DNA of 63,025 nucleotides, the filler included. It is 5 parts of 5 records of this genome, joined end to end, with 100 filler letters (N's around TTAATTAATTAA, not from the genome) between each part and the next. Parts side by side here need not be neighbours in the genome. Positions count along the whole stretch, not along the records: positions 1 to 12,039 come from SRR20825010_1535; 4 more parts are not named here. The stretch is one strand, 5' to 3'. Shown piece after piece: positions 1 to 63,025 of the stretch (within the stretch, counting starts at the first letter, position 1; every line of letters begins with the position of its first letter). The notes under the pieces were generated by a model. It was given only the letters and a program-made list of their open reading frames with translations. It ran no database searches and had not been told where the DNA came from. The position numbers and the translations under genes are program-made.

Positions 1-1
1 A

Positions 2-253
2 AAAGACAAAAACGAATGGATTAACACTCAATTGATTTTTGAAATTTCAACAAAGAATAATAAAACCCAAATTGAATTTACACACGAAGGACTCGTGCCA
101 GAATATGAGTGTTATAAAATATGTGAGGATGCTTGGAGCAACTATATTAAAAAAAGTCTATTTGAACTAATCTCATCAGGAAAAGGAGAACCTAACCCAA
201 AGGAGAAAGATGGTTTCAATGCAGAAATAGTCAAAAAATGGAAACTCGGATAA
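2..253 (+). CDS. SRPBCC/START-fold (AHSA1-like) protein, 3' part (5' truncated by window edge)
   Basis: Frame open from base 2 (KDKNEWINTQLIFEI...FTHEGLVPEYECYKICEDAWSNYI...LISSGKGEP), the typical C-terminus of Bacteroidota SRPBCC proteins. Confidence 0.75.
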   Translation, partial: KDKNEWINTQLIFEISTKNNKTQIEFTHEGLVPEYECYKICEDAWSNYIKKSLFELISSGKGEPNPKEKDGFNAEIVKKWKLG

Positions 254-398
254 AAAAATATCACACAACAAGCCCTTAATTAGTCCGTTGTAATTAAAAA
301 TCACTTTTCAAAAATTCAAATTACTAAACTACAAACCATTAACACAAAAAGAATCACAACAACATAACTTTTTAACTTTACAAACTTTCAGCTCCTTC

Positions 399-1184
399 AT
401 GTTTAAAAAATTATTAATCTTATTCCTATTAATTTCAGTCATTGGCTGTAAGAAAAATTCAAACACAACAGCTGCAATGGTTTTGGTAAATCCAAACCAA
501 GATTCCACTGTGCTTTCCGTTCCAAAGGAATTAGAAAATTACTATAAAGAGATTGATTTTAGCTTAAGAAGTATTGAGTTGTATGAAGCTTTAGCTACCA
601 CAACAATTGCAAAGCACACCAATATATTAACCTATAGAGAACGCCATAATTTTTTGTACGACATTGACTCCAGCCCTACAAACAATAAAAATGTAGTTTT
701 AATATATTCTGGAGAAGAACGGTATTGGAAAGAATATGTTTCAGGAAAAAATCCATATAAAAAACAGACTTTTAATACCGAACATGTATATCCACAATCG
801 CTAATCGAAAATACCGCTAAAGGCGATTTACATCATTTAAGAGTTTGCGACCAAACCGTGAATACTCGTAGAAGTAACAATAAATTTATTGACGGAAGCG
901 GGAGCTACAAACTAGAATATAAAAGTTGGTTTCCTGGAGATGAATGGAAAGGAGATGTGGCAAGAATGATTTTGTATTTAAACCTCCGCTATAACGAATC
1001 TATAAAAGACGTTGGAAGTATTGAACTCTTTCTAAAATGGAATGCAGAAGACCCTGTTTCAACTTTTGAAATTGATAGAAATAATAAAATTGAAAAAATT
1101 CAAGGTAACAGGAATCCTTTTATAGACAATCCTTTTCTAGCTACTTTAGTGTGGGGCGGACCTCAGGCAGCTAATAGTTGGTAA
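399..1184 (+). CDS. Endonuclease I family (His-Me finger) extracellular nuclease, predicted lipoprotein
   Basis: Motifs NTEHVYPQS, DLHHL, NTRRSN, KGDVAR, W..EDPVS..E..RNN, QGNRNPFID; signal peptide ending in lipobox VIGC. Confidence 0.9.
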   Translation: MFKKLLILFLLISVIGCKKNSNTTAAMVLVNPNQDSTVLSVPKELENYYKEIDFSLRSIELYEALATTTIAKHTNILTYRERHNFLYDIDSSPTNNKNVVLIYSGEERYWKEYVSGKNPYKKQTFNTEHVYPQSLIENTAKGDLHHLRVCDQTVNTRRSNNKFIDGSGSYKLEYKSWFPGDEWKGDVARMILYLNLRYNESIKDVGSIELFLKWNAEDPVSTFEIDRNNKIEKIQGNRNPFIDNPFLATLVWGGPQAANSW

Positions 1185-1185
1185 T

Positions 1186-1659
1186 CTATTTAATAGGAAT
1201 CCAAATTTCTTCTTCTGAAGACGGATCATCATTCTTATATTTTTCTCCCATTACTGCAAAGTGAGGTCTATTATCCAAAGAGTTTCCCGATAAAGAAAGC
1301 CATTCTCCATAAATATATTGATAGAGTTTAAATGCTTCGGAAGATTTTCCTTTATAATTAAACACCGCATATTTCCCTTCAGGAACACGTAATTGTTTAA
1401 TATCTGCTGGAAGTTCATCAAAACTCCCTACCGCTACGGCTGCCCATTTTTCAAAAGATTTTTGAGGCACAAATTCATTAAAATAATCTGTTGGATAAAC
1501 TTCTACTGAAAATAAATCTTCAGAAATTATATTTTTAATTTTCTTAAGTTCAGGCATAAAACCCTTCCACAACAGTGCTGTTTTATTTTCAAGGATTGAC
1601 ATTGACAGTGATTTTCCTACCAAAAAATATTCTTCTAAAACTTCAACTCTATATTCCAT
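1186..1659 (-). CDS. GyrI-like / AraC effector-binding domain protein
   Basis: LWKGFMP, PEGKYAVFNYKG, YIYGEWL, RPHF..MGEKYKNDDPSSEEEIWIPI; start placed at ATG 1659 rather than 1713. Confidence 0.85.
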   Translation of the reverse strand: MEYRVEVLEEYFLVGKSLSMSILENKTALLWKGFMPELKKIKNIISEDLFSVEVYPTDYFNEFVPQKSFEKWAAVAVGSFDELPADIKQLRVPEGKYAVFNYKGKSSEAFKLYQYIYGEWLSLSGNSLDNRPHFAVMGEKYKNDDPSSEEEIWIPIK

Positions 1660-1695
1660 AATAAAAATGTATCTCTCAAAGATAAATAGGTTCCT

Positions 1696-1703
1696 TATAT
1701 TTG
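1696..1703 (+). promoter_or_regulatory. Bacteroidota sigma-A -7 element (TAnnTTTG) upstream of GDSL hydrolase
   Basis: TATATTTG about 30 nt upstream of ATG 1732. Confidence 0.5.
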
Positions 1704-1731
1704 AAAAAGACATTAACCAAAATTTATAAAA

Positions 1732-2415
1732 ATGAAAAATATTCTCCTTTTAGTTTGCATCCTTTCAGGAATTAATAGCTATGCTCAACAAACGGCAGTT
1801 GAATTTGCCAATTTCGAAAAATATGCTGCTGAAAACAAAGCATTACTAGCCCCGGAAGCTACCGAAAATCGGGTTGTTTTTATGGGAAATTCTATTACAG
1901 AAGGATGGAAAAATATGCATCCCGATTTTTTTGAAAACAATCCGTATATCGACAGAGGGATTAGCGGACAAACAACTTCTCAGATGTTGTTAAGATTCCG
2001 TCGAGATGTTATAGACCTCAAACCAAAAGCTGTTACATTTTTAGCAGGAATCAATGATATTGCCGAAAACACAGGCCCAATTGAGCTTGAAGATGTTTAT
2101 GGTAATATAATTTCGATGGTAGAACTTGCACAGGCAAACAATATTATTCCTATAATTTGCTCAACACTTCCTGCCAATCATTTTCCGTGGAGAGAACATA
2201 TCAATCCAACTGAAAAGGTTATTGAACTTAACAAAATGCTAAAAGCCTACGCCAACCAGAATTCTATTATTTATGTTGATTATTACACTGCTATGGTCGA
2301 CGATAAAAAAGGACTCAGTGAGGAATTAGCTTCGGATGGGGTTCACCCAACATCTAAAGGCTATGATATTATGGAACCAATGGTGCAAGAAGGTATTAAA
2401 AAAGCTTTAAAATAA
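1732..2415 (+). CDS. SGNH/GDSL hydrolase (acylhydrolase), secreted
   Basis: Blocks VFMGNSITEGW, RGISGQTT, LAGINDI, DGVHP; N-terminal signal peptide. Confidence 0.92.
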   Translation: MKNILLLVCILSGINSYAQQTAVEFANFEKYAAENKALLAPEATENRVVFMGNSITEGWKNMHPDFFENNPYIDRGISGQTTSQMLLRFRRDVIDLKPKAVTFLAGINDIAENTGPIELEDVYGNIISMVELAQANNIIPIICSTLPANHFPWREHINPTEKVIELNKMLKAYANQNSIIYVDYYTAMVDDKKGLSEELASDGVHPTSKGYDIMEPMVQEGIKKALK

Positions 2416-2468
2416 CCACTTTACACATAAAGTTGAAGAAACCTTTAGCAAATTATAAAGTATGTTTA

Positions 2469-2530
2469 CCACAGATTCACAAATATATCTTTTCCCATAG
2501 AAGGGATGCTAAATATCTGTGAATTTGTGG
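2469..2530. repeat. Intergenic inverted repeat built from CACAGATT-like octamers (REP-like)
   Basis: CCACAGATTCACAAATAT (2469-2486) and ATATCTGTGAATTTGTGG (2513-2530) are 16/18 complementary, with an inner TCCC..GGGA hairpin. Confidence 0.75.
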
Positions 2531-2702
2531 ACAATATTTATAGCGCATAAAGAACATTTTGATGTAAACTCTTAACAAACTCAAAAGAATACTTAGATAA
2601 ATTAAGCACACAAAAAGAGAATATAAAATTGCTTTTTATATTTTGTCTCCCTCCCAATAATAAATGCTTCATTATTACGATAAAAAATAAGAAGTAATTT
2701 CT

Positions 2703-2710
2703 TAAATTTG
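2703..2710 (+). promoter_or_regulatory. Bacteroidota -7 promoter element upstream of purL
   Basis: TAAATTTG about 55 nt upstream of ATG 2764. Confidence 0.55.
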
Positions 2711-2763
2711 CGCTTTAATTCAAACAGACGTCTGTAATCATTAAGACACAAACACAACAAAGT

Positions 2764-5700
2764 ATGATCCTTTTCTTCGGAAACCCAGAAATCAAGGTAT
2801 TTGCCGTTCAAACAAACAGCAAAATTTCACAAGAAAATATAACTAAATTATCATGGTTATTTGGCGATCAGCCACAAATCGAAGCGGCGTCTGTAGACGC
2901 TTTTTTTATTGGTCCGCGTGCAGCAATGATTACTCCATGGAGTACAAATGCTGTTGAGATTACACAGAATATGTGCATTGAGGGGATTATACGAATTGAA
3001 GAATTTCATGCCTGTTCGAGTGATACGGTAGATTTTGACCCGATGCTCTCACAAAAATACAATAGCCTAGATCAACAAATTTTCGATATCAATATTGAGC
3101 CGGAAGCTATTAAGGAAATTAATGACGTTGCTTTGTTTAACCAACAAGAAGGTTTGGCTTTAAATGATGAAGAAATAGATTATTTAAATGAACTTTCTGA
3201 AAAACTAGGAAGAAAATTAACCGATTCCGAAGTTTTTGGATTCTCTCAAGTAAATTCAGAACATTGTCGTCATAAAATTTTCAATGGAACTTTTGTGATT
3301 GATGGAGAAGAAAAGCCGACTTCATTATTTAAAATGATTAGAAAAACTTCCGAAGAAAATCCTAACGGAATTGTTTCTGCCTATAAAGATAATGTTGCTT
3401 TTGTAAAAGGTCCAAAAGCAGTTCAATTTGCTCCTAAAACTGCCGATCAACCTGATTTTTATCAAGAAAAAGAATTTAATGCTGTTTTATCTCTTAAAGC
3501 AGAAACACATAACTTCCCTACTACAGTAGAGCCATTTAATGGTGCTGCTACAGGAGCTGGAGGAGAAATTCGCGACCGTCTAGCTGGTGGGAGAGGCTCT
3601 TTACCTTTAGCAGGAACTGCGGTTTATATGACTTCTTATTCCCGCTTAGAAGAAAACAGACCATGGGAAAAAGCTATGGAAGAACGTAATTGGCTTTACC
3701 AAACTCCTATCGATATATTGATTAAGGCTTCTAATGGAGCTTCCGATTTTGGAAATAAATTTGGACAACCGCTAATTGCTGGTTCGGTACTTACTTTTGA
3801 ACATGAAGAAGAAGCTCGTAAACTTGGGTTTGATAAAGTAATAATGCTTGCTGGAGGTATTGGTTACGGCAAAGAAGAGCAAGCTTTAAAAGCAACTCCA
3901 AAAGCAAGCGATAAAATTGTTGTTCTTGGAGGAGAAAATTATAGAATTGGGATGGGAGGAGCTGCGGTTTCTTCTGCCGATACTGGTGAGTTTAGCAGCG
4001 GTATTGAATTAAATGCAGTACAACGTTCCAATCCAGAGATGCAAAAGCGTGTTGCTAATGCAGTTCGTGGAATGGTTGAAAGTGATGAAAACGAAATTGT
4101 TTCCATCCACGATCATGGCGCTGGTGGGCACCTAAATTGTCTTTCTGAGCTTGTTGAAGATACTGGAGGAAAAATTGACCTTGATAAATTACCTGTTGGA
4201 GATCCTACACTTTCTGCAAAAGAGATTATCGGTAATGAAAGTCAGGAAAGAATGGGGCTTGTTATTGCTAAAGAACATACCGAAAAACTTAGAAGAATTG
4301 CAGAGCGAGAGCGTTCTCCAATGTATGAAGTGGGAGAGGTAACTGGCGATGATGTTTTCTGTTTTGAATCGGCTACCAAAGGAGATAAACCAATGGATTT
4401 GGCTTTAGAAGATATGTTTGGAAGTTCTCCAAAAACTATCATGACCGATAAAACCATAAAAAGAAATTATAAAGATGCTTCTTATAGCATTGAAAATATA
4501 CAACCCTATTTAGAGCAGGTGCTCCAACTGGAAGCTGTGGCTTGTAAAGATTGGCTTACAAATAAAGTCGACCGTTGTGTAGGTGGACGTGTTGCAAAAC
4601 AACAATGTGCTGGTCCTTTACAATTACCTCTTAACAATTGTGGGGTTATGGCACTCGATTTTAAAGGAAAAGAAGGCTTGGCAACTTCTATTGGGCACTC
4701 CCCTATTTCTGCGCTTATCGACCCTGTTGCTGGAAGTAAAAATTCTATTGCAGAATCGCTTACTAACATTGTATGGGCTCCTTTAGAAGAAGGTTTAAAA
4801 TCGGTTTCTTTGTCTGCTAACTGGATGTGGCCTTGTAAAAATGAAGGGGAAGATGCTCGTTTGTATGAAGCTGTACAAGGATGCTCGGAATTTGCTATTG
4901 AATTAGGAATTAATATCCCTACAGGAAAAGATTCGCTTTCAATGAAGCAAAAATATCCTAATGAAGAAGTTATTTCTCCAGGAACAGTAATTATTTCTGC
5001 TGGAGCACATTGTAGTGATATTACAAAAGTAGTTGAGCCTGTTTTACAGAAAAATGGAGGAAGTATTTATTACATCAACCTTTCTAATGACAACTTAAAA
5101 TTAGGAGGTTCTTCTTTCGGACAAATACTAAACAGCGTTGGAAATGATGTTCCAACTATTAAAAGTGCTGAAAATTTAAAAACAGCTTTCAATACAATTC
5201 AGGCATTAATAAAAGAAAATCAAATTCTTGCAGGACATGATGTTGCTAGTGGTGGATTTATAACTACCCTATTAGAAATGTGTTTTGCTGATATTAATTT
5301 GGGAGCGCAACTAGATTTGTCGGCTATTGGGGAAAAAGATTCTATAAAATTATTGTTTAATGAAAATGCTGGTATTGTTTTCCAAGCGAAAGAAAATACT
5401 GTTGTTGAAGAAACCCTTGCTAAAGCTGGAATTGCTTTCCATAAAATAGGAGCTCCACTAGAAGGCGATCGTTTACAAATAATAAATAACAATGATAGTT
5501 TTTCTTTTAGCGTGAGTCAGTTAAGAGATGTTTGGTATAAAACTTCTTTCTTATTAGATCAAAAACAAACACAAAATAACGTTGCAGAGGCACGTTATAA
5601 CAACTATAAAAATCAGCCATTAACCTATAAATTTCCTAAACAGTTTACAGGGAAACTACCTGAGGTTAGTGGAAAACGACCAAAAGCTGCTATTATTAGA

Positions 5701-6423
5701 GAGAAAGGAAGTAACTCTGAGCGAGAAATGGCAAATGCTATGTATTTAGCAGGTTTTGATGTTAAAGACGTGCATATGACCGATTTAATATCGGGGCGTG
5801 AAACGCTAGAAGATATTCAGTTTATTGGCGCCGTTGGAGGTTTCTCTAATTCAGATGTTTTAGGTTCTGCCAAAGGTTGGGCTGGAGCATTTTTATACAA
5901 CGACAAAGCAAAACAAACGCTAGAGAATTTCTTTAAAAGAGAAGATACACTTTCTATCGGAATCTGTAATGGTTGTCAGCTTTTTGTTGAATTAGGATTA
6001 ATTAATCCTAACCATACTCAAAAACCGAAAATGCTTCATAACGAAAGTGGTAAACACGAGAGCATTTTTACTTCCGTAGAAATTCAGAAAAATAATTCAA
6101 TCATGCTTTCTACTTTAGAAGGAAGTAAATTAGGAATTTGGGTTTCTCATGGTGAAGGTAAATTTAGCTTCCCTCTAGAAGAAAACAATTACAATATAGT
6201 TGCTAAATACGGTTATGAAGGCTATCCATCAAATCCAAATGGGTCGGATTTCAACACAGCTATGTTAGTTTCAGATGATGGTAGACATTTAGTTACCATG
6301 CCACATTTTGAACGTTCTATTTTTCAATGGAACTGGGCACATTACCCTGAAGGGAGAAAAGATGAAGTTTCTCCATGGTTAGAAGCTTTTATAAATGCTA
6401 AAAAATGGCTAGAAAATAAATAA
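2764..6423 (+). CDS. purL: Phosphoribosylformylglycinamidine synthase (large fused PurL)
   Basis: QVNSEHCRHKIF, KAETHNFPT, GAATGAGGEIRD, IHDHGAGG, NESQERM; glutaminase GICNGCQ and MPHFER. Confidence 0.98.
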   Translation: MILFFGNPEIKVFAVQTNSKISQENITKLSWLFGDQPQIEAASVDAFFIGPRAAMITPWSTNAVEITQNMCIEGIIRIEEFHACSSDTVDFDPMLSQKYNSLDQQIFDINIEPEAIKEINDVALFNQQEGLALNDEEIDYLNELSEKLGRKLTDSEVFGFSQVNSEHCRHKIFNGTFVIDGEEKPTSLFKMIRKTSEENPNGIVSAYKDNVAFVKGPKAVQFAPKTADQPDFYQEKEFNAVLSLKAETHNFPTTVEPFNGAATGAGGEIRDRLAGGRGSLPLAGTAVYMTSYSRLEENRPWEKAMEERNWLYQTPIDILIKASNGASDFGNKFGQPLIAGSVLTFEHEEEARKLGFDKVIMLAGGIGYGKEEQALKATPKASDKIVVLGGENYRIGMGGAAVSSADTGEFSSGIELNAVQRSNPEMQKRVANAVRGMVESDENEIVSIHDHGAGGHLNCLSELVEDTGGKIDLDKLPVGDPTLSAKEIIGNESQERMGLVIAKEHTEKLRRIAERERSPMYEVGEVTGDDVFCFESATKGDKPMDLALEDMFGSSPKTIMTDKTIKRNYKDASYSIENIQPYLEQVLQLEAVACKDWLTNKVDRCVGGRVAKQQCAGPLQLPLNNCGVMALDFKGKEGLATSIGHSPISALIDPVAGSKNSIAESLTNIVWAPLEEGLKSVSLSANWMWPCKNEGEDARLYEAVQGCSEFAIELGINIPTGKDSLSMKQKYPNEEVISPGTVIISAGAHCSDITKVVEPVLQKNGGSIYYINLSNDNLKLGGSSFGQILNSVGNDVPTIKSAENLKTAFNTIQALIKENQILAGHDVASGGFITTLLEMCFADINLGAQLDLSAIGEKDSIKLLFNENAGIVFQAKENTVVEETLAKAGIAFHKIGAPLEGDRLQIINNNDSFSFSVSQLRDVWYKTSFLLDQKQTQNNVAEARYNNYKNQPLTYKFPKQFTGKLPEVSGKRPKAAIIREKGSNSEREMANAMYLAGFDVKDVHMTDLISGRETLEDIQFIGAVGGFSNSDVLGSAKGWAGAFLYNDKAKQTLENFFKREDTLSIGICNGCQLFVELGLINPNHTQKPKMLHNESGKHESIFTSVEIQKNNSIMLSTLEGSKLGIWVSHGEGKFSFPLEENNYNIVAKYGYEGYPSNPNGSDFNTAMLVSDDGRHLVTMPHFERSIFQWNWAHYPEGRKDEVSPWLEAFINAKKWLENK

Positions 6424-6447
6424 TTCTGTTTTAAATCATATATAATT

Positions 6448-6478
6448 AAGGAGTTGCCAACAATCAACTCCTTTTTTT
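6448..6478 (+). terminator. Rho-independent terminator after purL
   Basis: AAGGAGTTG-8 nt loop-CAACTCCTT followed by a T tract. Confidence 0.85.
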
Positions 6479-6652
6479 ATGAGTTCTTTTGAAAATAGTC
6501 CGCAAATTTCATAATTTGCAATTCAGTAACCAATCTCAGAAAAGTCATATTTTCGACTTTTAAGTGAACAAAAAAAGTGTCCCGATGTATTTCTGTACAC
6601 TCTATCTCAATAATTTGGGACTCACTTTGTGAGTAATAACATATATAAAGCT

Positions 6653-8428
6653 ATGATGAAAGTAACTCGTTTGTTTGATTTTCCATACTATCAATTGGAA
6701 AAATATAATTTAGATATTGCCTTTTCAACAAAATATGGAGACGAATGGGTACATACTTCTTCTCAAGAATATGTTGACAAAGCAAATCAATTCAGCAGAG
6801 GTTTATTGCGTTTAGGTATTCAGCCTAATGAAAAAATTGCAGTTATTACACACACAAATAGAACTGAGTGGCATATTGCAGACATTGGAATCTTACAAAT
6901 AGGAGCCCAAAATGTACCAATTTACCCTACTATTTCAGAAGAAGATTATGAGTATATTTTAAATCATTCTGGAGCTTCTTATTGTTTTGTTTCTGATAAT
7001 GAGATCTTGGAGAAGCTAAATGCTATCAAGCAGAATGTTCCTACATTAAAAGAGGTATATGCTTTTGGAGACATTCCAAATACTAAGAATTGGGAAGAAA
7101 TTTTAACCTTAGGAGAAGATAAAAGCAATCAAGATGAAGTAGAAGCTCGAAAAAAGGCAGTAACTACAGAAGATTTAGCTACAATTATATATACCTCTGG
7201 AACTACAGGGCGACCAAAAGGTGTAATGCTTTCTCACAAAAATATAGTTTCAGATGTTTTAGCAAGTGAAGAACGGGTTCCGTTAGACCCTAGAGATGTT
7301 GCTTTAAGCTTCTTACCTATTTGCCATATTTTTGAACGCATGGTTGTGTACCTCTACCAACATTGCGGAATTAAAATATACTTTGCTGAATCTATTGATA
7401 AAATGAGTGACAACCTTAAAGAGGTTAAGCCTCATGTTATGACAGTAGTTCCACGACTCCTAGAAAAGGTATATGATAAGATTTACGCAAAAGGAGCAGA
7501 TTTAACAGGAATTAAGAAGAAATTATTCTTTTGGGCGATAGAATTAGGACATAAATTTGAGCCCTACGGAGCCAATGGTGCATGGTATGAGTTCCAATTA
7601 AGTATAGCCAGAAAGTTAATCTTTAGTAAATGGCAAGAAGGTTTAGGTGGGAATTTAAAAGTAATGGTTTCTGGGAGTGCCGCATTACAACCTCGTCTAT
7701 CTAGAGTGTTTGGAGCAGCTGGAATTCCTGTTATGGAAGGTTACGGATTAACAGAAACCTCTCCTGTTATTTCTGTAAATGACCAGAAAAATAGAGGATG
7801 GAAAATAGGGACTGTAGGAAAGATGCTTCCAGGGGTAGAAGTTAAAATTGCAGAAGACGGAGAAATTATTTGTAAAGGGCCTAATGTTATGATGGGGTAT
7901 TACAATGACGAAGAAAAAACAAATGAAGCCATGGAAGGTGGCTATTTCCATACTGGAGATATTGGAGAAATTGATGAGGACGGTTTCTTAAAAATTACCG
8001 ACCGTAAAAAGGAAATGTTTAAAACTTCTGGAGGTAAATATGTTGCGCCTCAATTAATTGAAAACCTAATGAAACAATCACGATTTATAGAACAGATTAT
8101 GGTGATTGGAGAGGGAGAAAAAATGCCAGCAGCTTTTATCCAACCAAATTTTGAATTTGTTGAAGAATGGGCAAAACGACATAACATAGAAGTAAATGGT
8201 GACTATAAAAAAATGATAGCCAACCCTGAGGTTATTAAAAGAATACAAGAAGAAGTAGACCACTACAATGAAAAGTTTGGACGTTGGGAACGCATTAAAT
8301 TGTTTGAACTTACTCCAGATGAATGGAGTGTTGAAGATGGACACCTTACTCCTACACTAAAATTAAAGCGAAGAATTATAAAAGAAAAATATAGCGATTT
8401 ATACAATAAGATATATGATCATAAATAG
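6653..8428 (+). CDS. fadD: Long-chain fatty acid--CoA ligase
   Basis: AMP-binding IIYTSGTTGRPKG, EGYGLTET, FHTGDIG, LTPTLKLKR; start likely ATG 6653/6656 rather than GTG 6629. Confidence 0.93.
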   Translation: MMKVTRLFDFPYYQLEKYNLDIAFSTKYGDEWVHTSSQEYVDKANQFSRGLLRLGIQPNEKIAVITHTNRTEWHIADIGILQIGAQNVPIYPTISEEDYEYILNHSGASYCFVSDNEILEKLNAIKQNVPTLKEVYAFGDIPNTKNWEEILTLGEDKSNQDEVEARKKAVTTEDLATIIYTSGTTGRPKGVMLSHKNIVSDVLASEERVPLDPRDVALSFLPICHIFERMVVYLYQHCGIKIYFAESIDKMSDNLKEVKPHVMTVVPRLLEKVYDKIYAKGADLTGIKKKLFFWAIELGHKFEPYGANGAWYEFQLSIARKLIFSKWQEGLGGNLKVMVSGSAALQPRLSRVFGAAGIPVMEGYGLTETSPVISVNDQKNRGWKIGTVGKMLPGVEVKIAEDGEIICKGPNVMMGYYNDEEKTNEAMEGGYFHTGDIGEIDEDGFLKITDRKKEMFKTSGGKYVAPQLIENLMKQSRFIEQIMVIGEGEKMPAAFIQPNFEFVEEWAKRHNIEVNGDYKKMIANPEVIKRIQEEVDHYNEKFGRWERIKLFELTPDEWSVEDGHLTPTLKLKRRIIKEKYSDLYNKIYDHK

Positions 8429-8481
8429 ATCCCTTCTATACTCAGCAATTGAGTAACAGAATCTTAACATAAATTTTTATT

Positions 8482-8509
8482 AAACTCTCCTTTTTTGGGG
8501 AGTTTTTTT
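8482..8509 (+). terminator. Rho-independent terminator after fadD
   Basis: AAACTCTCC-loop-GGGGAGTTT followed by a T tract. Confidence 0.75.
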
Positions 8510-8561
8510 ATTACCTTAATATTTTAAACGCCTTCACTTTGTGATTTAACAAATTTTACCT

Positions 8562-8589
8562 TATTTTACTATGCATGCATAATAAAATA
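8562..8589. promoter_or_regulatory. 28-bp near-perfect palindrome, candidate MarR operator
   Basis: TATTTTA-C-TATGCA|TGCATA-A-TAAAATA (13/14 pairs), directly upstream of the -7 element TATATTTG (8594-8601) of the MarR gene. Confidence 0.7.
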
Positions 8590-8620
8590 TTTGTATATTT
8601 GATTTCACCACTACAAGAAA

Positions 8621-9073
8621 ATGAAGGATATAACTATAGATTACGCATTAAGAGCAACTTGGCAAGCTGTTGCTAAAATGTATAATGAAGAAGCTGGAAA
8701 AGAAGATAGCACAATGGCTACTGGTTTTACACTTCTAAGCATCGACCCAGAAAAGGGATCTCCCTCTACAGCATTAGGCCCAAAAATGGGAATGGAAGGA
8801 ACTAGCTTATCTAGAACCCTAAAAAGCATGGAAGAAAAAGGTCTTATCATTAGAAAACCTAATCCAAAAGACGGACGTGGAGTTCTTATATGTCTTACCG
8901 ATTTTGGAAAAGAAAAAAGAGACTACTCTAAAGAAGTTGTTTTGAAGTTTAACGAAACCATTAGAGAGCATGTTACCGATTCGGATTTACAAGGTTTTTA
9001 TAATGTTATCGATGTAATCAATGAATTTATTTCAGAAAAGAAAATATATAAAGAAAACGTTTCAAAAAAGTAA
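8621..9073 (+). CDS. MarR family transcriptional regulator of the fatty-acid oxidation cluster
   Basis: wHTH: TSLSRTLKSMEEKGLIIRKPNPKDGRGVLICLT; sits between fadD and the HADH gene. Confidence 0.9.
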   Translation: MKDITIDYALRATWQAVAKMYNEEAGKEDSTMATGFTLLSIDPEKGSPSTALGPKMGMEGTSLSRTLKSMEEKGLIIRKPNPKDGRGVLICLTDFGKEKRDYSKEVVLKFNETIREHVTDSDLQGFYNVIDVINEFISEKKIYKENVSKK

Positions 9074-9176
9074 TTTCAATACAGAGAATAAAACATTTAT
9101 GATTAATTCTATGCACACAGCAGAATGATTAAATAAATGTTCTATCTGATCTTTAAAAGATAATAAATATAAACAG

Positions 9177-11582
9177 ATGAAAAGAATAATCAAAAAAGTT
9201 GCAGTTATTGGTTCTGGTATTATGGGAAGTGGGATTGCATGCCACTTTGCAAATATTGGCGCTGAAGTTTTACTGCTTGATATTGTACCAAGAGAATTAA
9301 ACGACAAAGAAAAAGCAAAAGGTCTTACCCTTCAAGATAAAGCGGTAAGAAACAGAATGGTAAACGATAATCTTACTTCAGCTTTAAAATCGAAGCCCTC
9401 TCCTATCTACAACCAGAAATTTGCTAGTAGAATTTCTACAGGTAATTTGGAAGATGATATTTCTAAAATTAAAGATGTAGATTGGATTATTGAGGTTGTT
9501 GTGGAAAGATTAGATATTAAAAAAAGTGTTTTTGAGAATATAGAAAAACATAGAACCCCAGGAACACTTATTACTTCTAATACTTCGGGGATTCCAATTC
9601 ATTTTATGAATGAAGGAAGAAGTAAAGATTTTCAGGAACATTTTGCGGTGACTCACTTTTTTAATCCGCCACGCTATTTAAAACTTTTTGAGGTAGTTCC
9701 TGGTCCAGATTGTAAAAAAGAAGTAGTAGACTTTTTGATGATGTATGGCGAGAAATTCCTAGGAAAAACTTCGGTTCTTGCTAAAGATACTCCTGCCTTT
9801 ATTGGTAATCGTATTGGAATATTCGGAATTCAAAGTTTATTCCATCAAGTAAAAGAACTTGGAATGACGGTAGAAGAAGTGGATAAACTTACAGGGCCTG
9901 TTATTGGTCGCCAAAAATCGGCAACTTTTAGAACCGTAGATGTTGTTGGTTTAGATACGCTTGTGCATGTGGCAAATGGAATTTATGAGAATTGCCCAGA
10001 AGACGAGGCACACGATCTATTTAAACTTCCAGAATTTATCCAAACTATGATGGATAATAAATGGCTTGGAAGTAAAACTGGTCAAGGTTTTTATAAAAAG
10101 GTAAAAGGAGACGATGGTAAAAGTGAAATCCTATCCTTGGATCTCGATACCATGGAATATACCGAAAGTAAAAAAGCAAAATTTGCTACGCTAGAAGAAA
10201 CTAAGACCGTTGATAAAGTTGCAGATAGATTTCCTATTCTTGTTAACGGAAAAGACAAAGCTGGAGAGTTCTACAGAAAAAACTTCGCTTCGCTATTTGC
10301 TTACGTTCAACATAGAATTCCTGAAATTTCTGATGAACTATACCGAATTGACGATGCCATGAAAGCTGGTTTTGGCTGGCAACACGGGCCATTTGAAATA
10401 TGGGATGCTATTGGAGTTGAAAAAGGAATTGAATTAATAAAAGCTGAAGGAAAAGAACCTGCAAAATGGGTTACAGAAATGGTAGCTAGCGGAAGTAATT
10501 CTTTCTATTCGGTAAAAAACGGAGCTACTTATTATTATGACATTCCTTCTAAAAAACAAGTAAAAAAACCTGGTCAAGATGCCTTTATCATTTTAGATAA
10601 CATCAGAAAATCTAACGAAGTTTGGAAAAATAGCGGAGTTGTTGTTGAAGATCTAGGAGATGGAATTCTAAATGTAGAATTTCAATCTAAAATGAATACC
10701 ATAGGAGGTGATGTTCTTGCAGGAATTAATAAAGCAATAGATTTAGCTGAAAAAGATTTCCAAGGCTTAGTGGTAGGAAACCAAGCAGCCAATTTCTCTG
10801 TAGGTGCCAATATCGGGATGATTTTTATGATGGCTGTGGAACAAGAATATGATGAGTTAAATATGGCTATTAAAATGTTCCAAGATACCATGATGCGTAT
10901 GAGATACTCTGGTATTCCAACTATTTCTGCACCACATGGTATGGCTTTAGGAGGCGGCTGTGAACTTTCGTTACATGCCGATAAAGTGGTAGCGGCAGCA
11001 GAAACTTATATGGGACTTGTGGAGTTTGGTGTAGGTGTAATTCCTGGTGGTGGAGGTTCTAAAGAAATGACGCTTAGAGCTTCAGACCTCTTTAGAAAAG
11101 ATGATGTTGAAACTAATGTGCTTCGTGAGCATTTCTTAACCATAGGAACTGCAAAAGTTTCTACTTCAGCATACGAAGCCTTTGATTTGAATTTACTTCA
11201 GAAAGGAAAAGATATTGTGGTTGTAAATAAAGACCGACAAATAGCAGAAGCAAAAAAACACGCCGTTTTAATGGCTGAAGCTGGCTATACACAACCTCCA
11301 AAACGCAACGATATTAAAGTGCTAGGAAAACAAGCATTAGGAATGTTCTTAGTTGGAACAGACTCCATGAATGCTGGACATTATATCTCAGAACACGATA
11401 AAAAAATAGCAAATAAGCTAGCCTATGTAATGGCAGGTGGCGATTTATCTGAAGCTACCAAAGTATCAGAACAGTACTTACTAGATTTAGAAAGAGAAGC
11501 TTTCTTATCGTTATGTACCGAACGTAAAACATTAGAACGTATTCAGCATATGTTAAAAACAGGAAAACCTCTTAGAAATTAA
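9177..11582 (+). CDS. 3-hydroxyacyl-CoA dehydrogenase / enoyl-CoA hydratase (FadN-type)
   Basis: GSGIMGSGIA Rossmann motif, SNTSGI, HFFNPPRY, C-terminal crotonase ALGGGCE and GLVEFGVG.IPGGGG. Confidence 0.95.
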   Translation: MKRIIKKVAVIGSGIMGSGIACHFANIGAEVLLLDIVPRELNDKEKAKGLTLQDKAVRNRMVNDNLTSALKSKPSPIYNQKFASRISTGNLEDDISKIKDVDWIIEVVVERLDIKKSVFENIEKHRTPGTLITSNTSGIPIHFMNEGRSKDFQEHFAVTHFFNPPRYLKLFEVVPGPDCKKEVVDFLMMYGEKFLGKTSVLAKDTPAFIGNRIGIFGIQSLFHQVKELGMTVEEVDKLTGPVIGRQKSATFRTVDVVGLDTLVHVANGIYENCPEDEAHDLFKLPEFIQTMMDNKWLGSKTGQGFYKKVKGDDGKSEILSLDLDTMEYTESKKAKFATLEETKTVDKVADRFPILVNGKDKAGEFYRKNFASLFAYVQHRIPEISDELYRIDDAMKAGFGWQHGPFEIWDAIGVEKGIELIKAEGKEPAKWVTEMVASGSNSFYSVKNGATYYYDIPSKKQVKKPGQDAFIILDNIRKSNEVWKNSGVVVEDLGDGILNVEFQSKMNTIGGDVLAGINKAIDLAEKDFQGLVVGNQAANFSVGANIGMIFMMAVEQEYDELNMAIKMFQDTMMRMRYSGIPTISAPHGMALGGGCELSLHADKVVAAAETYMGLVEFGVGVIPGGGGSKEMTLRASDLFRKDDVETNVLREHFLTIGTAKVSTSAYEAFDLNLLQKGKDIVVVNKDRQIAEAKKHAVLMAEAGYTQPPKRNDIKVLGKQALGMFLVGTDSMNAGHYISEHDKKIANKLAYVMAGGDLSEATKVSEQYLLDLEREAFLSLCTERKTLERIQHMLKTGKPLRN

Positions 11583-11612
11583 TTATGAATTTTGAATTAT
11601 AAATTTTAAATG
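11583..11612 (+). repeat. Left heptamer tandem array (TTwTrAA x4) flanking four-helix-bundle gene
   Basis: TTATGAA TTTTGAA TTATAAA TTTTAAA TG fills the whole gap between the HADH stop and the ATG. Confidence 0.85.
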
Positions 11613-11969
11613 ACCGCTAAAAAGGAAAATATCATTGCTGAAAAGTCTTTCAAATTTGCTCTAAGCATTATTTCCCTTTTTAATCAACTTACAAAAGAAG
11701 AAAATGAGTTTGTTCTTTCAAAACAATTAATAAGATCTGGAACTAGCATTGGAGCTAATATTCAAGAAGCCACAGCGGCACAGTCAAAAAAAGACTTTAT
11801 TCATAAAATGTCTATAGCATCAAAAGAAGCTAGAGAAACTAAATATTGGTTACGACTTATAAACGAAAGTAATGTCACTAAAATAGATGTTAGCAGTTAT
11901 TTAATTGAGATAGAACATATAATTAATATCATTACAAAAATTATTATAACCTCAAATAAAAGCAGTTAA
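11610..11969 (+). CDS. Four helix bundle protein (23S rRNA intervening-sequence protein / TIGR02436-like, Avd-like fold)
   Basis: KSFKFAL, LSKQLIRSGTSIGANIQEA..AQSKKDFIHKMSIASKEARETKYWLRL. Confidence 0.93.
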   Translation: MTAKKENIIAEKSFKFALSIISLFNQLTKEENEFVLSKQLIRSGTSIGANIQEATAAQSKKDFIHKMSIASKEARETKYWLRLINESNVTKIDVSSYLIEIEHIINIITKIIITSNKSS

Positions 11970-11971
11970 CA

Positions 11972-12001
11972 CATTCAAAATTCAACATTTAAAATTCAAA
12001 A
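11972..12001 (-). repeat. Right heptamer tandem array (TTyAAmA x4), inverted relative to the left array
   Basis: CA TTCAAAA TTCAACA TTTAAAA TTCAAAA; its reverse complement matches the left array at 24/30 positions. Confidence 0.85.
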
Positions 12002-12004
12002 CAA

Positions 12005-12039
12005 ATGAAAACAGCATATATAGTAAAAGCATACAGAAC
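12005..12039 (+). CDS. fadA: Acetyl-CoA C-acyltransferase (thiolase), 5' fragment cut by contig end
   Basis: ATG AAA ACA GCA TAT ATA GTA AAA GCA TAC AGA AC = MKTAYIVKAYRT, a thiolase N-terminus in the expected operon position; not in the ORF track. Confidence 0.75.
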
Positions 12040-12139
12040 NNNNNNNNNNNNNNNNNNNNNNNNNNNNNNNNNNNNNNNNNNNNTTAATTAATTAANNNNN
12101 NNNNNNNNNNNNNNNNNNNNNNNNNNNNNNNNNNNNNNN
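12040..12139. other. Artificial contig linker (N44-TTAATTAATTAA-N44)
   Basis: N run with a six-frame stop / PacI-containing core. Confidence 0.98.
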
Positions 12140-12167
12140 CTCTTCTCTCTTCTCTCTTCTCTCTTCT
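12140..12167. repeat. Heptamer tandem repeat (CTCTTCT)x4 at contig start
   Basis: Four perfect CTCTTCT units immediately after the linker, downstream of rdgB. Confidence 0.9.
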
Positions 12168-12213
12168 CTATACTTTATAATCTACTATTTGCAATAGACA
12201 ATAGATTTTTTGA

Positions 12214-12786
12214 TTATGGTTTTAAATAATCAATGAGTTGTTTCATTGCTTTTGCACGGTGACTCACTTTATTTTTTTCTTCTGAAGAAAATTCAGCAAA
12301 TGTTTTTGTAGTTCCTTCTGGTTGAAATATAGGGTCGTATCCAAAACCATTGTCGCCTTTTTTTTCAGTGGTAATAACTCCATTTACGATACCATTAAAA
12401 ATAATTTTTTCTTGATCTGTACGAAGTGCTATTACAGTTTTAAATCTTGCAGCACGGTTGTCTTTTTCTGCTAGTTCTTGTAATAACTTGTCCATATTGT
12501 CATCACTATTTTTTTGAGGTCCCGCATAGCGTGCAGAGTATACGCCAGGGGCATTGTCTAAACTTTCTACCTCTAGTCCAGTATCATCTGCAAAACAATT
12601 TAGATTGTAATTATCAAATACATAATTAGCTTTTATAGCGGCGTTTTCTTCAATAGTATCTCCGTTTTCTTCAATTTCTTCAGTGCAACCAATATCCTCA
12701 AGAGATAGTAGTTCTATATAATCTGGTAATATGGACTTTACTTCCTTTAATTTGTTTAAGTTATGAGTGGCAAAAACTAGTTTCAT
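12214..12786 (-). CDS. rdgB: Non-canonical purine NTP pyrophosphatase (RdgB/HAM1)
   Basis: FATHNLNK, ADDTGL, PGVYSARYAG, GFGYDPIF, SHRAKA. Confidence 0.96.
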   Translation of the reverse strand: MKLVFATHNLNKLKEVKSILPDYIELLSLEDIGCTEEIEENGDTIEENAAIKANYVFDNYNLNCFADDTGLEVESLDNAPGVYSARYAGPQKNSDDNMDKLLQELAEKDNRAARFKTVIALRTDQEKIIFNGIVNGVITTEKKGDNGFGYDPIFQPEGTTKTFAEFSSEEKNKVSHRAKAMKQLIDYLKP

Positions 12787-12896
12787 GTAGGAGGACTTTA
12801 TAAGAATTAAATTACTTTATGTTGTTTTTTGATTGTATATTTAGAGTAAAATTATTGGATTTTAACTATTACTTATAAATAAATCAAAAAGAATAT

Positions 12897-13970
12897 ATGC
12901 AAAAGTATACATTAATAGTTTCTTTTTTCTTGTTAAGTCAGTTTGGTTTTTCACAAATTCAAGTAGTAGATTCTACAAGCTCGGAAGAGGTAAAGCCAGA
13001 AAAACGCGTTGATTTTACCGTGATGCCATTTCTTAGTTATAATAGAAATTTAGAGTTCATGTTTGGAGTTATTCCAATGATGATGTATAAATTGGATCAG
13101 AATGATGATATTTCTCCAAAATCTATGTCAGGTGTTTCGGCAGTTTATACTACTAATGGTTCTTACTTTGTTGCTTTTTTTAATAGGTTTTTCTTTGCTG
13201 AAAATAAATGGAGAGCCAAATTTTTTGCTGTAAAAGGAGACCATATTTCACAATTTTATGATGATGATACTGAAGTGCCAGGATTTTATGAATATGCCAC
13301 TAACACTACTGTTTTAAGTGTAGGAGCCCAACGAAGAATTGTTGAGAGTTTATATGGAGGTCTTACTTATACGTATGCAGATTATGATACCAATTATGAT
13401 AATGGAAATCCTTCAACAGCGGTAACTACTAATGCTATTGAAATGAATTTATTGTATGATACCAGAGACGCTATTTACTATCCAATGAACGGACATAAAG
13501 CGCAGCTTCGCTGGATTTCTTACCCAGAGTGGTTTGGCAATGATATGGAAGCTAATAAAATATTGATGGAGTATAATAAGTATATCCCAATGAAGAATGG
13601 AAAAGATATTATTGCTGCACGAGCTTCTGCTAAGGTAGGGTTAGGAGATATTGCTTTTGAACAGCAAGTAACTATTGGTAATAAAGATATTAGAGGGTAT
13701 TCTCAAGGGGAATTTCGTGGCGATGGAATAATGGCTATTCAGGGAGAATATCGATATAATTTTGGAGGAAAAATGGGGCTTGTTGGGTTTGCAGGTATGG
13801 CAACTTTATATGGGTCGGATGTGGAAGATAATAACTGGAAAATGTATCCTGGAGCAGGGGTTGGTTATAGATATCAAGCGTTTAAAAAAGCAAAATTTAA
13901 TATCGGACTTGATGCTGCTGTAGGAAAAGACGATTGGGGAATTTATTTTAGAATTGGAGAAGCCTTTTAG
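12897..13970 (+). CDS. Omp85/BamA-TamA superfamily outer-membrane beta-barrel without POTRA domains
   Basis: Signal peptide, YDTRD, IRGY (VRGF-like) motif, C-terminal IYFRIGEAF. Confidence 0.8.
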   Translation: MQKYTLIVSFFLLSQFGFSQIQVVDSTSSEEVKPEKRVDFTVMPFLSYNRNLEFMFGVIPMMMYKLDQNDDISPKSMSGVSAVYTTNGSYFVAFFNRFFFAENKWRAKFFAVKGDHISQFYDDDTEVPGFYEYATNTTVLSVGAQRRIVESLYGGLTYTYADYDTNYDNGNPSTAVTTNAIEMNLLYDTRDAIYYPMNGHKAQLRWISYPEWFGNDMEANKILMEYNKYIPMKNGKDIIAARASAKVGLGDIAFEQQVTIGNKDIRGYSQGEFRGDGIMAIQGEYRYNFGGKMGLVGFAGMATLYGSDVEDNNWKMYPGAGVGYRYQAFKKAKFNIGLDAAVGKDDWGIYFRIGEAF

Positions 13971-13995
13971 TAGGATTAGTATTAAAACCAATTTT

Positions 13996-14469
13996 TTACC
14001 TGTGGTGATAAGGCTCGTTTCTTAAAATTGTAAATCCTCTATACAGTTGTTCAACAAAAAATAAACGAATCATTTGGTGTGAGAATGTCATTTTAGAAAG
14101 TGAGATTTTCCCTTGAGACTTTTTATAGATAGTATCCGAAAATCCGTACGGACCACCAATTACAAAGACGAGTTGCTTAACTCCGCTATTCATGTGTTTC
14201 TGTAGGTAATCTGCAAAAACTTCCGAAGAAAATGTTTTCCCATTCTCATCTAATAGAATTAAAATATCTGTAGGATTAAGCTTTTTTAAAATTAATTCTC
14301 CTTCTTTTTCCTTTTGCTGAGCTTCGGAAAGGTTTTTTACATTTTTAATATCTGGAATAATTTCAAAGTCAAAATTTACATAAAAACCTAAACGTTTAAC
14401 GTATTGGTCGATAAGTGAATTAAGTTCCTTTCCGTCGGTTTTGCCTACAGCAATTAATTTGATATTCAT
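13996..14469 (-). CDS. rlmH: 23S rRNA m3Psi1915 methyltransferase
   Basis: FVIGGPYGF, SLSKMTFSHQMIRL..EQLYRG, PYHH. Confidence 0.97.
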   Translation of the reverse strand: MNIKLIAVGKTDGKELNSLIDQYVKRLGFYVNFDFEIIPDIKNVKNLSEAQQKEKEGELILKKLNPTDILILLDENGKTFSSEVFADYLQKHMNSGVKQLVFVIGGPYGFSDTIYKKSQGKISLSKMTFSHQMIRLFFVEQLYRGFTILRNEPYHHR

Positions 14470-14588
14470 GATGCAAAATTATGAAATCTTATAAAATATT
14501 CGGAGTTTGCAATAGAATTACATAAAATAAGTCGGTTCAGGCTACTAGCTAAAAAGGTTTTTAATAAATTAGCGCAAAACATTAGGGA

Positions 14589-15446
14589 ATGATTTCTGAA
14601 AAACAATTTCAAGAGGAACTCGAGCTTATAATAACAAACGCCATACGAGAAGATGTAGGAGATGGCGATCATAGTTCGTTAGCTTGTATTCCATCTGAGG
14701 CAAAAGGAAAAGCAAAACTTTTAGTTAAAGATAAAGGTATTATTGCGGGCGTGGAATTTGCTAAACGAGTCTTTAATTTTGTAGATGCTTCTCTGGAAAT
14801 AGAAACGCTAATAAACGATGGGGCTACAGTAAAAGAAGGAGATATTGTATTTTATGTAGAAGGGAGTTCTCAGTCAATTTTAAAAGCAGAACGTTTGGTG
14901 CTCAATGCTATGCAGCGTATGAGTGCTATTGCGACTAAAACACAGCGCTATGTAAAATTATTGGAAGGAACAGGAACAAAAATTCTTGATACTCGAAAAA
15001 CAACTCCTGGAATTCGTGCTATCGAAAAATGGGCGGTAAAAATTGGAGGCGGAGAGAATCATAGGTTTGCTTTGTATGATATGATTATGTTGAAAGATAA
15101 TCATATTGATTTTGCTGGTGGAATTTCTCAGGCCATAGAAAAAACAAAAAAATACCTAAAAGAAACTAAAAGAGATTTAAAAATAATAGTAGAGGCTAGA
15201 GATCTTCAAGAAGTGGAGGTTATTTTAAAAGCTGGAGGAGTGTATAGAATTCTTTTAGATAATTTTAATTATGAAGAGACGCGAAAAGCCGTGAAATTAA
15301 TAAGCAATGAATGTCTCACAGAATCTTCGGGTGGAATTAATGAAAAAACCTTGCGTTTGTATGCCGAATGTGGGGTAGATTATATATCTTCTGGTGCGCT
15401 AACACATTCCATTTATAATATGGATTTGAGTTTAAAAGCGGTATAA
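14589..15446 (+). CDS. nadC: Nicotinate-nucleotide diphosphorylase (carboxylating), QAPRTase
   Basis: EDVGDGDHS, DTRKTTPG, NHRFAL, LKDNHI, LLDNF, SSGGI, SSGALTH. Confidence 0.97.
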   Translation: MISEKQFQEELELIITNAIREDVGDGDHSSLACIPSEAKGKAKLLVKDKGIIAGVEFAKRVFNFVDASLEIETLINDGATVKEGDIVFYVEGSSQSILKAERLVLNAMQRMSAIATKTQRYVKLLEGTGTKILDTRKTTPGIRAIEKWAVKIGGGENHRFALYDMIMLKDNHIDFAGGISQAIEKTKKYLKETKRDLKIIVEARDLQEVEVILKAGGVYRILLDNFNYEETRKAVKLISNECLTESSGGINEKTLRLYAECGVDYISSGALTHSIYNMDLSLKAV

Positions 15447-15447
15447 T

Positions 15448-16389
15448 ATGTCAGTAGAAATAGAGGAGAAATTAGCTAAAATACCTGTAGTAAATTACTT
15501 CGTAAAACTATTAAAAAATATAAAATTGCCTGGTTTTGAAGGGCTATCGGTTTATGATTTAACCGAAATGTATTTTGTAGGAATAGTAAAAGGGGCTTTA
15601 ACATACAGAGCAAGTGCTATTTCTTTTAGTTTTTTTATGGCTCTTTTTCCTTTTCTTCTATTTATTCTAAACTTAATTCCGTATGTTCCAATAGAGGGTT
15701 TCCAACAAGACTTTATTCATTTTATAGAAAGCCTATTGCCACCGCAAACCGCAAATTTTTTCGATTCTATTATAGAAGATATTGTTAGTAAACAACGTGG
15801 CGGATTACTTTCATCGGTATTCTTTTTGTCTATTTTTTTAATGGCAAACGGTATCAATGCCATTTTTGGAGGCTTTGAGACTTCTTACCATGTTGTTATT
15901 ACTAGAAATATTATTAAGCAGTATTTTGTAGCTGTTGGGGTAGCTTTGTTAATGGCCTTTTTATTTTTGGCTAGTGTAATAGGATTTATTTTTTATGAAA
16001 TCTATATTGTTCAGTATTTAAGTGAGTTGGCGTCCAAAACAAATGGTATGGATGTTGCAAGAGGAGATGTTATTGGGGCACGAATAGGAAGATTTTTGTT
16101 CTTTGTGATTATCTCGTTTTTAACTACAGCAATCTTATATTATTTTGGAACAACAGAAGGTAGACAAACAAAGTTTTTCTCGCCTGGAGCGTTATTAACA
16201 ACAATATTGATAATTGTAACTACGTATCTGTTTGGTATTTATATAGAGAATTTTTCTCAATACAATGAAATTTATGGTTCCATTGGAGCGTTACTTATTT
16301 TAATGCTATATATTTGGATTAATTCGAATATTTTGCTTTTAGGATTTGAGCTAAATGCTTCTTTGAGAAGCCTAAAACGTAACTTTTAA
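15448..16389 (+). CDS. YihY/BrkB family inner-membrane protein
   Basis: AISFSFFMALFP, YNEIYGSIGALLILMLYIW..ILLLGFELN; multiple TM segments. Confidence 0.9.
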   Translation: MSVEIEEKLAKIPVVNYFVKLLKNIKLPGFEGLSVYDLTEMYFVGIVKGALTYRASAISFSFFMALFPFLLFILNLIPYVPIEGFQQDFIHFIESLLPPQTANFFDSIIEDIVSKQRGGLLSSVFFLSIFLMANGINAIFGGFETSYHVVITRNIIKQYFVAVGVALLMAFLFLASVIGFIFYEIYIVQYLSELASKTNGMDVARGDVIGARIGRFLFFVIISFLTTAILYYFGTTEGRQTKFFSPGALLTTILIIVTTYLFGIYIENFSQYNEIYGSIGALLILMLYIWINSNILLLGFELNASLRSLKRNF

Positions 16390-16399
16390 ATTTATAATT

Positions 16400-16834
16400 A
16401 TGACGAGTAAGAAATTATTTTTGTTTGCAACATTTGTTGTTTTATGCGGATTTACTGCTTTTTCCCAAAGTGTTTTTGGAAAATGGAAAACTATTGATGA
16501 TGAAAGCGGAAAAGAAAAATCCATCGTGGAAATTTATGAAAAAGATGGAAAAGTATTCGGGAAGGTGGTTGAGCTGCTCAATAAAGACCGTCAAGATGCT
16601 GTTTGTGATAAATGCGATGGAGCCAAAAAAGATGCTCCAGTTTTAGGAATGGTAATTATAGAAAACCTTGAAAAAGATGACGACGAATATGCTGATGGAA
16701 CCATACTAGATCCTGAAAAAGGGAAGGAGTATAAATGTAAAATATGGGTTGATGAGAACGATGCCAATATCTTAAATGTAAGAGGATATATTGCATTTTT
16801 ATATAGAACACAAACATGGCACAGGGTTAACTAA
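16400..16834 (+). CDS. DUF2147 domain protein
   Basis: GKWKTIDD, C.KC.G, GTILDPEKGKEYKC, VRGYI...RTQTW. Confidence 0.9.
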   Translation: MTSKKLFLFATFVVLCGFTAFSQSVFGKWKTIDDESGKEKSIVEIYEKDGKVFGKVVELLNKDRQDAVCDKCDGAKKDAPVLGMVIIENLEKDDDEYADGTILDPEKGKEYKCKIWVDENDANILNVRGYIAFLYRTQTWHRVN

Positions 16835-16888
16835 GTTGCTATAAGGCGTAATTAGAGAAGAAATACGTCTCAAAAAATAATACTAATA

Positions 16889-16934
16889 AAGAAAAGAGAA
16901 CTAAGAAAATATATATTCTTATTCTCTTTTCTTA
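16889..16934. repeat. Long AT-rich hairpin with 7-bp periodicity (terminator-like or empty repeat element)
   Basis: AAGAAAAGAGAA-C-TAAGAA ... TTCTTA-TTCTCTTTTCTT forms an ~18-bp stem. Confidence 0.65.
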
Positions 16935-17027
16935 TTTTTGTTTAGAATCCATTCTGGAGAAAATGGCATAAATAGGGTCTATTTAGAGTCCAAAAAAATC
17001 CAACACTTAAAACCCAGTATTCAAAGA

Positions 17028-19496
17028 ATGCACTTTATAGATGTAGTTTTACCGATTCCGTTAGAAAAAACATTTACTTATGTTGTTTCAGAAAAGGAAG
17101 CTTCTTTTTTAAAAACGGGAATGCGGGTAGCGGTTCCTTTTGGTAAAACCAAAATCTATACAGCGTTAGTGTATAGAGTGCATCAAACGCTTCCAGAGAC
17201 CTATGTTCCGAAAGAAATAGATCAGATTTTAGATGAAGCACCTATAATTTCTGAAAAGCAATTGAAGGAGTGGGAGTGGATAGCATCCTATTATATGTGT
17301 TCGTTAGGAGAGGTTTTTAAAGCTGCAGTTCCTTCTGCTTTTTTGCTAGAAAGTGAAACGCTAATTCTTAAAAATGAAAGTTTTAATATAGGCGAAGAAA
17401 ATAGTTTGGCTGATGATGAATGGTTGGTTTATGACGCGCTTCAGCATCAATCAATGCTAAAAGTGCAGGAGGTGAGTAGTATTATTGATCGGAAGAATAT
17501 TCTTCCTGTACTCAAAAGACTTCTAGAAAAAAATGTAATTCATCTAAAAGAAGAAGTTTACGAGCAATACAAGCCAAAATTAGTGCGCTATATAAAATTG
17601 GGGAATGCGTATACTTCTGATGAAAAGTTAAGCGAATTATTAGCCTCTTTATCAAATAGAGCTCATAAGCAGCGAGAGGTGATAATGACCCTTTTTTCTA
17701 TGGAAGCTACTACAAATAAGTCTATTAAAGTAAAGGATTTAGAGGAAAAAAGTGGTGCATCTTCCGCAGTGGTAAAAACATTGATTGAGAAAAGTATTTT
17801 AGAAGAATATCACCTTCAGCAAGATCGGATTCAATATGAAGGGGATAAAGTTTCTAGCTTGAAAGATTTAAATGAATATCAAGCATCCGCATTAACCAAA
17901 ATCAATAATCATTTTAAAACCGATGAGGTTGTTTTGTTGCATGGTGTTACTTCTTCTGGAAAAACAGAAGTGTACGTCAAACTGATAGAGAAAGTAATAA
18001 ATGAAGGAAAGCAGGTGTTGTATTTATTGCCAGAAATAGCACTTACAACGCAGCTTATAAAGCGCTTGCAGGATTATTTTGGAGAGAAGGTGAGTGTGTA
18101 CCATTCTAAATATTCGGTTAATGAGCGGGTGGAAGTGTGGAATAATATATTGAAATCGGTTTCCAGGGCGCAGATTGTAATTGGAGCGCGTTCTGCAGTT
18201 TTATTACCGTTTTCCAATTTAGGATTGGTTATTGTGGATGAAGAGCATGAGGTTTCTTTTAAGCAATTTGATCCAGCGCCACGTTATCATGCACGAGATA
18301 CTGCTATTGTTTTGGCAAGTTTACATAAAGCTAAAACCTTACTTGGAACAGCTACGCCAAGTATAGAAAGTTTTTACAATACCAAAATTGGGAAGTATAA
18401 GTTAGTAGAAATAAATAGGCGTTACGGAAATGTATTGATGCCAGATATTGAACTTACAGATATTAAAGAAAAGCATCGAAAAAAACGAATGACGGGTCAT
18501 TTTTCAGATCGGTTAATCGAGGCTATGCAAGAAGCTATAGAAGAAGGAGAGCAGATTATCCTTTTTCAAAATAGAAGAGGTTATGCACCTATTTTAGAAT
18601 GTAATACTTGCGGGCACTCGCCACAATGCCCTAATTGTGATGTAAGTTTAACGTACCATCAATATAAAAATCAGTTACGCTGTCATTATTGTGGGTATGC
18701 TATGGCTAAGCAACTTGCATGTGGAGCTTGTGGGAGTAGTGAGTTAGATACCAAAGGTTTTGGTACAGAACAGATTGAGGCAGAACTAAAAGAAATATTT
18801 CCGAAGTTAAAAATTGGGAGAATGGATTCCGATACTACCCGAGGAAAATATGGTTATGAAAAAATAATTACTGCTTTTGAGCAGCAAGAAATAGATATTT
18901 TGGTAGGAACACAAATGCTTACTAAAGGACTAGATTTTCGGAATGTTAGTTTAGTGGGAGTAATGAATGCCGATAATTTATTGAATTTCCCCGATTTTAG
19001 AGCTCATGAAAGAAGTTTTCAGTTGATACAACAAGTTTCTGGAAGGGCAGGGCGAACCAAAAAAAGAGGAAAAGTTATTATTCAAACTTACAATCCCTTT
19101 CATCAAGTTTTACAGCAAGCTTCATTGAATAGGTATGAAGAATTATTTACGGATCAAGTTAATGAAAGACGACAATTTAAATATCCGCCTTTTACAAGAA
19201 TTATAAAAATTGTTTTTAAAAATAAAGACTATAATAAGGTAAACGAAGCTAGTAGTTGGTATGCTAAAGCCCTGCATACTGTTTTTGATAGTTATACGAA
19301 GACTGAAATTTTAGGTCCAGAGTTTCCGCCAGTTTCTCGTATTAGAAATGAATATTTAAAAAATATTGTTATTAAGGTGCCTCAAAATCAATCTACAAAA
19401 CAAACTAAAGATGCGTTGAGGAAAATTGATAAAACTTTTAATGCAATTGCTGCTTACAGAAGTGTAAGAATAATTTATAATGTAGACGCTTATTAA
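17028..19496 (+). CDS. priA: Primosomal protein N' (replication restart helicase)
   Basis: HGVTSSGKTEVY, VDEEHE, CxxC zinc motifs, QVSGRAGR; start likely ATG 17028 (MHFIDVVLP). Confidence 0.97.
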   Translation: MHFIDVVLPIPLEKTFTYVVSEKEASFLKTGMRVAVPFGKTKIYTALVYRVHQTLPETYVPKEIDQILDEAPIISEKQLKEWEWIASYYMCSLGEVFKAAVPSAFLLESETLILKNESFNIGEENSLADDEWLVYDALQHQSMLKVQEVSSIIDRKNILPVLKRLLEKNVIHLKEEVYEQYKPKLVRYIKLGNAYTSDEKLSELLASLSNRAHKQREVIMTLFSMEATTNKSIKVKDLEEKSGASSAVVKTLIEKSILEEYHLQQDRIQYEGDKVSSLKDLNEYQASALTKINNHFKTDEVVLLHGVTSSGKTEVYVKLIEKVINEGKQVLYLLPEIALTTQLIKRLQDYFGEKVSVYHSKYSVNERVEVWNNILKSVSRAQIVIGARSAVLLPFSNLGLVIVDEEHEVSFKQFDPAPRYHARDTAIVLASLHKAKTLLGTATPSIESFYNTKIGKYKLVEINRRYGNVLMPDIELTDIKEKHRKKRMTGHFSDRLIEAMQEAIEEGEQIILFQNRRGYAPILECNTCGHSPQCPNCDVSLTYHQYKNQLRCHYCGYAMAKQLACGACGSSELDTKGFGTEQIEAELKEIFPKLKIGRMDSDTTRGKYGYEKIITAFEQQEIDILVGTQMLTKGLDFRNVSLVGVMNADNLLNFPDFRAHERSFQLIQQVSGRAGRTKKRGKVIIQTYNPFHQVLQQASLNRYEELFTDQVNERRQFKYPPFTRIIKIVFKNKDYNKVNEASSWYAKALHTVFDSYTKTEILGPEFPPVSRIRNEYLKNIVIKVPQNQSTKQTKDALRKIDKTFNAIAAYRSVRIIYNVDAY

Positions 19497-20191
19497 GGCT
19501 GCTGACTACTAAGTGCTTCAGAAAGTTCTTGCTTTTTGTTTCTGCTTAAAGGAATTTGTGTTCCATTTACTTCCACATTTTTACTATTAAACTTTTCTAC
19601 TTTGTCTAAATTCACAATGTAAGATTTGTGAATTCTTAAGAAACGTTCCTGTGGGAGTTCTTTTTCAAAAGACTTCATTGTAGAAAGAATAACGATGTTA
19701 GCATCGTCGGTTACAAGTTTAATATAATCTCCTAAGGCTTCTACCCAGTTTATTTCATTTAAAAAAACTTTTCTTTTCTTTAAATTACTTTTCACAAAGA
19801 TATGATCGTCATCTTCTTTGGAAGCTACTTTTAATTTGAAGTTTTCCTGCGCTCTTTTAACAGATGCTTCGAAGCGTTCTTGTGTAATTGGTTTGTGGAG
19901 GTAATCGGTAACATCGTAATCAAAAGCTTTTAAGGCATATTGTGCGCTACCAGTAATTAAAATTACTTGGGGAGGCTCATTTAAAGCCTCTAATAAATCA
20001 AAACCATTTACTACTGGCATCTCAATATCTAAGAAAATGAGATCTATTGTTTGTTTTTTAAGTCCATTTCTGGCTTCAATAGCATTACTGTATTCCGCTA
20101 CTAAGTTTAGCATCGGATGGTTTTTTATTAACCTAGCAACCGACATACGTTGGATACTAGAGTCATCAACAATAATACAATTCATCTTCAT
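19493..20191 (-). CDS. LytR/AlgR family response regulator (orphan, no adjacent kinase)
   Basis: Receiver IIVDD, FLDIEMP, YLHKP; LytTR domain FLRIHKSYIVN, IPLSR. Confidence 0.93.
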   Translation of the reverse strand: MKMNCIIVDDSSIQRMSVARLIKNHPMLNLVAEYSNAIEARNGLKKQTIDLIFLDIEMPVVNGFDLLEALNEPPQVILITGSAQYALKAFDYDVTDYLHKPITQERFEASVKRAQENFKLKVASKEDDDHIFVKSNLKKRKVFLNEINWVEALGDYIKLVTDDANIVILSTMKSFEKELPQERFLRIHKSYIVNLDKVEKFNSKNVEVNGTQIPLSRNKKQELSEALSSQQP

Positions 20192-20363
20192 TTTTACAAA
20201 CTAGGTATATGGTTGGATAATATATAGTACAATTTTAGTGAAAAATTAGAGGTAAAACAAAAAAAATGTTGTCAAATACCTTATTTTTGTGGCTTAGAGG
20301 GGAAAATCATCCTTCTTTTATCGAAATAACCAAGAGAGGTTTTTTTATTAAAATAATTAATTG

Positions 20364-20371
20364 TACTTTTG
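20364..20371 (+). promoter_or_regulatory. Bacteroidota -7 promoter element of rpsF-rpsR
   Basis: TACTTTTG about 30 nt upstream of ATG 20402. Confidence 0.65.
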
Positions 20372-20401
20372 CACCCTTAAAAATTAATAATAATATAAGT
20401 T

Positions 20402-20740
20402 ATGAATCATTACGAAACTGTTTTCATTCTTAATCCCGTTTTATCTGAGACTCAGATAAAGGAAACAGTTAAGAAGTTTGAAGATTTCTTAACCTCTAAA
20501 GGGGCAGAGTTTGTATCTAAAGAAGATTGGGGGCTAAAAAAATTAGCGTACCCTATCCAGAACAAAAAAAGTGGATTCTACCACCTTTTTGAATTTCAAG
20601 TTGCTGGAGAAGCAATTGAGCCTTTTGAATTAGAATTTAGACGCGACGAGCGTGTAATGCGTTATTTAACTGTTAAGTTAGACAAACACGCTATCGCTTG
20701 GGCAGAAAAAAGAAGAACAAAACTTAAACAAAAAGCTTAG
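20402..20740 (+). CDS. rpsF: 30S ribosomal protein bS6
   Basis: MNHYETVFILNP, WGLKKLAYPI, GFYHL. Confidence 0.98.
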   Translation: MNHYETVFILNPVLSETQIKETVKKFEDFLTSKGAEFVSKEDWGLKKLAYPIQNKKSGFYHLFEFQVAGEAIEPFELEFRRDERVMRYLTVKLDKHAIAWAEKRRTKLKQKA

Positions 20741-20745
20741 TAATT

Positions 20746-20790
20746 ATGTCATCTATAGAGCAACAAGCAAAAGGAAAAAAAGACGGAGAG
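20746..20790 (+). CDS. rpsR: 30S ribosomal protein bS18, 5' fragment cut by contig end
   Basis: MSSIEQQAKGKKDGE directly after rpsF, the Flavobacteriaceae bS18 N-terminus. Confidence 0.8.
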
Positions 20791-20890
20791 NNNNNNNNNN
20801 NNNNNNNNNNNNNNNNNNNNNNNNNNNNNNNNNNTTAATTAATTAANNNNNNNNNNNNNNNNNNNNNNNNNNNNNNNNNNNNNNNNNNNN
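20791..20890. other. Artificial contig linker
   Basis: N44-TTAATTAATTAA-N44. Confidence 0.98.
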
Positions 20891-20892
20891 AT

Positions 20893-21384
20893 TCTATCGT
20901 AACACTTGATTTAACAATCAACACTCCTGATGTTACTGTTACTACAAATGACCCAAGTATTACCGCCAATGCAGTAAATGCAACTTACCAATGGATCGAT
21001 TGTTCAAATAACAGCGACATCGTTGGTGCAACAAGTTCAACCTTCACAGCAACTCAAAATGGTTCTTACGCCGTAAAAGTGACGGAAAATGGTTGTACAA
21101 GCACATCCTTATGTGTTTCTATTGTAACTGTTAGTTTAGAAGAAACGGTTTTTGAAGACATTAAAATCTATCCAAACCCAAACAGTGGTCAATTCACAAT
21201 TAGCTTAGGAGATATAGAGCATCCTGCAATATCTATTTACACAGTTGACGGCAAGTTGGTTTATCTTCAAGAAGAAGTGAATGAGCAAAATGTATCAATT
21301 GAATTACTAGATGAACCAGGGGTATATTTCATTACAATCTCAAAAGGCGAATACAATTACAGTACAAAAGTTATCGTTCAGTAG
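20893..21384 (+). CDS. T9SS type A sorting domain-containing secreted protein, 3' part
   Basis: Frame open from contig start (SIVTLDLTIN...YQWIDC...GSYAVKVTENGC); CTD IYPNP..G.F, GVYFI, KVIVQ. Confidence 0.88.
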   Translation, partial: SIVTLDLTINTPDVTVTTNDPSITANAVNATYQWIDCSNNSDIVGATSSTFTATQNGSYAVKVTENGCTSTSLCVSIVTVSLEETVFEDIKIYPNPNSGQFTISLGDIEHPAISIYTVDGKLVYLQEEVNEQNVSIELLDEPGVYFITISKGEYNYSTKVIVQ

Positions 21385-21408
21385 AACGATAGAAGTCAAA
21401 TAATAATA

Positions 21409-21442
21409 AAAGAAAGCCGTTAAGCAATTAGCGGCTTTCTTT
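21409..21442 (+). terminator. Rho-independent terminator
   Basis: AAAGAAAGCCGTTAA-loop-TTAGCGGCTTTCTTT. Confidence 0.85.
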
Positions 21443-21617
21443 GTATTTCACGATCTGGATCGATTCATTGTTTTCTTGATTAATTATGAATGAATCGAAT
21501 TGTTTCTGATACATTTTCTTTTCTTTACACAGAATTGGTAGATCGAGAATAACAGTATGAATCTCGTTTACCCATTTTTTAAAATGTTCTGATCGAAACA
21601 GTTTAAAGAGGATTAAA

Positions 21618-22007
21618 ATGGAACAAACACCCGAGGAAAGGAAAGCATTCTTAGCTGAACTAAATGAAATTGCGACCTACACAGGAACCATTTTGCACGG
21701 TGATGATCTCACAAAAGTCCGTGTTAAACAGCTGAAAAAGTACTTCAACAAGACATATAAAATGTTACTCAGGATTTCCTTAATCAAAGGAGATATTACG
21801 CACAATTCGTTCAAATATGGATACGGGGGGAAAATTCTCTGCAGAAAAGTACTTTTGGAAATGAAAATCATCGAAAAACAGCTCAACCCAGAAAGAGCCG
21901 TAAGCTATAACCTTCTCATTCACCCAAGTGAGATTACACTCGAATTGGTTTCTCGAATCATCGTTGAAGTGTATCTCATGAGAAATGAAATTCAACCCCT
22001 CGATTAA
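21618..22007 (+). CDS. Hypothetical protein (129 aa, no recognised family)
   Basis: ATG preceded by AGAGG and an A-rich tract; plausible basic soluble protein; no motif recognised. Confidence 0.55.
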   Translation: MEQTPEERKAFLAELNEIATYTGTILHGDDLTKVRVKQLKKYFNKTYKMLLRISLIKGDITHNSFKYGYGGKILCRKVLLEMKIIEKQLNPERAVSYNLLIHPSEITLELVSRIIVEVYLMRNEIQPLD

Positions 22008-22085
22008 ACTTTAGTATATCTTATTTCTCGAAATGTTAAAAAATCTATAATTATCTACCATGTATTTTATTGGTAAGATAAATAG

Positions 22086-22102
22086 TTAGTTTTGCGAACT
22101 AA
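22086..22102. promoter_or_regulatory. Inverted repeat overlapping the -7 element; candidate MarR operator
   Basis: TTAGTT-ttgcg-AACTAA overlaps TAGTTTTG (22087-22094); second IR TTATCTACCA..TGGTAAGATAA at 22051-22081. Confidence 0.55.
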
Positions 22103-22113
22103 TATTCAACAGA

Positions 22114-22560
22114 ATGGAATTTTTATCCCTAGGAAAATGTTTTTCAGTGCTCTTCAAAAGGTACACAGGTGCGCTTTCAGTCAAAATGGAAGGGACACCA
22201 ATTGAAAAATATTTTGTTCCCTTTCATGTAATCGCAAGAAATCACGGAGAAATAAATCAGTGTCAACTTGGTGAAATACTACTAATCGACAAAGCAACGA
22301 TGGTGCGAGTCATTGATACTTTGAGTGAAAATGGAATGATTCTCCGTGAGGTAAACCCAACAGATCGCAGAGGTTATTTGCTGAAAGTGACGGAAGAAGG
22401 TGAAAAATGGGCTGAATATACGCGTCAATGCATTACTGAAGTCAACGATGTTTTTTTAGCTTTTCTTCCAGAAGACCAACGACTCCAGTTTATCGATAGT
22501 CTATTACTCATGACGGACTCTGTAATGGAGTATCCCGTTCAACCACAACAAGAATTTTAA
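22114..22560 (+). CDS. MarR family transcriptional regulator
   Basis: IDKATMVRVIDTLSENGMILREVNPTDRR; heads the efflux operon. Confidence 0.88.
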   Translation: MEFLSLGKCFSVLFKRYTGALSVKMEGTPIEKYFVPFHVIARNHGEINQCQLGEILLIDKATMVRVIDTLSENGMILREVNPTDRRGYLLKVTEEGEKWAEYTRQCITEVNDVFLAFLPEDQRLQFIDSLLLMTDSVMEYPVQPQQEF

Positions 22561-22564
22561 GAAT

Positions 22565-23587
22565 ATGAAAAAAGTTATTTTACTCGCCATTCTCGGTTTA
22601 GTTGGCTGTTCCGAAAATAAAGAGGACGCACAGACGGGTGCAAGACCAACTCCAAAAGTGGATGTTTTTGAGTTAACTCCTCAAAAGATCACCAGAATTA
22701 TTGACGTGCCAGGGTCTGTTATTCCTTCCGAAGAAATAATGCTCTTCAGTGAAGTAAGTGGACGTGTCGATAAAATTATGTTCACCGAAGGACAAAAAGT
22801 AACGAAGGGACAAACGCTTTTAACTGTGGATACCGATATTCTTAAAGCACAGCGGAGACAGTTGGCAGTAGATTTGGCGCTCGCAGAAAAAGACGAAAAG
22901 CGAAAAAAGGAATTGCTGAATGTGAAGGCTATTTCTACCGAAGAATTTGAAAAATCCGCGTCTGCATTAGCTTCTATCCAGGCACAAATCGGACTCATTG
23001 ACACCCAAATTTCTAAAGCAACCGTTCGGGCTCCATTCTCTGGTACAATCGGACTGCGACAAATAAGTGAAGGAGCTGTAATTTCTGCTACAACTCCCAT
23101 TGCAAAGCTCATTCAAACAAATCCAGTTAAAATTGAGTTCTCCATTCCTGAAATGTACGCCCCTCTTCTCAAAGTTGGACAGGATATCACCTTTAATAGA
23201 GAAAAAGATTCGACTATTTATCACGCGGCAGTGTACGCTTTTGAACCTTCCATTGATGAAGGAACGAGAATGTTGAAAACGCGGGCACTCATGCAAAATA
23301 CACAGCAGCTATTCCCAGGTTCATTCGTGCAAGTGCGTGTCAATCTAGGTGATGAGCTCAATGTATTTATGGTTCCAGCCGAAAGCATTATTCCTATTCT
23401 CAAGGGACAGAAAATTTATGTTATTAGAGAAGGAAAAGTAGCCGAGGTGAAAGTTCAAACGGGAATTCGTACGGCAGATAAAGTGGAGATCAAAGGTGAA
23501 ATCAAAACAGGAGATCAATTACTAATTTCTGGATTGCTTGCTGTTAGAGCTGGAATGCCTGTTAACATTAAAAGCGTTACTAAATGA
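22565..23587 (+). CDS. RND efflux periplasmic adaptor (membrane fusion lipoprotein)
   Basis: Lipobox LVGC, SEVSGRV..EGQKV.KGQ, RAPFSGTIG, PGSFV. Confidence 0.93.
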   Translation: MKKVILLAILGLVGCSENKEDAQTGARPTPKVDVFELTPQKITRIIDVPGSVIPSEEIMLFSEVSGRVDKIMFTEGQKVTKGQTLLTVDTDILKAQRRQLAVDLALAEKDEKRKKELLNVKAISTEEFEKSASALASIQAQIGLIDTQISKATVRAPFSGTIGLRQISEGAVISATTPIAKLIQTNPVKIEFSIPEMYAPLLKVGQDITFNREKDSTIYHAAVYAFEPSIDEGTRMLKTRALMQNTQQLFPGSFVQVRVNLGDELNVFMVPAESIIPILKGQKIYVIREGKVAEVKVQTGIRTADKVEIKGEIKTGDQLLISGLLAVRAGMPVNIKSVTK

Positions 23588-26500
23588 ATATAGCATCACT
23601 ATCCATCAATCGCCCTGTCCTCGCAACAGTTCTTTCGATCATTGTTGTGATTTTTGGAGTGATTGGATTCAATTATTTGGGAGTTCGAGAGTTTCCTTCA
23701 GTTGATCCTCCAATTATTACAGTCACCACAAATTATACTGGTGCCAACGCCGATGTAATTGAATCGCAAATTACAGAGCCGCTGGAAGAATCCATTAACG
23801 GTGTTGCAGGAATTCGAACTATGAGTTCTGTAAGCTCCGACGGAAGAAGTACAATTACTGTCGAATTCGACCTTTCACTCGATTTGGACGCAGCCGCTAA
23901 TGACGTTCGTGATAAAGTTTCTGGTGCCGTTCGGAAATTGCCAGAAAATGCCGACCCACCGATTGTTGCAAAATCTGACGCGGATGCCGAAACCATTTTT
24001 TCACTCACCGTTCAAAGCGATAAACGAACCCTGCTTCAATTAACAGATTTAGGAACGAACGTCTTTAAAGAACGACTGCAAACAATTAAAGGAATCAGTG
24101 AAATCAGAATCTGGGGAGAGAAATTGTACTCCATGAAGTTGAATCTCAATCCTCAAAAACTAGCGGGATACGGTTTAACAGCAAGAGACGTTAGAAATGC
24201 CTTAACCGCACAAAACGTCGAACTTCCCTCAGGAAGAATTGAAGGAGACAATGTTGAATTAACCATCAGAACATTCGGTCGATTAACAGAGGAAGCAGAC
24301 TTCAACAATTTGATAATCGCCAACGTTGGAGACCAAATTATAAAGTTAAAAGACGTTGGAGAGGCAACACTTGCTCCCCAAAACGAGCGTACCTTACTTC
24401 GTGGAAACCACGGAATTCCAATGATAGGAATCGCTGTAAATCCACAACCTGGCTCCAATTACATAGAGATCGTTGACGAGATTTACAAGAAAGTAGAAGA
24501 AATCAAAAAAGACCTTCCAGATGACATCGAATTGGGTGTCGCACTCGATTCAACAATCAACATCCGAAAGGCTATTTCTGAAGTAGAAGAAACCGTGTTA
24601 ATTGCTTTTGGACTCGTGGTCCTCATCATATTTCTTTTCTTGCGCGATTGGCGTACAACACTCATTCCAATCATTGCCATTCCAATTTCATTGATCGCCT
24701 CCTTTTTCGTCATGTACATCTCAGGATTTTCAATCAATATCCTAACCCTCTTGGCGATCGTTTTAGCAACCGGATTAGTGGTCGATGATGCCATTGTTGT
24801 AATGGAGAACATTTATACAAAAGTGGAAGATGGAATGAATCCGAAGGAAGCCGCGCACCGTGGTTCAAAGGAAATTATCTTCGCCGTTATTTCAACGACC
24901 ATTACGCTTACAGCGGTATTTCTTCCTGTAATTTTCCTCGAAGGATTAACAGGTCGATTATTCAGAGAATTTGGAGTGGTAGTTGCAGGTTCGGTGGTCA
25001 TTTCCGCCTTCATTTCCCTCACGCTCACACCAATGATGAGTTCCAAACTCCTCAAGAAATCAGAAAAGCATAATTTCCTTTACCGCGCAACAGAAAAATT
25101 CTTTGTTGGACTGATCTCTGGTTACCGTAAACTGCTCACGCGCTTCATGCGTCGAGCGTGGTTGTCTTTCCTATTAATGGGAGTTTCCATTTACCTCATT
25201 TTTGGACTCGGAAGCACTTTGCAATCCGAACTTGCTCCTTTGGAAGACAAAGGAAGAATAAGAATTGTGTCTAGCGCACCCGAAGGAACTTCCTACGACA
25301 GAATGGACGAGTATCAGCAGCAGATCATCAATTTAACTGATACATTACCTGAAACGGAATCGTTGCTTTCGGTGACTTCTCCGGGTTTTGGTTCATCCAT
25401 TTCTGTAAACACTGGATTTGTGCGAGTAACGCTGAAGCCGAAAAGTGAACGAACTCGTTCCCAACAAGAGGTCGTTGATGCCTTGATGCCAAAACTCGCA
25501 GAAAACAATTTTGCACGTTCATTTATTGTCCAAGAACAAACTATAGGTGGAGGACGCGGCGCTGGACTTCCTGTTCAGTTTGTGCTCCAAGCGCCTAACT
25601 TGGAAAAGATGAAGGAAATTCTTCCTCAATTCATGCAGAAAGCTTCAGAAAACCCCACGTTCAAAGTAGTGGACGTTGATTTGAAGTTCAATAAACCGGA
25701 ATTACAAGTCGTTATTAACCGCGAGAAAGCGAGTTTAATGGGCGTGAATGTAATCGACGTGGCGGAGACCATGCAGCTTTATTTCTCTGGACAGCGATTT
25801 GGTTATTTCATTAAAGATGGAAAGCAATACGATGTGATCGGTCAGGCAGCCAAAGAAAAACGCGATGAACCAGCCGATCTGAAAGAAATTCACGTGAGAA
25901 ATAAAGATGGAATGTTAATTCCTATTGATAACGTGGTAGATGTAGTGGAAGAATCAAGTCCGCCCCAGTTGTACCGATACAATCGCTACGTTTCTGCTAC
26001 TGTTTCTGCGGATCCTGCGGACGGAATGACCATCGGGAATGGAATCGATGCAATGAACGAAATAGCAAAGGAAGTGTTACCAGAAGGGTTTTCAACCTCG
26101 CTTTCGGGAACTTCAAAAGAGTTTTCTGAAAGTGGAAGTAGTTTGGTTTTCGCCTTCCTACTCGCATTGATATTGGTGTATCTCGTCCTCGCTGCTCAAT
26201 TTGAAAGCTTCGCTGATCCCTTGATCATCATGTTTACGGTTCCTCTTGCATTGGCGGGAGCGGTTCTTTCTCTTTGGATGTTCGACCAAACGCTTAATAT
26301 TTTCTCGGAGATCGGGATAATTGTCTTAGTAGGATTGGTTACCAAAAATGGAATTTTGATCGTAGAGTTTGCCAATCAGCGGAAACAACAGGGATTAAGT
26401 GTGAAAGAAGCAATTATTGATGCAGCTTCTCAACGTTTCAGACCTATTTTGATGACTTCGCTCGCAACGATTCTTGGAGCACTTCCGATTGCATTGGCGT

Positions 26501-26649
26501 TAGGAGATGCTTCTACTAGTCGAATTCCAATGGGAATTTCAATCGTCGGTGGATTGGCATTTTCGCTTATTCTAACGCTGTTCGTTATTCCAGGGCTCTA
26601 CATTTACATTACGTCGAAAAAGATTAAAGAAAAAAATGTTACATACTAA
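23584..26649 (+). CDS. RND efflux permease (AcrB/MdtB-like, HAE1)
   Basis: SINRPV, GLVVDDAIVVMENI, GRLFREF, KNGILIVEFAN, RFRPILMT. Confidence 0.96.
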   Translation: MNIASLSINRPVLATVLSIIVVIFGVIGFNYLGVREFPSVDPPIITVTTNYTGANADVIESQITEPLEESINGVAGIRTMSSVSSDGRSTITVEFDLSLDLDAAANDVRDKVSGAVRKLPENADPPIVAKSDADAETIFSLTVQSDKRTLLQLTDLGTNVFKERLQTIKGISEIRIWGEKLYSMKLNLNPQKLAGYGLTARDVRNALTAQNVELPSGRIEGDNVELTIRTFGRLTEEADFNNLIIANVGDQIIKLKDVGEATLAPQNERTLLRGNHGIPMIGIAVNPQPGSNYIEIVDEIYKKVEEIKKDLPDDIELGVALDSTINIRKAISEVEETVLIAFGLVVLIIFLFLRDWRTTLIPIIAIPISLIASFFVMYISGFSINILTLLAIVLATGLVVDDAIVVMENIYTKVEDGMNPKEAAHRGSKEIIFAVISTTITLTAVFLPVIFLEGLTGRLFREFGVVVAGSVVISAFISLTLTPMMSSKLLKKSEKHNFLYRATEKFFVGLISGYRKLLTRFMRRAWLSFLLMGVSIYLIFGLGSTLQSELAPLEDKGRIRIVSSAPEGTSYDRMDEYQQQIINLTDTLPETESLLSVTSPGFGSSISVNTGFVRVTLKPKSERTRSQQEVVDALMPKLAENNFARSFIVQEQTIGGGRGAGLPVQFVLQAPNLEKMKEILPQFMQKASENPTFKVVDVDLKFNKPELQVVINREKASLMGVNVIDVAETMQLYFSGQRFGYFIKDGKQYDVIGQAAKEKRDEPADLKEIHVRNKDGMLIPIDNVVDVVEESSPPQLYRYNRYVSATVSADPADGMTIGNGIDAMNEIAKEVLPEGFSTSLSGTSKEFSESGSSLVFAFLLALILVYLVLAAQFESFADPLIIMFTVPLALAGAVLSLWMFDQTLNIFSEIGIIVLVGLVTKNGILIVEFANQRKQQGLSVKEAIIDAASQRFRPILMTSLATILGALPIALALGDASTSRIPMGISIVGGLAFSLILTLFVIPGLYIYITSKKIKEKNVTY

Positions 26650-27967
26650 ATTGAAATTTTCACCACTCCTCCTCTTGTTAGCCATTGTAATTGGCTCTCA
26701 CACGAGTTTCGGACAAGAGGCGTATACAATCGATCGCCTAATTGGCGAGGTGCTGGAATCAAATTACGGAATCAAACTCCTTAAGAATGAAGTCGTAATT
26801 GCCGAAAACAATAATAATGCTGGCGCAAAAGGATATTTGCCGACAATCACCATTAATGCAGATCACTACCGAAGTGCTTACAATACCGAGCAAACGTTTT
26901 TTTCTGGAGCGGTGAATCAGGCAAATGCAGCTAAAAGTAATTCTACGAGTGCTTCGGCGATGTTGAATTGGACATTTTTTGATGGATTCAAAATGTTCGC
27001 CATTGATAAACGCTTGAATCTTCAGGAAGATCTCGCTACAATGAGACTCACCGCCGAGATGGAGATGAAAATATATCAGGCTTCCGTTCAGTTCTATACG
27101 CTTTTGCAGCTTCAGGAATTGGACTCGATTTACCAAAAAAGTTTAGACCTCAGCAACGCTCGTTACCTTCAGCAGCAACAAAAAGAGTCTCTCGGATCAT
27201 CTTCTGAGATTCAATTAATTCAATCACGGTTAGATTTATATGCCGACAGTTCTGTGTTTCTCGAAAACAGAAACCTCATTGAAGCGTCAAAGACAGGCAT
27301 TTATTATCTGCTTGGTAAAAATCCAGGTGAAGGATTTATCGCACAAGGCAGTTTATCGGGAATGGAACCAATCAATTGGGAATCGTTGAGGTCAAAAGCC
27401 ATCGCTCAAAACACGAGTATCTTGGTCAACAAGGCGAATATTGCCATCCGCGATCAGGAGCAAAAAGAAGTTCGATCGAATTATTTTCCGCAGATTAGTT
27501 TTTATGCTCAATACGTTTATTCGCGCTCCGAAAGTCAAGTTGGGATTTTAAATTCCAATCGCGCTGTTGGACCTGGAGTTGGACTTTCTCTTTCATGGAA
27601 TATCCTCAATAATCTGTCGACATACAGCGGGTTGAAGAACGCTCATTTGAACTCCGAAAATGCTGAACTTGAGTTGAAAGATCAGGAGTTGTTTATTGCT
27701 TCGGAATTACAAAAATCGTACGATACGTATTTATGGACGGTGCGGAACCTTTCGCTAGAGCAGAATAATATCGCTCAAGCTGGACTTAATTTTGAAATCG
27801 CTCAAAAAGCATACGCTGCAGGAGCAATTACCGATCTTGAATTGCGGGAATTCCAATTCAGTATTATCGCTTCAAACACTCGCTATTTCAAGGCACAATT
27901 AGAACAAAAAATTGCAGAAATGGACCTTCGTTTAACAACTGGAGACTTTCAAGAGCTCATTAAATAG
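26636..27967 (+). CDS. TolC family outer-membrane efflux protein
   Basis: Signal peptide, two OEP repeats (YLPTI.., YFPQIS..), operon context. Confidence 0.9.
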   Translation: MLHTKLKFSPLLLLLAIVIGSHTSFGQEAYTIDRLIGEVLESNYGIKLLKNEVVIAENNNNAGAKGYLPTITINADHYRSAYNTEQTFFSGAVNQANAAKSNSTSASAMLNWTFFDGFKMFAIDKRLNLQEDLATMRLTAEMEMKIYQASVQFYTLLQLQELDSIYQKSLDLSNARYLQQQQKESLGSSSEIQLIQSRLDLYADSSVFLENRNLIEASKTGIYYLLGKNPGEGFIAQGSLSGMEPINWESLRSKAIAQNTSILVNKANIAIRDQEQKEVRSNYFPQISFYAQYVYSRSESQVGILNSNRAVGPGVGLSLSWNILNNLSTYSGLKNAHLNSENAELELKDQELFIASELQKSYDTYLWTVRNLSLEQNNIAQAGLNFEIAQKAYAAGAITDLELREFQFSIIASNTRYFKAQLEQKIAEMDLRLTTGDFQELIK

Positions 27968-28133
27968 GCGAAAGGTTTATTGATTTTGCGAATTGACCCA
28001 TAAAACACTTTTAATCAGTGCGGTTGAACTTTGTTTTAGACACGTTAAAACATCACAACATTTTTTGATTTTTCGCCAAAATTTAATCGTGTAATTCAGC
28101 CGCTTTACTACATTTGCTCTTTATCGAATTATT

Positions 28134-28505
28134 GTGAAAAGTAGCTTGCGAATTTTTGGTGTATTTCTGTTAACTGCGATTTACTATTTCGGGATTAGCA
28201 CTGCTGTTCCGTCGCTCAACTTTTCGAAAAAGAACCAAACAGAGACGACGACGGAGGACGCATATTTTTCCGTTGCTTCTTCGCACGTTTCATCTCATAC
28301 GGTCAGTTCCGATTTATCGTTTACGAGCATTAGTAACCTCGGTTTTACTAGTCTCAAGTATCCGTCTAGCAATCTTTGGGTCGATCTCCAATTAACAGAG
28401 AAATTAATTCGCACTAGGTTCATTCAGTATGGTCGTTTTTTCGATGACTTTCTGATTCTCAAACGGAAAAAAGCGCTCATTTTCCCTTCGCATTATTTCT
28501 GGTAG
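28134..28505 (+). CDS. Hypothetical protein with N-terminal hydrophobic segment and C-terminal IFPSHYFW
   Basis: GTG start ~18 nt after -7 element TACATTTG (28109-28116); C-terminus resembles small Bacteroidota proteins ending in FPxHxFW (recollection, not searched). Confidence 0.65.
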   Translation: MKSSLRIFGVFLLTAIYYFGISTAVPSLNFSKKNQTETTTEDAYFSVASSHVSSHTVSSDLSFTSISNLGFTSLKYPSSNLWVDLQLTEKLIRTRFIQYGRFFDDFLILKRKKALIFPSHYFW

Positions 28506-28605
28506 TCCATTTTAAGCTTCGTCATATTTCAAAATGACAAAAAATCTTTCGGCGTTGTAGATAAACATCGCCCTATCATTTAATCAAATTATAATACGCT
28601 TAAAA

Positions 28606-29091
28606 ATGGATTTAGGAACCGCCATCATTGGTGCTGTTTGTGCAGTAGTTTGTATTCTACCTTTTGTACTCATGAATCGCAGCAGAAAAAAAAATGATCT
28701 AGAAACGTTGCTCTACTTGACGAGCAACGCCACTCGACACAATAGTCAAATTAGTCAACACGAACTTCACGGGCATTTTGCCATTGGAGTGGATGAAACG
28801 AACAAGTTTGTGTACTTCTACCAAAAAATCAAAGGGCAAATCAGTGAGAAGTTTATTGATCTCTCAGAAATCGAAAGTTGCAAAGTCATAAATACGAATA
28901 GAACGGTTAGCGACAAAGATGGAGATCAGAAAATAATTGAGCGCTTGGATCTCTGCTTTACTCCTCGCGATAAAAGCAAATCCCCTATCAATTTAGAGTT
29001 TTTCAACGCACATAACGCTCCCCAACTCAATGGAGAACTCCAAGTAATTGAAAACTGGTCGAATACGATAAACAACCTTTTTAAAAAATAA
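28606..29091 (+). CDS. Hypothetical protein with N-terminal TM anchor
   Basis: MDLGTAIIGAVCAVVCILPFVLM followed by RSRKK and a soluble beta-rich domain. Confidence 0.75.
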   Translation: MDLGTAIIGAVCAVVCILPFVLMNRSRKKNDLETLLYLTSNATRHNSQISQHELHGHFAIGVDETNKFVYFYQKIKGQISEKFIDLSEIESCKVINTNRTVSDKDGDQKIIERLDLCFTPRDKSKSPINLEFFNAHNAPQLNGELQVIENWSNTINNLFKK

Positions 29092-29101
29092 GTCAAGCAA
29101 T

Positions 29102-29136
29102 AATCCCCTCATCGATTCATCCTTGAGGGGATTTTT
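29102..29136 (+). terminator. Rho-independent terminator
   Basis: AATCCCCTCA-12 nt-TGAGGGGATT followed by TTT. Confidence 0.75.
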
Positions 29137-29429
29137 CCACCTCTCTAATGGGCAGTTAAATACAACAATGTACACTGTCTTCTTAGTTCACACAGTCAAA
29201 CCATATTCAAGTCAACAAATTATTCCACTACAATTTAGTCGTGATAGAGTTCAAACGCGACGAGCGAAAAGCTCAACTCATCTTTTTTTTCAATTCCTTC
29301 AATTAAAAGCCTATATTGTCCAACGCATTTCGATTTTTTCCGAACGTTGTACAACTTGTAATTGATAATCAACGTCTTTAAGAAGTCAAGGCTACTAATT
29401 CTCGGCTCTCCAACTTGAATGACTGAACT

Positions 29430-31523
29430 ATGAAAATTACACTTCTTCTTACTTTCCTTTTGGCTTCATGCCTCTCCTTCTCACAAATTATTGACCCGTT
29501 TTCGATCCGATATCAAGTAAACCAAAAAGGTGGTTTGGTTCAATTGGCGAATACTGCAGTTGGTTGTAATTGTGCGGCAAACAACGAAATGCCTCCTGGA
29601 GGTACGGGTGACAACAACAACTTTTCAATGACTTTCGTGGATATCGACAGTGATCCAACCACATACATGTCATCCAGTGATCAATTAAACCTCCCAGCAT
29701 GTAGCGAAATTACTTGGGCAGGACTTTATTGGACAGGGATTTTGAATAATACACCTTCTTCTACTCCAAACTGGGCGAGCAGAGATCAAGTAAGATTGAG
29801 TGTTGATGGTGGAGCATATCAGAATTTAACAGCCGACGAACTCTTGGACAATACAGTAGGAAAAGTTACCTATTTCGGATTCAAGGATATTACCAATATT
29901 GTTCAGGCGAACGGTCTTAACTCAACGTATCGCGTTGGAAACGTAGTCGCAAGAACTGGTACAAATACGTTTGGTGGATGGACGATTGTTGTAGTTTACA
30001 ATAACATCTATCAATCGATGAGAAACTTGACTGTTTTTGATGGATTAGCAAACGTTAGTCCCGGTGTATCTGGAACGGTCGATATCGCGATTAGCGGATT
30101 TCTTACTCCACCAACTGGCGCGGTAAACTTCGAATTAGGTGTTGTTGCCCATGATGGCGACAGAGGACAATCGGGAGATCAATTAGAGTTTAATGGAACT
30201 GGAACATTCGTAAACATCAGTGATGCATTGCACCCAGTGAACAATGTTTTTAATAGTACCATTTCCAATAACGGAGTACTTACCCCACTTCGAAATCCTA
30301 GTTATAACAATAATTTAGGACACGATGCGAATATTTACGTTCCGAACAATTCAACCTTTAACTATATTGGAAATGCAGCCACAAATGCAGCCATTCGAGT
30401 TTCTACGCAATCTGAAACAGTACTTACGAGTGTAATTACCTCCGCGATTGATATTTACGAGCCTGACCTCAGAGCTTCCGTCTCCTACACCGATTTGAAT
30501 GGCGGAACTGTAACACCAGGAGATATTTTGGAATACACAATTGTCGCTAAAAACATTGGTTCGGATGTATCCGTCGGAACTTTCTTAACAGACACATTGG
30601 ATGCCAGATTAACCTACATTCCTGGAACAATTGCGATCACGTACGGTCCAAATACTGGACCAAAAACGGATCCTATTGATTCAGATCAGGCAGAATTTTT
30701 ACCTGCAACAAATGTTATTCGTGCCCGAATTGGAACTGGCGCAAATGGAACAACTGGAGGCTCGGTAGTCAATTCACCGACGGGAGCAGACAGTACCGTT
30801 CTTCGATTTCAAGTTCAAGTAACAAATGATTGCGCTGTTTGGCAATGTGGACCAATCCTCGAAAATAGGGCCTACCTCTTTGGAACTGGTCAAATTTCAG
30901 GGATCACTAACGGAAACAATGGTGCATCTGATCAATTAGATATTAATGGATGTCCATCTTTAGAAAGTGGAATCGTAGTGGTGGATGTTAGCGCCTGTCC
31001 CGACACGGTAATTACTCACCCCGACTCACTTTGCGTTGGTGAAGAACTCTGGCTGAATTTCCCGAATTCTACCTTCCTTAACTTCACTTGGACTGGACCA
31101 AATGGCTTTACCTCAACGAGCAGTAATCCAACTATTCCAAATTCACAATTGGTAAATGGTGGAGATTACATTCTTAGTGTAACATACAATGGCGTTCAAT
31201 GTATCTCCGATTCAATAGCTACAATTTTCATTTCAGATAATCCAACCCTTCAACTCAATGCCATACAGGATGATTCCTGCTATAATCTAGGTGTTGGTTT
31301 CATAGATGTTAGCGGTATTGGAAATGCTCCGTTCACCTATGTTTGGTCAAACAACGACATGGATTCGTTAGCAAACGGATTAAATGCTGGAACTTATTCT
31401 GTAATTGCTACAGATCAATATGGTTGTGAAGTCGCGGACACCTTCTCCATTGCAGAACCACCCATACTTACTGCGTTGGCTTCTATCACATCCAATTACA
31501 ACGGGCAAGACATTAGTTGTTAT
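29430..31523 (+). CDS. Large secreted surface protein (DUF11 + SprB-type repeats; probable T9SS cargo/adhesin), 3' truncated
   Basis: Signal peptide; DUF11-like VTPGDILEYTIVAKNIG; WTGPNGFTS Ig-like unit; SprB-like APFTYVWSN..LNAGTYSVIATDQYGC and ITSNYNGQDISC. Confidence 0.8.
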
Positions 31524-31623
31524 NNNNNNNNNNNNNNNNNNNNNNNNNNNNNNNNNNNNNNNNNNNNTTAATTAATTAANNNNNNNNNNNNNNNNNNNNN
31601 NNNNNNNNNNNNNNNNNNNNNNN
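31524..31623. other. Artificial contig linker
   Basis: N44-TTAATTAATTAA-N44. Confidence 0.98.
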
Positions 31624-31624
31624 A

Positions 31625-32491
31625 TCCGATGCCATACGAAGAAGCAGAGCGGGATTGCAGGACGCCAAAAAGCCCATCGGTTCGTTTCTATTCTTGGGTA
31701 CAACCGGTGTAGGTAAGACCGAGCTGGCCAAAACCTTGGCCGCCTATCTGTTCGATGATGAAAACGCCATCACAAGGATAGATATGAGCGAATACCAAGA
31801 GCGCCACTCCGTGAGCCGATTGGTAGGTGCGCCTCCAGGGTATGTGGGTTATGATGAGGGAGGTCAGTTGACCGAAGCCGTGAGAAGGAAACCCTATTCC
31901 GTCATCTTGTTGGATGAGATTGAAAAAGCACACCCCGATACCTTCAACATCTTATTGCAAGTATTGGATGAAGGAAGGTTGACCGATAACAAAGGTCGCG
32001 TAGCCGATTTCAAGAACTCCATCATTATAATGACGAGTAATATGGGAAGCCACATCATTCAGGAGAAGTTTGAAGATGCCGTAGATGTGGAAAGTGCTTC
32101 CGAGGCAGCAAGGGTAGAAGTGCTGGGATTGCTTCGTAAGACCATCAGACCCGAGTTTTTGAACCGTATTGATGACATCATCATGTTTGCTCCATTGAGC
32201 AAATCGGACATCAAGGATATTGTGGGATTGCAATTGGAAAACTTGAAGAAAATGTTGGCCAAGCAAAACATTACCCTCGATGCTACCCAAGAAGCGATAG
32301 ACTACTTGGCAGCAAAAGGTTTCGACCCTCAATACGGCGCTCGACCTGTAAAACGATTGATTCAGAAAGAGGTCTTGAACAACCTTTCCAAAGAGTTGTT
32401 GTCAGGAAAAATAACCTCCGACAGCATAGTGCTCTTGGATTCCTTTGACGATCAGTTGGTGTTCAGAAATCAAGATGAATTGGTAGAATAA
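31625..32491 (+). CDS. clpB: ATP-dependent chaperone ClpB, 3' part (NBD2)
   Basis: [64 protein letters not shown]. Confidence 0.93.
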
Positions 32492-32515
32492 TTCTCCAAA
32501 TAAATTTCAGTCATG

Positions 32516-32554
32516 AAATCCCCTCCCCTGACTTCTCGGGAGGGGATTTTTATT
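32516..32554 (+). terminator. Rho-independent terminator after clpB
   Basis: AAATCCCCTCCC-10 nt-GGGAGGGGATTT followed by TTATT. Confidence 0.8.
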
Positions 32555-32649
32555 TATATCATATTTTACTGTCAAAATTTTAGAAATCTACAACTTTTGA
32601 ATGCCATTACATTTAAATCCTTATTTTAGCTCAAAACCATATCCTAAAT

Positions 32650-33963
32650 ATGCCACTGATCATTGCCGTCCTAGGTATTTTACTGCTCTTCTTGCTTATC
32701 GCAAAATTTAAACTCAATGCTTTTCTGTCCTTCATTATCGTATGCCTGTTTGTAGGCATTTTTCAAGGAATGGAACTGGCAAATTTGGTACAATCCATAC
32801 AAAGGGGAATAGGAAACACATTGGGCTTTCTGGTTCTTATTCTGGGGCTTGGGGCCATGTTGGGGAAATTGGTGGCCGATAGCGGCGCCGCTCAACAGAT
32901 CACGACGCAATTGGTCAACAAATTTGGCGTAAAACACGTGCAATGGGCCATGGTGGTCACTGGTTTTATTGTAGGTATCCCGATGTTCTACTCCGTGGGC
33001 TTTGTTATTTTGATACCCTTGGTCTTTACCGTAGCCTTTTCAACGGGATTACCCTTGCTTTATGTGGGATTGCCCATGCTTACCTCTTTATCTGTAACGC
33101 ATGGCTACCTTCCTCCCCACCCCGCTCCAACGGCCATTGCTGCCATGTTCAATGCGGATATTGGCAAAACATTAATGTACGGTCTTATTGTCGCCATACC
33201 AGCAATAATAGTAGCGGGACCCTTGTTTGCCCGTACAATTAAAAAAATTGAGGCAAAACCATTAAAAGAGTTTTACAATGCCGAGCCCATACCCCAGGAA
33301 CAGTTGCCATCGACCGCAACAAGTATTTTAACCGCCCTGTCCCCAATCATCTTTATCGGGGTTGGTATTGCTGCCGAGCAATTTTTGGAAGAAGGCGTAC
33401 TCAGAAATATACTCACCTTTATAGGTAATCCCGTGATAGCTTTGCTGATTTCGGTACTTATTGCCATCTACTCACTTGGGCTCGTCAAAGGCAAGGAAAT
33501 GAGTACCATTATGGATTCCCTGTCCACTTCCGTTTCCAGTATTACCATGATTCTATTGATCATTGCTGGAGCTGGGGCATTAAAGGAAGTTTTGATAGAC
33601 AGTCAAGTAAGCGAATATATTGCCGACAGCTTAAAAGGGTCAAGCATTTCACCTTTGGTACTGGCCTGGCTCATTGCCACCGCCATACGCGTTAGTGTAG
33701 GGTCCGCCACCGTTGCAGGACTTACTGCCGCAGGTATTGTACTTCCGCTGGCTTCGGGCACGGGAACAAGCCCAGAGTTAATGGTTTTGGCCATCGGCTC
33801 GGGAAGTTTAATGCTTTCCCACGTCAACGATACGGGCTTTTGGATGTTCAAGGAATATTTTAACCTTTCAGTGAAGGAAACCCTTTCCACTTGGACCGTT
33901 ATGGAAACCTTGGTCGGCGTTATGGGACTCTTGGGCGTTTTGGCCATCAACAGTATAATCTAA
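32650..33963 (+). CDS. GntP family gluconate:H+ symporter-like permease
   Basis: LGAMLGKL..DSGAA, THGYLPPHPAP, RVSVGSATVA, SHVNDTGFW. Confidence 0.93.
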   Translation: MPLIIAVLGILLLFLLIAKFKLNAFLSFIIVCLFVGIFQGMELANLVQSIQRGIGNTLGFLVLILGLGAMLGKLVADSGAAQQITTQLVNKFGVKHVQWAMVVTGFIVGIPMFYSVGFVILIPLVFTVAFSTGLPLLYVGLPMLTSLSVTHGYLPPHPAPTAIAAMFNADIGKTLMYGLIVAIPAIIVAGPLFARTIKKIEAKPLKEFYNAEPIPQEQLPSTATSILTALSPIIFIGVGIAAEQFLEEGVLRNILTFIGNPVIALLISVLIAIYSLGLVKGKEMSTIMDSLSTSVSSITMILLIIAGAGALKEVLIDSQVSEYIADSLKGSSISPLVLAWLIATAIRVSVGSATVAGLTAAGIVLPLASGTGTSPELMVLAIGSGSLMLSHVNDTGFWMFKEYFNLSVKETLSTWTVMETLVGVMGLLGVLAINSII

Positions 33964-33974
33964 CAATAAAACTT

Positions 33975-34439
33975 ATGGAATCACCATCAAAAAGAATGGA
34001 GGCATTGAACCTCCAATTACCTCCTGCCCCGCCACCTGCGGGCGTGTATCGACCTGTTTTAGTGGTCGGTAATTTTTTGTACGTATCGGGTCAAGGGCCG
34101 GTTAATTTGGATGGCTCCCTAATGACGGGGCGTGCTGGAGACGATCTTGATGAGGATCAGTCCAAACTGGCGGCTCGTCAGGTGGGATTGACCATGCTAT
34201 CCACGATTACGACACACTTTGGAAGCTTGGACAAAATCAAAAGAATGGTAAAAGTATTGGGCATGGTGAATTGCACTCCAGACTTTGGGAAACAACCCTA
34301 CGTGATCAATGGTTTTAGTGAACTGATGGCCGATATTTTTGGAGAAGAGAACGGAATCGGATCGCGAAGTGCGGTCGGTATGATGCTTCCAGGAAATATT
34401 GCAGTAGAAATTGAAGCTATTTTTGAACTTCACCAATAA
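33975..34439 (+). CDS. RidA/YjgF family protein
   Basis: PPPAGVY, LYVSGQGP, VINGFSEL..IFGE, SRSAVG, VEIEAIF; start ATG 33975. Confidence 0.9.
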   Translation: MESPSKRMEALNLQLPPAPPPAGVYRPVLVVGNFLYVSGQGPVNLDGSLMTGRAGDDLDEDQSKLAARQVGLTMLSTITTHFGSLDKIKRMVKVLGMVNCTPDFGKQPYVINGFSELMADIFGEENGIGSRSAVGMMLPGNIAVEIEAIFELHQ

Positions 34440-34447
34440 AACCCCTC

Positions 34448-35518
34448 ATGTTTATATTTGATGCCCATCTCGACCTTTCCATGAACGCCATGGAATGGAA
34501 CAGAGACCTTACCCTTCCAGTTGCCGAAATACGTGACCGTGAACAGGGAATGACGGACAAACCGGACCGAGGCAAGAATACCGTTTCCTTGCCCGCTATG
34601 CGAGAAGGCAACATTGGCCTATGCATGGCCACCCAAATTGCACGTTTTGTAAAAAAAGGCAGTCCCTTACCTGGTTGGCATTCACAGCATCAAGCTTGGG
34701 CACAAACGCAAGGGCAACTGGCTTGGTACAAAACCATGGAGGCGGCAGGTGAAATGGTCCAAATCAAAGATATTCAAGGCTTGGAATCCCACCTCAAACT
34801 CTGGAAGAGCGATGCACCAAAAAAACCTATCGGATATATTTTAAGTTTGGAAGGGGCCGACTCCATTGTAGATTTGAGCTATTTGGAAAAATCCTATGAA
34901 TCAGGCCTCAGAGCTATCGGTCCAGCTCATTACGGTCCTGGGATTTATGCCCATGGCACCGATTCGGTGGGAGGAATAGGTCAAAAAGGAAAGGATTTGC
35001 TCAAAAAAGTGGAAGAGCTCAACATTATCTTGGATGCCACCCACCTTTGCGATAAAAGCTTTTGGGAGACCATGGATATCTACAATGGACCAGTTTGGGC
35101 CAGCCACAATAATTGCAGGGAATTGGTGGACCATAATCGCCAGTTTTCCGATGAACAGATCAAAGAGCTTATTAGCCGGGACGCTGTAATCGGCGTTGCA
35201 TTGGATGCCTGGATGATGGTTCCCAATTGGGTACGTGGTAAATCCACCCCAAAGGAAATGAACGTGACCTTGGAAATCGCGGTGGATAATATAGATCACA
35301 TATGCCAGTTGGCAGGGAATACCGACCATGTTGGTATTGGAACCGACCTCGACGGTGCCTTCGGAAAAGAACAGAGCCCATATGACCTGGACACTATTGC
35401 AGATCTTCAAAAAATTCCAGATCTATTGACGAAGAGAGGTTACACGAGCACGGATATTGAAAAAATTATGAACCAAAACTTTATTGATTTCTTAAGAAGG
35501 GTTTGGTCCAAACACTGA
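34448..35518 (+). CDS. Membrane dipeptidase (M19 / renal dipeptidase family)
   Basis: DAHLD, SLEGAD, LDATH, ASHNN, VGIGTDLDG. Confidence 0.9.
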   Translation: MFIFDAHLDLSMNAMEWNRDLTLPVAEIRDREQGMTDKPDRGKNTVSLPAMREGNIGLCMATQIARFVKKGSPLPGWHSQHQAWAQTQGQLAWYKTMEAAGEMVQIKDIQGLESHLKLWKSDAPKKPIGYILSLEGADSIVDLSYLEKSYESGLRAIGPAHYGPGIYAHGTDSVGGIGQKGKDLLKKVEELNIILDATHLCDKSFWETMDIYNGPVWASHNNCRELVDHNRQFSDEQIKELISRDAVIGVALDAWMMVPNWVRGKSTPKEMNVTLEIAVDNIDHICQLAGNTDHVGIGTDLDGAFGKEQSPYDLDTIADLQKIPDLLTKRGYTSTDIEKIMNQNFIDFLRRVWSKH

Positions 35519-35617
35519 TCAAGTTCCATTCTTTATCATTCCACCCAAAAACAAAATGGGTATTGGAAAGGTATTTTATTCCAAGAAACATGTTAAAATT
35601 CAGGGTTTTGACCGTTT

Positions 35618-35635
35618 AAATACCAAACAGTATTT
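35618..35635. promoter_or_regulatory. Inverted repeat, candidate TetR operator
   Basis: AAATAC-caaaca-GTATTT about 40 nt upstream of the TetR ATG. Confidence 0.5.
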
Positions 35636-35676
35636 GATTTTTTATATCTTAGATTCGACCAACAGCAACCTATTCC

Positions 35677-36273
35677 ATGTCCAAGAAAGCAGAACGAACC
35701 ACCGCTTATATTATTGAAACCGTAGCGCCTATTTTCAATAAGCACGGCTATATAGGTACAAGCATGAGCGACCTTACCGAGGCCACAGGGCTTACCAAAG
35801 GGGCCATATACGGCAATTTTGAAAATAAAGAGGCTCTGGCGCTATCGGCTTTTGAACACAATCGGAACATGTTGTTGCAAGCTATTGATGATAAACTTAG
35901 CACTGGAACCGAAGCGTTGGCCAGATTGTATTCCCTTTTGAATTTTTACAAGCAGTACGACGTTTTTACCCTTCCCATGGGTGGATGCCCACTGTTGAAC
36001 GTGGGAATAGATGCCCAAGGCAACAACAAGCTTTTGGCCGCGGCCGTGAAAGAAACCATTAAGGATATTGAAGGAAAAGTTGCCCTTATCTTGGAAAATG
36101 GTGCCAAACAGAACGAAATTAAACTTCCTGTCCCCCCACTACAATTTGCAAAGCAACTGTTTACCATGGTTCAAGGTGCCGTGGCCATGAGCACCATGAC
36201 ACAGGACCGAAAGTATTTGGTCAATACCATTACGTATCTGGAGTTTTTGGTAAAACAGGAGCTTAAAAAGTAA
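35677..36273 (+). CDS. TetR/AcrR family transcriptional regulator
   Basis: F.KHGY.GTSMSDL..ATGLTKGAIYGNFENKE; GGCP in the C-terminal domain. Confidence 0.93.
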   Translation: MSKKAERTTAYIIETVAPIFNKHGYIGTSMSDLTEATGLTKGAIYGNFENKEALALSAFEHNRNMLLQAIDDKLSTGTEALARLYSLLNFYKQYDVFTLPMGGCPLLNVGIDAQGNNKLLAAAVKETIKDIEGKVALILENGAKQNEIKLPVPPLQFAKQLFTMVQGAVAMSTMTQDRKYLVNTITYLEFLVKQELKK

Positions 36274-36307
36274 AGCAACCTATCCAGCTTTTAAAATTGA
36301 AACCGTT

Positions 36308-36389
36308 TGTCATTCCGACAGAGTAAAGCGGCGAGGAATCTCCCATTATTGAATTTGAGAAGAGATTTCTCACCAGGTTCGAAATGATA
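36308..36389. repeat. REP-like palindromic element, copy 1
   Basis: GTCATTCCGAC..G.CGAGGAATCTC...GAGATTTCTCA..TTCGAAATGA; closely similar copy at 42366-42460. Confidence 0.85.
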
Positions 36390-36403
36390 TTATACCCTAA
36401 AAA

Positions 36404-37807
36404 TTAATTACCCTTCACCCTAAAAATCCAGGTCTTGTCCTCATACTGGCCAAAAAACTTGCTGTCGCGGGCTTTTCTGGCCTCATCCATGGTATTGTAT
36501 CGTTCCAGATACACATAATTGTACTTGTTGAAGCTCCTATAAAAAGATTTCGGTTCCATACCCTTCTCCCGTAGTGTCTTCATAAAGTTGTCGAAGTACT
36601 TTTTGGTGCCGTATACATTGGCAATCAGATAAAAGCCAGGTTCCAGACCGTCTTCATTTTCAACTTCCTCGTATCTTTCATTGGGCTTCACCTCTACTGT
36701 CTGATTTTGAAGGCGCTCAATACTATCCTTCTTTCTTTGTAGTTCCATTTGCTCTTTGAGGCGTTGAACCTCTGCCAAGGAATCCTTCTCTCGTTCTATC
36801 CGTCTCCTGGCTTCAAGCTCCCTTTGTTCCTGCTCCAACCTTTGTCTCTCGACCTCTTCTTCAAGCGTATTCGATTCTTCAATCTTCTTTATCTTCGGTT
36901 TTGTTTTTCCAAAATGATAGGAGGCCAATATTTCTATGGAGGGTTCTTCCTCTACAAGAGAACCATCGGTTCCAAATTCCATCAGCCCACCAATAGAAAA
37001 GGATTTTGCGATGGTAACCCCTAAACCACCTGATGGACCGTAAAAGCTATTATAACCGCCCTGTACCCAGAATCTAGATGTGGAAAACAATCCATTCAGT
37101 CCAAATTGGGTATCGGCATTAGGCACCGTTTTGACATAGAGTACCGGGCGAATATAGCTCGCGCCAAGACCTGGGGAAAGTTCAACTGGAAAATCATTGC
37201 TCAATGTACCCGTAATGCTCTGAAAGTTGCCCACACTGCCGCTGTCGTTTCCTGAAATATTGAATCCGATGGCATTTTCAAAAGCTATCCCAGCACTGAA
37301 TCTATTTACCAACAACCGCAGTCCGGGGGAAAATTGAACCTTAAGTCCCTCCAAATCCTCCAAGGCAATGGGGTCCAACTGATCATCTGGAACATATTGC
37401 TCATCCGCCACTGTTTGTTGATAGACGAATGTATTCAAGCCCGCCATTAACTTGATTCCCTCATCAAGTTCAAAGCCTTGGGAAAAATTCAAATTACCCC
37501 CTGTAAACAAAAATATACCCGTATTGTGCTGTAAAAATCCTATCGATGCCCCCGATGAAGTATTGAACTGATGCGTATAATTGGCAAAAATGGTCGTCGG
37601 GTCCCCATCGATTGTTTGCCATTGCCAACGCGTCCATACCGAAAGGGAGTTCGGATTGTTCCAATCCAAAGCATAGGTAGGATTAAATAAACCTGCATTG
37701 AACTGTGTTAACGAATGTTGTCTAAAATCAGATGGCAGAACGGGCTCTTGTGCCCAGCTTGTCATGTAAATTGCCATTATAAACAAACAAACCAAATATT
37801 TTGGCAT
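36404..37807 (-). CDS. PorP/SprF family T9SS outer-membrane protein with coiled coil and C-terminal SPOR-like domain
   Basis: FNPTYA, RWQW..IDGDPTT PorP N-terminus; barrel end SIEILASYHFG; E/R/Q-rich coil; GFYLIANVY...YNYVYLERY..EARKAR..WIFRV. Confidence 0.8.
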   Translation of the reverse strand: MPKYLVCLFIMAIYMTSWAQEPVLPSDFRQHSLTQFNAGLFNPTYALDWNNPNSLSVWTRWQWQTIDGDPTTIFANYTHQFNTSSGASIGFLQHNTGIFLFTGGNLNFSQGFELDEGIKLMAGLNTFVYQQTVADEQYVPDDQLDPIALEDLEGLKVQFSPGLRLLVNRFSAGIAFENAIGFNISGNDSGSVGNFQSITGTLSNDFPVELSPGLGASYIRPVLYVKTVPNADTQFGLNGLFSTSRFWVQGGYNSFYGPSGGLGVTIAKSFSIGGLMEFGTDGSLVEEEPSIEILASYHFGKTKPKIKKIEESNTLEEEVERQRLEQEQRELEARRRIEREKDSLAEVQRLKEQMELQRKKDSIERLQNQTVEVKPNERYEEVENEDGLEPGFYLIANVYGTKKYFDNFMKTLREKGMEPKSFYRSFNKYNYVYLERYNTMDEARKARDSKFFGQYEDKTWIFRVKGN

Positions 37808-37880
37808 ACGAGAAAATGAAAATTAAACGTTACTTTTAGGCTAATTATCTAAAAAACACTCGTGAACTTTGAATAGAACC

Positions 37881-38405
37881 ATGCGAACCATCAAACCTCT
37901 AATTATACTTGCATTTATATTCTTTGGAATAGTCAGCTGCAAAAAAGATACGAAAATTGGGGAAGATCCTATTATTTCCACCTTCTATTTTATTAGACAT
38001 GCAGAAAAAGATAGAACCGACCCAGAAAACGCGGATCCAGAGCTCAATCAAGATGGGTTGGATAGGGCCATTCGTTGGGCCGAAGTTTTTGATGCCATTC
38101 CTTTGGACATGGTATATTCTACCAATTACGAGCGCACCTCAATGACGGCTGCTCCAACTTCTGTAAAAAAAGATATTGACATTACATACTATGATCCCAG
38201 CACATTTGATGTGGAAGAGTTCAAATTGATCAATGAAGGTAAAAATGTTTTGGTCGTTGGACATAGCAACACTACACCAATGCTTGTAAACAAAGTAATT
38301 GGAGTGGAAAAGTACGGCCCAATGGACGATTCTGACAATGCCAGTCTGTTCATCGTACGAATCATTGATGGGGTACCGACCGATATTCGTTTAAAAATGG
38401 ACTAG
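37881..38405 (+). CDS. Histidine phosphatase (SixA / phosphoglycerate mutase family) lipoprotein
   Basis: Lipobox IVSC, FIRHAEK, STNYERT, VVGHSNT. Confidence 0.88.
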   Translation: MRTIKPLIILAFIFFGIVSCKKDTKIGEDPIISTFYFIRHAEKDRTDPENADPELNQDGLDRAIRWAEVFDAIPLDMVYSTNYERTSMTAAPTSVKKDIDITYYDPSTFDVEEFKLINEGKNVLVVGHSNTTPMLVNKVIGVEKYGPMDDSDNASLFIVRIIDGVPTDIRLKMD

Positions 38406-38407
38406 GT

Positions 38408-39145
38408 TTATTCTACCACAATATTTTTGAGCTCAATTTTACTTAAGAGTTCAAGCTCACCTTCGTTGTACAACTTTCCAATGTCCAAAATAGACGCTCC
38501 TTCTTTCTTAGGTTTATAATTTTCGTAATCTACAAATCGAATACCGTTGATATAGCGTTCATTGTAAGCTTTTCTAAAGCGTTGACCACCTCCGTTCACA
38601 TGAAAGTCATACGCTAAATAATCAGGTTTAAATGATTCTTTATCAAACCAATACAGATAAGTATCCTCAAAATCTTCACCCCCGCCCTGTTGGTCAAACG
38701 TTACCTTTACTTTGTAATATTCTTTGTTTTTGATAGTCTCCTTGCCCAAAAGTTCTTTGTTGACGGCTGCATCGTTCAATCCATAGGGCAACCGCACAAA
38801 ATAATGCACCGAGTTGATGGAATTGGCATATTTCACCGCCATGGTATCGTGGACCATCACCAAAGAATCGTTCATATAACGTTCAAAATCGTCTCCTCGT
38901 TTCACATCAATAATGGTAGTGGAGTCCAAATCTGAGATACGTTTATATACACGTTGCCCATCCATATTTTCAGAAACATAACCTTTGTCCCTAAAATCAA
39001 AAGTCACTCTGTACTCGTCAAAACGTTTTCCTCCGCTATCGGCAATGGAATTATCCACGATTTGCTGCACTGTCAATTCTTTTTTGGATTCTTGCTTGCA
39101 TGCGATGACAAAAACAAGTATCAGAGGAATTAAAATTCTTTTCAT
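38408..39145 (-). CDS. DUF6503-like lipoprotein
   Basis: Lipobox VIAC; FDFRD, NSVHYFVRLPYGLND, GGGEDFED, GIRFVDY. Confidence 0.7.
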   Translation of the reverse strand: MKRILIPLILVFVIACKQESKKELTVQQIVDNSIADSGGKRFDEYRVTFDFRDKGYVSENMDGQRVYKRISDLDSTTIIDVKRGDDFERYMNDSLVMVHDTMAVKYANSINSVHYFVRLPYGLNDAAVNKELLGKETIKNKEYYKVKVTFDQQGGGEDFEDTYLYWFDKESFKPDYLAYDFHVNGGGQRFRKAYNERYINGIRFVDYENYKPKKEGASILDIGKLYNEGELELLSKIELKNIVVE

Positions 39146-39225
39146 GAGTTGGTTTTGGTAGTTATTCGTAAAATCTAGTGTAACATTACAATTTTCTTGG
39201 CAAAGAGTTTATATTTTTGTCCACG

Positions 39226-39687
39226 ATGCAGAAAAATATCAACATAAAAAATAGAAGGGCCCGATTCGATTACGAAATTCTGGACACCTACATGGCAGGT
39301 ATTGTTTTAGGTGGTACCGAAATAAAATCACTTCGAGAGGGCAAGGCTTCCATTTCACAAAGTTTTTGTGAGTTTAATGACAAAGGGGAACTGTTCGTAG
39401 TCAACATGCAGATTGATGAATACAGCCACGCAAGTCATTTCAACCACGCTCCAAAGGCTGTACGTAAATTGTTGCTGAACAAGCGGGAACTAAAAAAGCT
39501 CCATAAAGAAGTGGCCACCACAGGGCTCACCATTGTCCCGCTGAAGGTTTTTATAAATGATAGAGGTCTCGCCAAGATGAACATTGGCCTGGCCAAGGGT
39601 AAAAAGTTGTATGATAAACGGGAAACCATCAAAAGCCGTGATAGCAAACGGAACTTGGACCGAATCAAAAAAAGTTTCAACAACTAG
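39226..39687 (+). CDS. smpB: SsrA-binding protein
   Basis: [35 protein letters not shown]. Confidence 0.97.
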
Positions 39688-40325
39688 TTCTTGTCTTCCA
39701 GCAAGGGCACAAAACGGAACGAACCGAATTCCTTCTTTTCAAATTCCTTTTCAGATTTTCGTACGAACAAAGTCATGATTTGTTCATCTGTCCCCACGGG
39801 AATCACCAACCTGCCCCCTACTTTCAATTGAGCCATTAGAGGCCTTGGTACTTCAGGAGCCCCAGCGGTTACGATAATACCATCAAAAGGAGCTTCTTCA
39901 GGCAATCCTTTGTAACCATCACCAAAAATCATTTTCTTGGGACGGTAATGCATTTTATTAAAAAATAAGCTGGTGGTCTTGAACAGTTCCAACTGACGTT
40001 CAATAGTATAAACCTTAGCGCGTAAATGCATTAAAACAGCCGTTTGATACCCGCTCCCCGTACCAATTTCCAAAATTTTGGCATTGGGCTTCACTTCCAA
40101 TAATTCTGTTTGAAAAGCCACAGTATAAGGTTGTGAAATGGTCTGGTCAGCCCCAATGGGAAACGCCTTATCCTGATACGCATGGTCCTCAAAGCTACTA
40201 TCCAAAAACAAGTGTCTCGGTATCGTTTTTATAGCATCAAGTACCTTATTGTCGGTAACTCCTTTGGCAGCAACTATATCGGCCAAGTTCTTGCGCATTC
40301 CCCTATGTTTGAGTGTATCCTTCAT
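39684..40325 (-). CDS. pcm: Protein-L-isoaspartate O-methyltransferase
   Basis: [43 protein letters not shown]. Confidence 0.96.
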
Positions 40326-40439
40326 GGTCTGTGGTCTGGTGGCACGAATTTATAAAGTTCCTAAAAATATCCCCTTAGTTCCGTTCAAAAATTTATGGAA
40401 ACTGACATCATATCCGTATTTTTGACCAAAACAGGTATT

Positions 40440-41405
40440 ATGCTAAAAGTTGGTGTCCTGGGAGCGGGACATTTAGGAAAAATACACCTAAGGCTCTTAA
40501 ACCAATCAGATAAATACGAACTCGTCGGGTTTTATGATCCAGATGAAATCAATGCAAAAAAAGTAGCGGCAGAATTTGGGTATACCCACTACGATAACAT
40601 CAATAATTTGATGGATGCCGTGGATGTTGTTGATATTGTAACACCTACCTTGTCGCATTTTGATTGTGCCAAAAAAGCCACCCAAAAAGGCAAGCATATC
40701 TTCATAGAAAAACCAATTACCAATACGCTTGAGGAAGCTGAAGAATTATTGGAGCTTTCCAAAAAACACAATGTAAAAGGGCAAGTTGGACATGTGGAGC
40801 GCTTTAACCCCGCATTTTTGGCGGTAAAGAACAAAATTGAGAACCCCATGTTCATCGAAACGCATCGTCTGGCGGAATTTAATCCCCGCGGAACCGATGT
40901 GCCTGTAGTGTTGGACTTGATGATACACGACATCGATGCCATTTTGAGCGTTGTTCCTTCCGAAGTGGAAAAAATTAACGCAAGCGGGGTCTCCGTGATA
41001 AGTCAGTCTCCCGATATCGCCAATGCACGCATACAGTTCAAAAATGGCTGCGTGGCCAACCTTACTGCCAGCAGAATCTCTTTGAAAAATATGCGAAAAT
41101 CCCGCTTCTTTCAACGTGATGCCTACATCTCGGTGGATTTCTTGGAGAAAAAAGTTGAAGTGGTAAAAATGAAGGACGCTCCAGAAAAGCCTGGGGATTT
41201 TGATATGATCCTTCAAAATGCGGAAGGCGAGAAAAAGCAGATCTATTTTGAAAATCCTGAAATAGACGTAAACAACGCCATTTTGGATGAGCTGGAAACC
41301 TTTGCAGATGCCATCAACAACGATACCACGCCAATCGTAAGTTTGGAACAAGGCACCAACGCCCTACGCGTAGCCCTTCAGATAATAGAATCTTTTGATC
41401 AATAA
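40440..41405 (+). CDS. Gfo/Idh/MocA family oxidoreductase
   Basis: GVLGAGHLG, FIEKP, VGHVERFNP, DLMIHDID; start MLKVG at 40440. Confidence 0.92.
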   Translation: MLKVGVLGAGHLGKIHLRLLNQSDKYELVGFYDPDEINAKKVAAEFGYTHYDNINNLMDAVDVVDIVTPTLSHFDCAKKATQKGKHIFIEKPITNTLEEAEELLELSKKHNVKGQVGHVERFNPAFLAVKNKIENPMFIETHRLAEFNPRGTDVPVVLDLMIHDIDAILSVVPSEVEKINASGVSVISQSPDIANARIQFKNGCVANLTASRISLKNMRKSRFFQRDAYISVDFLEKKVEVVKMKDAPEKPGDFDMILQNAEGEKKQIYFENPEIDVNNAILDELETFADAINNDTTPIVSLEQGTNALRVALQIIESFDQ

Positions 41406-41407
41406 TC

Positions 41408-41441
41408 GTTGTCATTCTCTGTTTTTTTTTGAACTGACAAC
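41408..41441. repeat. Short hairpin with GTCATTC/GAA(C)TGAC ends (possible collapsed REP-like remnant or terminator)
   Basis: GTTGTCATTC...GAACTGACAAC. Confidence 0.4.
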
Positions 41442-41459
41442 AGTTTTAAATACTATACT

Positions 41460-42347
41460 ATGGAACAAATAGCAGTTATCGGTGCTGGAACCATGGGTAA
41501 CGGAATCGCCCATGTTTTTGCCCAAAACGGATATAAAGTCAACCTTGTGGATATTTCTCAGGCATCCTTGGACAAAGGAATGGCGACCATTACAAAGAAT
41601 TTAGACCGAATGATTTCCAAAGAAGTCATTGATGGGACTAAAAAGGAAGCTACGTTGTCCAATATTACCACCTATACCAACTTTAAAGAAGGGGTTTCTG
41701 ATTCAGATTTAGTAGTTGAAGCCGCAACGGAGAACTTGGACATCAAACTGAAGATTTTCAGGGACTTGGATGAAGTCTGCAAAGCAGAAGCCATTTTGGC
41801 CACCAATACCTCCTCTATTTCCATCACGCAGATTGGAGCTGCCACCAATCGTCCCGAAAAAGTGATCGGAATGCACTTTATGAATCCTGTACCCATTATG
41901 AAGTTGGTGGAAATCATTCGTGGGTACAGTACTTCGGACGAAGTCACGGAGACCATCATGGAGCTGTCCAAAAAATTGGGCAAAACCCCGACCGAGGTAA
42001 ACGATTACCCAGGATTTGTGGCCAATCGTATTTTGATGCCCATGATCAACGAATCCATAGAAACCTTGTACAATGGCGTGGCTGGCGTTGAAGAAATCGA
42101 TACCGTAATGAAATTGGGTATGGCACACCCCATGGGGCCGCTCCAATTGGCCGATTTTATTGGGTTGGATGTATGCCTTTCCATTTTAAATGTGATGTAC
42201 GATGGATTCAAAAACCCTAAATACGCTCCGTGCCCCCTACTCGTCAATATGGTTATGGCAGGTAAATTGGGCGTGAAATCGGGCGAAGGCTTTTACGATT
42301 ATTCCGAATCCAGAAAAGCGGAAAACGTTTCCGCACAATTCAAATAG
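41460..42347 (+). CDS. hbd: 3-hydroxybutyryl-CoA dehydrogenase
   Basis: GAGTMGNGIA, ATNTSS, GMHFMNP, GFVANRIL, HPMGPL, KSGEGFY. Confidence 0.92.
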   Translation: MEQIAVIGAGTMGNGIAHVFAQNGYKVNLVDISQASLDKGMATITKNLDRMISKEVIDGTKKEATLSNITTYTNFKEGVSDSDLVVEAATENLDIKLKIFRDLDEVCKAEAILATNTSSISITQIGAATNRPEKVIGMHFMNPVPIMKLVEIIRGYSTSDEVTETIMELSKKLGKTPTEVNDYPGFVANRILMPMINESIETLYNGVAGVEEIDTVMKLGMAHPMGPLQLADFIGLDVCLSILNVMYDGFKNPKYAPCPLLVNMVMAGKLGVKSGEGFYDYSESRKAENVSAQFK

Positions 42348-42365
42348 GATTCAAGGAAGGTGGTC

Positions 42366-42460
42366 GTCATTCCGACAAAGCAATGCGACGAGGAATCTCT
42401 TAACTTTAAACCTATAAAGAGATTTCTCATCCCGATAGCTATCGGGACTTTCGAAATGAC
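42366..42460. repeat. REP-like palindromic element, copy 2, containing an extra perfect 18-bp palindrome
   Basis: GTCATTCCGACAAAGCAATGCGACGAGGAATCTC...GAGATTTCTCA-TCCCGATAGCTATCGGGA-CTTTCGAAATGAC. Confidence 0.85.
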
Positions 42461-42542
42461 AAAAAACACTAAGTGTTCTAAATTTAAGTAGCAATAATTA
42501 ATTACAAGGGCAAGCATGCCTTCTAACTAGATAACGAATTTC

Positions 42543-43778
42543 ATGGCCATTATAAAACCTTTTAAGGCCATTCGCCCCACAAAGGACAAAGCTTTTTTTG
42601 TAGCATCGCGTTCCTACGAAGAATATTCCAAAGAGGAGCTGAAAGCGATATTACAGTATAACCCGTTCTCGTTTTTGCACATCATCAACCCAGGTTTCAA
42701 GTTTGAAAAGACTATCAAAGGAAAAGAACGGTTTGGTTTGGTTCACAATCGATATTTGGAGTTTTTGGAGGAAAACATCTTTCAGAAAGATGAGGAGCCC
42801 AGCTTTTATTTATATCAAATTGAAAAGGATGATTTTAAGAGCCTGGGATTCTTTTGCGCCTGCAGTGTCGATGATTACCGAAATAATGTCATCAAAAAAC
42901 ACGAGGACACCATTCAGGACCGTGAAGAACTTTTTGCGGACTATCTGCATACGGTAGGCTTTAATGCGGAGCCTGTTTTAATGACCTATGAGGATAATAA
43001 AACGGTGGATGAAATCTTTCAGCGTAAAATCGAACGTAAGCCCGAATACGATTTCACCACTACGGACAGGGTGAACCATAAACTTTGGAAAATCTCGTAT
43101 CCCGAAGGGATTGAAAAACTGGAAAGGGCCTTTGGCGAACTCAACGCGCTTTATATTGCGGATGGACACCACCGTAGTGCATCTTCCAGCTTGTTGGCAG
43201 ACCTAAAAATGTCCGAAAATGAGAATCACACAGGAGAAGAGGCATACAACTATTTTATGGCCTACCTGATTCCTGAATCTCAAATGCGAATCTCTGAGTT
43301 CAACCGAATGGTCAAAGATTTGAACGGCTATTCAAAAAAGGAGTTTCTGATCCAGTTGGACGAGCATTTCAGAATAGAAAAAAGGGAGGACGGACTGTGC
43401 AAACCATCCAAAAAGCACGAATTCAGTATGTATTTGGCTGGCGAGTTCTATACGCTACATCTCAGGCAAACGAACCACGAATTTACCGATGCGTTGAGCA
43501 AATTGGACACCCAGATTCTGTACAAAACCATTTTAGAGCCTATTTTGGGCATCACAGACCTAAGGAACGATAAACGGATTTGCTACGGTTATGGCAAAAA
43601 CAACCTGATTCAAATGAAGGATTTAGTGGATTCGGGCAGCTATGCGGTGGGTTTCAGTCTGGTTCCTACAACAGTTGAAGAAATCAAGGCAATTGCCGAC
43701 GCAGGTTTGGTAATGCCCCCAAAAAGCACGTATATTGAACCTAAGCTCCGTAGCGGGCTGACTATTTATGAATTATAG
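42543..43778 (+). CDS. DUF1015 domain protein
   Basis: IKPFKAIRP, IKKHEDT, YIADGHHR, MPPKSTYIEPKLRSGL. Confidence 0.93.
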   Translation: MAIIKPFKAIRPTKDKAFFVASRSYEEYSKEELKAILQYNPFSFLHIINPGFKFEKTIKGKERFGLVHNRYLEFLEENIFQKDEEPSFYLYQIEKDDFKSLGFFCACSVDDYRNNVIKKHEDTIQDREELFADYLHTVGFNAEPVLMTYEDNKTVDEIFQRKIERKPEYDFTTTDRVNHKLWKISYPEGIEKLERAFGELNALYIADGHHRSASSSLLADLKMSENENHTGEEAYNYFMAYLIPESQMRISEFNRMVKDLNGYSKKEFLIQLDEHFRIEKREDGLCKPSKKHEFSMYLAGEFYTLHLRQTNHEFTDALSKLDTQILYKTILEPILGITDLRNDKRICYGYGKNNLIQMKDLVDSGSYAVGFSLVPTTVEEIKAIADAGLVMPPKSTYIEPKLRSGLTIYEL

Positions 43779-43784
43779 AAAACT

Positions 43785-44444
43785 ATGTCCATAAAAGATA
43801 ATCTCAATCAAATAAAATCAGAACTCCCCGAGAGAGTTACTCTGGTCGCCGTTTCCAAAACCAAGCCCAACGAGGATATTTTGGAGGCCTACGAAGCGGG
43901 GCAACGCGTGTTTGGAGAGAACAAAGTGCAGGAGATGGTCCAGAAATGGGAAGATTTGCCCAAGGACATCGATTGGCATATGATCGGCCACGTACAACGG
44001 AACAAGGTCAAATACATGGCCGAATTTGTTTCTTTGATTCATGGGGTCGACAGCCCTCGATTATTAAAAGAAATCAACAAGCAAGCGAAAAAGCACAATC
44101 GTGTGATTCCATGTTTGCTACAAATCCATATTGCCGAGGAGGATACCAAATTTGGTCTGGATAAAGCAGAACTGGAGGAGCTTATCGAGTCTGATGCATT
44201 TAAGGCGATGGAAAACATCAAAATTGTCGGGTTGATGGGCATGGCCACTTTTACGGATGACGAAAACCAGGTAAGCAAGGAGTTCGCCCAACTTAAATCC
44301 ATGTTCAATGACCTCAAAACAAAATTGGACGATATCACCATACTTTCCATGGGAATGAGCGGAGATTACCAGATTGCCATTGAGGAAGGCAGCAACATGG
44401 TGCGGATTGGAAGCAGTATATTTGGAGCTAGAAACTATTCATAA
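43785..44444 (+). CDS. yggS: PLP homeostasis protein (YggS family)
   Basis: LVAVSKTKP, FGENKVQE, WHMIGHVQRNK, SMGMSGDY, VRIGS. Confidence 0.96.
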   Translation: MSIKDNLNQIKSELPERVTLVAVSKTKPNEDILEAYEAGQRVFGENKVQEMVQKWEDLPKDIDWHMIGHVQRNKVKYMAEFVSLIHGVDSPRLLKEINKQAKKHNRVIPCLLQIHIAEEDTKFGLDKAELEELIESDAFKAMENIKIVGLMGMATFTDDENQVSKEFAQLKSMFNDLKTKLDDITILSMGMSGDYQIAIEEGSNMVRIGSSIFGARNYS

Positions 44445-44457
44445 CCAGTAATTTTCC

Positions 44458-45789
44458 ATGTACGCGATACTTGACATTGAAAGCACGGGAGGAAAATACA
44501 ATGAGGAAGGCATCACCGAAATCGCCATCCACAGGTTTGATGGGCACCAGGTGGTAGACAAATTCATCTGTTTGATCAATCCCGAACGGGAAATACAGCC
44601 TTTTGTGGCCAAACTCACGGGTATCAACAATAAAATGTTGCGTTCGGCACCCAAGTTTCACGAAGTGGCCAAACGTATTGTGGAAATCACCGAAGATGCC
44701 GTTTTAGTGGCGCACAATGCCCAGTTCGATTATAGAATCCTGAGAACCGAGTTTCGGCGTTTGGGGTACGATTTTCAGCGCAAGACACTTTGTACGGTAG
44801 ACCTTTCCAAGCAGCTTATCCCTGACGCGGAGTCGCACAGCTTGGGAAAATTGGCCCGTTCGCTCGGCATACCCATGAGCGATAGGCACCGTGCCAATGG
44901 TGATGCACTTGCCACCTTGAAGCTTTTCAAATTATTATTGGACAAGGATTCTGACAAAAAAATCATTACCGAAGTCATCCGCGAGGAGACCCACGGGGAA
45001 CTTTCCCCCACCCAATTGGATATGGTCTTCGACCTGCCATCGGAAACTGGGGTTTACTACATGCACGACAAAGATGGACAGATTATCTTTATCGGGAAGA
45101 CCAAGGATATTAAAAAGCGGGTGAATCAGCATTTTACCAATGTGGGGAAGGTCGCGCGCAAACTTCAAAAGGAAACCAAGAAAGTTACCTACGAAAAAAC
45201 AGGAAGCGAACTCATTGCCATTTTAAAGGCGTATTTGGAACAGAAAAAGAACAGACCCAGATATAATCACGTTTCCAAAGGAAAACTCTTTACGCACACC
45301 ATAGATTTTAGTCAAAACGGAACGGAGCATATCATGTTGGTGCCGGAAAAGAATCGGTCGCTCGAACATAAAAAGTTGGCCTTTAATGGTATCGAATCGG
45401 CACGAAGCTTTGTGAAAAAGGTTTCCGAAGAGTTTGATTTCTGCCCGGCCTCATTGGAAACGGACAATAAATGCCTGAGGGCAATTAATGCTCCAGATGC
45501 TTTGGAATGTAACAAAAAAGTACAGTCCGCGTTTGAAAAGTACAGCATCCAGGATAAAAACGTGGCCCTGACCGATCAGGGCAGACATGTTGGGGAGCGA
45601 AGTTTTATTTTAATTAAAAATGGTAGACTCCAAGGGTTTGGATTTGTGGAACTCAACCATCAAATCAATAATATTCATATCTTAGAATCCATAATGACCC
45701 CGATGCGGAGCGATGAAAATACGACCTTCATCATTGAAACTTTTTTAAGAAAAAACAACCGACTCAAAACCATACCACTAACTTCTTGA
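44458..45789 (+). CDS. DnaQ-like DEDDh 3'-5' exonuclease fused to a UvrC/Cho-like GIY-YIG domain
   Basis: ILDIESTG, AHNAQFD, RHRANGDA; GVYY..FIGK...RVNQHF...RPRYN. Confidence 0.9.
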   Translation: MYAILDIESTGGKYNEEGITEIAIHRFDGHQVVDKFICLINPEREIQPFVAKLTGINNKMLRSAPKFHEVAKRIVEITEDAVLVAHNAQFDYRILRTEFRRLGYDFQRKTLCTVDLSKQLIPDAESHSLGKLARSLGIPMSDRHRANGDALATLKLFKLLLDKDSDKKIITEVIREETHGELSPTQLDMVFDLPSETGVYYMHDKDGQIIFIGKTKDIKKRVNQHFTNVGKVARKLQKETKKVTYEKTGSELIAILKAYLEQKKNRPRYNHVSKGKLFTHTIDFSQNGTEHIMLVPEKNRSLEHKKLAFNGIESARSFVKKVSEEFDFCPASLETDNKCLRAINAPDALECNKKVQSAFEKYSIQDKNVALTDQGRHVGERSFILIKNGRLQGFGFVELNHQINNIHILESIMTPMRSDENTTFIIETFLRKNNRLKTIPLTS

Positions 45790-45792
45790 TCA

Positions 45793-46641
45793 TTGAAAGA
45801 ATTCAAACCACAAGCCAAATGGAAAAAAAAGCTTCATGAAGTTATTTATGAGGCCGATACACCAGCAGGCAAGTCTTTTGATATTCTTCTGTTCATACTG
45901 ATCATCATCAGTGTTATTTTGGTGATGTTGGAGAGCATTGATGAGTTTGATGAGCATTACCACAAAACATTACTTACCCTAGAGTGGATTGTGACCATCT
46001 TTTTCACCCTGGAGTACATTGCTCGCTTGATCAGCATTAAAAAACCTTTGAAATACGTTTTTAGTTTCTATGGCATTATAGACTTCCTGTCCACAATACC
46101 TCTCTACCTTTCCTATATTCTGGCAGGCTCACAAGTTTTGTTGGCCGTAAGGGCTTTCCGGTTACTTCGGATTTTCAGGATTTTGAAGTTGGTCAAGTTC
46201 ATGGGCGAAGCTTCGCAGCTACAATCGGCGTTAAGGGCAAGTCGCGCCAAAATAGCCGTGTTCATTTATGTGGTTTTGATTCTGTCCGTTATCATGGGTA
46301 CATTGATGTATATCGTGGAAGGGGATGATTCTGGGTTTACAAGTATTCCCAAAAGTATCTATTGGACCATTGTTACACTTACCACAGTGGGCTACGGCGA
46401 TATTGCTCCGCAGACCAATTTGGGACAATTTTTAGCAACGGTGATCATGGTTTTGGGTTATGGAATAATTGCAGTGCCCACAGGCATTGTTACGGCTGAA
46501 TTCACCAAAAACACGAAAGACAATACAAGTGATGATGATGGTTTTCTGGTGCATGTAAATACGCAAGCCTGTCCCAGCTGTTCGGTAGAAGGCCACAGGG
46601 ATGACGCCACCCATTGTTATAATTGTGGACACCCGTTATGA
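45793..46641 (+). CDS. Voltage-gated-type potassium channel (ion transporter) with C-terminal CxxC..CxxC
   Basis: S4 RAFRLLRIFRILK, filter TTVGYGD, CPSC..CYNC; TTG start. Confidence 0.92.
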   Translation: MKEFKPQAKWKKKLHEVIYEADTPAGKSFDILLFILIIISVILVMLESIDEFDEHYHKTLLTLEWIVTIFFTLEYIARLISIKKPLKYVFSFYGIIDFLSTIPLYLSYILAGSQVLLAVRAFRLLRIFRILKLVKFMGEASQLQSALRASRAKIAVFIYVVLILSVIMGTLMYIVEGDDSGFTSIPKSIYWTIVTLTTVGYGDIAPQTNLGQFLATVIMVLGYGIIAVPTGIVTAEFTKNTKDNTSDDDGFLVHVNTQACPSCSVEGHRDDATHCYNCGHPL

Positions 46642-47561
46642 GCGAAAAAGTATTACTTGCAGTGGTTGGCCCCACGGGCATTGGAAAAACCGCTCTGGGA
46701 ATCCAACTGGCGAAACACTTCAACACCGAGATTGTTTCCGCAGATTCCAGACAGTTTTTCAAGGAGATGGAAATTGGGACCGCTGTTCCATCAAAAGAGG
46801 AGCTGGAACAGGCATCCCATCATTTTATTCAGCACAAAAGTATTTTTGAACCTTATTCTGTGGGTGACTTTGAGAAGGAAGCACTTTTCCTGCTGGAGGA
46901 TTTGTTCCAAAAAAAAGATGTGGTGGTTATGGTCGGCGGTAGCGGTCTTTACGTGGATGCTGTTATATCTGGCCTTGATGAATTCCCAGAGGTTGATCCC
47001 GAGATACGGTCCAAGTTAAACCAGCGTTTGGAAGATGAAGGTTTACAAAGTCTTCAAAAAGAATTAAAACAAAAAGACCCTGAATATTACAAAAGCGTGG
47101 ATTTAGAAAACCCACACAGGCTCATAAGGGCGTTGGAGGTATGCCAGGCATCGGGCAAACCTTTTTCCTCCTTTCTGGACAAACCAAGGGCAGCAAGGCC
47201 ATTCAAGTCTTTCTATATAGGCATTGATGCCCCTAGGGAAACCATCTACGAGCGAATAAACACCCGTGTTGACCTCATGATGGAAGCAGGCCTGTTGAGG
47301 GAAGCTGAAAACCTTTATGCAAATAAGGATCTGAATGCATTGCAAACAGTTGGTTACAAGGAACTTTTTGAATATATTGAGGGGAATTGTACTTTGGAAT
47401 TTGCCATTTCGGAAATCAAAAAGAATACAAGACGATTTGCAAAACGGCAACTGACTTGGCTGCGAAAGAATGAAACCATTTTGTGGGTACCTTATAATGC
47501 TGAACCAGAAGAGGTACTTAGAATGGTCACAGACCGACTTAAAACCAACCTTTATGCCTAA
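46638..47561 (+). CDS. miaA: tRNA dimethylallyltransferase
   Basis: GPTGIGKT, SADSRQ, VGGSGLY, TVGYKE, TRRFAKRQLTW; ATGA overlap with the channel gene. Confidence 0.97.
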   Translation: MSEKVLLAVVGPTGIGKTALGIQLAKHFNTEIVSADSRQFFKEMEIGTAVPSKEELEQASHHFIQHKSIFEPYSVGDFEKEALFLLEDLFQKKDVVVMVGGSGLYVDAVISGLDEFPEVDPEIRSKLNQRLEDEGLQSLQKELKQKDPEYYKSVDLENPHRLIRALEVCQASGKPFSSFLDKPRAARPFKSFYIGIDAPRETIYERINTRVDLMMEAGLLREAENLYANKDLNALQTVGYKELFEYIEGNCTLEFAISEIKKNTRRFAKRQLTWLRKNETILWVPYNAEPEEVLRMVTDRLKTNLYA

Positions 47562-48051
47562 CGGTAAAACTGTACTAATAGTTATGGGAGTGAGTGGTTC
47601 CGGTAAGACCGAAATTGGAAAACGACTTTCCAAAGAACTCTCAAGACCTTTTTTTGATGGTGATGACTTTCATCCTGAAGCGAACGTTAAAAAAATGAGC
47701 GCAGGCTCTCCATTGAATGATGAAGACCGAAAAGGATGGTTGGTTGCTCTAAATAAATTGGCCGTAGAACATAAAGACAAAGGTGCAATAATTGCTTGTT
47801 CGGCTTTAAAAAAGAACTATAGAAGCCTTTTGAGGGCCGGAATGGGAAATTGTATGGAATTTGTATATTTAGATGGTTCCTTTGAATTGATAAAGTCTCG
47901 ATTGGAACAAAGGAAAGGACATTTTATGCCCTTGAACTTGTTGAAATCCCAATTTGACACGCTGGAACCACCTTCCAAGGCGATAACGGTTTCCATAGAT
48001 GAAACTCCTGCCAAGGTTGTGAAAAGCATTATTAAAAGACTAAACGATTAA
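47554..48051 (+). CDS. gntK: Gluconokinase (GntK/IdnK type)
   Basis: MGVSGSGKT, DGDDFHP, PLNDEDR, ACSALK, GHFMP..LKSQFDTLEPP; start ATG 47554. Confidence 0.92.
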   Translation: MPNGKTVLIVMGVSGSGKTEIGKRLSKELSRPFFDGDDFHPEANVKKMSAGSPLNDEDRKGWLVALNKLAVEHKDKGAIIACSALKKNYRSLLRAGMGNCMEFVYLDGSFELIKSRLEQRKGHFMPLNLLKSQFDTLEPPSKAITVSIDETPAKVVKSIIKRLND

Positions 48052-48073
48052 AAATCCCCCGAATTTTCGGCAG

Positions 48074-48104
48074 AAAAAAAGCCACCTTTAAAGGTGGCTT
48101 TTTT
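48074..48104. terminator. Bidirectional terminator between gntK and rprY
   Basis: AAAAAAGCCACCTTT/AAAGGTGGCTTTTTT perfect palindrome between convergent genes. Confidence 0.9.
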
Positions 48105-48124
48105 ATACGATATGGGACATTGGT

Positions 48125-48841
48125 TTATTGCTCGTTTTCAGCTTTTACAACAAGCCTAAATCCTTCCCCGTGTATATTCAATATTTCAACTAGGTCATCT
48201 TTTTTCAGATATTTCCTCAGTTTGGCGATATAAACATCCATACTTCTGGAAGTAAAGTAATTGTCATCCCTCCAGATTTTGGTCAATGCCAGTTCTCTTG
48301 GCATTAAATCGTTTTCATGAAGCGCCAACAAACGTAATAGTTCATTTTCTTTTGGAGACAGTTTTATAGGTTCTTCTTCCTTATATTTCAAGAAGCGTAG
48401 TTTTGAGTTTAAATGGAAGTTTCCTATTTCAAATTCAAATTGTTTGCTATCCGCCAATGAGCCTGATGCTTTTCTTTGAAGAATCGCTTTTAGTTTCATT
48501 AGAAGCACTTCGGAATCAAAAGGTTTGTTCAAATAATCATCTGCACCTGCTTTGTACCCCTTTAAGACATCTTCCTTCATGGTCTTGGCCGTCAAAAAGA
48601 TAATAGGCACGTTCTCATTTTTTTCTCGAATTTCCTTTGCCAAGGTAAATCCATCTTTATAAGGCATCATTACGTCCAAAATACAAACATCATAATTGTC
48701 CTTTTTGAACTTTTCAAAACCTTCCATTCCGTTTTTGGCCAAAACAACATCAAAGTCGTTCATGGTTAAATAGTCCTTAAGGACAATTCCAAAATTGGGA
48801 TCGTCCTCTACCAATAGTATCTTTTTTTTCTCTGTTTCCAT
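48125..48841 (-). CDS. rprY: OmpR-family response regulator (RprY-like)
   Basis: LLVEDD, LDVMMP, ADDYLNKPF, IWRDDNYFTSRSMDVYIAKLRK. Confidence 0.88.
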   Translation of the reverse strand: METEKKKILLVEDDPNFGIVLKDYLTMNDFDVVLAKNGMEGFEKFKKDNYDVCILDVMMPYKDGFTLAKEIREKNENVPIIFLTAKTMKEDVLKGYKAGADDYLNKPFDSEVLLMKLKAILQRKASGSLADSKQFEFEIGNFHLNSKLRFLKYKEEEPIKLSPKENELLRLLALHENDLMPRELALTKIWRDDNYFTSRSMDVYIAKLRKYLKKDDLVEILNIHGEGFRLVVKAENEQ

Positions 48842-48850
48842 AGTTCGTTT

Positions 48851-50437
48851 TTAAATTAAAGGGAGTTTTATAAAAAAGGTACTTCCTTTTCCCTTTTCGC
48901 TTTCTGCATAAACCTCGCCCTGATGATCATCTATAATTCGTTTTACGTAGGCCAATCCTAATCCATGGCCTTTAACGTTATGTATGTCGCCGGTATGTTC
49001 CCGGTAAAATTTTTCAAATACTTTTTTCAGGACCGCTTTGCTCATTCCAGCACCATGGTCCTGTACTTTAATAATGATGCTATTTTTTACCACTTCGGTA
49101 TACACATCTATTTTAGGTGTTTCCGGGGAATACTTTACGGCATTGTCCAAAATATTTACCACCACATTGGTCATGTGCATATCATTGGCCAATACTTCAG
49201 AACGTTCGGCATCAAGATGGGCATTTACATAGCCGCCCCTATCCTGGACAATAAGCTCTATATGTGCAATGGCATCTGTAATAATATCGTGCATATTTAC
49301 ACGGTCTTTACTAATGTCCAATTGATTTTTCTCCAATTTGGATATCCTCAGTACGTTTTCCACCTGCGCGTGCATACGTTTATTCTCATCACGAATCATG
49401 CCTAGATAACGCAACACCTTTTCCTTATCCTCTATGGATTTCGGATTTCGGATAGCTTCCACTGCCAAATTAATGGTCGCTATGGGCGTTTTGAACTCGT
49501 GTGTCATATTATTGATGAAATCTGACTTGATTTCTGAAATACGTTTTTGCTTTATTAGCTGGTAAATTGCACTGGAATAGGCCAACATTATTACTAAAGT
49601 GAACACCAAGGATAACAGGGCCATTCCCATCACTGAGCTGAAAATGTATTTTTTCATGCTTGGAAACGTGAGCAACAGGGAGAAATTTGACCTCCCTTCA
49701 CTATCCTTAAAAATAGGTGCCTTGTACATTTTGGTGCCAGAAAACTTGAACTTTCTGGAGCGCACCTTGGTAGGGTAACCTTGACTGTACACCCCATATT
49801 CATAATCGGTGTCAATATTCCGGTTACTCAACTCTTGACTGAGCAACAATTCCAGTTCTTGTTTGGACACCCTTTTATGAATCGGCTTTGCTTTGGCCGC
49901 CTCCATAAAAACATCTTCCCAAGCCGCTTTGTCAATACTGCTCAATCCACCAATTTTCTCCGCGCGTTGTATGGGAGTCAAGCTATAACTCTTTCCATCC
50001 AGTCCATATTCTTCTTTGAACACGGCCTTAGTACGCTTGCTGGTGAAATTTTTAATTGTGGTCGTATCCTCATTACCACCTGTATTAATATCAAAGAACG
50101 CAGAGGTTATATTGTAATCTTCTTCAAGAATTCCGTGTGAATAAAATAGAATTTCATCGGAATTCAAATCCCGATCCACGAACAAAAAATTCTTGTACTG
50201 CGTGCTCTTGGGCTCGCCAATACTGTCTGCAAGAGATGCTAAACGATCGGAGTATTCCTTCATCTCGCGCTTCTCCACCCTACTCGCCACTTTATCCAGA
50301 ATGTCCGTAACTGTCCTCGAGAATTGTTCTTCTTTGTCGTTTACGGATGTTCTGATCCAGTAAACCTGCACAAAAATTATCCCCAAAAGAGATAAGCTCA
50401 TAAGAACAACCAGAAGAACGAATAGCTTCTTGTTCAT
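48851..50437 (-). CDS. rprX: Sensor histidine kinase (RprX-like)
   Basis: Two TMs, NNMTHEFKTP, NILDNAVKY, GHGLGLAYV. Confidence 0.85.
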   Translation of the reverse strand: MNKKLFVLLVVLMSLSLLGIIFVQVYWIRTSVNDKEEQFSRTVTDILDKVASRVEKREMKEYSDRLASLADSIGEPKSTQYKNFLFVDRDLNSDEILFYSHGILEEDYNITSAFFDINTGGNEDTTTIKNFTSKRTKAVFKEEYGLDGKSYSLTPIQRAEKIGGLSSIDKAAWEDVFMEAAKAKPIHKRVSKQELELLLSQELSNRNIDTDYEYGVYSQGYPTKVRSRKFKFSGTKMYKAPIFKDSEGRSNFSLLLTFPSMKKYIFSSVMGMALLSLVFTLVIMLAYSSAIYQLIKQKRISEIKSDFINNMTHEFKTPIATINLAVEAIRNPKSIEDKEKVLRYLGMIRDENKRMHAQVENVLRISKLEKNQLDISKDRVNMHDIITDAIAHIELIVQDRGGYVNAHLDAERSEVLANDMHMTNVVVNILDNAVKYSPETPKIDVYTEVVKNSIIIKVQDHGAGMSKAVLKKVFEKFYREHTGDIHNVKGHGLGLAYVKRIIDDHQGEVYAESEKGKGSTFFIKLPLI

Positions 50438-50455
50438 TAGTGTAAAATTAAAAAT

Positions 50456-50505
50456 TTAACATTTAGTAATTTTAGCGTTTAACCAAAACTTAACATAAAT
50501 GTTAA
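50456..50505. promoter_or_regulatory. TTAAC direct repeats / TTAACAT-AA-ATGTTAA palindrome upstream of rprX
   Basis: TTAAC at 50456, 50479 and 50490; palindrome 50490-50505. Confidence 0.45.
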
Positions 50506-51095
50506 AATTTGGGTGCTGTCGCTAATAGTTTGAGGTGTAGTTCCTTAACCTTTTCTTTGGTTTTGTCCAAGTTCAGGTTTTCTATAACGTAATGGGCCAA
50601 TTTCTTTTTTTGCCCGTCTTCCAATTGGTTATGTATGCGGTCTTTTATTGCTTGTTCGTTCGTGCCATCCCTGCGAACAACCCTGTTTATCCTGATGTCC
50701 TCTGGCGCAGTTACAAGTATGGTGCAATCATATTTATCTTGTACTTGGTTCTCAAAAATCAATGCGGTTTCTTGGATAATGTAAGGTGATTCTTGGCTTT
50801 TGGCCCACTCTAAAAAGTGCTCCCTGACCGCTGGATGAACAATTCCGTTAAGTTTTTCGAGCAAATCGGAATCCTTAAAGACTTTATCCGCTATGTATAC
50901 CCTGTTAAGACCTTTGCTATTATAAGCCCCATCTCCCAACAATTTTATAATTGCCTTTTTAATTTCCTTGGAAGTTATCATCAAGTCCTTGGCCTCCTTG
51001 TCAGAATCATACACCGGAATCCCTAAGTCCAAGAACATTTTTGCTACGGTACTCTTTCCACTTCCAATTCCCCCTGTAAGCCCTACTATCATCAT
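50502..51095 (-). CDS. coaE: Dephospho-CoA kinase
   Basis: GLTGGIGSGKST, YDSD, IVHPAV. Confidence 0.96.
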   Translation of the reverse strand: MMIVGLTGGIGSGKSTVAKMFLDLGIPVYDSDKEAKDLMITSKEIKKAIIKLLGDGAYNSKGLNRVYIADKVFKDSDLLEKLNGIVHPAVREHFLEWAKSQESPYIIQETALIFENQVQDKYDCTILVTAPEDIRINRVVRRDGTNEQAIKDRIHNQLEDGQKKKLAHYVIENLNLDKTKEKVKELHLKLLATAPKF

Positions 51096-52048
51096 TGCTG
51101 TTCCAAAACAAAATTTACGGTCCTTTTTTCCAACTTTACGTCGTATACTTTTTGAGGGCTCTCTGTAATTTCCAAAAACAATTTGCTGCTCTCAGAGCCA
51201 TCCAACTGACCATAATCCGCCACAACCTCAAAGTCCGACGCAGATATCTCTTTCAAACGTTCTATCGTGGCCTTGCAAAGAATGGTAACCGTGTTGGGAA
51301 ATGTTTTTACTTGGTAACCTTCAGGAATATTGCGCACCTGAACCGAAACTTCAAAAACTTTTTCCGAGAATTTGGACACCTTGCCAAAAACCGTTGCACG
51401 CCCCACAGAGAATATACTATTGTCCAGCCCTTTCGGGAAAAGCAATGAGACATCGCTAGAAAAATCTTCACTGACATGGCTGAGTTGTACAGGTGAGGTT
51501 TTAATAACCTTTATGGTATCTATTTCACTTTTTGGTCCTTTCACCACAACTGAATCAGGAGATATGTTAACCTTTCCGTCCAATATATAATTTTGTTGGA
51601 GTTGAAGGTTCAGGTTCGCCTGAATAGGTATCTTCCTGGAGTCTACTTTGTATAGATCCACACCCAACACGTTCGGGTCCAAATCCAACAAGGATATGTT
51701 TTGAGACAGCTGTTGGTCCATCTGTCGAATCAAGACCTGCTCGTCAAGAACATATTTCCCATCTTGGTACGTTACTTGGGATACATCAATATCTACTCGA
51801 CTTCTAAAAATCTTATAGTACAAAAATTGAAACCCACTTGTTCTGAGTTTTGCTTCAATCTGATTGTTTGAGTTCTCCCCCAACAGCAAAGAATCGGGAA
51901 GATTACGGTAATTTAAGGTAAAATAAGCCCTGGATTCATAAGTTTCAGACAAATTACTGATAAACCATGCGAAAAAAGAGCATATCAGAAATAGCAAAAA
52001 TACTTTCGCTTTCTTCTGATTAAGACCGTGCAATACCTTTTTAAACAC
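51092..52048 (-). CDS. YbbR/CdaR-like domain membrane protein
   Basis: N-terminal TM (FLLFLICSFFAW), PDSVVVKGP, TFPNTVT; conserved position between GT2 and coaE. Confidence 0.75.
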   Translation of the reverse strand: MFKKVLHGLNQKKAKVFLLFLICSFFAWFISNLSETYESRAYFTLNYRNLPDSLLLGENSNNQIEAKLRTSGFQFLYYKIFRSRVDIDVSQVTYQDGKYVLDEQVLIRQMDQQLSQNISLLDLDPNVLGVDLYKVDSRKIPIQANLNLQLQQNYILDGKVNISPDSVVVKGPKSEIDTIKVIKTSPVQLSHVSEDFSSDVSLLFPKGLDNSIFSVGRATVFGKVSKFSEKVFEVSVQVRNIPEGYQVKTFPNTVTILCKATIERLKEISASDFEVVADYGQLDGSESSKLFLEITESPQKVYDVKLEKRTVNFVLEQQ

Positions 52049-52049
52049 T

Positions 52050-53057
52050 TTACTTCTTCTTGAAAAATAGTTTTGGAAACAACTCCTCTGGCTTCTTATT
52101 ACTAAAGTTAAGCAACATTGTGGACTTGAAAAAACCTATTCCATATCCCGTAAACTGAATCATAAGGGCAAAAATGGACAACAAGGCGACAATGAGGCTT
52201 TTACTCTTTATTAAGGCGTCCAAAAATAGTACCAAAAAATAGAACGCATAGAGCATCAAGGGCAGTCCTAGCCCTACAAAAAACAAGGCAAGGGCTACTA
52301 TGAGACCCAACATGAATAAAGTCGGAAACCAGTATGTCGGCTTCGCCGTTCCAGGGTGCCACTTGTTGAGTATGGGGCGGACCATCCCAAATTTATTGAC
52401 TTGAATATAAAACTTGTTCCAATCGATACGTCTTTTATGGTACACAAATGCCTCGGGGAACAATCTAGTTTCAAAACCCGCTTTCCATATGCGAAAAGTC
52501 AGGTCCGGATCTTCCCCAGGATGTATTCGGCCGAAACCTCCCGCCTTTTCAAATGCTTCTTTGGATATCCCCATATTAAAACTACGGGGCTGAAATTTAC
52601 CTACGCCCTTTTTTCCTCCGCGGATACCTCCGGTGGTCAAAAAAGATGTCATTACATAATTGATGGCTTTCTGAATGGTGGTGAAAGAATCGTCCGCAGC
52701 ATCCGGCCCTCCAAAACAGTGTACAAACTCCCTTGTTAGCTCCTTGTCCACTTCGGACAAATATTGCTTAGGGAGGATGCAGTCCGAATCCAGAATGATG
52801 AAATAATTTCCTTTGGCGTGTTGCATTCCAAAATTTCTGGAATCCCCCGGGCCTGAGTTTTCCTTGAAGTAGTAGGAAATGTTCAACTTGCCCTGAAACC
52901 TGTTTACCACTTCTTCCGAACTTTGTGAAGACCCGTCCTCAACAATAACCACCTCAAAATCTTTCTGGAAGTCTTGTTCTTGAAGACTTTCCAGAAGTTC
53001 CCTAATTTCTTCGGGCCGGTTGTACACCGGTACCACTATGGAAAAAAATGTATTCAT
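52050..53057 (-). CDS. Glycosyltransferase family 2
   Basis: SIVVPVYNR, VEDGS, LDSDC, GEDPDL; C-terminal TMs; start MNTFFS at 53057. Confidence 0.92.
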   Translation of the reverse strand: MNTFFSIVVPVYNRPEEIRELLESLQEQDFQKDFEVVIVEDGSSQSSEEVVNRFQGKLNISYYFKENSGPGDSRNFGMQHAKGNYFIILDSDCILPKQYLSEVDKELTREFVHCFGGPDAADDSFTTIQKAINYVMTSFLTTGGIRGGKKGVGKFQPRSFNMGISKEAFEKAGGFGRIHPGEDPDLTFRIWKAGFETRLFPEAFVYHKRRIDWNKFYIQVNKFGMVRPILNKWHPGTAKPTYWFPTLFMLGLIVALALFFVGLGLPLMLYAFYFLVLFLDALIKSKSLIVALLSIFALMIQFTGYGIGFFKSTMLLNFSNKKPEELFPKLFFKKK

Positions 53058-53060
53058 CTC

Positions 53061-53093
53061 AAACAGAAAAGCCACCCTAAAAAGAGTGGCTTC
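53061..53093 (-). terminator. Probable terminator/attenuator hairpin after fabI
   Basis: Minus strand AAGCCACTCT-loop-AGGGTGGCTT followed by TTCTGTTT. Confidence 0.65.
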
Positions 53094-53112
53094 CCATATA
53101 TTTTTTTAAGGT

Positions 53113-53925
53113 TTATTTCGAAAACTCATCGATTACTTCTTGACTTACCCCGGTATTGGAGAAACCACCATCGTGGAACAAGTTCTGCATGGTCACTTTT
53201 TTGGTCAAATCGGAGAAAAGTGATACCGTATAGTTGGCGCAATCATCTGCGGTGGCGTTGCCCAATGGCGACATTTTTTCCGCGTAGTTGATGAATCCAT
53301 CAAACCCTTTAACACCTTGCCCGGCAGTGGTCGGGGTCGGAGATTGGGAAATTGTGTTCACTCTTACCTTGTGTTCTTTTCCAAAGAAATAACCAAAGCT
53401 TCTTGCCACGGACTCCAAATAGGCCTTGTTGTCCGCCATATCATTATAATCCGGAAATGTTCTTTGTGCTGCCATATAGGTCAAGGCGACTATACTTCCC
53501 CATTGGTTCATCGCTTCTGCTTTGTATAGGGACTGCATAACTTTATGGAAAGATAATGCCGATACGTCCCAGCCTTTTTCCGTAAAGCTATAGTTTTCAT
53601 CCGTGTAATGTCTTCCTTTTCTAACGTTTACGGACATTCCGATGGAATGGAGCACAAAATCCAGTTTTCCTCCCAAAATCTCCATGGATTTCTCCACCAA
53701 GTTTTTCAAGTCCTCCTCGTTAGTGGCATCTGCGGGAATAATTTCTGAATTGGTCTTTTCCGCCAGTTCATTGATTTGACCCATTCGCATGGCGATGGGT
53801 GCGTTCGTCAGAACAAACTCGCCACCTTCTTGGTGAACGCGTTCAGCAGTTTTCCAAGCAATGGAGTTTGGGTCCAATGCACCAAAAATGATTCCTTTTT
53901 TACCTTTTAAAAGATTGTATGCCAT
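53113..53925 (-). CDS. fabI: Enoyl-ACP reductase
   Basis: GIIFGAL..NSIAW, LHSIG, Y.DMADNKAYLE, VNTISQSP, HDGG. Confidence 0.93.
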   Translation of the reverse strand: MAYNLLKGKKGIIFGALDPNSIAWKTAERVHQEGGEFVLTNAPIAMRMGQINELAEKTNSEIIPADATNEEDLKNLVEKSMEILGGKLDFVLHSIGMSVNVRKGRHYTDENYSFTEKGWDVSALSFHKVMQSLYKAEAMNQWGSIVALTYMAAQRTFPDYNDMADNKAYLESVARSFGYFFGKEHKVRVNTISQSPTPTTAGQGVKGFDGFINYAEKMSPLGNATADDCANYTVSLFSDLTKKVTMQNLFHDGGFSNTGVSQEVIDEFSK

Positions 53926-53998
53926 AGTTTATTGCTATTGTTGATTGTGTCACAAAGATATTTAAACTATTTGAAGTTTGGGAAGCAGCTTTGTGGTT

Positions 53999-55651
53999 TT
54001 ATTGTAACAGCTCCCTGGCATGCGCCAAAGCGGATTCTGACAATGACTTGCCGCCCAACATTTCCGCTAACTCCCTCACACGTTCGTCAGTAGTCAATTG
54101 TTTAATGTGCGTACTCGTGCCTTCCGCTCCCTCTTCCTTATAAACTTTGAACTGATACTTTCCTTTTGAGGCCACCTGCGGCAAATGCGTAATGGAAAAC
54201 ACCTGCATGGTACTGCTCATCTGTTGCATGATTTCGCCCATGCGGTTGGATATTTCACCGGAAACCCCGGTGTCTATTTCATCGAACATCATGGTCGGCA
54301 GGTTTTCATATTCCGCCAAAATGGATTTAATTGTGAGCATAATTCGGGAAAGTTCACCTCCAGATGCCACTTTTTTAAGTTCTCCGTAATTGGAGCCCTT
54401 GTTTGCCGAAAACAAGAACACCAAATCATCTTTACCGTTGGTCTTGAATGATTTAGATGGACTTACCTCTATATTAAATGTCGCTGCCGACATTCCCAAA
54501 GATGATAGGTTGGCTTGAAGTCTTTCATTCAATTTGGGGATGACAGCCTTTCTGCCCTCACTTATTTTTTTGGCCCAAGAGTCTACCTTTTTGGTGATAG
54601 TGTCAACCTCCTGTTGTTTTTCTTTGATTTTGGATTCAATATTGGCAACCGCATCTACCTTTTGCGCCAATTCCTCTCGAATGGCGATTAAATCCGTAAC
54701 GGAATCCGTATGGTGTTTTTTTTGAAGGTCGTAGAGTTGCTGTAATTTCCCATTGACCACTTCCAAACGTTCAGGATCAGCCTCCACACCTTCCTGCATT
54801 TGCTCCAGTTCGGATGCAATATCATCGGTTTCAATCAAAACTGATTGGATTCTATCGTACAAAGATTTATAGTCAGCCCCGAAATCAGTCAAGCCCTGGA
54901 ATGCGCGTTTTAAATCAGTAAGTCGGCCTACAATACCCAATTGCTCGTCATTCAACAACTGATGCCCGGCGGACAACTGTTCCATAATCTGCTCGACGTT
55001 GCTCAATTGCTCATACTCTTCTTCGAGTTCTTCCTGCATGCCTTCCTTGAGCTTGGCATCTTCCAGTTCCTTCAACAAAAAACTATTGTAATCGTGTTCT
55101 TTATCTGCATCAGCCTGGAAATCTTCCAACTTTTGAAGCTCTTTGGACGCTGTCCGCAGCTTTTCAAGCTCCTCCGTATATTCCGTAAGATTCTCCGAGT
55201 TATCGGCCAATGCATCCAACACTTTCATCTGAAAATCGTTGTCGGTGAGCTGCATGGTCTGATGTTGCGAGTGCACATCCACCAATTGGTCGCCCAAGGC
55301 ACGCATTACATCCAAAGTAACAGGGGAATCGTTTACAAATGCCCTCGATTTACCACTTGGCAAAATTTCCCTCCGCAAAATAGTAGTGTCCTCGTAATCC
55401 AGTTCGTTTTCTTCAAAAAAGGGCTGGAGCTGATATTTGGAAACATCGAACTCGGCCTCTATCACACATTTTTGTGCTGTGTTTTTTAACGACGATAAAT
55501 CGGCTCGTTTTCCCAAAACCATGGAAAGTCCGCCCAATAGTATGGATTTTCCAGCGCCGGTTTCACCCGTTATGGTAGTGAATCCGTTGGAAAAAGACAC
55601 ACTTACGTCATCAATGAGTGCATAATTTTGGATGGATAGATTTGCTAGCAA
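53999..55651 (-). CDS. recN: DNA repair protein RecN
   Basis: TGETGAGKS, HSQH, ASGGELSR, FDEIDTGVSG, ITHLPQVA. Confidence 0.97.
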   Translation of the reverse strand: MLANLSIQNYALIDDVSVSFSNGFTTITGETGAGKSILLGGLSMVLGKRADLSSLKNTAQKCVIEAEFDVSKYQLQPFFEENELDYEDTTILRREILPSGKSRAFVNDSPVTLDVMRALGDQLVDVHSQHQTMQLTDNDFQMKVLDALADNSENLTEYTEELEKLRTASKELQKLEDFQADADKEHDYNSFLLKELEDAKLKEGMQEELEEEYEQLSNVEQIMEQLSAGHQLLNDEQLGIVGRLTDLKRAFQGLTDFGADYKSLYDRIQSVLIETDDIASELEQMQEGVEADPERLEVVNGKLQQLYDLQKKHHTDSVTDLIAIREELAQKVDAVANIESKIKEKQQEVDTITKKVDSWAKKISEGRKAVIPKLNERLQANLSSLGMSAATFNIEVSPSKSFKTNGKDDLVFLFSANKGSNYGELKKVASGGELSRIMLTIKSILAEYENLPTMMFDEIDTGVSGEISNRMGEIMQQMSSTMQVFSITHLPQVASKGKYQFKVYKEEGAEGTSTHIKQLTTDERVRELAEMLGGKSLSESALAHARELLQ

Positions 55652-55697
55652 TATTGAAGAATTTACCCGTAAAGATAAATTTCTTTGGAGAACTGCA

Positions 55698-56588
55698 CTA
55701 GTAATTTATTTCATTCCATGTGCTGGAATAAAATGGAGCCACTTTGTTTAAGGTTTCCTTGAGTTTTACAATGTCCACCTTGGGGCCGTCAGAGAAGATA
55801 TTCTGGATTTCTTCAGACTTGGCATCGAAAAAGGTCTGAATCAGGAAAGCATTGGGCCTGCGACTAATGAGTGTTTCGAACAAACGAAGGCTTCCCGCAA
55901 TAATTTGCTTGCCCGTGCTATTGTTGTCTGCCAATATATCGAGCCCTTTTCTATGGTAGTTGTACATGGCAATCCTGTATTCCCTGAACGAGTTGCTCAA
56001 TAAGTTATCAACCAATTCAAAACGGCTTCGGTCTCCCGTTTCTTGGCTCCAGCCGGCGTAACCGGAACTTTGGGCCTGGGTGACAATATTCTGGGCCTGA
56101 CGGTAAAAATCGTTGCCTCCTTCCAATGAAAATGTATCGGCATCCAATCCCAACATAATGTAGACGTAGTAGGAAATCACCCCTACCAAATTGGAATCAA
56201 AATTGTTTGGGTTGTAGACCAAAGGCTGGAACTCCTGATATTGAAAGTTAAACGAATTGTCCTTATAGTTGAATACCGGACTTTCGTACGTAGTATTAAA
56301 AACCGGTCGCGTGGATTGTATCTGAATATTGGCTTCAAAACGGTCCGATTCGTACTGGGTTACCGTAATGAACATCCGTGCATTGACTCGCTCATTTTCA
56401 CGATAAGTCCTGTTGGTCCATTTCGTCTTGTTCACGAAATCGTTCAGCGAACGCTCCAAAGTCCTAAAAATCTGTTGATTGGTCTGCCCCACTTGGTCCG
56501 AGTTAACGGTTACGGAGCAACTCAGCTCTTGTGCAGAAGTTCCGATGGTCACCAACAATAAGAAAACAGAAAAAACTATGTTACGCAT
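55698..56588 (-). CDS. DUF4835 family protein (T9SS-associated PorD-like)
   Basis: Signal peptide, AQELSC.VTVN, RPVFNTTY, YHRKGLD, FFDAKSEEI; conserved coaBC-DUF4835-recN order. Confidence 0.8.
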   Translation of the reverse strand: MRNIVFSVFLLLVTIGTSAQELSCSVTVNSDQVGQTNQQIFRTLERSLNDFVNKTKWTNRTYRENERVNARMFITVTQYESDRFEANIQIQSTRPVFNTTYESPVFNYKDNSFNFQYQEFQPLVYNPNNFDSNLVGVISYYVYIMLGLDADTFSLEGGNDFYRQAQNIVTQAQSSGYAGWSQETGDRSRFELVDNLLSNSFREYRIAMYNYHRKGLDILADNNSTGKQIIAGSLRLFETLISRRPNAFLIQTFFDAKSEEIQNIFSDGPKVDIVKLKETLNKVAPFYSSTWNEINY

Positions 56589-57786
56589 GGATTCTGGAGA
56601 TGATTTCTTTCCAAATATCGGAAGCCACCTCGGGCTTCGTCTTCAAGTCAAACGTTTTTATCTCCGAATTCTTATCTATGAAAGTAATTTTATTTGTGCT
56701 TCCGCCAAACCCAGCGCCGTCATCTTTAAGAGAATTAAGAACAATGCCGTCCAAGTGTTTTCGTTTGAGCTTGCCTTTGGCGTTCTCCAGTTCATTTTGG
56801 GTCTCCAAGGCAAATCCCACCAAGAACTGACTCTTTTTGGCCTCGCCAAGTGACATTAAAATATCAGGGGTTCGTTCCAATTCGATTTCCATATCCCCCT
56901 CTTGCTTCTTCACTTTTTCAGAAGCTATTATTTTAGGACGATAATCTGCTACCGCAGCAGCACATATTGCGATATCGGTATCCGGGTAATGTTCATGGCA
57001 GGCTTCGTACATTTCCTGTGCGGACGTCACTCGAATGAGTTGAATATTATAATGTTCGATGTTCAAATGTGTAGGGCCTGAGACCAAAATTACATTTGCA
57101 CCAAGGTTTGCAGCCTTTTTGGCCAGCTCAAACCCCATGGTACCCGTGGAACGGTTTCCCAAAAAACGAACGGGGTCGATGGCCTCTTGTGTGGGCCCTG
57201 CGGTAATGAGCACTTTTTTTTCTGATAATGGCAGTCCTTTGGCCAAATCTTCTTGCATGAAGGCTACGATGTTCTCAGGCTCTGCCATACGTCCCTCGCC
57301 ATGCAATCCGCTTGCCAGCTCTCCCGATTCAGCAGGAATTAGGGTATTGCCAAAAGACTCCAACTTATCCAAAGAATTTTTGGTGGATGGGTGCTTGTAC
57401 ATATCCAAATCCATGGCGGGTGCAAAATAAACTGGGCACTTTGCCGATAAATAGGTGGCCAAAAGCAGATTGTCGCAGGTTCCATTGGCCATCTTTGACA
57501 AGGTATTCGCAGTGGCTGGCGCAATCAGCATTACATCGGCCCAAAGTCCGAGCTCAACATGGTTGTTCCAAGACAGGCTTCCATCTTCCTCGTTGATAAA
57601 ATCCATCAACACTGGATTTTTGGAAAGTGTGGAAAGTGTAAGTGGAGAAACAAAAGAGCTGGCGCTCTGGGTCATCACAACTTTGACCTGGGCGCCAGCT
57701 TTAATCAGTAAACGAACAAGAAATGTAGTCTTGTAGGCGGCAATTCCCCCGGAAACTCCCAAAAGAATATTTTTACCGCTGAGCAT
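56581..57786 (-). CDS. coaBC: Bifunctional PPC decarboxylase / PPC synthetase
   Basis: GGIAAYK, APATANT, APAM, ITAGPTQEAIDPVRF, AAVADY, GFALET. Confidence 0.97.
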   Translation of the reverse strand: MLSGKNILLGVSGGIAAYKTTFLVRLLIKAGAQVKVVMTQSASSFVSPLTLSTLSKNPVLMDFINEEDGSLSWNNHVELGLWADVMLIAPATANTLSKMANGTCDNLLLATYLSAKCPVYFAPAMDLDMYKHPSTKNSLDKLESFGNTLIPAESGELASGLHGEGRMAEPENIVAFMQEDLAKGLPLSEKKVLITAGPTQEAIDPVRFLGNRSTGTMGFELAKKAANLGANVILVSGPTHLNIEHYNIQLIRVTSAQEMYEACHEHYPDTDIAICAAAVADYRPKIIASEKVKKQEGDMEIELERTPDILMSLGEAKKSQFLVGFALETQNELENAKGKLKRKHLDGIVLNSLKDDGAGFGGSTNKITFIDKNSEIKTFDLKTKPEVASDIWKEIISRIHA

Positions 57787-57789
57787 TTC

Positions 57790-58116
57790 TTATGCGTCTT
57801 TCTCTGTATTCCTGTAGTAGATTTTATCTTCCAACCACTCTTGTACCGCCAAAGCATGTGGTTTTGGCAATTTTTCGTAGAATTTGGAAACCTCTATCTG
57901 TTCTTTGTTTTCAAAAACTTCCTCCAAACTATCGCTATAGGTAGCAAATTCTTCTAGCTTTTCCAACAATTCCTTTTTGATCTCAGAATTGATTTGGATA
58001 GCTCTTTTGGAAGCTATGGAGATAGCTTCGTAAATATTTTCGGTTTTTTCGTCAAACTCGTTTCTATTAAGAGTTTTTGTGGAAACCGGGGCCTTGGTGT
58101 TTTTCAAATCTTGCAT
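57790..58116 (-). CDS. rpoZ: RNA polymerase omega subunit (Bacteroidota type)
   Basis: NIYEAI..SKRA.QIN, EVFENKEQIEVSKFYEKLPKP; start MQDLK at 58116. Confidence 0.88.
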   Translation of the reverse strand: MQDLKNTKAPVSTKTLNRNEFDEKTENIYEAISIASKRAIQINSEIKKELLEKLEEFATYSDSLEEVFENKEQIEVSKFYEKLPKPHALAVQEWLEDKIYYRNTEKDA

Positions 58117-58141
58117 GTGCAATGGTTTAAAAGCTAATTTT

Positions 58142-58978
58142 TTATTTTGATAAAGAAGCAGTGTCGTATGCACTCAACTCCTCACGGATTGTTTCGGCAT
58201 AGTCGTCAGCCTTTTTCTTGAATTCCGTTTCGGGGAAATAACGCATCAACGTATTGTACGATTCAAGGGCATCTTCCAATCGCTCTTGTTTTTTGTCCAA
58301 TGTACTGTTCAGGGCTAATCTCGTGGCCGATTCTATTCTATAAAACATGGCTTCTTCACGATAGATCGAACCTGGATTGTCTGTAATGAAATTATCAAAA
58401 GCAGTGATTGCAGAAATCAAAACCGGCAAATTGAATTCTCCCAACTTGTTGAATTGCTTTGCTATCTCTATTTCCTTCTTCTCCTTTTTGGCGGTCAACT
58501 CCCTGGCCATTGTATTGGCTTCCTCAAAAAACTCAGACTCAGAATAATTATTGATAAAGGTCTGTAATTTCAAAAGCGCCTTGTCTGTTTCTGTTTGATC
58601 TAAAGAGTACCTCGGGGAAAGCATATAATAACTTTTTGCTCCCAAAAAACTGGCTTCTTGAATCTTGTCGCTACGTGGGTAGGACTTGATAAATCGCTCA
58701 AACTGATAACCGGCCAAGTAATATTCCTCATTTTTGAAGTAGCTATCGGCAAAGAAGAACATCACGCGTTCCCCCTGTGGCTTTCCAACATATTGGGGCG
58801 CAATCTGCTCGAACAAACGAACCGCTCTTTTATAATCGCCTTCCTCATACAGCTTTTCGGCCATATCATATTTGGCCTTCACATCGGTTTCCTTAAGTAC
58901 CTTTTGATACTCACTACAGGATACGAGAAGTACTGCTGCACAACAAAAAAGGAGTATTGACCTCATTTTCAAAAACAT
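58142..58978 (-). CDS. bamD: Outer-membrane protein assembly factor BamD
   Basis: Lipobox LVSC, TPR helices, SPRYSLDQTET; dapA-bamD-rpoZ-coaBC synteny. Confidence 0.9.
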   Translation of the reverse strand: MFLKMRSILLFCCAAVLLVSCSEYQKVLKETDVKAKYDMAEKLYEEGDYKRAVRLFEQIAPQYVGKPQGERVMFFFADSYFKNEEYYLAGYQFERFIKSYPRSDKIQEASFLGAKSYYMLSPRYSLDQTETDKALLKLQTFINNYSESEFFEEANTMARELTAKKEKKEIEIAKQFNKLGEFNLPVLISAITAFDNFITDNPGSIYREEAMFYRIESATRLALNSTLDKKQERLEDALESYNTLMRYFPETEFKKKADDYAETIREELSAYDTASLSK

Positions 58979-59085
58979 TTTGCAAAATTAGTGATATTGA
59001 ATGGATATAAAAAAGATTTTTTACCACTCAAATGTAAAAGGTAGCATGGGCAATCCCCAATCATTTGGGCAACATTTAACGAATT

Positions 59086-59801
59086 TTAAACATGGGCCTT
59101 GTCCAACTGACCCAAAGAGGCTACGATTTTATCCTTTAAAACCGATGTCGCTTCCACTAATGGCAATCGCACGGTAGCACGTGTAATCCCTTTTTTTTCA
59201 AAAATACTTTTTATACCAGCCGGGTTCCCTTCTTCAAAAATTTGGGACATTAAGGGGGATAATTTGTGGTGGATAGCGTATGCTTCCTTTACGTTGCCTT
59301 CCAAACCAAGTTTTATCATATCGGAAAAAAGAGATGGTAATCCTTGGCCCAAAACCGAGATAACCCCTGCCCCACCTGACAACACCGTGGCCAAAGCCGT
59401 TGAATCGTCACCAGAGATGACCAAAAAACCTTCCGGTTTATCTTTAATGATTTTATCAATTTGAACGGCATCGCCGCAAGCTTCTTTGATTGCAACAATA
59501 TTGGTAAAGTCGTGCGCCAACCTCAACGTGGTCGCCGCCAACATATTGCTGCCCGTTCTTGAAGGCACATTGTAAAGTACGATTGGAATGGGCGACGCTT
59601 CTGAAATAAGTTTAAAATGTTGGTATATGCCCTCCTGTGTTGGCTTATTATAATAAGGAGATACGGAAAGTATCGCATCGAAATCCGATAAATCCAATGT
59701 TTTTAGCTCATGTACCACCGCCATGGTATTGTTGCCCCCCACACCAAGGACCAACGGGAGTCTCCCTGCATTGGCACGCACCACTACATCTACCACCAAC
59801 T
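59086..59801 (-). CDS. dapA: 4-hydroxy-tetrahydrodipicolinate synthase, 5' truncated
   Basis: [34 protein letters not shown]. Confidence 0.95.
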
Positions 59802-59901
59802 NNNNNNNNNNNNNNNNNNNNNNNNNNNNNNNNNNNNNNNNNNNNTTAATTAATTAANNNNNNNNNNNNNNNNNNNNNNNNNNNNNNNNNNNNNNNNNNN
59901 N
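59802..59901. other. Artificial contig linker
   Basis: N44-TTAATTAATTAA-N44; abrupt switch to GC-rich sequence afterwards. Confidence 0.98.
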
Positions 59902-60456
59902 GTGTTTGCTGCCCTTGGCGCCGGATGGTTCTACGCCGGCCTCAGCTCGGCCGATGTGCTCCTCAGCCTGCGCCGGACCGCCATGCTCTCGGGCTCGATC
60001 TTCGTCATCATCTGTGCCGCTTCAGCCTTGGGTCATCTCGGCGCGCTCGAACGCATCCCGGACATGATTTCACAGACCGTGATCGAGTGGGGGCTGGGTC
60101 CGACGGACTACATGCTGGCGATGAACGTGATCTTCCTGCTGGCCGGAATGGTGCTCGACATCCCGGTGGCGTTGGCGCTTCTGGTGCCGCTGCTCGCCCC
60201 TGTCGCCCTCGAACAGGGAGCCGATCCGGTGCATCTCGGCATCGTTCTGTGCTTCAACCTGTGCATCGGGCTGGTGTCCCCGCCGATGGGAGGCTGCCTG
60301 CTCGTGGTTTCCACCGTCACCGGCGTGAACTACTGGAAGCTGGCCCGCGCCGTCATCCCCTTCGTTCTGGTCCAGATCGCGGTGCTGGCGCTGCTGATCC
60401 GGATACCCGCCCTCAGTCTGGCCTTGCCCCATGCCTTTGGCCTGGGCGGGGGCTGA
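59902..60456 (+). CDS. dctM: TRAP transporter large permease DctM, 3' part
   Basis: GADPVHLGIVL..NL.IGLVSPPMG, PFVL, PALSL.LP. Confidence 0.9.
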   Translation: MFAALGAGWFYAGLSSADVLLSLRRTAMLSGSIFVIICAASALGHLGALERIPDMISQTVIEWGLGPTDYMLAMNVIFLLAGMVLDIPVALALLVPLLAPVALEQGADPVHLGIVLCFNLCIGLVSPPMGGCLLVVSTVTGVNYWKLARAVIPFVLVQIAVLALLIRIPALSLALPHAFGLGGG

Positions 60457-60502
60457 GACAGCATGAAGCGTAGAAAGAAATTGATAAAGGAGAGGAACTG
60501 AC

Positions 60503-61480
60503 ATGACTTACACGAAAATCCTGGGCGGCGCCCTGTTCGCTGCAGCCCTCACACTGGCCGGCGCGGCCAACGCCCAGATCAAGATCGCGCTCGACAGCCC
60601 GCCCGATCTGGAAGGCTCCGGCAGCTATGTCTGGGCCCACACCTTCAGCACCTATCTCAACGAGAACGGCATGCCGGCCGAGGAATTCGCCCGCGGCAGC
60701 ATCGGCGGCGACGACGAACTGTTCGACCAGGTCAGCCAGGGCCTGCTGGAAGTCTCTTTGTCCCCGCTCAACATTGTCGGCTCGCTTGACAAGCTGATCT
60801 ACGGTTTGCGTCTGCCCTATTTCTTCGCCGATGAAACCGAAGTGGATCGCGCGCTGAACGAAGGCGGCATGCTCGCCAAGATCAACGACGCGACGACCAA
60901 GGGCGGCGTCCGCGTGATTGCGGTCAATCACGTCGGCCAGGCGACCGGCATCTTCAACACCAAGAAGCCGGTGAAATCCGTGACCGACATGGCCGGGCTC
61001 CGGATGCGCGCGCTCGACGAGAGCCAGATCGAGCTCTACAAGGCCTGGGGTGCTTCGGGTACTATCGTCAGCTGGGCTGAAGTCCCCAATGCGCTGCAGA
61101 CCGGGGTGGCCGACGGCTACATGAACCCGGCCTTTGTACCGCTCTTGTTCGGCCACACCGACTTCCTCAAGTTCTACACCGACGCCGCCGTCTCGCCATC
61201 GCTGCGTATCACCATCGTGTCGGAAGACTGGTACCAGGGACTGAGCGAGGCAGACCGCGCGAAAGTCGACGCCGCCGCGGCCGCGGCAACCGCGGCAAAC
61301 CGCGAATGGCTCAAGACCCAGGATGCCGTTCTGGGCAAGCTGGAAGCTGCCGGCGTCGCCGTCGAGCGGCTCGATCAGGCCGCACGCGACGCGTTCCGCG
61401 AAGCATCCGGCCCTGCCTACAACTCCGACCTCCTGACCCAGGAACAGATCGCGGAATGGGAAGCCGCAAAGAGCAAGTAG
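60503..61480 (+). CDS. dctP: TRAP transporter substrate-binding protein DctP
   Basis: SD-like AAAGGAGAGG, signal peptide, LPYFF, DMAGLRMR, WAEVPNALQTGVADG. Confidence 0.92.
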   Translation: MTYTKILGGALFAAALTLAGAANAQIKIALDSPPDLEGSGSYVWAHTFSTYLNENGMPAEEFARGSIGGDDELFDQVSQGLLEVSLSPLNIVGSLDKLIYGLRLPYFFADETEVDRALNEGGMLAKINDATTKGGVRVIAVNHVGQATGIFNTKKPVKSVTDMAGLRMRALDESQIELYKAWGASGTIVSWAEVPNALQTGVADGYMNPAFVPLLFGHTDFLKFYTDAAVSPSLRITIVSEDWYQGLSEADRAKVDAAAAAATAANREWLKTQDAVLGKLEAAGVAVERLDQAARDAFREASGPAYNSDLLTQEQIAEWEAAKSK

Positions 61481-61483
61481 CAG

Positions 61484-62023
61484 ATGCGAAGCTTCGCACA
61501 GCAGCTCAGCCGGCTGTCGGCCGGCCTCAACAGTATCGCCCTCTGGGGGGCGGTACTGGCCCTCCTGATGATGGTCTTTGCCGCCAGCTGGCAGGTCATC
61601 GCGCGCTATGTCTTCGAAGCGCCGCCGATCTGGACGGAGGAACTGGCGCGCCGGGCCATGGTCTGGACCGGCATGCTGGGCGCATCCTGCGCTTTCTACG
61701 CCGGCACCGACCCGACTCTGTTTCCCGCTATGCGTCTTCGCCGTGGCGGCGCGGGGATGGCATTGGCCGTCATCCGTGCCTGCGGCGTGCTCGCCTTTGC
61801 AGTTCCTATTCTCTGGTACTCGGTCTTCGATGCACGGATGAATGTGGATCGTGGATTTCTCGGCCGGTCCCTGCAACGTCAGGCCGAGATGCTGGATGTG
61901 TCGATGATCTGGTTTACCGCCGCCGTGCCGGTCGCCTTTTTGTTGATCCTTGTCCATTTGAGCGCCCGGCTGGCGCTCCGGTTTTCCGGGCAGATGCCCG
62001 ATATTACCACCCAAAACTCATAA
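61484..62023 (+). CDS. dctQ: TRAP transporter small permease DctQ
   Basis: QVIARYVF..PPIWTEELAR..MVW; 4 TM segments. Confidence 0.9.
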   Translation: MRSFAQQLSRLSAGLNSIALWGAVLALLMMVFAASWQVIARYVFEAPPIWTEELARRAMVWTGMLGASCAFYAGTDPTLFPAMRLRRGGAGMALAVIRACGVLAFAVPILWYSVFDARMNVDRGFLGRSLQRQAEMLDVSMIWFTAAVPVAFLLILVHLSARLALRFSGQMPDITTQNS

Positions 62024-62032
62024 GGTACCATC

Positions 62033-63025
62033 ATGAAGTTGTTCATTGCCGGGCTGACCACCGAAACCAATTCATTTTCGCCGATGCCCACCGGGCGGGC
62101 CAGTTTCGAAGAAGGCGGCATCTTTCACGGCGACGCCACGCGGCACCCACTTCAATACTGGAGCGCCGCGCTGCACATCTGGCGCGAAATGGCCGAAGCA
62201 AAGGGCTGGGAGGTGGTCGAATCCCTCTGTGCGGCCGCCCAGCCTGGCGGTCCCACCGTCAAGCCGGAATTCGAAGCCTTTCGCGACGAGATCCTGCGTG
62301 ATCTCCGCGCCGCCGGTCCGGTGGATGTCATCCTGTTCGGACTGCATGGCGCCATGATCGCCGACGGTTATGACGATTGCGAAGGCGAACTGATCGCCGG
62401 TGCCCGCGCAATCGCCCCCGATGCGGTGATCGGCGGCCTGCTGGACCCGCATTGCCACCTCACCGAGCAGATGCTCGAGGCAGCCACGCTGCTCATTGCC
62501 TTCAAGGAATATCCGCATGTCGACGTGCCCGAACGCGCCCGTGAGATGTTTGCGCTGGCCGACCGCACGGCAAGGGGCGAAATCAAGCCGGTGATGCGCG
62601 ACTGGGACTGCCGGATGATCATCGCCATGCCGACCCCGCAGCAACCGATGCGCGGCTTTGTCGACGCCATGTCCGCGCGCGAGAAAGAAACCGGCATCCT
62701 GTCGCTGTCGCTGGCGCATGGTTTCCCCTGGGGCGACCACCCCCGCACCGGCACGCGCGCCCTTGCCATCTGCGACGGCAACGCCGACCAGGCCGCGACC
62801 GAGGCGGAACGGCTGGGCAAGGCGCTCTACGATCTGCGCTTTGACCTGCATCGCGATATCCCGGGGATCGACGCAGCTCTGGACCTGGCCGAAGCCGCGC
62901 CGAAAGGCCCAGTGGTGCTCGCCGACATGTCAGACAATGCCGGTGGCGGCGCGCCCGCTGACGCAACATTCCTGCTGCGCGCCATGATCGAACGCGGCAT
63001 GCGCAGCATCGCCACCGGTATCTTC
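62033..63025 (+). CDS. M81 family metallopeptidase (MlrC-like), 3' truncated; absent from ORF track
   Basis: Translated by hand: MKLFIAGLTTETNSFSP..., LHGAM, DDCEG, LDPHCHLT, KEYPHVD, GFPWGD, DMSDNAGGG; open to window end. Confidence 0.92.
   Translation, partial: MKLFIAGLTTETNSFSPMPTGRASFEEGGIFHGDATRHPLQYWSAALHIWREMAEAKGWEVVESLCAAAQPGGPTVKPEFEAFRDEILRDLRAAGPVDVILFGLHGAMIADGYDDCEGELIAGARAIAPDAVIGGLLDPHCHLTEQMLEAATLLIAFKEYPHVDVPERAREMFALADRTARGEIKPVMRDWDCRMIIAMPTPQQPMRGFVDAMSAREKETGILSLSLAHGFPWGDHPRTGTRALAICDGNADQAATEAERLGKALYDLRFDLHRDIPGIDAALDLAEAAPKGPVVLADMSDNAGGGAPADATFLLRAMIERGMRSIATGIF

Follow-up and report, generated by a model that had tools for sequence, protein, structure and literature searches.

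A four-helix-bundle gene between inverted heptamer arrays at a fad operon junction, probably a selfish cassette of the 23S rRNA intervening-sequence type

Introduction

The closest described counterparts of the element reported here are the intervening sequences (IVS) of 23S rRNA. In the excerpted text of PMC4990558, the Coxiella IVS is 428–444 nt long and carries an S23p open reading frame (ORF) within a 28-bp terminal inverted-repeat stem, with tandem heptamers of variable copy number just 5′ of the ATG. RNase III cleaves at the first repeat, the excised RNA is rapidly degraded, and the S23p protein is apparently not produced (PMC4990558, same excerpts). A family motif, GxxRxxxSxxxNxxE, has been described (PMC3936711), and the excerpts of PMC4990558 cite the family member Xcc0516 as a homopentameric ring.

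The 23S rRNA IVS and their S23p proteins form one of three separate literatures, the other two dealing with a large family of 'four helix bundle proteins' that has no assigned function, and with the over-representation of heptamers. The STRR of cyanobacteria are among the heptameric tandem repeats. Others are GGGAATC in Xanthomonas and GGGGATT in Nostoc (PMC4692102, in part of its text) and TAACTGA (PMC4679880, likewise in part). The terms 'four helix' and '23S' are absent from the texts of PMC4692102 and PMC4679880, and a full-text literature search returned no paper that joins heptamers with the PF05635 family, except for the remark on the Coxiella IVS.

Results

A gene-bearing cassette in the HADH–thiolase gap

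The window is the whole 63,025-nt stretch of DNA that was analysed, and consists of five contigs separated by N linkers. The first of these (contig 1) runs to 12039, and a linker follows from 12040. The features of the site, which lies at the right end of contig 1, are listed in Table 1. The first-pass annotation had described a 119-aa gene between the HADH stop (11582) and the thiolase ATG (12005), and ORF calls and Pfam agree; it had also spelled out the arrays (left TTATGAA TTTTGAA TTATAAA TTTTAAA TG; right CA TTCAAAA TTCAACA TTTAAAA TTCAAAA), and these letters agree with the sequence. The 419-nt unit (11583–12001) lies in the HADH stop-to-thiolase start gap. Its left boundary is the HADH stop codon, with the left array beginning immediately after it, the last left-array unit overlaps the ATG of the four-helix-bundle (4HB) gene, and 3 nt separate the end of the right array from the thiolase ATG. 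Only 11 thiolase codons are visible (MKTAYIVKAYR), and these match the first codons of thiolase in L001, the locus of a sister species; the HADH protein is 94% identical to that of Joostella sp. CR20.

Table 1. Features of the cassette site in contig 1 (window coordinates).
Feature	Coordinates	Strand	Description	Evidence
Upstream flanking gene	9177..11582	+	fused 3-hydroxyacyl-CoA dehydrogenase / enoyl-CoA hydratase (HADH), 801 aa	Pfam 3HCDH_N, 3HCDH, ECH_1
Left heptamer array	11583..11612	+	~4 units, TTTTGAA-like	TRF, inverted-repeat search
Four-helix-bundle (4HB) gene, intact	11610..11969	+	119 aa	PF05635 / TIGR02436
Right heptamer array	11972..12001	+	~4 units, TTCAAAA-like	TRF, inverted-repeat search
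Downstream flanking gene: thiolase, first 35 nt	12005..12039	+	truncated by contig end	

The other ORFs of contig 1 (GC 0.34) encode endonuclease I, a GyrI-like protein, a GDSL lipase, PurL, an acyl-CoA synthetase, MarR and HADH, and no transposase, reverse transcriptase or integrase is present on this 12-kb contig. No target-site duplication is visible by eye at the cassette boundaries; inverted ends are present. A search of 11000–12039 against Rfam (E up to 1) gives no match, the site being a junction between protein genes and not a 23S rRNA helix. A scan of 8400–12039 for sigma-70 promoters and terminators gives counts not above those of shuffles, and the cassette contains no terminator.

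Heptamer arrays and the predicted stem

Both spacers around the 4HB gene had been described as almost wholly 7-bp repeats, and TRF does report period-7 arrays on both sides, with 4.4 copies and 83% matches on the left (11581–11611) and 4.1 copies and 81% matches on the right (11973–12001). As described for the Coxiella IVS, tandem heptamers lie directly 5′ of the 4HB start and end at its ATG. Inverted-repeat arms (11578–11612 and 11972–12006, 77% complementary across 35 nt) enclose this S23p-type ORF, as the terminal inverted repeats of IVS do, and the first-pass count of 24 complementary positions in 30 between the arrays is reproduced. The window has an inverted-flank score of 15, which none of 445 control genes from related loci attains (maximum 12, 99th percentile 11.3), and the arm–arm RNA duplex is predicted at −16.1 kcal/mol compared to −5.9 in shuffles (z −4.7; 0/100 as low). 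A stem of about 30 bp with the ATG inside it had also been proposed. The long-range stem is present in the minimum free energy fold of 11570–12015, with the 4HB ATG paired, but the z of the whole region is only −1.87, and 5/100 shuffles are equally stable. When each left arm's own partner was ranked among 109 right arms, the window's own came 13th; this test is uninformative because related cassettes share units, and control genes and shuffles were substituted for it.

The four-helix-bundle protein

The window protein matches PF05635 (E 6.7e-25; 87.8 bits, cut-off 33.8), TIGR02436 (103.6 bits, cut-off 24) and PDB 2rld (E 6.5e-27), an entry with 5 chains. Its AF2 model (pLDDT 95.3) has helices at residues 8–29, 36–55, 60–87 and 95–117, and Foldseek aligns it to 2rld (TM 0.85–0.90), to 2gsc (TM about 0.7), and to Avd (4dwl) and ribonucleoprotein structures of diversity-generating retroelements (DGRs), the last two with TM 0.70–0.76 at 13–15% identity. 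The profile and Foldseek matches, together with the excerpts of PMC4990558, bear out the background given by the first-pass annotation, namely that this family was first described in 23S rRNA IVS cut by RNase III and has an Avd-like fold. All four residues of the family motif are there (R42, S46, N50 and E53), and among 60 relatives E53 is invariant and S46 nearly so. At 50% clustering 10,882 representatives match the window protein. A search of a phage collection gave only 2 unannotated records among 50,697, and PADLOC models returned 0 families for either the window or the L001 4HB protein. The protein plausibly has no role in beta-oxidation; these genes show a strong preference for two fad junctions.

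Occupancy and turnover at the fad junctions

The comparison set comprises 80 Flavobacteriaceae fad loci (1.6 Mb). Thiolase follows HADH in 80/80 loci and ACAD follows thiolase in 76/80, as far as the available DNA extends. The HADH–thiolase (first) and thiolase–ACAD (second) junctions account for 46 of the 47 4HB genes detected, each of the 46 running in the direction of the operon. Comparison of these junctions for presence, absence and empty sites had been suggested by the first-pass annotation, and occupancy proves to be very patchy. The first junction (n=80) has 23 inserts of at least 300 nt, 37 of 36–299 nt, and 20 of 35 nt or less, many of these 20 being merely 1–6 nt in length (empty sites); the second (n=75) has 26, 31 and 18 inserts in the same classes. 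On the HADH tree, cassette and no cassette are separated by at least 21 changes at the first junction and at least 20 at the second, and within genera, for example Maribacter and Flagellimonas, first junctions carry different 4HB clades. The edges of the inserts in two pairs of related strains are the stop and start codons. By this comparison, the cassettes exactly fill the stop-to-start gap of both fad junctions, and their turnover is evidently rapid.

Of the 49 gene-size inserts, 34 still have an ORF of 100 aa or more, and about 30% are decayed. A remnant at L076 consists of the first 4HB codons alone, joined to the right array, and geneless heptamer hairpins persist at fad junctions. Where such a hairpin and a cassette lie 1.2 kb apart, the heptamer family is common to the two in 6 of 12 genomes, with about 0.6 expected. 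The remnants and hairpins mark a course of decay in which cassettes evidently become pseudogenes and geneless heptamer hairpins. The dN/dS ratio is 0.04–0.30 in 26 of 29 pairs (dS is not computable for the other three, the window pair included), and the intact 4HB ORFs are by this measure under purifying selection. The values of dS exceed 1 in most 4HB pairs, and are mostly saturated. The two fad junctions are enriched, too, in a GC-rich palindromic element that is unrelated to the cassettes.

Gene and arrays as one unit

The segment 11577–12001, which contains the gene and both arrays and nothing beyond, matches the second-junction cassette of a Flavobacterium locus (L056) by blastn at 70%, and arrays homologous to those of the window occur at the second junction in nine loci other than its own. 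Against L001, homology breaks off at 11591 and restarts at 11929; the 4HB proteins at this same site share 32% identity, and the HADH proteins 94%. The window protein instead clusters with the second-junction proteins of L056 and L071 (support 100, identity up to 73%), and an AU test rejects a clade of the window and L001 proteins (p 3.2e-9). A check of tree congruence thus finds the 4HB tree incongruent with the host tree, and the junction label changes at least 7 times on the 4HB tree. The clade with TTCAAAA-type arrays occupies the second junction in several genera, and the window carries this clade at the first junction. The earlier proposal of a mobile or excisable unit made up of the gene plus its arrays is supported by the limits of gene-plus-array homology, by the empty sites and the changes at the first junction (at least 21), by tree incongruence and by the period-7 excess described below. 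Gene and arrays, as traced through these homologies, are inherited, replaced and lost together.

The closest cross-site relatives are 73% identical in protein and 70% in DNA, and the loci compared showed no pair of near-identical cassettes at different sites; this, together with the saturation of dS, indicates that movement is old or unseen. Exchange between the two junctions could occur by recombination between arrays instead of transposition.

Arrays across loci and phyla

The best period is 7 in 39/49 left flanks and 45/49 right flanks, compared to 141/1223 control segments. Among the gene-size inserts, inverted complementarity is above the control 99th percentile in 28/49, and the arm duplex has z below −2 in 31/49, so that the inverted period-7 arrays which the first-pass annotation proposed to look for around 4HB homologues are in large excess over controls. 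It had also asked whether repeat sequence and protein clade co-vary: the unit tracks the protein clade in the fad loci, but proteins about 55% identical to that of the window have very different heptamers. These relatives, with their unrelated units, weaken the notion that protein sequence dictates the heptamer, and they give no sign that the protein recognises the repeats by sequence. Arrays in the fad cassettes have a median of 4.0 units and a maximum of 5.3, and plasmid arrays have up to about 13; a constant five units, one per subunit, is not observed. Arm mismatches in the gene-size inserts include 30 G:U and 40 A:C; G:U is not in excess, and there is thus no RNA-specific signature.

The best period is 7 on both flanks in 11/11 distinct plasmid 4HB loci of Bacteroidota, Cyanobacteriota, Spirochaetota and Bacillota, and the inverted score is above all 100 shuffles in 9/11. 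A published Xanthomonas table, in the part available, gives XCC0516 (the 4HB protein of PDB 2gsc) a 4-unit array that lies 6 nt past bccP and extends over the XCC0516 start codon, and lists paired 4-unit arrays at many junctions within core operons, including groES–groEL, atpA–atpG and lepA–lepB. The same cassettes are found in unrelated settings, namely RND efflux, hsdS–hsdR, cas2–cas1 (antisense) and upstream of recF, and certain plasmid copies are antisense relative to their neighbours. The architecture occurs in five phyla with differing heptamers, GC-rich ones among them, and it is evident at this level of comparison that 4HB genes of four other phyla have the same array-flanked arrangement. 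Plasmids of Nostoc flagelliforme carry 4HB in three identical copies, which were considered as markers of the element's ends; these lie within a larger duplicated segment and are uninformative on the boundaries.

Discussion

The 419-nt unit is probably a selfish cassette of the IVS type, having the build of an S23p-IVS, that resides between two cistrons of an mRNA operon. The first-pass annotation had put forward two possible mechanisms, an mRNA intervening sequence or a mobile cassette that lacks a transposase, with a protein that may bind its own repeats. The two arrays would pair in the operon transcript to form a stem of about 28 bp, with its base 4 nt past the HADH stop and 6 nt ahead of the thiolase start, and the 4HB start codon would be sequestered. 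RNase III probably cleaves this stem, by analogy with the rRNA IVS of the same protein family, and such cutting would allow the insert to be tolerated in a co-translated operon. We speculate that the 4HB protein, which is pentameric in solved relatives, acts on its own arrays and on geneless hairpins of the same heptamer family, and that it may work with a host polymerase or nuclease as Avd does with the DGR reverse transcriptase. Action on the arrays would explain both the spread of the cassettes and their matched arms.

The alternative that survives best, although we regard it as improbable, is that the inserts serve the host as punctuation, with hairpins (with or without an ORF) acting as RNA-processing or stability elements that set the HADH:thiolase:ACAD ratio, and the 4HB protein as a repeat-binding regulator of the fad mRNA. 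The concentration of 46/47 4HB genes in two fad junctions is not what random hopping predicts, and a host role would also accommodate the common orientation of all 46, the purifying selection on intact ORFs, the inserts of more than 35 nt at 60/80 first junctions, and the paired arrays in many core operon junctions in the available part of the Xanthomonas table. A module with such a role is nonetheless reduced to 35 nt or less at 20/80 first junctions and decayed in about 30% of gene-size inserts; deeply divergent 4HB clades swap at one site between genomes with 94% identical HADH, the same cassettes occur in unrelated operons, and an unrelated palindromic element is found in the same junctions. 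Taken with the preference for fad junctions, the presence of that element suggests that these may be hot spots permissive to inserts, or that the inserts may serve the operon.

Somewhat less probable again is an ancient residence, in which 4HB genes were present in both junctions of the Flavobacteriaceae ancestor and descended vertically with many losses, the arrays being products of slippage and the genes never mobile. The cassettes are indeed old, with dS above 1 in most pairs, the TTCAAAA-type clade is held at the second junction in several genera, and near-identical copies at different sites are lacking. However, the window has at its first junction a clade otherwise of the second, first-junction clades differ within Maribacter and within Flagellimonas, the AU test rejects the grouping of the window with L001, and slippage alone cannot explain arms that match while their units differ between clades and phyla. 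That the gene is a stray Avd of a DGR is very unlikely: its fold is Avd-like (TM 0.70–0.76), and group-A relatives have bAvd Pfam matches that are weak and under the cut-off, but this reading was rejected because contig 1 has no reverse transcriptase, and 11400–12041 contains no template/variable repeat pair and fad genes flank the site in 80/80 loci. Accidental periodicity and complementarity of low-complexity spacers, for which the AT-rich region and the modest whole-region z might speak, can be dismissed, being refuted by the controls (0/445 genes at the window score, 0/100 shuffles at the duplex energy) and by recurrence in five phyla with different, partly GC-rich heptamers.

The IVS-type cassette may also be viewed more widely, in a reading that we consider possible, if doubtful. 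PF05635 genes with inverted heptamer arrays might be the autonomous members of a vast and hitherto unrecognised class of minimal mobile elements that colonise stop-to-start operon junctions and 23S rRNA helices across bacterial phyla, with geneless hairpins and solo arrays as non-autonomous derivatives or footprints. The pentamer would bind about 4–5 heptamers and bring in a host polymerase or nuclease, by which the arms are copied or maintained. Such a class would cover the heptamer excess, including STRR and TAACTGA repeats as well as the GGGAATC pairs of Xanthomonas (groES–groEL, atp and lpx junctions). 

The present evidence joins the three literatures introduced above through a single architecture, an ORF between inverted heptamer arrays, which is found in five phyla and which at operon junctions is rapidly gained, replaced and degraded. 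Should this link hold, what PF05635 proteins do and where heptamer arrays come from can be tested directly. It would also explain the PF05635 genes found in operons for cas, restriction-modification, efflux and metabolic functions, so far taken as functional partners there, and annotation pipelines could mark these genes as inserts.

Comparison with known systems

Integron cassettes resemble the window cassette in having a single promoterless ORF, an imperfect palindrome and co-directional insertion; they have one 3′ attC and require an integrase and attI, whereas the window cassette has two inverted arrays and no integrase nearby. MITEs, REP/BIME and REPIN are likewise small palindromic elements in operon gaps, with geneless copies that share the ends of a gene-bearing element. 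The cassette differs from them in that no transposase or RAYT is seen, heptamer arrays take the place of a fixed inverted repeat at its ends, and its 4HB protein has no known catalytic activity. Avd and the window protein share the four-helix-bundle fold, with pentameric solved structures, and the similarity is at fold level only; Avd acts on nucleic acid with a polymerase, and the cassette has neither a reverse transcriptase nor template/variable repeats nearby.

The known heptameric repeats, as far as the excerpted sources describe them, have in common with the cassette arrays a period of 7, a preference for four units, a copy number that differs between relatives, positions that start a few nucleotides past a stop codon or end right before a start codon, and convergent pairs that form hairpins in operon junctions. 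In the excerpts of PMC4692102 and PMC4679880 the arrays are read as G-quadruplex or translational signals, whereas here they bound a cassette that carries a gene, and, unlike in the published accounts of heptamer repeats, the geneless hairpins look like relatives of that cassette.

The 23S rRNA IVS differ from the cassette in their host, which for the cassette is an mRNA with a gap between two protein genes, and in the arms, which in the cassette can both be seen to consist of heptamers; cutting by RNase III is demonstrated for the rRNA IVS and predicted for the cassette. With these IVS (Coxiella and Leptospira, as described in the excerpted literature) the cassette shares its protein family and size class (428–444 versus 419–422 nt), an ORF inside an inverted-repeat stem of about 28 bp, heptamers of variable copy number before the ATG, an ORF prone to decay, and a sporadic distribution.

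Gene layout in the window

The window is composed of five contigs separated by linkers of the form N44-TTAATTAATTAA-N44, with GC contents in contigs 1 to 5 of 0.34, 0.33, 0.40, 0.42 and 0.64; contig 5 is probably derived from another organism, because its GC content lies well away from the 0.33–0.42 of the others. In contig 1 a MarR gene lies upstream of a fused 3-hydroxyacyl-CoA dehydrogenase/enoyl-CoA hydratase gene (HADH) of the beta-oxidation (fad) operon, followed by a four-helix-bundle (4HB) gene and by the first codons of a thiolase gene (MKTAYIVKAYR), which are identical to the thiolase N-terminus of the closest relative. The remaining contig 1 ORFs encode endonuclease I, a GyrI-like protein, a GDSL lipase, PurL and an acyl-CoA synthetase, and none of the ORFs of this contig is a reverse transcriptase, transposase or integrase. 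Contig 2 begins within a perfect (CTCTTCT)x4.3 array, 45 nt past the stop codon of a Ham1/RdgB gene; on the strand of this gene the array is purine-rich and of the left-arm kind described below, and a second heptamer hairpin or cassette may therefore have broken the assembly at this point.

Coordinates of features in the window and in comparison loci
Sequence	Feature	Coordinates	Remarks
Window	Linkers	12040-12139, 20791-20890, 31524-31623, 59802-59901	contig 1 ends at 12039
Window	MarR gene	8621-9073	contig 1
Window	HADH gene	9177-11582	801 aa
Window	Left array	11581-11611	period 7, 4.4 copies
Window	4HB ORF (+)	11610-11969	119 aa
Window	Right array	11973-12001	period 7, 4.1 copies
Window	Thiolase start	12005 to contig end	11 codons
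Window	CTCTTCT array	12140-12169	start of contig 2
Window	Ham1/RdgB gene	12214-12786	minus strand
Window	Contig 5	59902-63025
L001 (sister species)	Solo heptamer array	1039-1210
L029	Solo heptamer array	5252-5353
L080	Solo heptamer array	15015-15163
L061	J1 insert	2077-2907	828 nt
L088 (plasmid)	4HB gene with arrays	589-945	between cas2 and cas1
L091 (plasmid)	4HB gene with arrays	589-936	between cas2 and cas1

The 119-aa protein and its flanking arrays

The first-pass annotation had placed a 119-aa gene flanked by heptamer arrays between the HADH stop codon and the thiolase ATG, and ORF calls and Tandem Repeats Finder confirm this. The protein belongs to families PF05635 (87.8 bits against a cut-off of 33.8) and TIGR02436, and matches PDB entry 2rld with an E value of 6.5e-27. 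Its model has four helices (pLDDT 95.3), with TM scores of 0.85–0.90 to 2rld, about 0.7 to Xcc0516 (2gsc), and 0.70–0.76 to Avd, the DGR accessory protein. The two arrays are reverse complements, with 77% complementarity over 35 nt, and the 24/30 match counted in the first-pass annotation is reproduced in its register. The inverted-flank score of the window is 15, compared to a maximum of 12 among 445 genes of related loci with spacers of at least 25 nt on each side, and the arm-arm duplex has a predicted energy of −16.1 kcal/mol, compared to an average of −5.9 for shuffled sequences (z −4.7, with 0/100 as low). The transcript stem that had been proposed to include the ATG is present as a long-range stem in the minimum free energy fold, with the ATG paired at its top, although the region as a whole (446 nt) reaches a z-score of only −1.87.

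Occupancy of the two fad junctions

Relatives were collected by an HADH protein scan with one genome per species, and the best 80 of 613 confirmed loci, all from Flavobacteriaceae, were compared; the closest of these by HADH is Joostella sp. CR20, with 94% identity. Thiolase follows HADH in all 80 loci (junction J1), and ACAD follows thiolase in all 76 with DNA reaching far enough (junction J2). Among stop-to-stop ORFs with a minimum length of 70 aa, an iterated HMM identified 47 4HB ORFs in 1.62 Mb; 46 of these lie in J1 or J2, all on the operon strand. Junction lengths derived from alignment coordinates vary greatly. J1 is at least 300 nt in 23/80 loci (22 with a 4HB match) and 36–299 nt in 37; the remaining 20 have 35 nt or less and represent empty sites, many of these gaps being just 1–6 nt (e.g. 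'aaaATG'). J2 is at least 300 nt in 26/75 loci (24 with a 4HB match) and 36–299 nt in 31; the other 18 do not exceed 35 nt, but the limits of this short class are blurred, the ACAD start having been extrapolated. Both junctions are strong hot spots.

Other elements occupy the same sites. An unrelated GC-rich palindromic element with ends like CCCCCAAAGGGGG ... CCCCCTTTGGGGGTTAGGGG is found in J1 (L015, L029, L078) and J2 (L022, L048, L051, L063, L078; additionally L001, L060, L061), with 10 motif matches in eight fad junctions versus 12 elsewhere in the 1.62 Mb, a preference for the sites favoured by the 4HB genes. The J1 insert of L061 contains a 153-aa ORF without a 4HB HMM match, lies between repeated palindromic units of a different sort, and thus represents a third class of occupant.

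Heptamer arrays accompany the gene family

Array statistics were calculated for 49 gene-size inserts, including that of the window. The best period is 7 in 39/49 left flanks and 45/49 right flanks, compared to 141/1223 control intergenic segments, a large excess. In 28/49 inserts the inverted complementarity is above the 99th percentile of the controls, and in 31/49 the duplex z is below −2. Tandem Repeats Finder calls period 7 in 54/98 arms (median 4.0 copies, maximum 5.3). The units vary from cassette to cassette (TTTTGAA, GTATTGA, TTAGATT, GTAAGAC, CAAGAAT and others), with left arrays G-rich and C-poor and right arrays C-rich and G-poor. The arrays are thus a property of the 4HB gene family. 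Solo direct heptamer arrays (e.g. CAGTGGT x6, GTCTTGG x10) also occur between co-oriented genes away from 4HB genes, in 4/666 control intergenic regions.

Gene and arrays as one unit

In a tree of 34 intact 4HB proteins the window protein groups with J2 proteins of Flavobacterium (L056) and Zhouia (L071) with support of 100 and up to 73% identity, and is distant from its J1 counterpart in the sister species (L001), with which it shares 32% identity. An AU test rejects a clade of the window and L001 proteins (p 3.2e-9; this grouping was chosen with the tree already known). Heptamer types coincide with protein subclades on this tree, so that repeat sequence and protein clade co-vary, and the J1/J2 label changes at least seven times, three of the changes being forced by well-supported branches. 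In nucleotide alignment the window matches the L056 J2 cassette over 11577-12001 (70%), which spans exactly both arrays and the gene, and homology with L001 ends at 11591 and restarts at 11929; arrays homologous to those of the window are present in nine J2 cassettes. These comparisons, together with the turnover described below, bear out the proposal that gene and arrays behave as a unit, and show them to be inherited, replaced and lost together.

Turnover is extensive. On the HADH tree (78 taxa) the presence or absence of a cassette has changed a minimum of 21 times at J1 and 20 times at J2. In three sisters separated by very short branches (L067, L056 and L079) J1 holds a cassette, an 80-nt hairpin or a 4-nt gap, and two pairs sharing a species name differ by an entire insert, with homology breaking at the stop and start codons. 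No intact ORF (at least 100 aa with an HMM match) remains in 15/49 gene-size inserts; only the first 4HB codons, joined to the right array, are left in J1 of L076, and fragments are present in L036, L054 and L008, from which decay of cassettes is apparent. The dN/dS ratio is 0.04–0.30 in 26/29 pairs with at least 70% identity (dS was incomputable in the other three, including window versus L071), and intact ORFs are by this measure under purifying selection.

About half of the 36–299-nt junctions contain geneless hairpins of inverted heptamers. Scoring a heptamer family as shared when similarity exceeds the cross-genome 95th percentile, J1 hairpin and J2 cassette have a common family in 6/12 genomes with this arrangement (L053, L056, L072, L004, L052 and L055, perhaps three independent lineages), as do 0/9 cassette-cassette and 0/6 cassette-hairpin genomes.

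Plasmids and other phyla

A tblastn search of plasmids returned 31 records, and 11 distinct loci from Bacteroidota, Cyanobacteriota, Spirochaetota and Bacillota were examined. The best period is 7 in 22/22 flanks, and 9/11 inverted scores exceed all 100 shuffles. The units include AGTGATT, GTCGGAG, CTCTCCG, TCACTGG and AGTAAAA, with TTCAAAA/TTTTGAA in two Nostocales loci. Here too the 4HB genes sit at gene junctions (RND adaptor–permease, hsdS–hsdR, cas2–cas1, and upstream of recF), and by these comparisons the architecture of an ORF between inverted heptamers is general beyond Flavobacteriaceae. In the Nostoc and Anabaena plasmids (L088, L091) the 4HB gene with AGTAAAA-type arrays lies on the strand opposite to cas2 and cas1, and thus the operon-strand orientation is not universal. 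The available text of PMC3936711 describes 18 4HB genes within cas loci, interpreted as functional partners.

In Xanthomonas, supplement 2 of PMC4692102 lists a 4-unit array that lies 6 nt after bccP and extends over the start codon of XCC0516, which encodes the 4HB protein of PDB 2gsc. It also lists paired 4-unit arrays 21–135 nt apart and a few nt from stop codons (gltD–gltB, groES–groEL, atpA–atpG, atpD–atpC, ddl–ftsQ, lepA–lepB, lpxB–lpxA), and in the text of the paper G-rich heptamers are reported to favour four units and stop-codon positions. Two further arrays (Table A, rows 12 and 13) are each 4 nt downstream of a gene, with the next annotated gene 436 or 396 nt away; these gaps are cassette-sized and could conceal 4HB genes that are decayed or lack annotation.

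Nature of the element

The arms would be expected to pair in the operon transcript. The predicted stem would start 4 nt downstream of the HADH stop and end 6 nt upstream of the thiolase start, and would thereby juxtapose the two cistrons and hide the 4HB start codon. Two observations speak against a role in RNA only: arm mismatches show no excess of G:U (30, versus 40 A:C), and some plasmid 4HB copies are antisense to their neighbours. Simple transposition is opposed by the lack of a transposase on contig 1, of a target duplication visible by eye at the boundaries, and of near-identical copies at two sites among the 80 fad loci.

We interpret the window cassette as an element of the type of the 23S rRNA intervening sequences (IVS), located outside rRNA. 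By homology to the IVS, RNase III would be the likely processing enzyme. We speculate that the arrays are the target of the 4HB protein, whose solved relatives are pentameric; a host polymerase may take part, in the way that Avd works together with its reverse transcriptase. A full-text search of openly accessible papers found no link between heptamer arrays and the 4HB family except in a report on Coxiella, and the texts of both heptamer-repeat papers (PMC4692102, PMC4679880) contain neither 'four helix' nor '23S'. A wider reading would join three unexplained phenomena: the rRNA IVS with its S23p protein, the 4HB family, and the excess of heptamer repeats.

The Coxiella IVS, as described in the available text of PMC4990558, is 428–444 nt long and encodes S23p in a decaying ORF. 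Its borders are inverted repeats that form a 28-bp stem, with three tandem heptamers and a degenerate fourth directly before the ATG, and RNase III cleaves at the start of the first repeat. Heptamer copy number is strain-dependent, and a like whole-unit change is seen between two related Flavobacterium succinicans loci (L046 and L048), whose left J1 arrays are 45 and 52 nt, differing by one 7-nt unit. The window unit shares the build and size of the Coxiella IVS, but lies in an mRNA junction rather than in 23S rRNA.
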